DNA from: Promethearchaeota archaeon Loki_b31
GTDB lineage: Archaea; Asgardarchaeota; Lokiarchaeia; Sigyniarchaeales; SOKP01
Assembly (NCBI GenBank): GCA_005222975.1
Contig: NJBI01000041.1
Coordinates: 1-31,202 of the forward strand
Reading direction: 5' to 3'
DNA: 31,202 nucleotides
Shown piece after piece: positions 1 through 31,202 of the stretch (position 1 is the first letter of the stretch; each line of letters opens with the position of its first letter). A program made the position numbers and the translations under genes. Below the pieces are notes generated by a model, which ran no database searches, was not told the origin of the DNA, and saw only the letters and a list, made by a program, of their open reading frames with translations.

Positions 1-780
1 AATAATAGCTTCATTAAGTCCCTTTAAATCACAGTGATTATGGTTTGCTATTGTCTCTCCATCAAAAATCTCTTCAAAAAGAATCTGCCGTTTTCTTTTA
101 GAAAAATCACTAGCATATTTGCAATATTTCTCGTATTCTCTTGCATCGCTTCCTCGCAAAATGCGTGTTATACCAAAAGGTGTTTTTATTTCTTTGGCTC
201 TCTCTCGAACAAAATCTTTTAATTGATTCCGCATTTTATTTGAAGATGTGTGTAAAACCGCAACATTTTTCGGCAAGTCTAGAGCTTTATAGTTTTTAAC
301 ATCATATAATTTCAGGAAATGACTTCCTGGCCAAAAATAAGATCTCTCTATTTCTACATTATCAATTTCATATCTTTTTTCTCTCATTTTATATAAGGTA
401 TCCAATATTCTCTCAAGACTTAGATCTTCTTCTACAGTACCGATTAACATACCACAAAAGTCAATTTCAAAGTCTGCTGGAACAAAATCATAAGTATTAT
501 CTACCCACATGAACCATGCTCCTTCAGGAACTCCTCTACGAAATTTGTTAGAAGATGTTTGGAAAGAGAAATTAGGTGCATCGACGACCATCGCTTTTTT
601 CTCGTATCCTAGCTTTTCCTGAATAGAATGTATATTAGCTATGAACCACTTTGCATTCTCTTTTCCAATCTCTTCTGATACATCTTTTAACCCTAAGCTG
701 AAAAGATTTTTTTCAGCAAAACTCATTTTTTCATCAAATTCTTTTCTTTTAAGAGGAAAATTTCTCAATTCATATTTCAT
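1..780 (-). CDS. Divergent RtcB-like protein (3'-truncated by window edge; absent from ORF track)
   Basis: Hand translation from ATG at 780 is open for 260 codons to the window edge (MKYELRKFPL...HNHCDLKGLNEAII). Motifs occur in RtcB order: GVPEG (cf. GxPIG), IDFCGM (cf. DIGCGM), GSHFL (cf. GNHF), LHTSS (cf. HSGS), NHNH (cf. HN). Starts 4 nt after the glycosyltransferase stop. Confidence 0.7.
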   Translation of the reverse strand, partial: MKYELRNFPLKRKEFDEKMSFAEKNLFSLGLKDVSEEIGKENAKWFIANIHSIQEKLGYEKKAMVVDAPNFSFQTSSNKFRRGVPEGAWFMWVDNTYDFVPADFEIDFCGMLIGTVEEDLSLERILDTLYKMREKRYEIDNVEIERSYFWPGSHFLKLYDVKNYKALDLPKNVAVLHTSSNKMRNQLKDFVRERAKEIKTPFGITRILRGSDAREYEKYCKYASDFSKRKRQILFEEIFDGETIANHNHCDLKGLNEAII

Positions 781-784
781 CCAA

Positions 785-2065
785 TCACTCACATCCATCT
801 AAGAGGGGTAAATTCTTTCCTGAAATTAAAGATTCTGCAAGTTCTATATGTTTTAAGGCCTGATTCTCCCAATTATAAGTCTTAGCATACTCGCTAGCGC
901 TTTTTTCCATTAAATCTTTAGATTCTGAATTAGCTATAATTCGCTCTATTTCATTTAGAAAATCTTCATAAGCATTGAGTGCAGGATAACCACACATTTT
1001 AAGAGTTTCTCCTACGCCCTCGATGTTTCTTCCAACAACTGTGGCACCAATACCAAGAGCGTGTGCAAGTTTTCCACTCTGTCTGCAATCTTTTTGCCAC
1101 ATGTGTATTATGTCTAAAGCCCTGAGTGATTTTGCAAATAAATGCTCAGGCACATAGGTTTCAAAGAAGTAGAAGTTATTCTCAGGATTGTGTAGATTTT
1201 TAAGTCTTTGTAGATAACTGATTTTTTTTAAAGATGCAAAACTTAGAGTTCCGATATACAAACCAATAATAATCTTCTCAGGGAATCTTTTTTGAAGAAG
1301 TTTTATAATCGGGTAGATAATATTTGAAAGTTTTCTATCGTCTATGAAACCAATATCCCCAAATGTAATAGTATTCTTTTCAAAAATCTTTGAATTTAAA
1401 TCTTCTACACTTTTTTGCCAATCTTGGTTTAGTTCATTTTCACTTTCAAGCCAACTTATAATTTCTTTTTTAGCATTTTCCTGACTTATTCGAGGATACA
1501 ATGGGACACCATGTCTAATTAAAACAATCTTATCTCTATACTCAGGGAATGCTTTAGTAAATGCCTTATAGACTCCATTTGTAAACACTGTATTCACGTC
1601 TATATAGGGTAATTCGTTTTCAAGTAATTCGCATTGCCATTTTTTAAAACCATATTTGGTTTCGGGGCTCTGAAAATTAAGAGTGTGATGTGTAACGATA
1701 ATATTTTCAACTTTCTTTTTCTTGAAAAATTTCAACATCTTAACAAATTTTAGACGATTTCTCCAAAAACTATCACCTTGTTGTATCCAAAAAACATAAT
1801 TATCTTCATATCTATATAAATTTTTTAAACTGTCAATGATCAGATTGAAATTATAATCATAACAACTAGGGATTGTATAAAGGACTGGATATTCACATTC
1901 TACTTTTTTCTCCTTCATTATGGGAAATTCACAAGCATAAGGATCAAAACTTATTATTCCACACTCACAACCCTTTTTATACAAAGCATCGACTAAATAC
2001 TTGGTATAAGATCCTATTCCATGTATCATTGGCGGAAAAGCAGACATAAAGATGATTTTAGTCAT
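785..2065 (-). CDS. Glycosyltransferase, GT-B fold (GT4-like)
   Basis: N-terminal SAFPPMIHGIGSYT, IIVTHHT, LIRHGVP and C-terminal QSGKLAHALG...YNWENQA are typical of GT4-like proteins; 426 aa. Confidence 0.8.
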   Translation of the reverse strand: MTKIIFMSAFPPMIHGIGSYTKYLVDALYKKGCECGIISFDPYACEFPIMKEKKVECEYPVLYTIPSCYDYNFNLIIDSLKNLYRYEDNYVFWIQQGDSFWRNRLKFVKMLKFFKKKKVENIIVTHHTLNFQSPETKYGFKKWQCELLENELPYIDVNTVFTNGVYKAFTKAFPEYRDKIVLIRHGVPLYPRISQENAKKEIISWLESENELNQDWQKSVEDLNSKIFEKNTITFGDIGFIDDRKLSNIIYPIIKLLQKRFPEKIIIGLYIGTLSFASLKKISYLQRLKNLHNPENNFYFFETYVPEHLFAKSLRALDIIHMWQKDCRQSGKLAHALGIGATVVGRNIEGVGETLKMCGYPALNAYEDFLNEIERIIANSESKDLMEKSASEYAKTYNWENQALKHIELAESLISGKNLPLLDGCE

Positions 2066-2277
2066 AGAACTATTACTAACTTATTCATCAGGTTTTAATT
2101 AATATTTTTAAAAGATATTTATATATAAAATTTAGATTAATTTTATTATATTTTTTATTAGTTTTTCATTCAAAATAAACATTGAATCACGCATTTATAT
2201 GTATTAAATAATACTATTCTAATTATTATCTCAATATTATATTTATATCTATTATAATTATTCAATAAGATGATAAA

Positions 2278-2694
2278 ATGGTTAGTGAATCAGAAAAAAA
2301 GAGCTTAATTCGAAAAGTAGATTGCATTAGAATACCCGTTTCAGATCTTGAATCTGGTCTTAAGTTTTATCGAGACTCCCTTGGCCATGAACTTATTTGG
2401 CGCACAGAAACTAGTGTTGGTTTGCGAATTCCCGAGAGTAAGGCAGAATTGGTGATACACACAGAGCCTGATGAATTTGAGGTGGATCTCATTGTTAATT
2501 CTGCTGAAATTGCCGCTAAGCGATTTAAAAGCGCTGGAGGGTCAATTCTAGCCGGACCCTTCGAAATACCCATAGGAAAATGTGTTATAGTAAAAGATCC
2601 TTGGGGGAATAAATTAATTCTTCTTGATACTAGTAAAGGAATCTTTAAAACGGATTCGGAAGGAAAAATTATTGGTAATATTAACACTGACTAA
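2278..2694 (+). CDS. VOC family (glyoxalase/bleomycin-resistance-like) protein
   Basis: IPVSDLESGLKFYRDSLG and GPFEIPIGKCVIVKDPWGNKL patterns. Confidence 0.9.
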   Translation: MVSESEKKSLIRKVDCIRIPVSDLESGLKFYRDSLGHELIWRTETSVGLRIPESKAELVIHTEPDEFEVDLIVNSAEIAAKRFKSAGGSILAGPFEIPIGKCVIVKDPWGNKLILLDTSKGIFKTDSEGKIIGNINTD

Positions 2695-2748
2695 AGATAA
2701 TAACAAAGAAGTGGAAATTACGGTTTATTATTAAAAAAATTTGGTTTG

Positions 2749-3699
2749 TTAAATCTGTTTAAGAATGGTTTCTTTTATATCATCAATAAAGGATTTGTTT
2801 AACACATTATCCTTTTCGAAAATTTGAGGATATTTAAACCCAGCTCGAACTTTATGACCTCCTCCTTTAAAGGATTTCGCAAAATTCCTACAGTTAATAA
2901 AATCGCTATGGATTATTATTTCATTGTGTCGAGTATCAACCCCAATACGAGCTTTCGCTTCGGGAAATTTCTCTTTCAATAAATAGGTTATTTTTCCTCC
3001 CCCAATTTTTGCCCATGAAATAATAATTTTACCAAAAGATTTCATCGGAATAGATTTAGCGTGATTTAAAGCGAACGATGACTCTTCTTCGTGCCATTTT
3101 TTTAATATTTTTAGTTGCGAACTAAACCAGGAATTCTCAAAATCGCCTTGAGACAATAATTCAACTATTCTACGTTTATTTTGATCGTTATGAGCTCCAC
3201 GGTTAAAACCGATAATTAACTGCAAATCTGACGCTAATTTATATATATTCGTCCTAAAATCAGTATCTCTGGCAAATTCAGCGATTCTTGATGCTATGGG
3301 GTCATTTGGTAAATAATAATCTTTAACGATTTCAGCAGCACATTTTTTAGTGTCATTTGAGTAAATGTGAACTAATCTTCTTAGTTTTTCTTTTATTAAA
3401 TCGTCTACAATGTGATGGTCGAACCACGATATCTTACATCCTTGTTTTTTCGCATTTTTTAAAACAGAAAACAAATCTACAAAATCTTCGTTAAAGCCTA
3501 TATCAGAAATTATTACTTGTGAAGGGAGAGATTCTGAATCTAAGATATTGCTAATTTTTTCAACGAAATCAATGTAATGAGCGTAAAAACATCTGATCTC
3601 ATCTGGATGGATTTCTTGGTTTAAATTGAAATATCGTTGAATAATTGCTTGTGACCCTAATCCATCGAGATCATGTTCATGGGTAATAGAAACGATCAT
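2749..3699 (-). CDS. DHH/DHHA1 family phosphoesterase
   Basis: HEHDLDG, ISDIG, WFDHH and C-terminal GGGH motifs. Confidence 0.9.
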   Translation of the reverse strand: MIVSITHEHDLDGLGSQAIIQRYFNLNQEIHPDEIRCFYAHYIDFVEKISNILDSESLPSQVIISDIGFNEDFVDLFSVLKNAKKQGCKISWFDHHIVDDLIKEKLRRLVHIYSNDTKKCAAEIVKDYYLPNDPIASRIAEFARDTDFRTNIYKLASDLQLIIGFNRGAHNDQNKRRIVELLSQGDFENSWFSSQLKILKKWHEEESSFALNHAKSIPMKSFGKIIISWAKIGGGKITYLLKEKFPEAKARIGVDTRHNEIIIHSDFINCRNFAKSFKGGGHKVRAGFKYPQIFEKDNVLNKSFIDDIKETILKQI

Positions 3700-3764
3700 T
3701 CTTAGTTAAGTTCTCAATAAAATTTATTAAATTAAAAGAGTAAAGATGTTTTTTAAATTTTAAC

Positions 3765-4217
3765 TTAAAATAAATCCAAATACGGTCTAACTTTTTTCTT
3801 ATTTTGAGGATCTTTTACCGATTCTAATATCTTTTTCGCTAATTGCTTTTTTTTTTCGTAATATTTTTTCATATACTCTTCTTTAGTTTTATCTGGATAT
3901 CTCTTTTCTAAGGCAGGATCTCTTCTAGGGCAACCTCCTCTTCGCATACAGCAATACGAAATAGATCCAAAACAAACTAAATCAGAATCCCAGTCATTAT
4001 CTTTTGAAAATTCTTCCTTTATTTTAATAAATTCTTCTTGACTTATCCCCAACTCTATTAATGTTTCATCTCTCTTACACTTAAAGCCAAAAGTCAGAGA
4101 AAACCCTGGTTTACAACAAAAAGATAACCCTCGATAATCTGCATCCATACATATGTGAATAGGTGCATTTTTCCACCCTGGCACATCTCGAAGTTTGTCT
4201 GGATCTAATTCAACCAT
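3765..4217 (-). CDS. Methanogenesis marker 9 domain protein (Cys-rich)
   Basis: WKNAPIHIC...RGLSFCCKP and CFGSISYCC...CPRRD match my recollection of the marker-9 domain pattern. Confidence 0.75.
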   Translation of the reverse strand: MVELDPDKLRDVPGWKNAPIHICMDADYRGLSFCCKPGFSLTFGFKCKRDETLIELGISQEEFIKIKEEFSKDNDWDSDLVCFGSISYCCMRRGGCPRRDPALEKRYPDKTKEEYMKKYYEKKKQLAKKILESVKDPQNKKKVRPYLDLF

Positions 4218-4340
4218 GATATTAAATAAATCCCCATCCTAAAATTGAATAAGAAAATTATCTAAAAGATATTAATTTTCTACTTTATAGGTTCTAAAAA
4301 AAAAGGTAAGTAAAAAAGTTGAATTTATTAATTATAAGAG

Positions 4341-4440
4341 GGCCCGATGCGAGAATTGAACTCGCCTCTAGGGATTCACAGTCCCCAATACTAACCATTG
4401 TACCAATCTCTCGAGAGAGATCGTCTATACCAACCGGGCC
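4341..4440 (-). tRNA. tRNA-His(GUG) with 27-nt intron; genomic G-1; CCA not encoded
   Basis: Minus strand: acceptor stem GCCCGGT/ATCGGGC, G-1 opposite C73, anticodon arm GGGGA-CTGTGAA-TCCCT (anticodon at 4377-4379), T arm GCGAG-TTCAATT-CTCGC. The D arm becomes GTAT-AGTGGTTA-GTAT after removing 4398-4424. Confidence 0.95.
4398..4424 (-). other. tRNA intron at non-canonical position 15/16 (relaxed BHB)
   Basis: GUAU [AG^A] CGAUCUCU-CUCG-AGAGAUUG GUAC [AA^U]: 4-bp central helix, 3-nt bulge and 8-bp intron stem. Confidence 0.85.
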
Positions 4441-4510
4441 TTTGTAATATAAATATTAGAAGCAATTGATCTAATTTTTCTTATTAAAAAAATTTATGCG
4501 TTTTATTTTT

Positions 4511-5080
4511 TTATTTTCCTTTTACCACGCTTATTACATAGTTTAAAAATTGATTAACTGCATTTTCTAATTCTTCAGAATTATCAACAATAAAATCAGC
4601 ATCAGAAAATTTCTGATTCTTTTTTGCTCTTTCTATTCTTTCTTCTAATCTTTTTCCGCTCTCTCTGGCGCGGGCTTTTAACCTTTTTAAAGTAATTTCA
4701 AAAGGAACTTCAATAAAGACTATTTTTAAATTTCTATAAATTTGACAAGCTTTTTTCACAATTGTTCGACTAACATTTACGAGCATGGGATGTCCTTTTT
4801 TTAACCAACTATCAATTTCTATCGGAACCCCATAATCAAGACCATAAATGTGCCATTCCAAGGCAAATTTACCTTGTTTTGACATTTTTCTGAACTCTTT
4901 TGGGCTAGTTGATATATTTTCTTCGTTTTCAGAAGGCGGTCTTGTAATATATCGTTGAGTAAGACGAATACTTTTTAAATCAGAAGGATACCTTTCTAAT
5001 ACAGCTTTGATAATAGAATCTTTACCCGAACCAGAGTTTCCGACAACTAAGAATAATGTTCCAGAAAAGACTTTTTTCAT
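4511..5080 (-). CDS. phnN: Ribose 1,5-bisphosphate phosphokinase PhnN-like (guanylate kinase family)
   Basis: P-loop VVGNSGSGKDS, RYITRP, FALEWHIYGLDYGVP, LVNVSR and RLKARARE. Confidence 0.8.
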   Translation of the reverse strand: MKKVFSGTLFLVVGNSGSGKDSIIKAVLERYPSDLKSIRLTQRYITRPPSENEENISTSPKEFRKMSKQGKFALEWHIYGLDYGVPIEIDSWLKKGHPMLVNVSRTIVKKACQIYRNLKIVFIEVPFEITLKRLKARARESGKRLEERIERAKKNQKFSDADFIVDNSEELENAVNQFLNYVISVVKGK

Positions 5081-5246
5081 TTTTTCATTTGTTTTATTTG
5101 TTTCAAAATTAATAATTATTATTTCAATTTTATTTTTAATGCTAAAAAATTGATAACTTTATTTATAAAAACGAAAAAAAATATTAAGAATAATAAATGT
5201 TATGAGACTTGGCAAAGAAAAAAAATTAATTATTCCTAACTAGAAA

Positions 5247-5663
5247 ATGACAAGTGGTACAAAAAGCACTGGAGAAATTTCAGAAATACCTGAGAGTTAC
5301 CAGAGATATATAGATGTCATCTATAATATTTCAAAAAAAAAAAGAGGAGGATGGGTAACAAATAAAGGAATTGCTGAAAGCCTCCAAGTTGAGCCTGCCT
5401 CGGTGTCAGGAATGCTCGAAAAGTTAAAAAAAAGAGGTTTAATTAAATGGGAGCCACGAAAATCAATAAGGCTTACAGATAAGGGGAAGATGTATGCGCA
5501 ACAGTTAGAAGAAATTGAAATATTGCTCCACATATTTTTTAAAGAAGTATTAAAAATCGACGATGAAGAACTTGTTGAAAAGATATCTTGTGATATAGAA
5601 CATCATATTACTCGAGAAGTAAAAGAGTCCTTTAAAGACTTCTTATCAAAATATCATAAATAG
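5247..5663 (+). CDS. DtxR/MntR family metal-dependent transcriptional regulator
   Basis: wHTH IAESLQVEPASVSGMLEKL, IRLTDKG and C-terminal CDIEHH. Confidence 0.9.
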   Translation: MTSGTKSTGEISEIPESYQRYIDVIYNISKKKRGGWVTNKGIAESLQVEPASVSGMLEKLKKRGLIKWEPRKSIRLTDKGKMYAQQLEEIEILLHIFFKEVLKIDDEELVEKISCDIEHHITREVKESFKDFLSKYHK

Positions 5664-5730
5664 ATTTAATTATAATTAATAATTTATTGATTTAACTAAT
5701 TTAAATCAAACCTACAAAGAGTTAAGATTT

Positions 5731-6483
5731 ATGTCTGAAGAATTAATTGGGAAAATAAAAGTTGTTAGTGAATACTTTAAAGATTTTAATAATTTTCTTG
5801 AACTCAAAGATTTTCGATCTTTCCTATTATTAACGTTAACAAGTCAAGCCGTAACGAATATTATGGCTCAACTTGGCTTAAGTGGTGATAAAAATGTTAT
5901 TAATTTACCTTATAACCCTAATTATAAATTCTACTATCAAAAGATCAATTTAATGTCTTCAAGTTCGATAATACTATATGTCAAGTCTGAACCAATAACA
6001 AACGAGCTTATTTTGGAAAAAGATAACGAAGTTTTTAAAAAATATTTAAGTTCAAATGAGATAGCTCTCGCATTTCGAGGCAAAGAAAAGTTTTTGTTTC
6101 CGAAAGTTAGCGATTGCAGCACATTGGAAGCTTCAGACATTACTGTGAAGGTAGACGATTTATTTCACACTTTAGATTCTTTCATTTCTTACGCGCAACC
6201 AAATATTCTGTTTGTCTTTGACGCTGAAACTTCTTCGAAACCAGATTTAATATTTACATTTAATATGATGCCACAATTGCCTAGAAAATTAAATGAAAAT
6301 GTGTTGAAAGTTGATGCCTTTTTAGATTACGAAAGAAAGACAAAAAGTATAACTTATGTTAAGCGGGAGGAAGATTATAGTCTAACTTATTTAGAAGATA
6401 TCAAAGAAATGAGCCATGCAGAATTATACAAGTCATCTTTTTCCTTAGTGATTCATTTAAAATCTATAAATAGACCTACCTGA
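5731..6483 (+). CDS. Hypothetical protein
   Basis: 250-aa ORF, co-directional with its neighbours; no motif recognised. Confidence 0.75.
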   Translation: MSEELIGKIKVVSEYFKDFNNFLELKDFRSFLLLTLTSQAVTNIMAQLGLSGDKNVINLPYNPNYKFYYQKINLMSSSSIILYVKSEPITNELILEKDNEVFKKYLSSNEIALAFRGKEKFLFPKVSDCSTLEASDITVKVDDLFHTLDSFISYAQPNILFVFDAETSSKPDLIFTFNMMPQLPRKLNENVLKVDAFLDYERKTKSITYVKREEDYSLTYLEDIKEMSHAELYKSSFSLVIHLKSINRPT

Positions 6484-6678
6484 GCAACTTCTTATTTATT
6501 TTATCAACCATATTAAGCGCTTAATATTAATTATTCGTTAAAGATTAAGCCGTTAACACCATTAAAGGATTAATACTCTTAATTTATAAATAATCCGACA
6601 AAATATGATTAGTAATTAAACAGTTAAAACAGTTAAAACTACAAATTATTATTTTAAACAAATTAAGGGTTGGTAAGA

Positions 6679-6879
6679 ATGAAGATAATAACTATTAATT
6701 TACCTGAGAAGTATTTAGCAGCAATTCAAGTCTTAAATGACTTGGGCGTATATCCAAGTCGAAGCGAAGCAATAAGAACTGCTTTAAGAGATTTCTTAGA
6801 TGATGAATTAAAAATGTTTAACAATTTAGAAGACGAAACTTTTAAAATGCTTGTTAGAAACACAGCAACTAATAGATGA
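6679..6879 (+). CDS. Ribbon-helix-helix (CopG/Arc/MetJ-like) regulator
   Basis: MKIITINLPEKYL...GVYPSRSEAIRTALRDFL. ATG at 6679 preferred over TTG at 6670. Confidence 0.9.
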   Translation: MKIITINLPEKYLAAIQVLNDLGVYPSRSEAIRTALRDFLDDELKMFNNLEDETFKMLVRNTATNR

Positions 6880-6908
6880 TAATTTCTATTTTTTTTTCAT
6901 TTTAAGAA

Positions 6909-7373
6909 TTAATCTACATTTACATCGACTTTGCACTTATTACAACGTTTTGATCCCCGAAATAGTGGATTGCCACAATTTGGACAATGATATCTCTTCT
7001 CTTCTTGTTTTACAAATTCTTCTGTACCATTTTCTCGCCAAAATGGGATTGCTCGGAGGATAACTTTCTTCCCTACTGGTATCGGAAAATTATTAATAAA
7101 TTTACACGGAAACTCATCGCACTGATGACATCCTTCAATCCCTTTATCGTTACAACACTTTTTAATAGAACATACTCTGCAGACAGGGAAAATAATGCCA
7201 TCTGATAAGCATCCCGTGCAAGCTATGTCGTCTACGCTTTTTGCAAACGCTCTATAGACGGGCAATAATTTTTCTTTAAATTTCAAATTATTATCTCGGT
7301 GAGCGATATAAATCGAGCAAACGCCACAATACAATCCACAGGGTGCTAATAATTCTTTTTTGATCTCAACCAT
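6909..7373 (-). CDS. DUF3795-like Cys-rich protein with C-terminal zinc ribbon
   Basis: APCGLYCGVC, CTGC, CSIKKCC, CHQCDEFPC, then CPNCG...CNKC. Confidence 0.85.
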   Translation of the reverse strand: MVEIKKELLAPCGLYCGVCSIYIAHRDNNLKFKEKLLPVYRAFAKSVDDIACTGCLSDGIIFPVCRVCSIKKCCNDKGIEGCHQCDEFPCKFINNFPIPVGKKVILRAIPFWRENGTEEFVKQEEKRYHCPNCGNPLFRGSKRCNKCKVDVNVD

Positions 7374-7558
7374 TTAATATCATCATTTAATAATTCTAAA
7401 TAATAAAAATTAATAATTGCTCAGTTAAATCTTTTGATTTACTTATAATATTAGATTTTATTAATTCTCTAAAGTTGGAAAGGAAAGAAAGAATTTTTAA
7501 TTAAAGCTAAAAATAAATTAAAACTAACATATATTAGTTGAATTAGTGAAAAAAAAAA

Positions 7559-8065
7559 ATGAATGATCTTTATCTTCCGTACTTGTTATATTTTATTTTA
7601 ACAGGATTATCTATTATTGGAATTATAATAACAGGATATTTAGTAAACAAGCAACAAAGTAAAAAGGAATCGTATTTAATCCCTGAACCAAAAATCTTAT
7701 ATATTTTAGCAATCTGGGGGTTATTGTACATAATATCTTTTTCATTAGAATGGTTAGGTCATCTTGTTGGATTGTGGACTTGGCACAATCAAAGTTTTAT
7801 ATTCCTCCACGCAGCAGTTTGGTGGGCCAATGTTTTGACAATCTTGGTTATCTGCTTATCAGCACTAAAACCAATAATTAGGTATCTGATATTATTAAGT
7901 TGGGTACTTCTATTTGAATATCTACAAGAAGCATTGATACATTGGGTGACCCATTATCCATTATTTGGAAATCCTTATGTAATGATAACAATTGTAATGT
8001 GTTTAACTTGTAGTGTAAATTTTATAATTTTTAAGTTATTTGTTAAATTAAAGCTTTTAACTTAA
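7559..8065 (+). CDS. Hypothetical membrane protein
   Basis: 168 aa with about 5 hydrophobic segments. Confidence 0.7.
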   Translation: MNDLYLPYLLYFILTGLSIIGIIITGYLVNKQQSKKESYLIPEPKILYILAIWGLLYIISFSLEWLGHLVGLWTWHNQSFIFLHAAVWWANVLTILVICLSALKPIIRYLILLSWVLLFEYLQEALIHWVTHYPLFGNPYVMITIVMCLTCSVNFIIFKLFVKLKLLT

Positions 8066-8155
8066 AAAAGAATTTTTCAAAAAATCTTACTTTTAATAAT
8101 TATAAAAACATATTATTTTTAATACTGTTAATTTTGAATTTATGTAGGTATTACA

Positions 8156-9205
8156 ATGAAAATTGCACGATATTATAACAATAACGATGTTAGACTTGAA
8201 GAGATACCAAAACCAATAATTGGTTCAGGAGAATTATTAATAAAAGTCGTAAAGTCAGGTATCTGCGGTTCGGATGTTCTAGAATACTATAGATTTGCCA
8301 AAATGAAAAAATTAGGCGTAGATAATCTAATTCTTGGGCATGAAATCGCAGGCGATATTGTTGAGATAGGAAAAGATGTAAGACGCCTCAAAGTCGGAGA
8401 TCGTGTTTTTGTTTCTCACCATGTTCCTTGTTTTGATTGTTATTATTGTCATCAAGGGCATCATACTGCGTGTGGTCTACTTCATAGTACCAATTTCGAT
8501 CCAGGCGGTTTTTCTGAATATGTTAGAATTCCTAAAATAAATATCGAGAAAAAAGGAGTATTTGTTTTAGATAGGTCGGTGTCTTATGAAGAGGGAGTAT
8601 TTATTGAGCCTTTAGGCTGTGTGTGTAGGGCACAAAGATTAGTTAACGTTGGAAAAGGCTTAACGGTTTTAATACTCGGTAGTGGAGTTTCTGGAATTTT
8701 GCATATTCAACTAGCAAAATTGAGAGGTGTTGCAAAAGTATTTGCAACGGACATCAATGAATATAGGTTAAAAATGGCGAAGAAGTTTGGGGCTGATGAG
8801 GCTTTTTATGCCAGTGAGGATATCTCTTCAAAACTTATGGAATTGAATGATCATCGATTAGCAGATATCGTTATCGTATGTACTGGCGCTTTATCTGCAG
8901 CAAATCAGGCTTTAAAATGTGCTGCACCTGGTGGTAAAATATTATTTTTTGCAGTTCCGCCCCCTGGTATTAATTTGGAAGTCCCTATAAACGAATATTG
9001 GAGAAATGAGATAACAATAACGACATCATACGGAGCAGCACCTGAAGATCTTCAGGAGTCTTATATATGGATATTATCTAAGAAAATAAAAGTCTTGGAA
9101 TTAATAACTCATAGATTCCCTCTAAGTCAAGCTGGAGACGCTTTCAAAGTTGTTTGTGAAGCAAAAGAATCCTTAAAAGTTGTTTTAGAGCCCAATAAAG
9201 AATAA
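8156..9205 (+). CDS. Zinc-dependent (MDR) dehydrogenase, sorbitol/iditol dehydrogenase-like
   Basis: GICGSD, GHE, structural Zn site CFDCYYC...C, EPLGC and GSGVSG NAD-binding motif. Confidence 0.92.
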   Translation: MKIARYYNNNDVRLEEIPKPIIGSGELLIKVVKSGICGSDVLEYYRFAKMKKLGVDNLILGHEIAGDIVEIGKDVRRLKVGDRVFVSHHVPCFDCYYCHQGHHTACGLLHSTNFDPGGFSEYVRIPKINIEKKGVFVLDRSVSYEEGVFIEPLGCVCRAQRLVNVGKGLTVLILGSGVSGILHIQLAKLRGVAKVFATDINEYRLKMAKKFGADEAFYASEDISSKLMELNDHRLADIVIVCTGALSAANQALKCAAPGGKILFFAVPPPGINLEVPINEYWRNEITITTSYGAAPEDLQESYIWILSKKIKVLELITHRFPLSQAGDAFKVVCEAKESLKVVLEPNKE

Positions 9206-9217
9206 AGAAAGAGTTAT

Positions 9218-10180
9218 TTATAGATTTTTTCTTATGCTTCTTTCAATATGCTTTCTTATTATCCAAGATTCCCAAAAAGCGTAAATTTTTAGCATTGGTC
9301 CTTTCATTTTTCTTTTAGGAAAAAATATATCTAATTTAAGCAACGCTTCTGTTTTCTCGCCAATTGTAAGTTTATGATCAAGTGATTTTAGCGGAGAATT
9401 AACTTTATCTTGATTCTCTTCTATTTTTTTTCTCATATAATTAAACGGTGTTCTATCGGGATTTTTAACTACATATGAATGACTTGAAGTTAATTGAATT
9501 GCTTTCTTAAGAAAAAGTTCTTCAGCAAGATTAATATCCTTGATTGTCTGCTCAATAGAGCAATCCCTAAAACCATACCAAGGGCCAAAACCATTTACTC
9601 CTGGTTGAGTTTGGTCAAATCCCATACAACTTATATGTAAAATTTTTTCGGAAGGAAAAAAAAATCCAATGTGACCTAAGGAGTGCCCTGGAAAAGAGAT
9701 GGTTTGCAGTTCGAAATTATCGAATCTTAATGTGTCACCGGGTTTAAATGAAATAACTTCATTACATTTTTTATAACCCATTGACTTAACAAAGCTCATT
9801 CCAGTTTCTAAGTCAAGTTCCTTTAAAAATCCAAAGTTATTTAAAAAATTATAACTATCTAACAAATTTGTATGTTCTGGAACAGGAACATATATATTTA
9901 CTCCTTTTTCGCTCCAAACATGCACATGAGCTGCGTGATCTAAATGTGTATGACTGCATATGTAATCCTTAATGGGCTTAAACGAATTGTATATGACATT
10001 TGCAAACTGTGGTTCAATATTAAGATCAATAATAATAGCGTTCCTATTTACTCCCCTTTCTGGTAGTTTAATTAAACCATCGCACCTTGTAAAGACGGCT
10101 GATGCTTTGATTTGGTGAACTAATAATAAATTTTCAGTAACCTTAGAAATTTGAAGATTATCAATATTGGGTAAAGACAT
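9218..10180 (-). CDS. MBL-fold metallo-hydrolase
   Basis: SHTHLDH, PGHSLGH and SSH motifs. Confidence 0.88.
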   Translation of the reverse strand: MSLPNIDNLQISKVTENLLLVHQIKASAVFTRCDGLIKLPERGVNRNAIIIDLNIEPQFANVIYNSFKPIKDYICSHTHLDHAAHVHVWSEKGVNIYVPVPEHTNLLDSYNFLNNFGFLKELDLETGMSFVKSMGYKKCNEVISFKPGDTLRFDNFELQTISFPGHSLGHIGFFFPSEKILHISCMGFDQTQPGVNGFGPWYGFRDCSIEQTIKDINLAEELFLKKAIQLTSSHSYVVKNPDRTPFNYMRKKIEENQDKVNSPLKSLDHKLTIGEKTEALLKLDIFFPKRKMKGPMLKIYAFWESWIIRKHIERSIRKNL

Positions 10181-10291
10181 TAGTGTGAGTGTAATCTCTA
10201 TTGTAATTATAAAGGAAAATTATGAAATATTTAAGAACTTAATCTTAACACAAAATATTCTTAAAATAAATATATATAAAAAAAAATATAA

Positions 10292-10345
10292 TTATAATCC
10301 TACAGGACCATTACTATAGATTTCATATGCTTCATCTACTGAAGC
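10292..10345 (-). pseudogene. Displaced duplicate of the lsrF 3' end (17 codons + stop)
   Basis: Encodes [17 protein letters not shown] versus [17 protein letters not shown] at 11671-11724. Hand count: 15/17 aa and 40/54 nt identical. Confidence 0.9.
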
Positions 10346-10370
10346 TTTTCGTAATTTCCAATTTAATAAG

Positions 10371-11567
10371 TTAATTGGCTTCTTTTTCGTATTCTTCAAA
10401 CTTCTTTCCTTTAAGTAGTTTATTCCAATAATGTGGTTCCGGTCTCTTTATTTCCCATTTATCACAGGTTTCCCTTACAATCTTTGGATAGGTGTGAAAG
10501 ATTTCGGAAATATTTCTAATCGGTATTTTCCAAACTAATTTAGATAATATTTCCTTGCTAATTGAATCTTCAAAAAGGATTCTTGATGGTACTCGAAAAT
10601 ATTTTCGTTTTCTAGGTAAACTATCCAGGTAATTATCCAACATCTCATTAAAGAGTTTTGCTCCTAAACTTAAATAATAATTTCCAACACCATCAGGAAT
10701 AATTTGATGTTTAAACTCAAATTTTCTTTTTATCTCTTCTAGAATAGGCTTACTCCCTATATGAAACTGATTTTTTCCTTCTTTTCCATCTCCATCAAAA
10801 AAACCAAGTAGAAATGCTAAATCTAACTCACGACTTTTTAATATAGGAAATGTTGTAAGTTTAAGTCCGCTTGGGACATGACCTAATTTTTTCAAATCCT
10901 TTACTATTTTTGAACACTTAAATCTTATACGGATGTAAGTCTTCAACCCGGATTCTTTCATTATATTCCTTGAAGATTTGTAATCTGGATTTAAACCTAA
11001 ATCTTTTATAAATTTATCAATTAATAATTCATCTTTATTGCTTAAATCAAGTGTAACAGCATCATTCTTCCCTAAATACACTTCTGCCCATAAAAAACCA
11101 AGCCAATATGCTTTGTTTTTTGTATCAATATTCTCAAAATAATCCATTTTAATATTTGGATGAAAATTCAATATTTTTTTCCCATTTTTTCTTGAAATTG
11201 GGAGATCATTATTTTTTATTCGATATTTTTTAATTAATGTTGTTATACTGACCGCTTTATTCCCAAGTATAGATATCAATTTTTCTTCCCATTCTTTTAA
11301 TTCATCTTTAGCGATTTTGTAATTAAAGTTTCCTTCTCGTATATTGCGTTTTATTCTTTTTATTCGATTCTTATATCGGCAAAGAAGAAAACTTAAATTA
11401 GTATCTGGTAAAGATTTGTTATAATACATTCTCATTTCATGACCATCTATAACTAAATGAGATGGTATAATATTTATTAATACATTTCTTAAATCTTCTA
11501 TAAATTCTTTAGTTGAATATTGATTATTATAGGATTTGATATCTAACTTTTTAGGATTTTGATTCAT
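10371..11567 (-). CDS. Free-standing two-motif LAGLIDADG homing-endonuclease-like protein with C-terminal HTH-like domain
   Basis: KAYWLGFLWAEVYLG and AFLLGFFDGDG motifs; C-terminal SKEILSKLVWKIPIRNISEIF...CDKWEIKRP. No intein splicing motifs seen. Confidence 0.82.
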   Translation of the reverse strand: MNQNPKKLDIKSYNNQYSTKEFIEDLRNVLINIIPSHLVIDGHEMRMYYNKSLPDTNLSFLLCRYKNRIKRIKRNIREGNFNYKIAKDELKEWEEKLISILGNKAVSITTLIKKYRIKNNDLPISRKNGKKILNFHPNIKMDYFENIDTKNKAYWLGFLWAEVYLGKNDAVTLDLSNKDELLIDKFIKDLGLNPDYKSSRNIMKESGLKTYIRIRFKCSKIVKDLKKLGHVPSGLKLTTFPILKSRELDLAFLLGFFDGDGKEGKNQFHIGSKPILEEIKRKFEFKHQIIPDGVGNYYLSLGAKLFNEMLDNYLDSLPRKRKYFRVPSRILFEDSISKEILSKLVWKIPIRNISEIFHTYPKIVRETCDKWEIKRPEPHYWNKLLKGKKFEEYEKEAN

Positions 11568-11646
11568 GTATTAAATTTCATTACGCACTAAGGTATTTTA
11601 ACAAATAGACTCTTCTTAATTTCTAATTCAAATAAAATGTAATTGA

Positions 11647-11668
11647 TAATAAAAAAAAAATAAAAAAT
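11647..11668 (-). terminator. T-rich archaeal-type terminator after lsrF
   Basis: TTTTTTATTTTTTTTTT tract on the minus strand just after the spliced lsrF stop codon. Confidence 0.45.
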
Positions 11669-11670
11669 AT

Positions 11671-12485
11671 TTAAAGGCCAACTGGACCTTTTTGGTATAT
11701 TTCATAAGCTTCGTCAACTGAAGCATTTTCATGTACAATAGCTCTAACTGCTTTAATCATACCGATGGGCTTGTCAGATTGGAAGATATTTCTTCCCATA
11801 TGTGCGCTTATAATTATGAATAATAATTATAATCTACGCCAACAGCTCCAGCAGTAATGGCATTCTTTGCCATTTGTAAAGCTTCCCTCTCCGGTGTTTT
11901 TTTTCCTCCCGCAATAACTACAGGTACAGGACAAATACTTGTTACATTTTCAAAGTTCTCACAATAGTATGTTTTTACAAATGTAGCACCTAACTCCGCG
12001 GCCATTCTACTAGCCATTCCTAAGTAACGGTGATCTCTAACCATTTCCCTACCAACTGCGGTGACCGCTAAAGTAGGAATTCCATATTCTTGCCCCCAAT
12101 TTACTAATTTCGATAAATTCATTAAGCTTTGCTTTTCAAACGCTCCACCGACAAAAATAGAGCAAGTTATTGCTGAAACATTTAATCTTATGGCATCTTC
12201 AATAGTTACATTAATTTCTTCATTTGAAAGGTCTTTTAGCATGCTAGCTCCAGCCGATACTCTTAATACTATCGGAATATCAAAATCAGGCGAAACACAA
12301 CTTCTTAACATCCCTCGAGTAAGCATTAAAGCATCAGCATATTGAAATAACGGATTTAAATCTCCAAAACATTTTAATTGACCAGGTATATTACCAAAAT
12401 ATCCATGATCGACGGCAAGCATTACACAACGCCCAGATTTAGGTTTGATAATCCTTGCTAATCGATTTTGCATTCCCCAATCCAT
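11671..12485 (-). CDS. lsrF: LsrF-type class I aldolase/thiolase, intron-containing: join(complement 11834..12485, 11671..11801), 260 aa
   Basis: [34 protein letters not shown] and VIAGGKK in exon 1. Exon 2 gives (D)[42 protein letters not shown]. 652 + 131 = 783 nt = 261 codons. Confidence 0.9.
11802..11833 (-). other. Predicted 32-nt BHB (tRNA-type) intron in a protein-coding gene
   Basis: UG GCGU [AG^A] UUAUAAUUAU-UAUUC-AUAAUUAUAA GCGC [AC^A] UA. Removal gives GGC GTA GAT ATG GGA AGA (GVDMGR). Confidence 0.88.
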
Positions 12486-12642
12486 ATTTAATTCACTTTA
12501 TTTGATTTTCAATTAAATTATTGCATTGTTAAATTATGAAAATTATTAATTTATTATCTTTTTTGTACTTTTGCATAGAAAAGTAATGTCTTTAAAGAAG
12601 TAAAGAAGAGAATGTAAAGAAAATGATTAATTATTCATCAAA

Positions 12643-13491
12643 TCATTTCTTTATTTTATTACCTAAATCCTTCGAAATTCGTCTACTAATAAATTCTTTT
12701 ATTAAAACGATTCTATTTCTATTGATCGTAGAAACTATTAACTTTTCTTTTAACTTTTTTATTAATTCTTTTTCGCTGATAGCTTTAGTGTTCTCTAAAA
12801 GCGACTTAGTAAATTCTATATCGCTTATAAATTGATTAATATAGAGCGCTAAATACTTTAATTGTTCGTTTTTATCTTTCTTACCCAGAGCGTTGCTTAA
12901 TATAGTCTTTTCAAAATCAATGTGCGCATGCCATGGCACTTGGATAACCAATTTACGATTATTGATTAAAAACGCGTTGGTATGTTCTTGTTTAATCATA
13001 GTATAGTAATAATATGGATTAGGAAACACATAAGAGTCAAATTCTTCGTCCATTATAACATTCGAATTTCGATACTTGACAGGGATTAATCTGTCAAATA
13101 ATTCGTTTAATTGTTCTATGTCGAGACTAAATTCTTCGTTTCTAATAATTCGGGAGGAGTAATCGAATAATTTAGCGTGTATGAAACCCGCAACACAATT
13201 GAAACCAAACGCTTCGATTAATTCATCTAATGTCAAACTAATTAAATCAATCGGTAATTTATCTTTTTGATCTAAGGATAAGGAAGCGTCAATTACGTCG
13301 TATCCAATAATATTTCCTTTAGTAGAAATAAAAACGATAAAATTGTGCTCTTTACACACTGCTCCTTGAGGTACTTTAATCTTAACGGTACCAAACTTTT
13401 TATCAAAAAATAATGATTCTGGAACTGATATTTCTCTTCCCGCACCACATCTGGGGCAAGAAACCTCAAATTTTTTCAATCTACTACTCAT
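12643..13491 (-). CDS. Hypothetical protein with N-terminal putative Zn-binding ribbon
   Basis: CPRCG ... VCKEHNF arrangement; 282 aa. Confidence 0.75.
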   Translation of the reverse strand: MSSRLKKFEVSCPRCGAGREISVPESLFFDKKFGTVKIKVPQGAVCKEHNFIVFISTKGNIIGYDVIDASLSLDQKDKLPIDLISLTLDELIEAFGFNCVAGFIHAKLFDYSSRIIRNEEFSLDIEQLNELFDRLIPVKYRNSNVIMDEEFDSYVFPNPYYYYTMIKQEHTNAFLINNRKLVIQVPWHAHIDFEKTILSNALGKKDKNEQLKYLALYINQFISDIEFTKSLLENTKAISEKELIKKLKEKLIVSTINRNRIVLIKEFISRRISKDLGNKIKK

Positions 13492-13569
13492 TTAAACCCT
13501 AAATTACGATTATTTTTTTAGTTATTTTTTTTTTATTTTTTTTAGACAAAAATACTAAAAAAGTTTTCA

Positions 13570-13629
13570 GTTAAAAATTTAAACATTTCGTTAAAAATTT
13601 AAATACAATTTAAATGTCAAATACAATTT
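13570..13629. repeat. Short direct repeats in a divergent promoter region
   Basis: GTTAAAAATTTAAA at 13570-13583 and 13590-13603; AAATACAATTT at 13601-13611 and 13619-13629. Confidence 0.5.
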
Positions 13630-13698
13630 TTAAATTCGTCTAAAATTAAATATTAAATTTTTTAAAGCAATTTCAAAACCAATTAACTAGTGTTATTA

Positions 13699-14976
13699 AT
13701 GATTGAAATTTTAAGCGAAGATTCAAAATATATGTATGAAATAATCCAAAGGATTATCGAAGAATGTGGTCCCCGAATGCCTTGTAGTCCTCAAGAGGCT
13801 CAAAGTGCGGAAATAATCAAAGAGGAATTAGAACATGTCTGTGATAAGACGGTAATAGAACCCTTCTCGTGCAATCCTCGTGCGTTCTTAGGATATATAA
13901 AGGTTAATATTATTTTAGTCGTTATGTCGTTTTTAACCTTTTTTCTTATACCACTTAATTTAATAAATTATTGGAGTTATATAATGACGTTTTTATCTTT
14001 CTGTTTGAACATAATTGCGTTTTTAATCATATGGAATGAATTTTTTAATTATCGAGAATTCATTGATCCGTTATTTAAATCAAGAGAATCACAAAATGTT
14101 ATTGGAAAGATTTCCTCTGAGGAAGAATTAAAAAAAATCTTGATCTTCTCTGGTCATCATGATAGTGCGCTTCAGTTTAATTTATTAACTCATTTAAAAA
14201 TAGGCTATCCCATTATTATCTTTTTAGGCCTAGGTATTATGTTCTTGTGGTTGATTGTTTCAACAGTTATATTACTATTAACCTTAATGGGTTTATTTTT
14301 CTACGAAATCTTTTTTATTTTTGTATTAAGCTTGTTTTTAATAGGAACCCCAGCTTTTATTGGGTTATTCTTCTTCGTATCGTTTGGAAAAAAGGCTAAT
14401 AAAGTACCTGGAGCTGTTGATAATTTAAGTGCTGTAGCAGTCGTGTTAGCTATTGGCAAATATCTAAAAAATCATAAAGAAATTATACCTAAAAACACAG
14501 AAATTAGATTGGTATCTTTTGGGTGCGAAGAAGCCGGTTTAAGGGGCGCTTATAGATATGTTAAAGAACATTACGACGAATTAATAAAGTACGACGCAGA
14601 ATGCGTCAATATGGATGGAATTCACAGCAAAGACAATATTTCTATAATAGATTTTGAACCAACAACTCGTACAAAACATTCTGATGTTGTTGTTCAAAAA
14701 ATAATTAATGCCGCTAAAAATTCCGAAATTAAGCTTCAATCATCTGTATTAGGAGGGTCAAGTAAGTTAGAAAAATTATTTGGCCAAATTACTGGTGGCA
14801 CAGATGCTACAGCATTCTCAAAAGCAAATATTAAAGCTGCTAATATTTCTGCAATGGATTTAAAAAAAATGCTTGGATTTTACCACCAACCTACGGACAC
14901 AGTGGATAAAATTGAAAAAGGATCCCTCGAGAATGTTTTAAAGATTTGTATTTCCTACATTATTGGCGAATCTTAA
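13699..14976 (+). CDS. M28/M20 family metallopeptidase with membrane insertions
   Basis: SGHHDS, GAVDNLSAV, GCEEAGLRGA, TDA and YHQPTD motifs; about 4 TM segments. ATG at 13699 preferred over GTG at 13690. Confidence 0.88.
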   Translation: MIEILSEDSKYMYEIIQRIIEECGPRMPCSPQEAQSAEIIKEELEHVCDKTVIEPFSCNPRAFLGYIKVNIILVVMSFLTFFLIPLNLINYWSYIMTFLSFCLNIIAFLIIWNEFFNYREFIDPLFKSRESQNVIGKISSEEELKKILIFSGHHDSALQFNLLTHLKIGYPIIIFLGLGIMFLWLIVSTVILLLTLMGLFFYEIFFIFVLSLFLIGTPAFIGLFFFVSFGKKANKVPGAVDNLSAVAVVLAIGKYLKNHKEIIPKNTEIRLVSFGCEEAGLRGAYRYVKEHYDELIKYDAECVNMDGIHSKDNISIIDFEPTTRTKHSDVVVQKIINAAKNSEIKLQSSVLGGSSKLEKLFGQITGGTDATAFSKANIKAANISAMDLKKMLGFYHQPTDTVDKIEKGSLENVLKICISYIIGES

Positions 14977-15002
14977 AAAAAGTTGCAAGAGAATAAATAA
15001 AA

Positions 15003-17627
15003 TTAGTTTATTAAATCAATTCTCTCGTCTTTTTCTTTAACAACTAATTTAATAAACAACATTCCAAAAAAAGTTGGGATAATGCCAATGCCTATTACTG
15101 CAAATAAAATAAATTGACCCATATTCTCAAAACTCGCAAACATAAATAATTGCCCGGCTGAATCTATCAAATAGTGTGCAATAATGCTAGGTATCAGGCT
15201 CTTAGTTTTAATAAACATGTATCCAAAAAGGAACCCTAATAGAGATGCGTATATTACTTGTATAATTGTTACGATCAAATCATTCCCAACTAATAAATTA
15301 ACAAAATGAAATAACCCAAATAATACTGATACAATTATTAACGTTGTTCTTTGAGAATATCTCCTTAAGTTTAATTTAGTAATTACTCCTCTAAATGCTA
15401 CTTCTTCCCATATCCCAGGAATTAACATGGTTATAAAGAAAAACCATCCAAGGAACGCAATACTAGAACCAGGAGTTCCAAAAATCACCTCTAAATCAAA
15501 TATATAATGCCCGAATAAATTAGCTGTAATGTAAGTACTAATGAAAAATATTATAGAACATCCGATTCCAAGCAGTATATTGCGAACTATTTTATTATCA
15601 AATTTCAACCCAATGGTTTTTACGTATTCTTTTAGAGATTGTTTTCCCTCTGGGAGATCTAAGGAACGTGGAACAATTAATAACCAAAACAATGCCATTA
15701 CTCCAAAAGCGACGAAGAAATCAATAAATAATAAAGCAATAAAGGGGATAACATCTACGATAAAGATTAAAGGTAATTCAATAAGTATTGGTAAAAGTAA
15801 GAATCCCGTATATAATAATAATAGAATTAATGTACCAAAGATAGGGTATTTTTTGAAGCTTTCCCTTATACTTATCATTTTCTTCTTTCCAAGAACTTTT
15901 GGAAACATGCTATTAAATGAAATTAATAAAATACCGAAAGAGAACAAGCCAGCAATAAAAGTTACTAAAAACATCATACTGGCACCGTAAAACGTTAATA
16001 AAATGCCCCCCAAGAAGTTAAATGCTAAGTAAATCAAATGTAAACCAACTATCAATATAGTCCATTTAACTACTTTTTTTTCTGGAGCAACTTCCTCAAC
16101 AACAAATTTATATTTCATTCTCCCAAAAAATCGAATTTTCAATTGGAACATGGATAATAGCAACGTCAATACTACTGGATACCACGAAATAAACGACAGC
16201 AAATAGTTTAAAAATTCGGGATTTCCAATAAACAGAAAAATCGGTAGGAAATAAGAGATCGTCTGAATTGAACCCAATAAGAACAATTTCGCTTTAGCTT
16301 GGTCGCGAGGATTAATTGGTAAAGAAGAAAGTATTGCTGCCCCAGTATCTTCCATATTTAAAAATCCTGAAGTAAGCATCATTGAAATCATGGGTTGGTA
16401 CATAGTTAGAAAAGCCCAAATTACAATATAATCTTCATAATAAGAAGCACCTATTCCACTTACACTCGTCAAAATGGGAATTAATGTCAAAAAAGGGAGG
16501 ATGAAAGGCATAATTACAAACATAAATGTCTGAATATCTCTTGTTGTAGTAGATAAATCCTTACGGATATAAGCTTTTATTGGGGATCGTGTTTTAATAA
16601 GCACTTCTATTTCTTTTTCAGGTTTTTTTTTGGAAGTAGTCTTTTGTTTTGTTTCAAGTGCGGCTGAAGAAGTAACTATCCACATTGCCTTTAACGCTCT
16701 TTTATAGATGAATCGGGTTAATAATATAGAGAGCGCAACTCCTATAATAGTAGTAATCCAAAAAATAGCAGAAAAACTCGTTGGTTCAATAGCCAATGTT
16801 AATAAATAACCTGGTGCAAAAGGATACGGGATTAAACTCATTAAGATTTTTACTAAAAATGGAATTTCAAGTGAAGCACTTAAATAAAAAAAGTCTCTCG
16901 AAGCAGTTATTATCCCTTGAATAAAAAAAGTAGCGGAAAATATTACTATCATATAACTCAACATAGTAAATATACGGATAAGTGTCGCTTTCTTAGAACC
17001 TGCTTCGCTAACCTTTAATACGCGGCTAATCCTTTCTGCTATTAAAACCAGTACGCTAAAAGAAAACATAACGTTAATTATAGAAATAAATACAGCAATT
17101 AAAGCCAATATTATATTTAGAGATATGATGAACATTATGATTGGAAAAGCAAGAGTCATAGTTATAAGTCCGATATCTAAATTGCGAAAAACCGTCATAA
17201 ACCCTAATTTTCTTAATTTATCCTTAGAGATGGGTAGGGTCTCGTACCACCTAAAAGCCTCTCCGGACATCATGGCCGCAATACTGAACATCCCCAACAT
17301 TGTTAAATATAATAATTGCATAATAAAAAATGCTCCAAAAAGAATACTTCCGGGGATTAAGACCGAATCTGGAGAAATTAGAGGATTACCAAGAGCACCT
17401 TTAGCTTCTAAATAAGTACTTATTGGTAAAAAAGAGATAAACAAAAGCATAACTGCAAATACTATTTTTATAGCAATAACTTGTTGTTTAATAGAACTTT
17501 TATTTTTTTTGTATTTCTCCATAAGGCGGGCTTGGTTCGCTCCAGAAGATTGAACCTGCCCCTCCATCGTGATCTCTAAATTAGTGAATTTAGCCAGTTT
17601 ATATAGCGTCAAATCCTTTTCTGTCAT
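15003..17627 (-). CDS. ABC exporter permease fused to a C-terminal CPBP (CAAX/Abi) intramembrane protease
   Basis: Polytopic N-terminal part with two xLPI repeats and YIRKDL. C-terminal WEEVAFRG, FGLFH and AHYLID motifs. Follows the ABC ATPase, with GGAG upstream of the ATG. Confidence 0.82.
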   Translation of the reverse strand: MTEKDLTLYKLAKFTNLEITMEGQVQSSGANQARLMEKYKKNKSSIKQQVIAIKIVFAVMLLFISFLPISTYLEAKGALGNPLISPDSVLIPGSILFGAFFIMQLLYLTMLGMFSIAAMMSGEAFRWYETLPISKDKLRKLGFMTVFRNLDIGLITMTLAFPIIMFIISLNIILALIAVFISIINVMFSFSVLVLIAERISRVLKVSEAGSKKATLIRIFTMLSYMIVIFSATFFIQGIITASRDFFYLSASLEIPFLVKILMSLIPYPFAPGYLLTLAIEPTSFSAIFWITTIIGVALSILLTRFIYKRALKAMWIVTSSAALETKQKTTSKKKPEKEIEVLIKTRSPIKAYIRKDLSTTTRDIQTFMFVIMPFILPFLTLIPILTSVSGIGASYYEDYIVIWAFLTMYQPMISMMLTSGFLNMEDTGAAILSSLPINPRDQAKAKLFLLGSIQTISYFLPIFLFIGNPEFLNYLLSFISWYPVVLTLLLSMFQLKIRFFGRMKYKFVVEEVAPEKKVVKWTILIVGLHLIYLAFNFLGGILLTFYGASMMFLVTFIAGLFSFGILLISFNSMFPKVLGKKKMISIRESFKKYPIFGTLILLLLYTGFLLLPILIELPLIFIVDVIPFIALLFIDFFVAFGVMALFWLLIVPRSLDLPEGKQSLKEYVKTIGLKFDNKIVRNILLGIGCSIIFFISTYITANLFGHYIFDLEVIFGTPGSSIAFLGWFFFITMLIPGIWEEVAFRGVITKLNLRRYSQRTTLIIVSVLFGLFHFVNLLVGNDLIVTIIQVIYASLLGFLFGYMFIKTKSLIPSIIAHYLIDSAGQLFMFASFENMGQFILFAVIGIGIIPTFFGMLFIKLVVKEKDERIDLIN

Positions 17628-17641
17628 ATAAATGAATCTCC

Positions 17642-18439
17642 TTATTTTTTGGTGTTTTTGAAAGATTTTCGCAATTTTTTAACAATTTCGTTGACGCTCG
17701 TATCTTGTTCTGTCAATCTTAAGAAAACATCTTCTAAACTCGCACCTAACTTGTCGGCTTGCTGTCGAAGTTCGTTCATCGTTCCAATTCCAACCAATTT
17801 ACCCTTGTTCATTATTGCAATTCGGTTACATAAATCTTCTGCTATTTCCATGATATGGGTAGAAAAAAGAACGGAGCCTCCTTTCTCAATATGTATATCC
17901 AATATCTCTTTAACAACTCTTACGGACTTTGCGTCAAGTCCTGCCAAAGGCTCGTCTAAAATTAGTAAATCTGGGTCGTGAAGAATCGCCGAAACAATTT
18001 GAATTTTCTGCTTATTCCCGTGGGATAAAGTTGCTACTAATTGTTCATAATATTCCAGGGCTCCCAAACTTTCCAGATACTCTTTTGCTCGCTCTGTGGT
18101 TTCCTCTGCGTCTAATCTACGAATAGAAGCTATAAAATTAAACAAATCTTTAGGCGTGAGCGATTTGAAGATTAATGGCTCTTCAGAAACATACCCTACT
18201 CGGCTCTTAATTTGAACCTCGTCTGTTTCTGGATTTAAGCCCATTATAGTTATGTTTCCTTCGTTGGGCTCTAATAACCCTAATAACATTTTTAAAGTAG
18301 TAGTTTTACCCGCTCCGTTCGGCCCTAAGAGACCGAAAACTTCACCTTTTTTTACGTCAAAGGATATTCCATTTACTGCTTTAACATCCCCAAAAAACTT
18401 TTTCAAATTACTAATAGAAATCATTACATTATCTTTCAT
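17642..18439 (-). CDS. ABC transporter ATP-binding protein
   Basis: GPNGAGKTT, LSHGNKQK, ILDEP and STH motifs. Confidence 0.95.
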   Translation of the reverse strand: MKDNVMISISNLKKFFGDVKAVNGISFDVKKGEVFGLLGPNGAGKTTTLKMLLGLLEPNEGNITIMGLNPETDEVQIKSRVGYVSEEPLIFKSLTPKDLFNFIASIRRLDAEETTERAKEYLESLGALEYYEQLVATLSHGNKQKIQIVSAILHDPDLLILDEPLAGLDAKSVRVVKEILDIHIEKGGSVLFSTHIMEIAEDLCNRIAIMNKGKLVGIGTMNELRQQADKLGASLEDVFLRLTEQDTSVNEIVKKLRKSFKNTKK

Positions 18440-18475
18440 TCTTCATCACTCTAACAAAATTTTGTGTAATTATTA

Positions 18476-21107
18476 TTATTTATTAATTAGTAAATCTTTT
18501 TTTTCTTTCCTAAAAAGAAATTTTATAAAGAGAATATTTAGAATTGTTGGGATTACGCCAACAAACACGATTAAATATATTCCTACAATAAACATATTCT
18601 CCATTTGAGAGTTCATCAAGATTAACCCTACTGTATCAAGTAAATAATGAAATATGATAGATGGAAGCAGACTTTTAGTTTTTATATACATATATCCCAT
18701 CGAAAAACCAAGTAAAGTCGTGTATATAACTTGAAATACTACGAGTAAGGGATCTCCTCCTGATAATAATACATTTATGATATTAAATGCATGTGCTAAT
18801 CCAAAAATTAAACCACTTATTAGAATCGATAGTATTTGCTTATATTTTCGTGAAAGGAGGGGTAAAATAACACCTCGAAAAGCTACCTCTTCCCATAATC
18901 CTGGTCTAATCATAAAAATCCAAATAAACCAACCAAAACTAGCGATTCCAGGAATCAAAGGGTTCGGATCTCTAAATAAGAATTCAGGGGCCCAATAATA
19001 ATATCCTAAAAGATTAGCGCCAATCCATACAACAATACCGAAAATTGCAAAAGAACCTAATCCAACAAGGAGATTTCGGCCTAATGGTTTAACCTTAGAT
19101 AATCCGATTGTTCTAGTATAATCGCTAAATTTTTCATCTCTACAAGGTAATTTCAACCCCTTTGGAAATATTAAAAGAAATAAGAGTAATAGAAACCCCT
19201 CTATGAGAAGAAATTCAACAAATAATATTCCCACATATGGCAACGTTAATAAAAACGGGAGAAAAATAATCTCAATAAAACCTGCGAGATTTTGAAAAAT
19301 GAAAAATAATATTAATACCACTAACCCCCCTAGAATCGGTTTGTTTCTTAATAACCCTCGTGTTTCAAATAATGGTAATTTGTCAGCCTTCGGGAACATT
19401 TTTGAAAAAATATAAACAACAATTGATAACCCAACCAATCCTATGAAAAACAACGCTAATATTGAAGTTGTAATCCCTACACTAACAAATAATGTAAAAC
19501 CGATAATTAATATAAATATGCATATAGCTAAATCAGCACCAACCATCAAAAGCCATTTCTCTAATTTATGTTTTTTATTTACTTCCTCAAGAACATATTT
19601 GTATTTCATTGTACCGAATAATCGAATCTTCATTTCGAATACAAATAGTAGAAACATCCAAACAATTGGTAAACAGCTTAGAAATAGGATTAGAACTATA
19701 ATCGATTGAGTTAGAATTGTTAGAAGTGTAGCCATTAAAATTAATGAAATTCCTTGGATAATTAGCATCAATATTAATTTACCCTTAGCTTGATCGCGTG
19801 GTAAAAGAGGCAATGAAGCAAGAGTAGACGAACCTGATTCCTCAAGATTTAATAAACCTCCAACAAGCATAAGTGGTATAAATTGACTAACCATCATAAT
19901 AATTGCCCATAATATCATAATACTAAAGGTTGATGATACATTTCTAGTTATTGGAGATTGCATCGAAATAATCATAATTATAGGATAGAGAAGAGGCATA
20001 AGAATAAAAATTAAAGATTGATAATCCCGCGTTGAAGATATTAAATCCTTACGAATATAAGATTTGACGGGAGACATCGGTTTTATTTCAATTTCAATAG
20101 TTTTTGTTATTGTCTTAGATTCCTTTTTTATCTTAGCATAACTAGCTTCAATAGTGGCTACGCTATTTAAAGATTTTATAGCTACTTTATAAAAAAGAAA
20201 AGCGATTACTGCTAGAATTGCCATTCCTATTAAACTTGATATCCATAAAATTAGAGGAACTTGTTCAGTCGTTAAACTTAAACCAACTAAATAGCCGGGC
20301 GCAAACGGTAATGGAATAAAACTCAATAAAATATTTAAATCCATTGAGGGAGGATTTGTGCTAAAATCATCAATGAGATTTACTATAGAATTCATTCCAA
20401 ATTGTAAAACAAAACTTGAGCCAAAAGCTACAAAAAAAAACCCCATCAAAGAGACAATTCTTAAAATATTTGCTTTTTTTGAATTTCGGTTTGATTCAGA
20501 AAAAATTCGGCTAAATCTCTCTGCAACAATAATCAAAATACTTACACCTAATATTGTAATGAAGAACGATGATATAACGCATAAAATGAAAGTTAAAAAA
20601 CTCTGAGTTACTATAAGTAAAACAATTGGAAGAGCAAAAGTCATTACAATTATCGGGGCAATTAAATTTCGTAATAATGTCATAAATCCTAGTTTTTTTA
20701 AATCATTTCGAGATATTGGTAAGGTTTGTAACCATTTGAAGGAGTTTCCTGACATTAAAGAACTAGTAGTAAACAACCCAAAAAAAATAAAGGATCGATA
20801 TCGTTAAAAATATCCACATAAAAAAACTATAGAGAAAGATTTGTCCTTCTATAGGGTATGAAGGAAAAATACCCTCGGTAATTTCAATATATAAAATTAT
20901 TGAAAGAAATGGCATGATCATCATAACTAAAGCAGAAACAAACTTTAACACAATCGATTGATTTTTTATATAGTTTTTATTTTTTTCAGCCTTTTCAAGT
21001 ACTTTAGCTTGATGAGCACCAGAAGAAGCTAACATAGAATCCATAATCATCTCGTAATTAGTGAATTTTGATAATGAGAAACAGCTTAATTTCTTCTTAT
21101 CTTTCAT
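18476..21107 (-). pseudogene. Frameshifted paralogue of the permease-CPBP fusion (ORFs 20763-21107 and 18476-20776)
   Basis: The two ORFs align consecutively to the 874-aa paralogue. The break is at a T8 tract (20780-20787); a +1 shift gives 876 aa. WEEVAFRG, FGLAH and FHY motifs are intact. Confidence 0.75.
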
Positions 21108-21108
21108 T

Positions 21109-21915
21109 TTAACCCGTCGCCTTGATTTTTTTCTTATATGACGCCCTTAGCTTCTTAACAATCTCTTCTACGGAAGAATCTTGTTCAGTTAATCTAAGAA
21201 AAACATCTTCCAAACTCGCACCCAATTTGTCCGCTTGTTGTCTAAGCTCGTCAATAGTTCCAAGTCCTACTAACTTACCCCTGTTCATTATTGCTATACG
21301 ATCGCACAAATCTTCTGCGATTTCCATGATATGGGTTGAAAACAGTACAGAACCTCCCTTTTCTATATGCATATCTAAGATCTCTTTTACTACCCTAACA
21401 GATTTAGCATCAAGTCCAGCTATTGGTTCGTCTAAAATTAAAAGCTCTGGTTCATGAAGTATAGAGGCAATAATTTGCATTTTTTGCTTGTTTCCGTGTG
21501 ATAATGTAGCAATCAAGTGTTCATAATACTCCACAGCGCCTAAGCTTTCTAAATACCTTTGTACTCGCTCTGTGGTCTCCTCTGCGTCTAACCTACGAAT
21601 AGAAGCTATAAAATTAAACAAATCTTTAGGTGTGAGCGATTTAAATATAAAAGGCTCTTCTGAAACATAGCCTACTTTCTCTTTCATTTGAACTTCTTCA
21701 CGCTCGGGATTTAAACCAAAAATGCGGATGGTTCCTTCTAAAGGTTCAAGTAGTCCTAACAGAAGCTTAATTGTAGTGGTTTTCCCAGCTCCGTTCGGCC
21801 CTAAGAGACCGAAAACCTCACCCTTTTTGACATCAAATGAGATACCATTAACAGCTTTAACCTCACCAAAATACTTTTTCAAATCTCGAACAGAGATCGT
21901 TATATTATCGTTCAT
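21109..21915 (-). CDS. ABC transporter ATP-binding protein (paralogue of 17642-18439)
   Basis: GPNGAGKTT, LSHGNKQK, ILDEP and STH motifs. Confidence 0.95.
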   Translation of the reverse strand: MNDNITISVRDLKKYFGEVKAVNGISFDVKKGEVFGLLGPNGAGKTTTIKLLLGLLEPLEGTIRIFGLNPEREEVQMKEKVGYVSEEPFIFKSLTPKDLFNFIASIRRLDAEETTERVQRYLESLGAVEYYEHLIATLSHGNKQKMQIIASILHEPELLILDEPIAGLDAKSVRVVKEILDMHIEKGGSVLFSTHIMEIAEDLCDRIAIMNRGKLVGLGTIDELRQQADKLGASLEDVFLRLTEQDSSVEEIVKKLRASYKKKIKATG

Positions 21916-22151
21916 TTTTAATATTTTCTAAAGTTTTAAGTTGATTGTTTTAGTAATAATCTTAATTTAACTTAATTTTAATAATATATATTTTTATATT
22001 ATACTATATTTCTTCAATATATAAATGTTGTGACTTATATTTTACCTTTATAAATTGACATTCTAACAGAGGAATAGTATAATATATAAGATTATATTAT
22101 AATATATAAAATAACAAATTTAAAAGATATAGGATTTTAATTTTGTTATTG

Positions 22152-23123
22152 CTAAAAATTAGGTTTGATAATTGATGATTCTTCTTCTTTTTGCCTAACA
22201 ATTATAACGATCGATACGATAATGATAACAAGTCCTATTAAATGAAAGATTGTAAATAATTCTCCTAAAAATAGTGTAGCAAATATCGCAGTAATAATTG
22301 GCGTTGGCGAAAAAAGGATTGTTGCCTTCGAAACATCTAAATATGAGAGCGTTTTATACCAGCAGTATAATCCCGCCCCATAAATGGCACCCATTGAGAT
22401 ATAATAGAATTGGTTAGTGGGAACAAATAATAGGCTAATGTTCTCGAAAGGGAAGAATAAAAAATAAGTAGAAAATAAAAAAATCCCACTTAAAATATTT
22501 CTAATAAAAACCATCTGAGTTGGAGTAGCTTCATTTCGAGCAAAAACCGGCTTAGTAATTGAATGTCCAAACATCCATAAACAAGTAATAAATAACATAA
22601 TCAACACACCACTCAAGATATCTACACTAAAAGTTAAAAGATTAAATGATCCTTGCGAAATAGCAAGGATTAACCCAAAAAATAAAATCGTTGAAAAGAT
22701 TATTTGTACTTTAGTTATCCGCTCTTTTAAAATTAGAAATCCAAAAATCAAACTAAAAAAGACTGTTGTTTTTTGAGTAAGAGACCCATTAATTGCTCCT
22801 GCTAATTCATATCCTATAAAAAATAGAAGTTGGTTGAGACCAAAGATTATTCCAATAAATAGAAAGAGCCAAATATTCTTTCTCCAGTTTTTAATCATGG
22901 AATTGCTATGATTGGTACTTGCATTATTATTTTTAGCTAGATTTACTTTTTTCTCTATAAGAATTAATGGTAAGAAGATTACTGCTTCTACTAAACAGGT
23001 CATTACGGCAAAAATATGAGCATCAAGCGCAGCTGGGCGGCTGTTAGCAATTATTGGTTGAAAACCTACAAAAAAATTCCCAATAACCCCGAAAATTAGA
23101 CCTTTCTTTAAGTTATTGTTCAA
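22152..23123 (-). CDS. DMT/EamA family transporter
   Basis: About 10 TM segments; FLILKERIT and LFLGELFTIFHLIG repeats; TTG start. Confidence 0.88.
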   Translation of the reverse strand: MNNNLKKGLIFGVIGNFFVGFQPIIANSRPAALDAHIFAVMTCLVEAVIFLPLILIEKKVNLAKNNNASTNHSNSMIKNWRKNIWLFLFIGIIFGLNQLLFFIGYELAGAINGSLTQKTTVFFSLIFGFLILKERITKVQIIFSTILFFGLILAISQGSFNLLTFSVDILSGVLIMLFITCLWMFGHSITKPVFARNEATPTQMVFIRNILSGIFLFSTYFLFFPFENISLLFVPTNQFYYISMGAIYGAGLYCWYKTLSYLDVSKATILFSPTPIITAIFATLFLGELFTIFHLIGLVIIIVSIVIIVRQKEEESSIIKPNF

Positions 23124-23241
23124 GATATTTAAGAAAAGCTATAAAAAATTAAAAAGTTTTACAACAAAAAAGAATAGAAAAGTCTAAACCTCGATATAAA
23201 GAAAAAATACTATTAAATATTCCTTTGTTGAAATATTAATT

Positions 23242-24402
23242 ATGAATAGTTTCGAACGAATATGGGCAGCTTTAAACCTCGAAGAACCCGATAGAATTCC
23301 AACACATACGATAAATATCGATGGTAATGTTGCTGATAAGATCATAGGTCGTCCAAAAAGAAATGCGTTTAATGTATTTGACGATATGGAAAAACAATAT
23401 CCAGATGATTGGGCAGATAAAATCAATTCTATCATTATCGATATTGAAATATCAACCTTTTCGAAAGCAGTTAGAGCGGGGTATGAAATAGGGTTTGATG
23501 GCGTTGGAGTACAATACATACCATTCATTTTCGAAAGTCAGACAGAGATGACGGACATATTTGGAAAGAGACATAAAATAAGAAATATTGATGGAAACCC
23601 TTATCCAGATTACTATGGAGGATACATTAAAAATCGAGATGATTGGGAAAAATATCCTAAGCCAGATATGAAAGAGGAATATAAAGCTGCTAAAAAATTT
23701 TATAAAGGAGTTCTAAGAAAGTGTAGAGATATCAAAGATGATATTTGTATTATAGCTCAAAATGCTTTAACATCCGTATTTCCTCCTGTATGGCAAGGTA
23801 TGGGAATGAATAACTTTGCTCGCGCTTTAAAAAACGATCCAAAATTAATTGAAGAACGTTTTCGATTTTGCACTGACTTCGTCTTGACCGTTTTTAGAGC
23901 GTATTCCGATTGTGGTGCTAAGATTTTTCTCGAAGGAGGGGACATAGCACATAAAGGAGGTCCAATGATGAGTCCAAAATACTTCAACAAATATCTATTA
24001 CCACGCTACCAAGAAGTTTCAGAAGCAATCCATGATTGGGGCGGGAAATATATATTACACACGGATGGTGACATTACTTCTCAATTAGATTTTATTGTTG
24101 AATCTGGTTTTGATGGCCTTCAATGCCTCGAACCTCCTTGGGTTGATCCCTATTTGGTTAAAAAGAAAGTTGGAGATAAATTATGCTTATCTGGAAACAT
24201 TGATACAAAAAGTATCTTAGTTGATGCTACAAAACAGGAAGTAGAACAAGCCGTGGCGAATGCGATAAACGCAATGGGTAAGGGAGGAGGATTTATGATA
24301 TCTCCAGCCAATTTTCATCCAAACATAACAGTTGATCGTTTAAAATGGATGATTGAAGCTGCTAATAAATTAGGTGTTTACCCCTTACATAATATTGATT
24401 AA
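23242..24402 (+). CDS. Uroporphyrinogen decarboxylase / MtaA-CmuA methyltransferase family protein
   Basis: MNSFERI...EEPDRIP, PMMSPKYF, ILHTDG, LSGNID and GGGFMISPA. Confidence 0.88.
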   Translation: MNSFERIWAALNLEEPDRIPTHTINIDGNVADKIIGRPKRNAFNVFDDMEKQYPDDWADKINSIIIDIEISTFSKAVRAGYEIGFDGVGVQYIPFIFESQTEMTDIFGKRHKIRNIDGNPYPDYYGGYIKNRDDWEKYPKPDMKEEYKAAKKFYKGVLRKCRDIKDDICIIAQNALTSVFPPVWQGMGMNNFARALKNDPKLIEERFRFCTDFVLTVFRAYSDCGAKIFLEGGDIAHKGGPMMSPKYFNKYLLPRYQEVSEAIHDWGGKYILHTDGDITSQLDFIVESGFDGLQCLEPPWVDPYLVKKKVGDKLCLSGNIDTKSILVDATKQEVEQAVANAINAMGKGGGFMISPANFHPNITVDRLKWMIEAANKLGVYPLHNID

Positions 24403-24403
24403 A

Positions 24404-25378
24404 TTACTTTTTCTCATTTTGTATAAGATTCTTTTTTAACTTTTTTTCTCTTACAATCATATAAATTGAAATTATAATAATTACCATGCCTATTAGATGG
24501 AAGATTGTGAATACATCGCCCAGAATGATCCAAGCGAATAAAGCTGTTATAATTGGTGTTACTGAATTTATTACGCCAGCTTTTCCTATTTGTATATAAG
24601 ATAAAGTTTTATACCAAAAAAATAAGCTTACACTGTAATCTAATCCCATCAGAAGATAATATATGAAATAATCAGGATTGAATACAATATTTATTCTGTC
24701 TAAAGGAAAAAAAATGAAATATGTAGAAAATAATATTATTCCACTTAACAGACTCCGAATAAAAACTACTTGAATAGGGGAGAGTTCATTTCTGTCGAAT
24801 CTAGATTTAGTGAAAGTGTGGACAAGAGTGAACAAGGCAACATCTATCAGTAAGATTAGAACTCCAATATTAAATTCAAGCAAATTAAAAGATCCTTGTG
24901 TTATTGCAATAAATACTCCGAAGAATAGGGTTGCACAGAATAGAAGTTGAACTTTTGATATCCTTTTTTCTTTTAAAAATATATAACCAAATAATAAAGC
25001 GAAAAAAACTTCACTTTTTAAAGTAAGTGAGCTATTAATTGCCCCTGCAAGGTCAAAACTCAAAAATAATAGCACAGGGACAATTGAAAAGGTAATTCCT
25101 ATTAATACCAGAAACTTTAAATTGTTTTTCTTTTTCCATCCGTTTAACAAGGAATATATCTTTTCATCTGAGTTTACATCTATTGACGATTTTAATTTGT
25201 GCCTTTCAAGTACAAACAACGGAAAAAAGATTGTAGCCATAATTAAAGCTGTTACTGCAGCAAATATGTAAGGATCAATAACAGATGGTCTAGAATTGGC
25301 AATAATCGGTTGAAGAGAGATCCCCAATACACCAATTGTGCCACAGATTAATCCTTTTTTTAAATTATGATTTTCCAT
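24404..25378 (-). CDS. DMT/EamA family transporter (paralogue of 22152-23123)
   Basis: Shares NLKKGLI, QPIIANSRP, LAGAIN, QGSFNLL and WYKTLSY blocks with the paralogue. Confidence 0.88.
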   Translation of the reverse strand: MENHNLKKGLICGTIGVLGISLQPIIANSRPSVIDPYIFAAVTALIMATIFFPLFVLERHKLKSSIDVNSDEKIYSLLNGWKKKNNLKFLVLIGITFSIVPVLLFLSFDLAGAINSSLTLKSEVFFALLFGYIFLKEKRISKVQLLFCATLFFGVFIAITQGSFNLLEFNIGVLILLIDVALFTLVHTFTKSRFDRNELSPIQVVFIRSLLSGIILFSTYFIFFPLDRINIVFNPDYFIYYLLMGLDYSVSLFFWYKTLSYIQIGKAGVINSVTPIITALFAWIILGDVFTIFHLIGMVIIIISIYMIVREKKLKKNLIQNEKK

Positions 25379-25479
25379 TTGTCGTTTGTAAATTCAGATT
25401 TAATTGATATTAGTTAAATAATAGTCTCTTTTTAAAATTTAAGTAATTAACAATTTAAACAAAAGAAAAGTAAAAAATA

Positions 25480-25629
25480 TTATTTAGAATAACTTCCAAA
25501 TTGAGGAAATGTCTTTAATTGGGTAGATTTAAAGACAGGCCCATCTTTGCATACGCTAATATCGTTCTTTTCTCCTACACAACAAGAACCACATAAACCT
25601 ATTCCACATTTCATTTTTCTTTCCAGACT
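25480..25629 (-). pseudogene. Displaced duplicate of the 3' end of the FrhB-PyrK gene (49 codons + stop)
   Basis: SLERKMKCGIGLCGSCCVGEKNDISVCKDGPVFKSTQLKTFPQFGSYSK* versus 26211-26360. Hand count: 38/49 aa and 121/150 nt identical, no indels. Confidence 0.92.
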
Positions 25630-25694
25630 ACATAAAATATATAAGTTGACAATAATATAATTTTTATAATTAAAGAGAGTGATTGGTAGGGTAA

Positions 25695-26183
25695 ATGTTA
25701 TATATTTTTATTATTAGTCTTATAATATGGGGATTAAAATATAACAGGAAATCTACTTTCAAAAATACACTCATAACAATCTTTATTATGATGATTCCAG
25801 TATTTATTGTTTCATTCTTATCGACTTTTGTACATGTGAGAGTTGAGTGTGGATTAACTCATTTGTATTTACCCCTTTCCTTTCCTTTAGAATTAAGACG
25901 TATTATATCTCCACTTGCGATCTTTCCTCCAATTGAACGCTGGGAGGTATATATTTTTGGGAATATAAGAATAATGGGATTATATAGTCGCGATATTCAA
26001 ATGTACGACATAAAAGAATTAATCCAATCTTATTTTTGTATGATATTTTTCCTACTGAATTTTATAACTAGTTGGATTTCCGTAGGAATTATTGAAATTT
26101 GGAATAAAATAATGGGGAAAAGGATTTGGGCACATAGAAAGATTAAAGAAGATTTAAAGTTAAGAAGAAAGAGATTCTTCTAA
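25695..26183 (+). CDS. Hypothetical membrane protein (cargo between duplicated gene ends)
   Basis: 162 aa with about 3 hydrophobic segments and a basic tail; fills the space between the repeats. Confidence 0.6.
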   Translation: MLYIFIISLIIWGLKYNRKSTFKNTLITIFIMMIPVFIVSFLSTFVHVRVECGLTHLYLPLSFPLELRRIISPLAIFPPIERWEVYIFGNIRIMGLYSRDIQMYDIKELIQSYFCMIFFLLNFITSWISVGIIEIWNKIMGKRIWAHRKIKEDLKLRRKRFF

Positions 26184-26210
26184 AACAATGAGTGAAAATA
26201 AATAAGAAAA

Positions 26211-28028
26211 TTATTTTATATATGTACCAAATTGAGGAAAGCTCTTTAACTGTTTTGAATTGAAAATGGGCCCATCTTTGCATACACTAATATTATGGTT
26301 TTCACCTATACAACAAGAACCGCATAAACCCACACCACATTTCATTTTTCTTTCCAGGCTAGCTTGAATATTTATATTTCTTAACTCTGCTATATCCAAT
26401 ACTTTTTTCATCATAAATTCAGGGCCACATGTAATTATTAAGTCAATTTTATCTTTGATAATGATTTCTTCAATCGTATCTGTTACAAGGCATTTCTTAC
26501 CTACAGACCCGTCTTCCGTACTACACATCGTATCTGGAATTAGATCTATTAATCGATCGGCAAATATTAACGAGGGCTCATCTTTCGCTCCGATCGCTAC
26601 AAATACATTCTTTTTATTTAGTCTTAGAGACTCTATTAATGTAGTTAACGCTGCTACACCCATTCCTCCCCCAACTACTAGGATATTTTTTGCATTTTCG
26701 TAATTAAACGAGTTTCCAAAAGGACCTCTAATCCCTATAGAATCTCCTTCTCTTAATTCAAATAATTTTGATGTTCCTTCGCCAATTTTTTGGACTGTTA
26801 TTTCTATAAGATTATCATTTATGCTAGAGATGGACATTGGTAAGAAATCAATATCGGGAAGCCATAATACAACAAACATCCCGGGTTTGTAGGCTTTCGC
26901 AATTCGAGGGTTTTTGACGATAAAACTTTTAATATCGGTAGTATGCTCCGTTATCGATTTAATTTTTACTATATCGGTTTTATTTCTTGTAATGTCTAAA
27001 ATCAATTCCTCCTTTTCGTGTTCTAAAGGTTTTGTTTCGAGAAAACCTTGTTCGACAGCTAGCTCAAAAACTTCTTTACCTCTTTCAGATCGCACAATTA
27101 TAGTATTCCATCCATCTTCACTGCCAAACTTTCCAACAGATATATCTGCAAACGAGGCTGTATAATCGGAACACGAGAAACAAGCGGCTCTAATCGCTTT
27201 ATCGTATAAATAATTAAGGGGTATTTCATTGACTGTTGAATCAACGCTTACTTTCATTTTGAAATTAGCTTTGTCGGTATCAATTTTATCAACCTCGCTC
27301 AGGTTGATGTTAAATTCCTCAAACGCCATTTTTAATAATTGATTGTAATAAGTTCCAAAACAAAAGGTTCCAATAGCTAATGTTACTAAATCATAAGCTT
27401 CGTAATCGAAAGCAGGATGGTTTTGTAATTTTCTCAAAGCTTGTATTTGGCATGGAGTGCCTACTACTGCGATATCTGTATATTCCTTATTAATGACATC
27501 GCCTACAAGCGAAAGAGTTGGACCTTGGCTTGGTTTATATCCAGCTCCTTTAAATAAATCTTGTTGATTCTGAGCAATTATTTGAAAGGGTCTAAAGTTC
27601 TCATCTTTATCAGTAATAATCGATGCATCGATTAAACCGTTCTCCATAGCAACCCATAGTAATCCTGTTAAAGGTCCTGCTTCAGTTGGGATGTTTTTAC
27701 GTGCTTTATTTGTTAGTTTTACAGAAATTATTTCGATATAGTGACCCAAAATATTATCGTGTTCTTTACCAAAAACCCACTTATCTAATAGTGACAGAGG
27801 AATCTTCTCAATCTCTGTTTTCGGACAGAGATTATAACAAAGCCCGAAACCATCTCTACAGGTATTCATGTCTTTGCAAGATCCATCTTCTATTGGGATT
27901 TCTTTTTCTTTATCAAATTGAATGCTAGCACAAAAAGCTCCACAAGCTCCACAGTATACGCATTTCCCAGTTTGAATTATTTCTTCATTTAGTTCCTTCC
28001 AACCCTTTTGAGATTTCCCAATATACAT
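26211..28028 (-). CDS. Fusion: coenzyme F420 hydrogenase/dehydrogenase beta subunit (FrhB-like) + PyrK-like FAD/NAD/[2Fe-2S] electron-transfer domain
   Basis: N-terminal CVYCGACGAFC, AVVGTPCQI, IGTFC, CFSCSDY...ADISVG and GWNTIIVRSERG. C-terminal KPGMFV, RGPFGN, GGGMG, CGP and ERKMKCGVGLCGSC...CKDGP. Confidence 0.88.
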   Translation of the reverse strand: MYIGKSQKGWKELNEEIIQTGKCVYCGACGAFCASIQFDKEKEIPIEDGSCKDMNTCRDGFGLCYNLCPKTEIEKIPLSLLDKWVFGKEHDNILGHYIEIISVKLTNKARKNIPTEAGPLTGLLWVAMENGLIDASIITDKDENFRPFQIIAQNQQDLFKGAGYKPSQGPTLSLVGDVINKEYTDIAVVGTPCQIQALRKLQNHPAFDYEAYDLVTLAIGTFCFGTYYNQLLKMAFEEFNINLSEVDKIDTDKANFKMKVSVDSTVNEIPLNYLYDKAIRAACFSCSDYTASFADISVGKFGSEDGWNTIIVRSERGKEVFELAVEQGFLETKPLEHEKEELILDITRNKTDIVKIKSITEHTTDIKSFIVKNPRIAKAYKPGMFVVLWLPDIDFLPMSISSINDNLIEITVQKIGEGTSKLFELREGDSIGIRGPFGNSFNYENAKNILVVGGGMGVAALTTLIESLRLNKKNVFVAIGAKDEPSLIFADRLIDLIPDTMCSTEDGSVGKKCLVTDTIEEIIIKDKIDLIITCGPEFMMKKVLDIAELRNINIQASLERKMKCGVGLCGSCCIGENHNISVCKDGPIFNSKQLKSFPQFGTYIK

Positions 28029-28029
28029 T

Positions 28030-28629
28030 TTAATTACCTTCCTCCTTTAATTTTTGAAGAAATTTTTTTGCTTCTTGCTTTCCAAGCTCAAATGCTTCTA
28101 TATTTGTGTCTAATGTAGAACTTGGCACAAACTTTTTAATCGTTTCTAACGCAGATTCTTCAGAAAATATCCCTGCAAGTACAGTAAAAATAGCAAACAA
28201 AATTGTATTTCCAAATACGATATTACCAAATTTTTCAACAGCTAATTTCTGAACGGGGATGCTCAAGGCTTTACTAATTTTTTTCGCCCCTCTAAATTTG
28301 TTAATCGTTGAGGGGTCCCAAACTAAAAACCCCGTATTTTTATCAGGTTTAACAAAATTAGCCTTTATATCATTAGCCGATTCTTGAGATAAAACTATTA
28401 AAAAATCGTACGGCTTTAAAGCTTTAGGGTAATCAATATATTCAATACTTTTATCTAAATCAACAACAACCTCCGCCCAACATTTTCCTCCCCGCGCAGC
28501 GGCAGAATAAGCCTCAGTTTGCGTTGCAGCGAGCCCTTCATAGATTGAACTTGCCATAATTATCATTTTGCTGAGAGTGATAACTCCTTGGCCGCCAAAT
28601 CCACTTACGCGAATTTCGTATCGAGCCAT
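28030..28629 (-). CDS. korC: 2-oxoacid:ferredoxin oxidoreductase gamma subunit
   Basis: EIRVSGFGGQG, YSAAARGG and NIEAFELG. Substrate specificity cannot be determined from sequence. Confidence 0.85.
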   Translation of the reverse strand: MARYEIRVSGFGGQGVITLSKMIIMASSIYEGLAATQTEAYSAAARGGKCWAEVVVDLDKSIEYIDYPKALKPYDFLIVLSQESANDIKANFVKPDKNTGFLVWDPSTINKFRGAKKISKALSIPVQKLAVEKFGNIVFGNTILFAIFTVLAGIFSEESALETIKKFVPSSTLDTNIEAFELGKQEAKKFLQKLKEEGN

Positions 28630-28632
28630 TGT

Positions 28633-29550
28633 TTATGTGCCTCCTCTTGCGATTTTTTGTATTTTAGCGTATTCTTCTGAGTACTCCGGTTTATCTGGCT
28701 CGTATCTAAATTCACCAATTATGTATTTATTAAACAATTCTTCTTCACTCATGAATTTCGCTTGGTTTTTTCTTATGCTATTTCGCTTAATCCATTCTAT
28801 CATCTTACCTGCTGTATCCATTTTTTCTCCTTTTTCTCCTAAATATTCAGCTCCTAAACTACTTAAATTTTTTCTACCAAAATAGGTAACACAAGGCGTG
28901 ATTAGTTCAATTACTGAAGTACCTTTATGTTTTAAGGCTTTTCTGAAATATTTCATGAAAGTACGAGGATGAGCAACGGTAGTTCGTGCTACATAAGTTG
29001 CACCAGCTGCAAGAGCAAGTTCCACTCCATCGCTTCTATTTTCAAACATTTTATATGGCGTTGTCGTACTATTAGCACCGTATAGAGTCGTTGGTGCACC
29101 TTGACCACCTGTCATTGCGTAAATACTATTATTAAATATTAATATAACACAATCTATATTTCGGCGACAGGTATGGATAAAATGATTCCCTCCAATTCCT
29201 AAACAATCGCCATCTCCTGTAAATATTATAGGTTTCATTTGAGGGTTGGCCATTTTCATGCCAGTTGCTAACGAGGGTGCACGACCGTGAAGCGATAAAA
29301 CTTTTTGGGTAGCATGATGTACTAGTAATAACATCTGACTATAGCATCCAATACCGATAACTAACGGGTATAATTTTGGATCTAGTTTTTCGTCTTCAAA
29401 TATTCGAGTAAATATATGCCCGATGATCCCATAACCGCATCCAGCGCAAAACCTAGACGAATAATTACCCAATAAATGGCCCGCATAAGAGATTAATACG
29501 TAAGGATTCTCTGGTTTCTCGTTTGGAAACATCGGTCCTATTCCCGACAT
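28633..29550 (-). CDS. korB: 2-oxoacid:ferredoxin oxidoreductase beta (TPP-binding) subunit
   Basis: FCAGCG, GIGC, LHGRA, GDGD...NNSIYAMTGGQ and PCVT. Confidence 0.9.
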   Translation of the reverse strand: MSGIGPMFPNEKPENPYVLISYAGHLLGNYSSRFCAGCGYGIIGHIFTRIFEDEKLDPKLYPLVIGIGCYSQMLLLVHHATQKVLSLHGRAPSLATGMKMANPQMKPIIFTGDGDCLGIGGNHFIHTCRRNIDCVILIFNNSIYAMTGGQGAPTTLYGANSTTTPYKMFENRSDGVELALAAGATYVARTTVAHPRTFMKYFRKALKHKGTSVIELITPCVTYFGRKNLSSLGAEYLGEKGEKMDTAGKMIEWIKRNSIRKNQAKFMSEEELFNKYIIGEFRYEPDKPEYSEEYAKIQKIARGGT

Positions 29551-30719
29551 TAATTAGCCACCTCCTTAATAACTTTTAAAATGTCATGTGGATGATGAAT
29601 TTCACATGCATTTGGAATTCTAATAACTGGTGTGTTAAGCTCAGTTACCCGTTCGACTTGTTCTGCTATAACTCCCGTATAGTTTAACTCAGGAACTATA
29701 ACTGCTTTAACATCCTTAACGGTTTCTTTAACTTTTTTATCGGGAAAAGGCCAGATTGTTATAAGTCTGAAAATTCCAACCTTTATTCCTTCTTTCCGTG
29801 CTAAATCAACCGCACGATAACTAGTTCTAACAGGTAGACCATAAGCAATTATAACTATTTCAGCATCATCCAATTTGTATGATTCTGTTAGCGAAATTTT
29901 ATCTAAATTGCTAGTTATTTTATCGATCATCATTTCTATAAATTTAAGTGGTTTAGGTGTCGGTAAACCTTCGTAATTATGAGGTTGAGAGAGGAACATT
30001 CCTGGGCAATAATCAGTACCCATAACCGGCGGTTTAGGGATAACATATTTCCCAAGGTTCTCGTCTTTATAAGAAAATTTTTTGGTAAAATCATTCGGTA
30101 ATTCGCGGTCGATTACTCTCTTTAACACTTCTTCTTGTTTTGGTATATTAACTACTTCGTGAAGGTGTCCTAAATAGGCATCTGACATAATAAACACTGG
30201 GCAACGGTATGTCTCAGCAAAATTAAATGCCGTAATTGTTAAATCATATAATTCTTGACAACTCATTGGTGCTAATGTTATAACTTGAAATTCACCATTT
30301 CCCGCAAAGCGCATTAACCCTATATCATTATGATGCGGTTCTGTTACATAGCCCGTCCCAGGACCATTACGCTGTACATCACAAAAAACAAACGGGATTT
30401 CTAAATTTGCTGCCATTGAGATCGTTTCGGTCATTAAAGAAAGACCAGGACCAGAAGTTGCTGTCATAGCCTTAGCACCAACTAAAGAAGCCCCAATTAC
30501 AGAATTAATAGAAGCTATTTCGTCCTCCATTTGCATACAAACACCTCCAATTTGTGGTAACCTAACAGAAAGGTGTTCAATAACTTCCGTACTTGGCGTG
30601 ATAGGGTAACCTCCAAAAAATTTCAGACCCGCAGCTATAGCGCCTTCGGACATCGCTATATTTCCCATCATCAAATGCTTACCTTCTGGTAAGAATCTTT
30701 TATTATTTCCTATATCCAT
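29550..30719 (-). CDS. korA: 2-oxoacid:ferredoxin oxidoreductase alpha subunit
   Basis: GYPITPSTE, QMEDEIAS, TATSGPG, QRNGP and VPELN. Confidence 0.9.
   Translation of the reverse strand: MDIGNNKRFLPEGKHLMMGNIAMSEGAIAAGLKFFGGYPITPSTEVIEHLSVRLPQIGGVCMQMEDEIASINSVIGASLVGAKAMTATSGPGLSLMTETISMAANLEIPFVFCDVQRNGPGTGYVTEPHHNDIGLMRFAGNGEFQVITLAPMSCQELYDLTITAFNFAETYRCPVFIMSDAYLGHLHEVVNIPKQEEVLKRVIDRELPNDFTKKFSYKDENLGKYVIPKPPVMGTDYCPGMFLSQPHNYEGLPTPKPLKFIEMMIDKITSNLDKISLTESYKLDDAEIVIIAYGLPVRTSYRAVDLARKEGIKVGIFRLITIWPFPDKKVKETVKDVKAVIVPELNYTGVIAEQVERVTELNTPVIRIPNACEIHHPHDILKVIKEVAN
29559..29565 (-). promoter_or_regulatory. Shine-Dalgarno for the beta subunit
   Basis: GGAGGTG 8 nt upstream of an ATG that overlaps the alpha stop (TAATG). 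Confidence 0.7.
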
Positions 30720-30724
30720 TTATT

Positions 30725-30731
30725 TCACCTC
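30725..30731 (-). promoter_or_regulatory. Shine-Dalgarno for the alpha subunit
   Basis: GAGGTGA 5 nt upstream of the ATG. Confidence 0.7.
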
Positions 30732-30732
30732 A

Positions 30733-31026
30733 TTATGCTTTGGCTTTGTTTGCAATATTATTATTTTTTGAATCATCTACAATGTATAAACACCAATCTG
30801 GACATCCATATTCGCATCGCTTACACGCTGTACAATATTTTGCTTTCCCATCTTTAACTCGTGGGATATATGCAATTCTCATATTTAACTCGTCTCCCAT
30901 CTCCAAAATACCCGTTGGGCACAAATAGACACAGGCTTGACAACCGCCACACCTATTTTTATTTAGGAATAATGAAAACTTCTTCTCTTCGTTCTCTAAC
31001 AATTTTGGAATTTTAGACCAACTCAC
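30733..31026 (-). CDS. korD: 2x[4Fe-4S] ferredoxin (oxidoreductase delta subunit)
   Basis: CGGCQACVYLCP and CTACKRCEYGCP; first gene of a delta-alpha-beta-gamma operon; GTG start. Confidence 0.88.
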   Translation of the reverse strand: MSWSKIPKLLENEEKKFSLFLNKNRCGGCQACVYLCPTGILEMGDELNMRIAYIPRVKDGKAKYCTACKRCEYGCPDWCLYIVDDSKNNNIANKAKA

Positions 31027-31202
31027 TATTTATCTGATATTTTATTTAAATATTTTTATCTTTATATATTTCAATTTCTTGAGTTACTAAGTTATTAATT
31101 TCTATTAAATTTTTAATTAAATCTGGAAATCTTCTAACTCGACAAAATTCTATTTCTTTTTTGATTAGAGCTGATATTATTATTTAAAGAATCGATAAAG
31201 TC

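Follow-up and report, generated by a model that had tools for sequence, protein, structure and literature searches.

How did the lsrF gene of the Lokiarchaeon Loki_b31 (genome label G000) come to carry a 32-nt bulge-helix-bulge (BHB) intron of the tRNA type, a free-standing LAGLIDADG gene and two different 3′ ends? BHB introns do not reverse-splice by themselves, and for this reason the way in which they move has been unclear. We consider it probable, with moderate confidence, that a homing-endonuclease cassette replaced the 3′ end of lsrF, a reading that takes in both the steps of homing and an immunity borne by the intron.

Layout of the locus and its 32-nt intron

All features of the cassette lie on the minus strand of the window, that is, the whole stretch of 31,202 nt that was analysed. 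In order of transcription, lsrF exon 1 (11834..12485; ATG at 12485, and the G of GTAG at 11834 as its last base) is followed by the BHB mini-intron (11802..11833); by exon 2′, the functional 3′ end of the gene (11671..11801; 42 codons plus TAA, the first two bases completing an Asp codon); by a spacer that leads from its stop to the endonuclease start (11568..11670); by the two-domain LAGLIDADG homing-endonuclease gene (10371..11567; 398 aa plus stop); by a scrambled junction (10346..10370); and by a remnant consisting of the displaced last 17 codons and stop of lsrF (10292..10345). The open reading frames called by program run from 12485 to 11814 for lsrF and from 11799 to 11671 for a second frame starting with MGRNIFQ.

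The sequence-only reading of this locus had listed the same elements in this order, with the second tail (10345..10292) beginning 25 nt past the endonuclease stop, and had reported that the two tails differ at 14 of 54 nt and two amino acids; our recount gave identical figures. A repeat search recovered the tails as an 81-nt direct repeat of 74% identity (10269-10349 and 11648-11728) that extends over the stop codon into ~23 nt of the sequence behind it. Between the intron and this repeat there are 74 nt, with the intron upstream, in line with the earlier estimate of under 80 nt. This same layout recurs in other genomes, indicating that it is not due to chance.

Exon 1 produced a match to Pfam DeoC (E=8e-14), and an intact lsrF orthologue exceeded the threshold of the LsrF thiolase equivalog NCBIfam NF006081 (390 bits; cut-off 297). 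Intron-less orthologues read GAVGVD|MGRNIFQ, and at this point Loki_b31 contains an insert of exactly 32 nt that shifts the frame and introduces stops. The insert is missing from 33 same-genus orthologues, all with the exact 651-nt spacing, and occurs at the identical site in 12 of the 161 genomes of the class, belonging to four genera. The NCBI annotation left lsrF uncalled in two genomes.

The insert and its borders display the architecture of a BHB intron, with two 3-nt bulges on opposite strands, a 4-bp helix between them and flanking helices. The central helix pairs H1 (GCGT, 11839-11836, within the exon) with H2 (GCGC, 11807-11804); the bulges are AG|A (11835-11833) and AC|A (11803-11801), and the inner hairpin spans 11832-11808, with its loop at 11822-11818. 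Across alleles, the bulges read AGA and ACA/AAA/AUA, and the inner helix has 9–10 bp. When the fold was applied to 15 alleles, 92.9% of cells paired, as compared with 27–45% in slid controls, rising to 98.3% for the 4-bp H1/H2 helix, where the third base of a Gly codon has its partner in the intron (C-G, U-A or A-U). Compensatory double changes occurred at 8 of 14 pairs, and RNAalifold returned the same BHB fold plus an outer helix, CUGU/AUGG. Support for the fold comes from this covariation, the minimum free energy of the 101-nt region (z-score only −1.2) being uninformative alone. Cutting after the second base of each bulge (GTA G|AT ATG or G|AC ATG) yields V-D-M in 15 of 15 alleles and restores the reading G-V-D-M-G-R-N in every one; the same rule also fits the site A and site B introns. 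BHB mini-introns occur at two further sites in lsrF with no endonuclease nearby, indicating that such introns exist independently. Scanning metagenomes with a 19-base pattern produced 120 stretches, of which eight were real lsrF introns and the others chance matches to the pattern.

RNA data indicate that the 32-nt intron is spliced out. A metatranscriptome contig of 847 nt (depth 31, ~96% identical) lacks exactly 32 nt where the intron is predicted, joining 11799|11832, which owing to sequence redundancy is equivalent to removing 11802-11833; the contig also covers the spacer and extends to 11559, and a DNA-type run keeps the intron. This evidence consists of one assembled contig from one run, and contigs cannot show the unspliced fraction; the parts of lsrF present in RNA runs X19 and X20 are small and do not span the intron, and run X16 is probably DNA. 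Loki_b31 encodes two EndA paralogues (PF01974; contigs C13 and C79) and one RtcB (PF01139; C84). At the RNA level, the tRNA-splicing endonuclease and the RtcB ligase would remove the mini-intron and join exon 1 to exon 2′, producing a full LsrF.

We give almost no credence to the view that lsrF is a pseudogene broken by the insertion, its tails being a decayed local duplication, or that ribosomes bypass the insert instead of its being spliced. The frame shift, the stops and the missing annotation calls could be read in this way, and there is a parallel in T4 gene 60, where a 50-nt bypass insert is reported to be linked to the endonuclease MobA (bioRxiv 10.1101/2022.08.31.505936). Both loci would combine a short non-coding insert and a neighbouring free-standing endonuclease gene in one mobile cassette, but the T4 insert is skipped by ribosomes whereas that of lsrF is removed from RNA. 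Exon 2′, however, has remained a conserved, intact reading frame in every allele, in four genera, and the BHB fold is kept by compensatory changes. Bypassing was rejected, given the lack of matched take-off and landing codons in the sequence and the absence of the 32 nt from the RNA contig.

Origin of the two lsrF ends and point of insertion

To trace the two ends, we compared them with those of related genomes. Exon 1 of Loki_b31 shows 99% amino acid identity to the intron-less orthologue of G017, the two genes differing at 24 of 651 nt in exon 1 (3.7%) and at 27 of 129 nt in exon 2′ (21%). Divergence is already raised in the last ~20–30 nt of exon 1, before the intron, which marks the left edge of a co-conversion tract. 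The remnant of Loki_b31 differs from the native tails of G014, G015 and G043 at 1 of 54 nt and from that of G017 at 2 of 54, and is followed by native downstream sequence common to G017 and G050. Exon 2′ differs from this remnant at 14 of 54 nt, while the remnant is only 1–2 nt away from its nearest intron-less relatives, so that, judged by distance, exon 2′ is foreign; its nearest relatives are other intron-bearing alleles. These assignments are based on nearest-neighbour distances and divergence profiles rather than trees, with an exon 2 of only 129 nt. Likewise, the remnants of G091 and L151 differ from the native tails of their local relatives at 4 of 116 and 7 of 129 nt, respectively. The distances in these three cases point to gene-end replacement of the mORF type known from fungal mitochondria, with a second instance in a radical-SAM gene of Loki_b31 (see below). 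The earlier proposals of a foreign 3′ end and of separate histories for the two tails thus hold, and a local duplication that decayed is ruled out, because the remnant matches the native tails of relatives and exon 2′ does not.

An initial comparison of four alleles showed no difference in the first 23 nt of exon 2′; the identity of the first 14 nt throughout the 15 aligned alleles results from the way these were selected, because these same 14 nt served as the search pattern. The first ~25 nt of the spacer resemble the native T-rich lsrF trailer.

Eight remnants start at exon 2 codons −2, 1, ~4, ≤12, ≤14, ≤17, ~21 and ~21–26, and none extends more than 5 nt into exon 1. The longest, found in other genomes, start precisely at the site of the intron, suggesting that the inserted block comprises the intron, exon 2′ and the endonuclease, in agreement with the mobile unit postulated from the Loki_b31 sequence, an intron-bearing lsrF 3′ part plus endonuclease. 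The block, consisting of the 32-nt BHB intron, the foreign exon 2′ with its stop, the spacer and the LAGLIDADG gene, would have entered exactly at the GVD|MGRN codon junction, pushing native exon 2 downstream, where it would decay until 17 clear codons were left. The scrambled junction shows matches to native exon 2 (AATTG...ACGAAAA) that are broken by indels, and probably holds degenerate codons ~21–25 of the old exon. The remnants of G000 and G019, which start near codon 21, and a breakpoint between L211 and L212 had hinted at a breakpoint hotspot at nt 60–66 of exon 2; this idea was dropped because the further remnants at codons ≤12, ≤14 and ≤17 gave a continuum. Many cassettes have lost the remnant.

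Parts of the cassette also occur separately. The alleles of L151 and G016 show 60 differences in the first 543 nt and one in the next 237 nt, with identical introns, and between exon 2′ and the remnant L151 carries a MazE/PIN pair instead of the endonuclease. At least five genomes have the intron only; two of these alleles, in G050 and G022, contain a cassette-type exon 2′ beside the intron, and in G022 exon 2 is chimeric, combining a cassette-type with a native-type tail.

The endonuclease and a model for homing

The AlphaFold2 model of the endonuclease had a mean pLDDT of 88.7, and its top Foldseek matches in the PDB were I-AniI, I-SceI, I-DmoI and I-Tsp061I, with probability 1.0. Motif 1 reads WLGFLWAE(162) and motif 2 LGFFDGD(260)G; all 54 homologues have an acidic residue at both positions (E or D at 162, D or E at 260). 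Together with the match of the fold to I-AniI, I-SceI and I-DmoI, this conservation removes the doubt about the atypical motif 1. The protein is accordingly predicted, by modelled fold and by both catalytic acidic residues, to be a two-domain monomeric LAGLIDADG enzyme. It did not reach the threshold of Pfam LAGLIDADG_3 (PF14528; 16 bits versus a cut-off of 22.5, E=0.015), but homologues with 33–44% identity do carry PF14528, indicating divergence and not a different fold; an NCBIfam scan of the protein gave one spurious weak match only. The ORF is intact in every context examined, and dN/dS against cassette homologues is 0.17–0.27.

The endonuclease clade occurs in 6 of the 161 genomes of the class, and all six are among the 12 intron carriers. 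Among the 15 contexts examined, an intron-split lsrF is the neighbour in 13; another is detached but retains an lsrF tail remnant, and the last lacks the intron. The co-occurrence of intron and endonuclease foreseen by the sequence-only reading was therefore found, and homologues of the endonuclease did not sit beside unrelated genes. An endonuclease gene beside an ORF-less intron, the two being inherited together or apart, is the arrangement of collaborative homing. Additionally, two hosts whose exon 1 differs by 31% share, with 100% identity, a 1.56-kb stretch containing the endonuclease gene.

Indirect signs that the enzyme may make site-specific double-strand cuts in alleles lacking the element are its strict locus specificity and patchy distribution, the co-conversion tracts, and the presence of one identical cassette in hosts that have diverged. 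It could be argued that the cassette is a relic, spread and lost only via ordinary recombination and gene transfer among Lokiarchaeota, with an endonuclease that is inactive or repurposed. Consistent with this, where genomes provide enough flanking sequence, alleles with only the intron are more numerous than those with the endonuclease, the tract shared by L151 and G016 moved between lineages without the endonuclease, and remnants are frequently lost. We nevertheless regard it as improbable, considering the intact ORF with both catalytic residues under a low dN/dS, the adherence to one locus across four genera, and the identity of the 1.56-kb stretch in two very different hosts.

In the homing reading that we favour, the endonuclease would cut an intron-less, cassette-less lsrF where the intron inserts or directly beside that point, and repair of the break would use a cassette-bearing allele. 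If the right-hand end paired with exon 2′, only the intron and some flank would be copied, giving an intron-only allele; pairing further downstream, in the remnant or the following gene, would bring the endonuclease gene along too. The presumed recognition site is interrupted by the intron, which would make carrier alleles immune. This logic would combine collaborative homing with gene-end replacement in the mitochondrial style. We infer the cut site from the junctions, and cutting at the intron site is indirectly favoured by its coincidence with the insertion point of the cassette.

Two observations weaken the case for cutting at the intron site and for immunity through the intron. In contig L212 (ENA k119_3041391), the identical endonuclease lies beside an intron-less lsrF whose exon 2 has a recombination breakpoint at nt 60; the contig may be a transcript or an assembly chimera, but if it represents DNA, a cassette does not strictly need the intron. 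A paralogous cassette in the radical-SAM gene of Loki_b31 (contig C18) contains a foreign tail, the endonuclease and a native remnant but no intron, indicating that the foreign tail alone can suffice. The other endonuclease paralogues of Loki_b31 (C34, C5, two on C96, C32 and C38) had no flanking duplicated gene ends, which were found only on C18.

These two cases would suit a mORF-like cassette that cuts somewhere in the 3′ region of lsrF, with the diverged exon 2′ protecting the carrier and the intron being only a passenger from the original donor that was co-converted by closeness. So would the remnants of G000 and G019, with starts near codon 21, and the mini-introns at the two other lsrF sites without a nearby endonuclease. 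We hold a passenger intron to be possible but rather unlikely. The starts of the remnants form a continuum from codon 1 to ~codon 24 and never pass the intron site, which argues for insertion at the intron site and not downstream of it; G081 and G091 keep full-length remnants, in which the codon 20–25 region is intact next to a resident endonuclease and is thus an unlikely target; and the intron is present in all six endonuclease-bearing genomes.

Relation to known mobile elements

The lsrF locus provides transcript-level evidence that an mRNA mini-intron is removed in a Lokiarchaeon. Its co-conversion tracts, foreign exon and displaced native exon are DNA-level signs that intron and flank travelled between lineages, and the intact, locus-specific, predicted homing endonuclease is a candidate agent of this movement. 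The cassette therefore suggests how BHB introns spread into archaeal protein genes. We see even chances for a broader proposition, namely that free-standing LAGLIDADG endonucleases drive DNA-level homing of BHB mini-introns into Asgard protein-coding genes, where the mini-intron would be the immunity element of a module formed with a substitute exon and the endonuclease, and intron-only alleles would be footprints of homing. If true, this would be a first mechanism by which coding genes gain protein-spliced introns in the closest prokaryotic relatives of eukaryotes. The lsrF locus would also extend to a cellular archaeal chromosome both the gene-end replacement of fungal mitochondria and the collaborative homing of phages.

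Fungal mitochondrial mORFs bring a substitute gene end, as in atp6 of Allomyces macrogynus and atp6, atp9, cox2 and nad3 of Glomus sp. (PMC3630166). They share with lsrF the order of host gene body, foreign C-terminal part, endonuclease ORF (mostly LAGLIDADG in mORFs) and displaced native C-terminal part; close relatives match the native copy and not the inserted one; and the hybrid gene is expressed. In Glomus cox2, a group I intron even stands directly before the inserted C-terminal part (PMC3630166, Table 2). Unlike mORFs, which reside in mitochondrial genomes and are fused in frame, the lsrF cassette occupies a metabolic gene in an archaeal chromosome, and its endonuclease ORF is free-standing behind a stop codon; its intron is a 32-nt protein-spliced BHB intron and not a ribozyme, and its endonuclease is only predicted to cleave.

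Collaborative homing is known from psbA of cyanophage S-PM2, with free-standing F-CphI and an ORF-less group I intron (PMC6083498; also PMC2790892). In both systems, the endonuclease gene lies beside and not inside the ORF-less intron, the two are found together or apart, and the target, as proposed, is the intron-less allele at the point of intron insertion, with the intron conferring immunity on carriers. The components differ (LAGLIDADG and BHB in lsrF, Endo VII-like and group I in the phage), as does the host, which is cellular for lsrF; the lsrF cut site is deduced and not measured; and only lsrF has a duplicated, replaced exon between intron and endonuclease.

In the literature searched, introns in archaeal protein-coding genes amount essentially to that of cbf5, a BHB intron in the pre-mRNA of Crenarchaeota (PMC2738675); a 2026 preprint on Asgard tRNA introns is silent on mRNA introns and on homing endonucleases. 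Like the cbf5 intron, that of lsrF lies in a protein-coding gene, depends on the tRNA-splicing machinery and was gained and lost among relatives. The lsrF introns differ in length (30–32 nt), host (Lokiarchaeota) and gene, and their linkage to a mobile endonuclease cassette and to co-conversion tracts points to mobility at the DNA level.

The archaeal rRNA BHB introns that encode I-DmoI and I-Tsp061I, both structural matches of the lsrF endonuclease, likewise join an archaeal host, a BHB intron and a two-domain LAGLIDADG enzyme. Their ORF, however, lies inside the rRNA intron, whereas that of lsrF lies outside the mini-intron, behind the substitute exon of a protein gene.

Layout of the lsrF locus

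On the minus strand of the window, the DhnA/LsrF-type aldolase gene lsrF starts at 12485, and its frame is interrupted behind ...GAVGVD. The gene resumes with MGRNIFQSD... in a 42-codon ORF (exon 2′; 11799-11671, minus strand), which is followed by a 103-nt spacer and a 398-aa ORF (11567-10371, minus strand). As the sequence-only reading had described, the 17 final lsrF codons and stop occur again 25 nt past the stop of this ORF (the remnant; 10345-10292, minus strand), the two tails differing at 14/54 nt and 2 aa; with the sequence just past their stops, they form an 81-nt direct repeat of 74% identity. Searched with the NCBIfam equivalog for LsrF thiolase, whose cut-off is 297, an intact lsrF orthologue reaches 390 bits. 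The organism belongs to Lokiarchaeota/Promethearchaeota, judging by the source names of homologues. The assembly of the host genome (G000) comprises 3.5 Mb in 99 contigs, and G+C content of the window is 31%. Two genes follow downstream of the remnant, one of metallo-beta-lactamase fold on the minus strand (9218-10180) and one for a zinc alcohol dehydrogenase on the plus strand (8156-9205).

A bulge-helix-bulge mini-intron in lsrF

Within the genus, 38 of 42 species genomes contain an lsrF orthologue; 37 copies were fetched and, one being cut by a contig end, 36 were usable. The spacing between the DWG and MGRN codons was exactly 651 nt in 31 of these, and the other five (G000, G050, G019, G022 and G016) were all longer by 30-32 nt at one shared junction, with a second insert in G016. 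Across the class, the insert was found in 12 of 161 genomes, from four genera of one family, and a reversed control pattern had no match in the same 161 genomes.

This 32-nt insert proved to be a genuine bulge-helix-bulge (BHB) intron. Its fold runs from a 3-nt bulge (AG|A) through a 9-10-bp hairpin and a GCGC strand to a second 3-nt bulge (AC|A), and in the central helix the intron GCGC pairs with GCGU, the four exon bases immediately preceding the first bulge. Cleavage past the second base of each bulge yields GTA G|AT ATG, restoring V-D-M in every intron allele. Among 15 distinct alleles, 92.9% of cells pair, as compared with 27-45% in controls with slid partner columns, and compensatory double changes were seen at 8 of the 14 pairs; none of 500 shuffles matched the pairing or covariation values. 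In the central helix, the Gly codon contributes its third, synonymous base to a pair with an intron base, which is C-G, U-A or A-U. RNAalifold independently found the same structure, plus an outer exon-exon helix. Among published introns, that of cbf5 (PMC2738675) comes closest.

An 847-nt contig from a metatranscriptomic run (depth 31, ~96% identical) maps to 12437-11832 and 11799-11559, skipping exactly 32 nt; as two bases at the joint are redundant, the gap is equivalent to loss of 11802-11833. In a DNA-type run, the matching contig retains the insert. The single assembled RNA contig indicates that the intron is probably spliced out of lsrF RNA. G000 encodes RtcB and two separate EndA paralogues of ~200 aa each (C13:36116-36340 and C79:5005-5253), which we take to fit a heteromeric, broad-specificity type of splicing endonuclease.

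Relatives carry BHB mini-introns at two more lsrF sites, after VDHG (30 nt; loci L078, L079, L080 and L211) and at AGG|KK (30 or 36 nt; L041 and L080). They obey the same rules (4-bp central helix, 3-nt bulges and a frame-restoring junction), and no endonuclease was found near either site. The lsrF gene of G082 contains three introns.

A foreign gene end and a native remnant

We compared each part of the gene with intron-less relatives. Exon 1, the part before the intron, differs from the nearest of these at 24/651 nt in G000 (versus G017), 31/639 in G091 (versus G092) and 74/634 in metagenome contig L151 (versus G001 and G023). The remnants are likewise close to relatives, with 1-2/54, 4/116 (versus G092) and 7/129 (versus G001) differences, respectively, whereas exon 2′ differs from intron-less alleles at no fewer than 21, 25 and 24 of 129 positions. 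By these comparisons exon 2′ is shown to be foreign and the remnant native, which rules out a decayed local duplication as the source of the two tails, in agreement with the sequence-only reading.

In all lineages, divergence rises abruptly along the gene at a point 0-80 nt upstream of where the intron sits. Exon 2′ of L151 and G016 differs at only 1/129 nt; the two genes show 60 differing sites in their first 543 nt and one in the next 237 nt, with identical introns, so that an intron-containing tract must have moved between these lineages as DNA.

Remnants from eight different genomes and contigs start at exon 2 codon -2 (L151), 1 (G081), ~4 (G091), ≤12 (L231), ≤14 (L208), ≤17 (L232), ~21 (G019) and ~21-26 (G000), and exon 1 contributes at most 5 nt to any of the eight. 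This shows that the inserted block, consisting of intron, exon 2′, spacer and endonuclease gene (the cassette), begins at the intron site. The displaced native exon 2 has eroded from its endonuclease-facing side, and several cassettes have no remnant.

The endonuclease and probable cassette mobility

The 398-aa ORF gave a weak Pfam match (16 bits, under the cut-off), and has 160 homologues, many with PF14528 and some named homing endonucleases by their source. Its AlphaFold2 model (mean pLDDT 88.7) matches I-AniI, I-SceI, I-DmoI and I-Tsp061I with probability 1.0, and includes additional N- and C-terminal helical domains. The motif-ending acidic residues E162 and D260 are E or D in 54/54 aligned homologues, and dN/dS against cassette homologues is 0.17-0.27. 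These results remove the doubt previously raised by its atypical motif 1, and the predicted fold and alignment identify the product as a bona fide LAGLIDADG endonuclease. A 417-nt contig from metatranscriptomic run X17 (depth 38, ~93% identical) covers 10882-11261 of its gene, and the spliced lsrF contig extends to 11559, just beyond its start codon; both hint at expression, perhaps via read-through, although DNA carry-over may be involved.

The sequence-only reading had paired intron and endonuclease, and the two do co-occur. The endonuclease clade, defined at ≥50% identity, is present in 6 of 161 genomes, all six with the intron, and 13 of 15 endonuclease contexts adjoin an intron-split lsrF, two of them with a convergent endonuclease gene. 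In one of the remaining contexts (G108/L208), the endonuclease is detached from lsrF, with a 29-codon lsrF tail downstream. This locus (L208, the same record as G108:C32; 3501-7974) encodes a 613-aa clade member, separated from the tail by an AAA_15 ATPase gene and a 295-aa gene, and the intron-bearing lsrF of that genome is on another contig. In the last context, L212, the endonuclease adjoins an lsrF without intron. L211 and L212 are 100% identical over 1.56 kb (nt 61 onward of exon 2′, spacer, endonuclease gene and 260 nt beyond) with 31% difference in exon 1, indicating a recent transfer between distant hosts; the L212 contig may come from DNA, RNA or chimeric assembly.

Intron-only alleles occur in G050, G022, G016, G095, G097 and several metagenome contigs, and those compared (G050 and G022) have cassette-type sequence beside the intron. 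Exon 2 of G022 is chimeric, its first ~100 nt matching exon 2′ of G019 and its last ~25 nt and trailer the G019 remnant; the endonuclease could have been lost via recombination between the two repeats, or a conversion tract could have ended inside exon 2′. In L151 (9722-10374), where intron and exon 2′ are of the G016 type, the place between exon 2′ and a full-length remnant of the native exon 2 is taken by a toxin-antitoxin pair (MazE/AbrB and PIN) instead of an endonuclease.

We consider it fairly probable that the cassette spreads by homing. The endonuclease would cut naive lsrF alleles at the GTAGAY|ATGGG junction, and repair from a carrier allele would copy either just the intron or the entire cassette. 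Carrier alleles would be protected because the intron interrupts the recognition site, a shielding role to which we give even chances. The main rival, that the intron is a passenger, seems unlikely to us, but is favored by the intron-less L212, by the MazE/PIN pair in the cargo position of L151, and by a radical-SAM cassette on contig C18 of G000, which combines foreign tail, endonuclease paralogue and native remnant without an intron.

By architecture, the lsrF cassette most resembles fungal mitochondrial mORFs, in which the endonuclease ORF lies between an inserted C-terminal part and the native C*-terminal part; in Glomus cox2, an intron even stands directly ahead of the inserted part (PMC3630166). 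By logic, it is closest to collaborative homing as described for F-CphI and the psbA intron (PMC6083498), and similar to the T4 gene 60/MobA cassette (bioRxiv 10.1101/2022.08.31.505936). What is new is that a free-standing LAGLIDADG gene, a substitute exon and a mini-intron spliced by proteins occur together on the chromosome of a cellular organism, an Asgard archaeon.

The radical-SAM cassette, a second one of the same design, spans C18: 44390-47124 (L005/L213). The last ~40 codons of the radical-SAM gene (45922-47124, minus strand) are foreign, the LAGLIDADG paralogue (44626-45945) lies on the opposite strand and is missing from the corresponding loci of 13 relatives, and the displaced tail (44390-44515) hardly differs from the native tail of G017. 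G000 contains ~7 further paralogues (25-38% identity) on contigs C34, C5, C96, C32 and C38 (L002-L004, L006-L008), with no duplicated gene ends beside them; several lie within long open frames of 501-1353 aa.

Follow-up and report, generated by a model that had tools for sequence, protein, structure and literature searches.

In archaea, bulge-helix-bulge (BHB) introns of rRNA and tRNA can carry genes for LAGLIDADG homing endonucleases, and in phages, among them the T-even phages and the cyanophages with their psbA gene, ORF-less group I introns and free-standing homing endonucleases spread together by what is called collaborative homing. An intron in an archaeal pre-mRNA, that of cbf5 (pseudouridine synthase), was reportedly described by Watanabe in 2002. 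In Desulfurococcales and Sulfolobales the cbf5 intron measures 16-44 bp, has a relaxed BHB motif, depends on a hetero-oligomeric EndA and has been both gained and lost (Yokobori 2009, PMC2738675). According to the same authors no protein gene beyond cbf5 has been confirmed as BHB-spliced (PMC2738675), and in the literature that we searched cbf5 is likewise the one archaeal gene for which splicing of coding sequence by the tRNA-splicing enzymes is confirmed (PMC2738675). Hetero-oligomeric EndAs accept relaxed BHB substrates (PMC2738675; PMC5829648); that of Asgard archaea is reported to be an (alpha-beta)2 enzyme with a loop conferring broad specificity (PMC5829648), and Asgard tRNA genes are heavily interrupted (bioRxiv 10.64898/2026.10.13.758758). 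For BHB introns in Asgard protein genes, no report was found in the literature searched.

In this paper we describe a 32-nt insert in the coding sequence of lsrF which, with a probability that we put at about 85%, is a genuine archaeal BHB intron spliced from the mRNA. The window, that is, the whole stretch of 31,202 nt that was analysed, is contig C99 of a metagenome-assembled genome (MAG) of 3.52 Mb in 99 contigs, with 31.5% G+C and an estimated contamination of 6%. A preceding sequence-only reading, made blind to the source, had guessed at an Asgard archaeon, and near-identical orthologs in MAGs of Promethearchaeota / Promethearchaeia bear this out.

The gene runs on the minus strand. Exon 1 (12485-11834, -) holds 217 codons and the G of an Asp codon and encodes most of a DeoC/DhnA-type aldolase barrel; the predicted intron, an ORF-less BHB mini-intron of 32 nt, occupies 11833-11802 (-); and exon 2 (11801-11671, -) supplies the AU of the Asp codon, 42 codons (MGRNIFQ...GPVGL) and the stop, its product comprising the conserved G-R-N-I-F-Q loop and the C-terminal helix. 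The sequence-only reading had described this gene as a 223-aa ORF ending in GVDYNYYS, with the missing C-terminus in a separate frame and a 260-aa product once the insert is taken out. The ORF list and the sequence agree with it on each count: the 223-aa ORF lies at 12485..11814 (-) and ends as described, a 42-aa ORF with MGRNIFQ...GPVGL and a stop lies at 11799..11671 (-), and removal of 11833..11802 (32 nt) gives GTA GAT ATG GGA AGA and 260 residues. The spliced 260-aa product aligns from 1 to 260 without a gap with intact orthologs and reads ...AGAVGVDMGRNIFQ... around the junction. In the mRNA the predicted spliced junction is GGCGUAG/AUAUGGGA (a slash here marks the cut or joined position), with G/AU as the restored codon of Asp218.

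By family models the host gene is an LsrF-type / DhnA-type class I aldolase. Exon 1 alone scores 321 bits with the NCBIfam equivalog NF006081 (cut-off 297), so that the earlier assignment to a metabolic gene, lsrF, holds; it also matches Pfam PF01791 (DeoC/LacD aldolase) and is 96-98% identical to intronless orthologs such as that of genome G017. Relatives of the gene are annotated in their source as 3-hydroxy-5-phosphonooxypentane-2,4-dione thiolase, and a Pfam search of the 42-aa exon 2 gave no match. Since the remaining lsrF matches in the genome are paralogs of only 27-31% identity, we regard lsrF as single-copy. Among public gene calls (proteins clustered at 90%) there are truncated forms of the lsrF product, 216-236 aa long, which fits the earlier expectation that pipelines mis-call such genes; the spliced-junction pattern had no match in public metagenome contigs.

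The whole BHB motif (11799..11841, -) was characterized from the sequence, from its fold and from pair counts on 13 alleles. The central helix joins exon bases GCGU (11839-11836, -) to intron bases GCGC (11807-11804, -) and is flanked by the bulges AGA (11835-11833, -) and ACA (11803-11801, -), while the intron stem, 11832-11823 with 11817-11808 (-), is a perfect 10-bp helix with the loop UAUUC. On the exon side the outer pairs are G11840-U11800 and U11841-A11799 (-). The intron thereby begins with the third base of the 5' bulge, continues with the hairpin and the GCGC, and ends with bases 1 and 2 of the 3' bulge. The central helix, two bulges, 10-bp stem and 5-nt loop of the sequence-only reading are all present in the sequence; so is its 2-bp outer helix (UG with UA), but this helix is not conserved, the U-A pair being found in only 4 of 13 alleles. 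The exon-side helix (h) has its G-U or G-C pair in 13 of 13 alleles and a second pair in those 4. A longer outer helix, CUGU with AUGG, is possible in what is invariant coding sequence; the exon bases that form the outer helix are under coding constraint, so that covariation carries no information on it.

The minimum free energy (MFE) structure given by RNAfold (-11.7 kcal/mol, z = -2.0) agrees with this motif in its central helix, AGA bulge, stem and loop, and pairs the 3' side in another way (A bulge, C-G/A-U, U bulge). In the allele of the window the strict two-bulge form lies 5-6 kcal/mol above the MFE, and across alleles 3-6 kcal/mol. The 5' bulge AGA is invariant, and in most alleles the MFE contains it. 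In 13 of 13 alleles an isolated G-U or G-C pair allows the 3' bulge, A-N-A, to form, but the MFE is usually different; at the 3' splice site most alleles show a 2x4 internal loop or an alternative pairing. The intron-side helix (h') is 9-11 bp long, with double-sided changes at 7 of 10 pairs, and for the alleles of genomes G019 and G022 the energy model gives a poor BHB. The 5' half is thus a textbook BHB and the 3' bulge and outer helix are weak, for which reason the motif is to be classed as a partly relaxed hBHBh'.

Defined strictly (h of at least 2 bp, H = 4 bp, h' of at least 6 bp), the hBHBh' motif has 16,932 matches in the genome, or 1.7e-5 per position and length, so that in DNA this rich in A+T a BHB-like fold is common when taken alone. 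What weighs against chance is the position of the cuts. Cuts placed past base 2 of both bulges take out exactly the 32 nt by which the gene is longer than its intronless orthologs, and the boundaries of the insert were set independently by these orthologs, with a 1-nt A/A ambiguity. A self-splicing group I or group II intron was considered and rejected, since such a core needs hundreds of nucleotides and the insert has 32, and Rfam gave no match of this kind.

Inserts of 30-32 nt occupy the same codon in 13 distinct alleles from 13 species, belonging to at least 5 genera (g1, g16, g21, g22 and g23) of one family. The frequency of an insert at this lsrF codon, at least 5 of 42 genomes of the genus and at least 13 of 154 of the order, is a lower bound because the search pattern demands typical flanks; matches of the pattern in G038 and G073 lie outside lsrF and were dismissed as chance. 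About 65 distinct intronless orthologs read GTN GAY ATG GG, with the insert exactly missing.

Covariation in orthologous inserts, which the sequence-only reading had proposed as a check, is found in the alignment of the 13 alleles, where the BHB is kept and compensatory changes occur. Paired cells make up 89% of this alignment versus 81% in shuffles (98% in the central helix, 91% in the stem, 65% in the outer helix), double-sided changes affect 8 of the 16 proposed pairs, a count reached by 1 of 500 shuffles, and the covariation score was reached by 0 of 500, although these shuffle statistics overstate independence, since the 13 alleles are related and share part of their ancestry via transfer. 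Sliding the register, in every case, lowers pairing to 24-50%. The exon-intron pair 16-49, second of the central helix, is C-G in eight alleles, U-A in three and A-U in two; on the exon side it involves the third, synonymous position of a Gly codon, and the three types are found in different genera. RNAalifold, run on the 13 alleles, independently recovered the central helix and the stem.

Left unspliced, an insert of 32 nt throws the reading frame out, and one of 30 nt brings in a TAA in frame. Exon 2 keeps its 42 codons intact to the normal stop in 12 of the 12 intron-bearing alleles with full-length data. Median pairwise dN/dS of exon 2 is 0.086 among intron-bearing alleles, with dS near saturation, versus 0.073 among intronless ones, and between the allele of the window and that of G050 exon 2 has 2 synonymous substitutions and 0 non-synonymous ones. 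Judged by these substitutions, exon 2 is under purifying selection (omega about 0.09) and is read in the spliced frame. The earlier proposal of a functional BHB intron in the mRNA is therefore supported on three sides, by the same-site inserts in 13 species, by covariation that keeps the BHB and by selection on exon 2.

The enzymes that such an intron would need are encoded in the genome. EndA is represented by two paralogs of ~200 aa (regions C13:36116-36340 and C79:5005-5253), with PF01974 scores of 97.7 and 70.5 bits, above the Pfam cut-off, and RtcB by one canonical copy (562 bits). Catalytic subunits have a Tyr/His/Lys pattern, which on our reading of the translations is present in one EndA paralog and lacks its His in the other; this two-paralog pattern fits the (alpha-beta)2 enzyme of Asgard archaea (PMC5829648). 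ARAGORN found just 14 tRNAs in the whole genome, which fits the heavily interrupted tRNA genes of this group (bioRxiv 10.64898/2026.10.13.758758). In the window ARAGORN found no tRNA and Rfam a partial tRNA and nothing else; a tRNA-His 7 kb away from the intron has an insert of like build (4-bp helix, AG/A bulge, hairpin).

In the mechanism that we propose, lsrF would be transcribed straight through the insert. Within the pre-mRNA the exon GCGU, at the end of the Gly-Val codons, would pair with the GCGC near the 3' end of the intron, and the folded RNA would present the AG/A bulge and the 10-bp intron hairpin on one side and the AC/A bulge and the weak exon-exon helix opposite. A heteromeric (alpha-beta)2 EndA would then cut past the second base in both bulges, and RtcB would ligate the exons and so restore both the Asp218 codon and the frame, the intron probably being freed as a 32-nt circle. 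The 260-aa aldolase would be made from the spliced mRNA alone. Cleavage and ligation we infer from what is established at this locus, namely the anatomy of the insert, its exact fit to intronless orthologs, compensatory conservation, exon 2 selection and the presence of the enzyme genes.

Other explanations account for part of these observations. A 99-contig MAG with 6% estimated contamination could raise the suspicion of an assembly or sequencing artefact, the chance of which is practically nil and which we regard as excluded because the same or a homologous insert is found in 13 independently assembled genomes from different studies. It is very unlikely that the gene is dead, lsrF having been inactivated by a small palindromic mobile element or an insertion scar whose BHB-like fold is incidental. 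Such a history would agree with an insert that is an AT-rich inverted repeat, with the frequency of BHB-like folds in the genome, with the recent age of the allele in its lineage (its exon 1 and that of intronless G017 differ at a mere 3.7% of sites) and with the broken look of an ortholog elsewhere (L096); it is at odds with an intact exon 2 whose omega is about 0.09 while synonymous sites are near saturation, with the compensatory changes that maintain the exon-intron helix, with the absence of a second lsrF copy from the genome and with the exclusively synonymous differences from G050 in exon 2. Selection on exon 2 would also be expected if the 223-aa and 42-aa pieces were made separately and assembled into a split enzyme, or if the truncated protein worked alone, and exon 2 does start exactly at a conserved Met codon. 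This Met is, however, conserved in intronless alleles too, hence no start has evolved with the insert, and no ribosome-binding-like sequence lies upstream of it; in this genome and its relatives, inserts of like build are also found in motifs with no following Met, such as DEPT/TG of an ABC ATPase, and two pieces made apart would leave the BHB covariation and the invariant AGA bulge unexplained. We consider a split enzyme extremely unlikely.

Translational recoding, by which ribosomes would pass the insert through a frameshift, stop read-through or hairpin hopping while the RNA stays unspliced, is barely conceivable. A stable hairpin does lie directly past the break, and the frame of exon 2 in the 32-nt allele has no stop from the fourth codon of the insert onward, so that a -1 shift in UAU-AAU-UAU-UAU is formally possible; moreover, cbf5 cases were formerly mistaken for frameshifting (PMC2738675). 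Recoding would nevertheless require two mechanisms for one homologous element, read-through in the 30-nt and frameshifting in the 32-nt alleles, and would place 10-11 extra residues, present in no ortholog, in the conserved GVD-MGRN loop. Hopping of the T4 gene 60 type is opposed by the codons concerned, the take-off codon being GAU and the one before AUG being CAU, AAU or AAC across the 13 alleles, and a covarying 4-bp exon-intron helix flanked by 3-nt bulges has no explanation under any form of recoding. Removal of the insert otherwise than by EndA and RtcB, whether through excision from the DNA in a fraction of the population or through a different RNase/ligase pair, is decidedly unlikely. 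It would suit the relaxed 3' half of the motif and the fact that some intronless alleles with intron-type flanks (GTA GAY ATGGGAAGAAAT) are the closest relatives of intron-bearing ones; yet the features conserved here, a 4-bp helix, 3-nt bulges and cuts past base 2, are those that EndA reads, the insert of the nearby tRNA-His is built alike, and the genome encodes both EndA and RtcB.

Splicing of lsrF mRNA at a BHB, the reading that we favor, would place this intron closest to that of cbf5. Both are short ORF-less BHB introns in coding sequence (16-44 bp in cbf5, 30-32 nt in lsrF), both are placed after the first base of an Asp codon, and both are cut between bulge bases 2 and 3, as predicted in the case of lsrF. 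An often relaxed motif, a hetero-oligomeric EndA and patchy gain and loss among relatives are further points in common. Unlike the crenarchaeal cbf5 intron, that of lsrF is found in Asgard archaea (Promethearchaeota) and in a metabolic gene unrelated to RNA, in a family where three intron sites occur and a single species can have as many as three introns; a LAGLIDADG-like gene and a 3' exon that has been replaced are tied to it physically. Splicing was shown by cDNA for cbf5, whereas for lsrF it is deduced. The insert is not the cbf5 intron itself, as the host gene is an lsrF-type aldolase and the organism belongs to the Promethearchaeota; the two would only work alike. Archaeal non-canonical BHB introns of tRNAs, those of Asgard archaea included, have the same motif, size range and presumed enzymes (bioRxiv 10.64898/2026.10.13.758758; PMC5829648). 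The host RNA of the lsrF intron, unlike theirs, is an mRNA, with no tRNA body to aid recognition, and the exon strand of its central helix doubles as coding sequence.

Two further BHB intron sites, with covarying stems, are known from the lsrF genes of other genera. At the second, in other genera, a 30-nt insert follows Asp-His-Gly and has a CAUG with CAUG central helix and a covarying stem (6 of 154 genomes). The third, a 36-nt insert at AGG/KK, is found in G075, and since it adds to the other two, lsrF of this genome has three introns. A genome-wide scan of split genes for BHB folds, also proposed in the sequence-only reading, returned the lsrF intron together with two others. In an ABC ATPase (contig C98, 16601-16631) an insert of 31 nt lies in the DEPT/TG motif; it is exactly absent in G017, G021, G005 and others and is present in G019 and G007 with a changed helix pair. 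The other, of 30 nt, lies in a thiolase-like gene (contig C58, 47823-47852) and is exactly absent in seven relatives. The scan combined the strict BHB with ORFs and returned 359 candidates, 3 of the 14 that were read through holding up; because it covered strict motifs and 14 of 359 candidates were read, three split genes are a lower bound. Most candidates are adjacent genes bridged by chance folds, for example uL3 and uL4 or the HdrD-like gene and HdrA, and were rejected.

Downstream of lsrF lies a free-standing ORF of 398 aa that is LAGLIDADG-like (10371..11567, -), ~100 nt past the lsrF stop and 230 nt from the intron. Beyond it, at 10292..10349 (-), is a remnant of the native lsrF 3' end, the last 17 codons and stop, which differs at ~2 nt from the 3' end of the intronless G017 allele. 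Divergence from G017 jumps at the intron, from 3.7% of sites in exon 1 to 21.4% in exon 2; this jump was used in place of an exon 2 tree, which is weakly resolved at 126 nt. The insertion point of the ORF is 75 nt downstream of the intron site. From this arrangement of new end, ORF and old end, the intron of the window is traced to a gene conversion into a G017-like allele, in which it came with a foreign exon 2 and the LAGLIDADG-like gene. The same layout is found in G019 and G074, the genomes in which it was checked.

The 398-aa ORF is probably a homing endonuclease gene that travels with the intron-bearing 3' end, judging from its motifs and its company. It contains two motif-like stretches, YWLGFLWAEVY and LAFLLGFFDGDGKEG, which are invariant in 5 homologs, and an Atlas feature search scored 0.92, with all of the ten best named matches LAGLIDADG. 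Pfam at default thresholds gave no match for it; below the cut-off, LAGLIDADG_3 is matched by 3 of 5 homologs at E = 0.011-0.015, the ORF of the window itself having E = 0.015. A PDB sequence search returned chance matches only, and an AlphaFold model built on a 5-sequence alignment (pLDDT 56, <50 across the presumed LAGLIDADG core) was too poor for use. Intact homologs, 51-57% identical, adjoin lsrF in G019, G074, G084 and G143, all four of which bear the intron, while the ORF is absent from five intron-bearing species with enough flanking sequence. Beside intronless lsrF it was found at 0 of 79 loci with at least 1300 nt of downstream sequence. None of the seven paralogs of this LAGLIDADG-like gene has a strict BHB and ORF candidate within 3 kb.

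Intron-bearing alleles are scattered over the exon 1 tree. Their flanks are alike, with a GTA Val codon in 12 of 12 and ATGGGAAGAAAT at the start of exon 2 in 11 of 12, versus 13 of 67 intronless alleles. Several intronless alleles flanked in this way (for example L012, L075, L078, L082 and L092) are the nearest relatives of intron-bearing ones, which argues for precise loss of the intron at the DNA level over evolution. Taken as sequence patterns, these observations fit a spread at the DNA level through gene conversion in which the flanks were co-converted, after which the endonuclease gene was lost and in some cases the intron, too, was precisely removed.

The association recalls two known systems. 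As in the rRNA and tRNA introns with LAGLIDADG genes, a BHB intron is combined with a gene of LAGLIDADG type, a patchy distribution and exon co-conversion, but the gene linked to lsrF is outside the intron, past the stop and between the new and the old 3' ends. As in the collaborative homing of phages, an ORF-less intron and a separate, adjoining endonuclease gene co-occur and are jointly absent elsewhere, but the lsrF intron would be a protein-spliced BHB intron and not a self-splicing group I intron, and it belongs to another domain of life. A tentative idea, which we think rather doubtful, is that a single composite homing unit is made up of the mini-intron, the free-standing LAGLIDADG-like gene and the replaced 3' exon. 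In such a unit the endonuclease would cut lsrF alleles lacking both intron and cassette, and repair would copy the whole block, the intron riding along by co-conversion or protecting its allele as in collaborative homing. An ORF-less BHB mRNA intron would in this way be spread in trans at the DNA level. If this were true, the BHB introns found in protein genes of Asgard archaea would be no relics but a population in active movement, with conserved codons as its targets.

Asgard archaea are the closest prokaryotic kin of eukaryotes, and a core metabolic gene in one of them would need splicing of this kind. With three sites in lsrF and more split genes besides, mRNA splicing would be a routine part of gene expression in this lineage. 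Truncated proteins and pseudogenes delivered by gene callers distort the metabolic reconstructions that are made from MAGs. The lsrF locus also records a recent event that can be dated, the arrival of the intron along with a LAGLIDADG-like gene, by which the mobility of BHB introns is made testable. The chief importance of the lsrF intron is that it belongs to a wider set of such introns in protein genes of Asgard archaea, a set that we have not found in print.

Two further protein-coding genes of the source genome (G000) are interrupted by inserts with a bulge-helix-bulge (BHB) fold. In an ABC ATPase gene, a 31-nt insert lies on the plus strand of contig C98 at 16601-16631 (locus L123, 1602-1632) and falls in the Walker B / D-loop region, DEPT|TG. 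Exactly these 31 nt are missing from the ABC ATPase orthologs of the related genomes G017, G021, G005, G014, G002, G008 and G012, and the insert is kept, with one helix pair changed, in G019 and G007. The other gene is thiolase-like and carries a 30-nt insert on the plus strand of contig C58 at 47823-47852 (locus L124, 1324-1353); its 56-aa exon 1 is matched by Thiolase_N and its exon 2 by Thiolase_C, and in all matched relatives (7/7) the gene is shorter by exactly 30 nt.

In the window itself, a tRNA-His with anticodon GTG on the minus strand at 4346-4440 has an insert of about 27 nt within the D-loop region. This insert has the same build as the lsrF intron, that is, a 4-bp helix (GUAU/GUAC), an AG|A bulge and a hairpin. 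The Rfam match to the interrupted tRNA covers model positions 5-66 only, and ARAGORN did not detect the tRNA at this position.

The minus-strand stretch 10292-11567 holds a LAGLIDADG-like ORF (10371-11567), which lies between the new and old copies of the lsrF 3' end. Seven paralogs, 28-34% identical, are found elsewhere in the source genome (C34, C5, two in C96, C18, C32 and C38), and in G143 a homolog is convergent to lsrF.

One lsrF ortholog, L096 (JAUWRB010000062.1), is conserved apart from two in-frame TAA codons in the GG-E-F-E-KQ region, where all other orthologs have GAG or GAA, and reads as either a pseudogene or a sequencing problem. L104 (DATKTW010000093.1), a contig with an lsrF fragment 94% identical, is binned as Nanopelagicaceae bacterium and is probably mis-binned Asgard DNA; the closest bacterial homologs (L105-L107), from Elusimicrobia and Binatia, are 65% identical.

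Two additional putative BHB mini-intron sites occur in lsrF of other genera (L137-L142 are also among the loci listed for them). At site A (L071, L072, L074, L080 and L087), a 30-nt insert 3' of Asp-His-Gly, present in 6/154 genomes, has a central helix CAUG/CAUG and a covarying stem. At site C, a 36-nt insert at AGG|KK (L080, about 3560-3600) is one of three predicted introns in lsrF of G075.

Several mini-introns at site A and at the codon of the window's own lsrF intron share the hairpin loop WAUUC, which is UAUUC in the window's own intron (11818-11822, minus strand) and AAUUC in G019 and the site A introns, and many begin with A-CUAUAA and end with UUAUAG. The introns at different sites could share a common origin, or the enzyme may favour these sequences.
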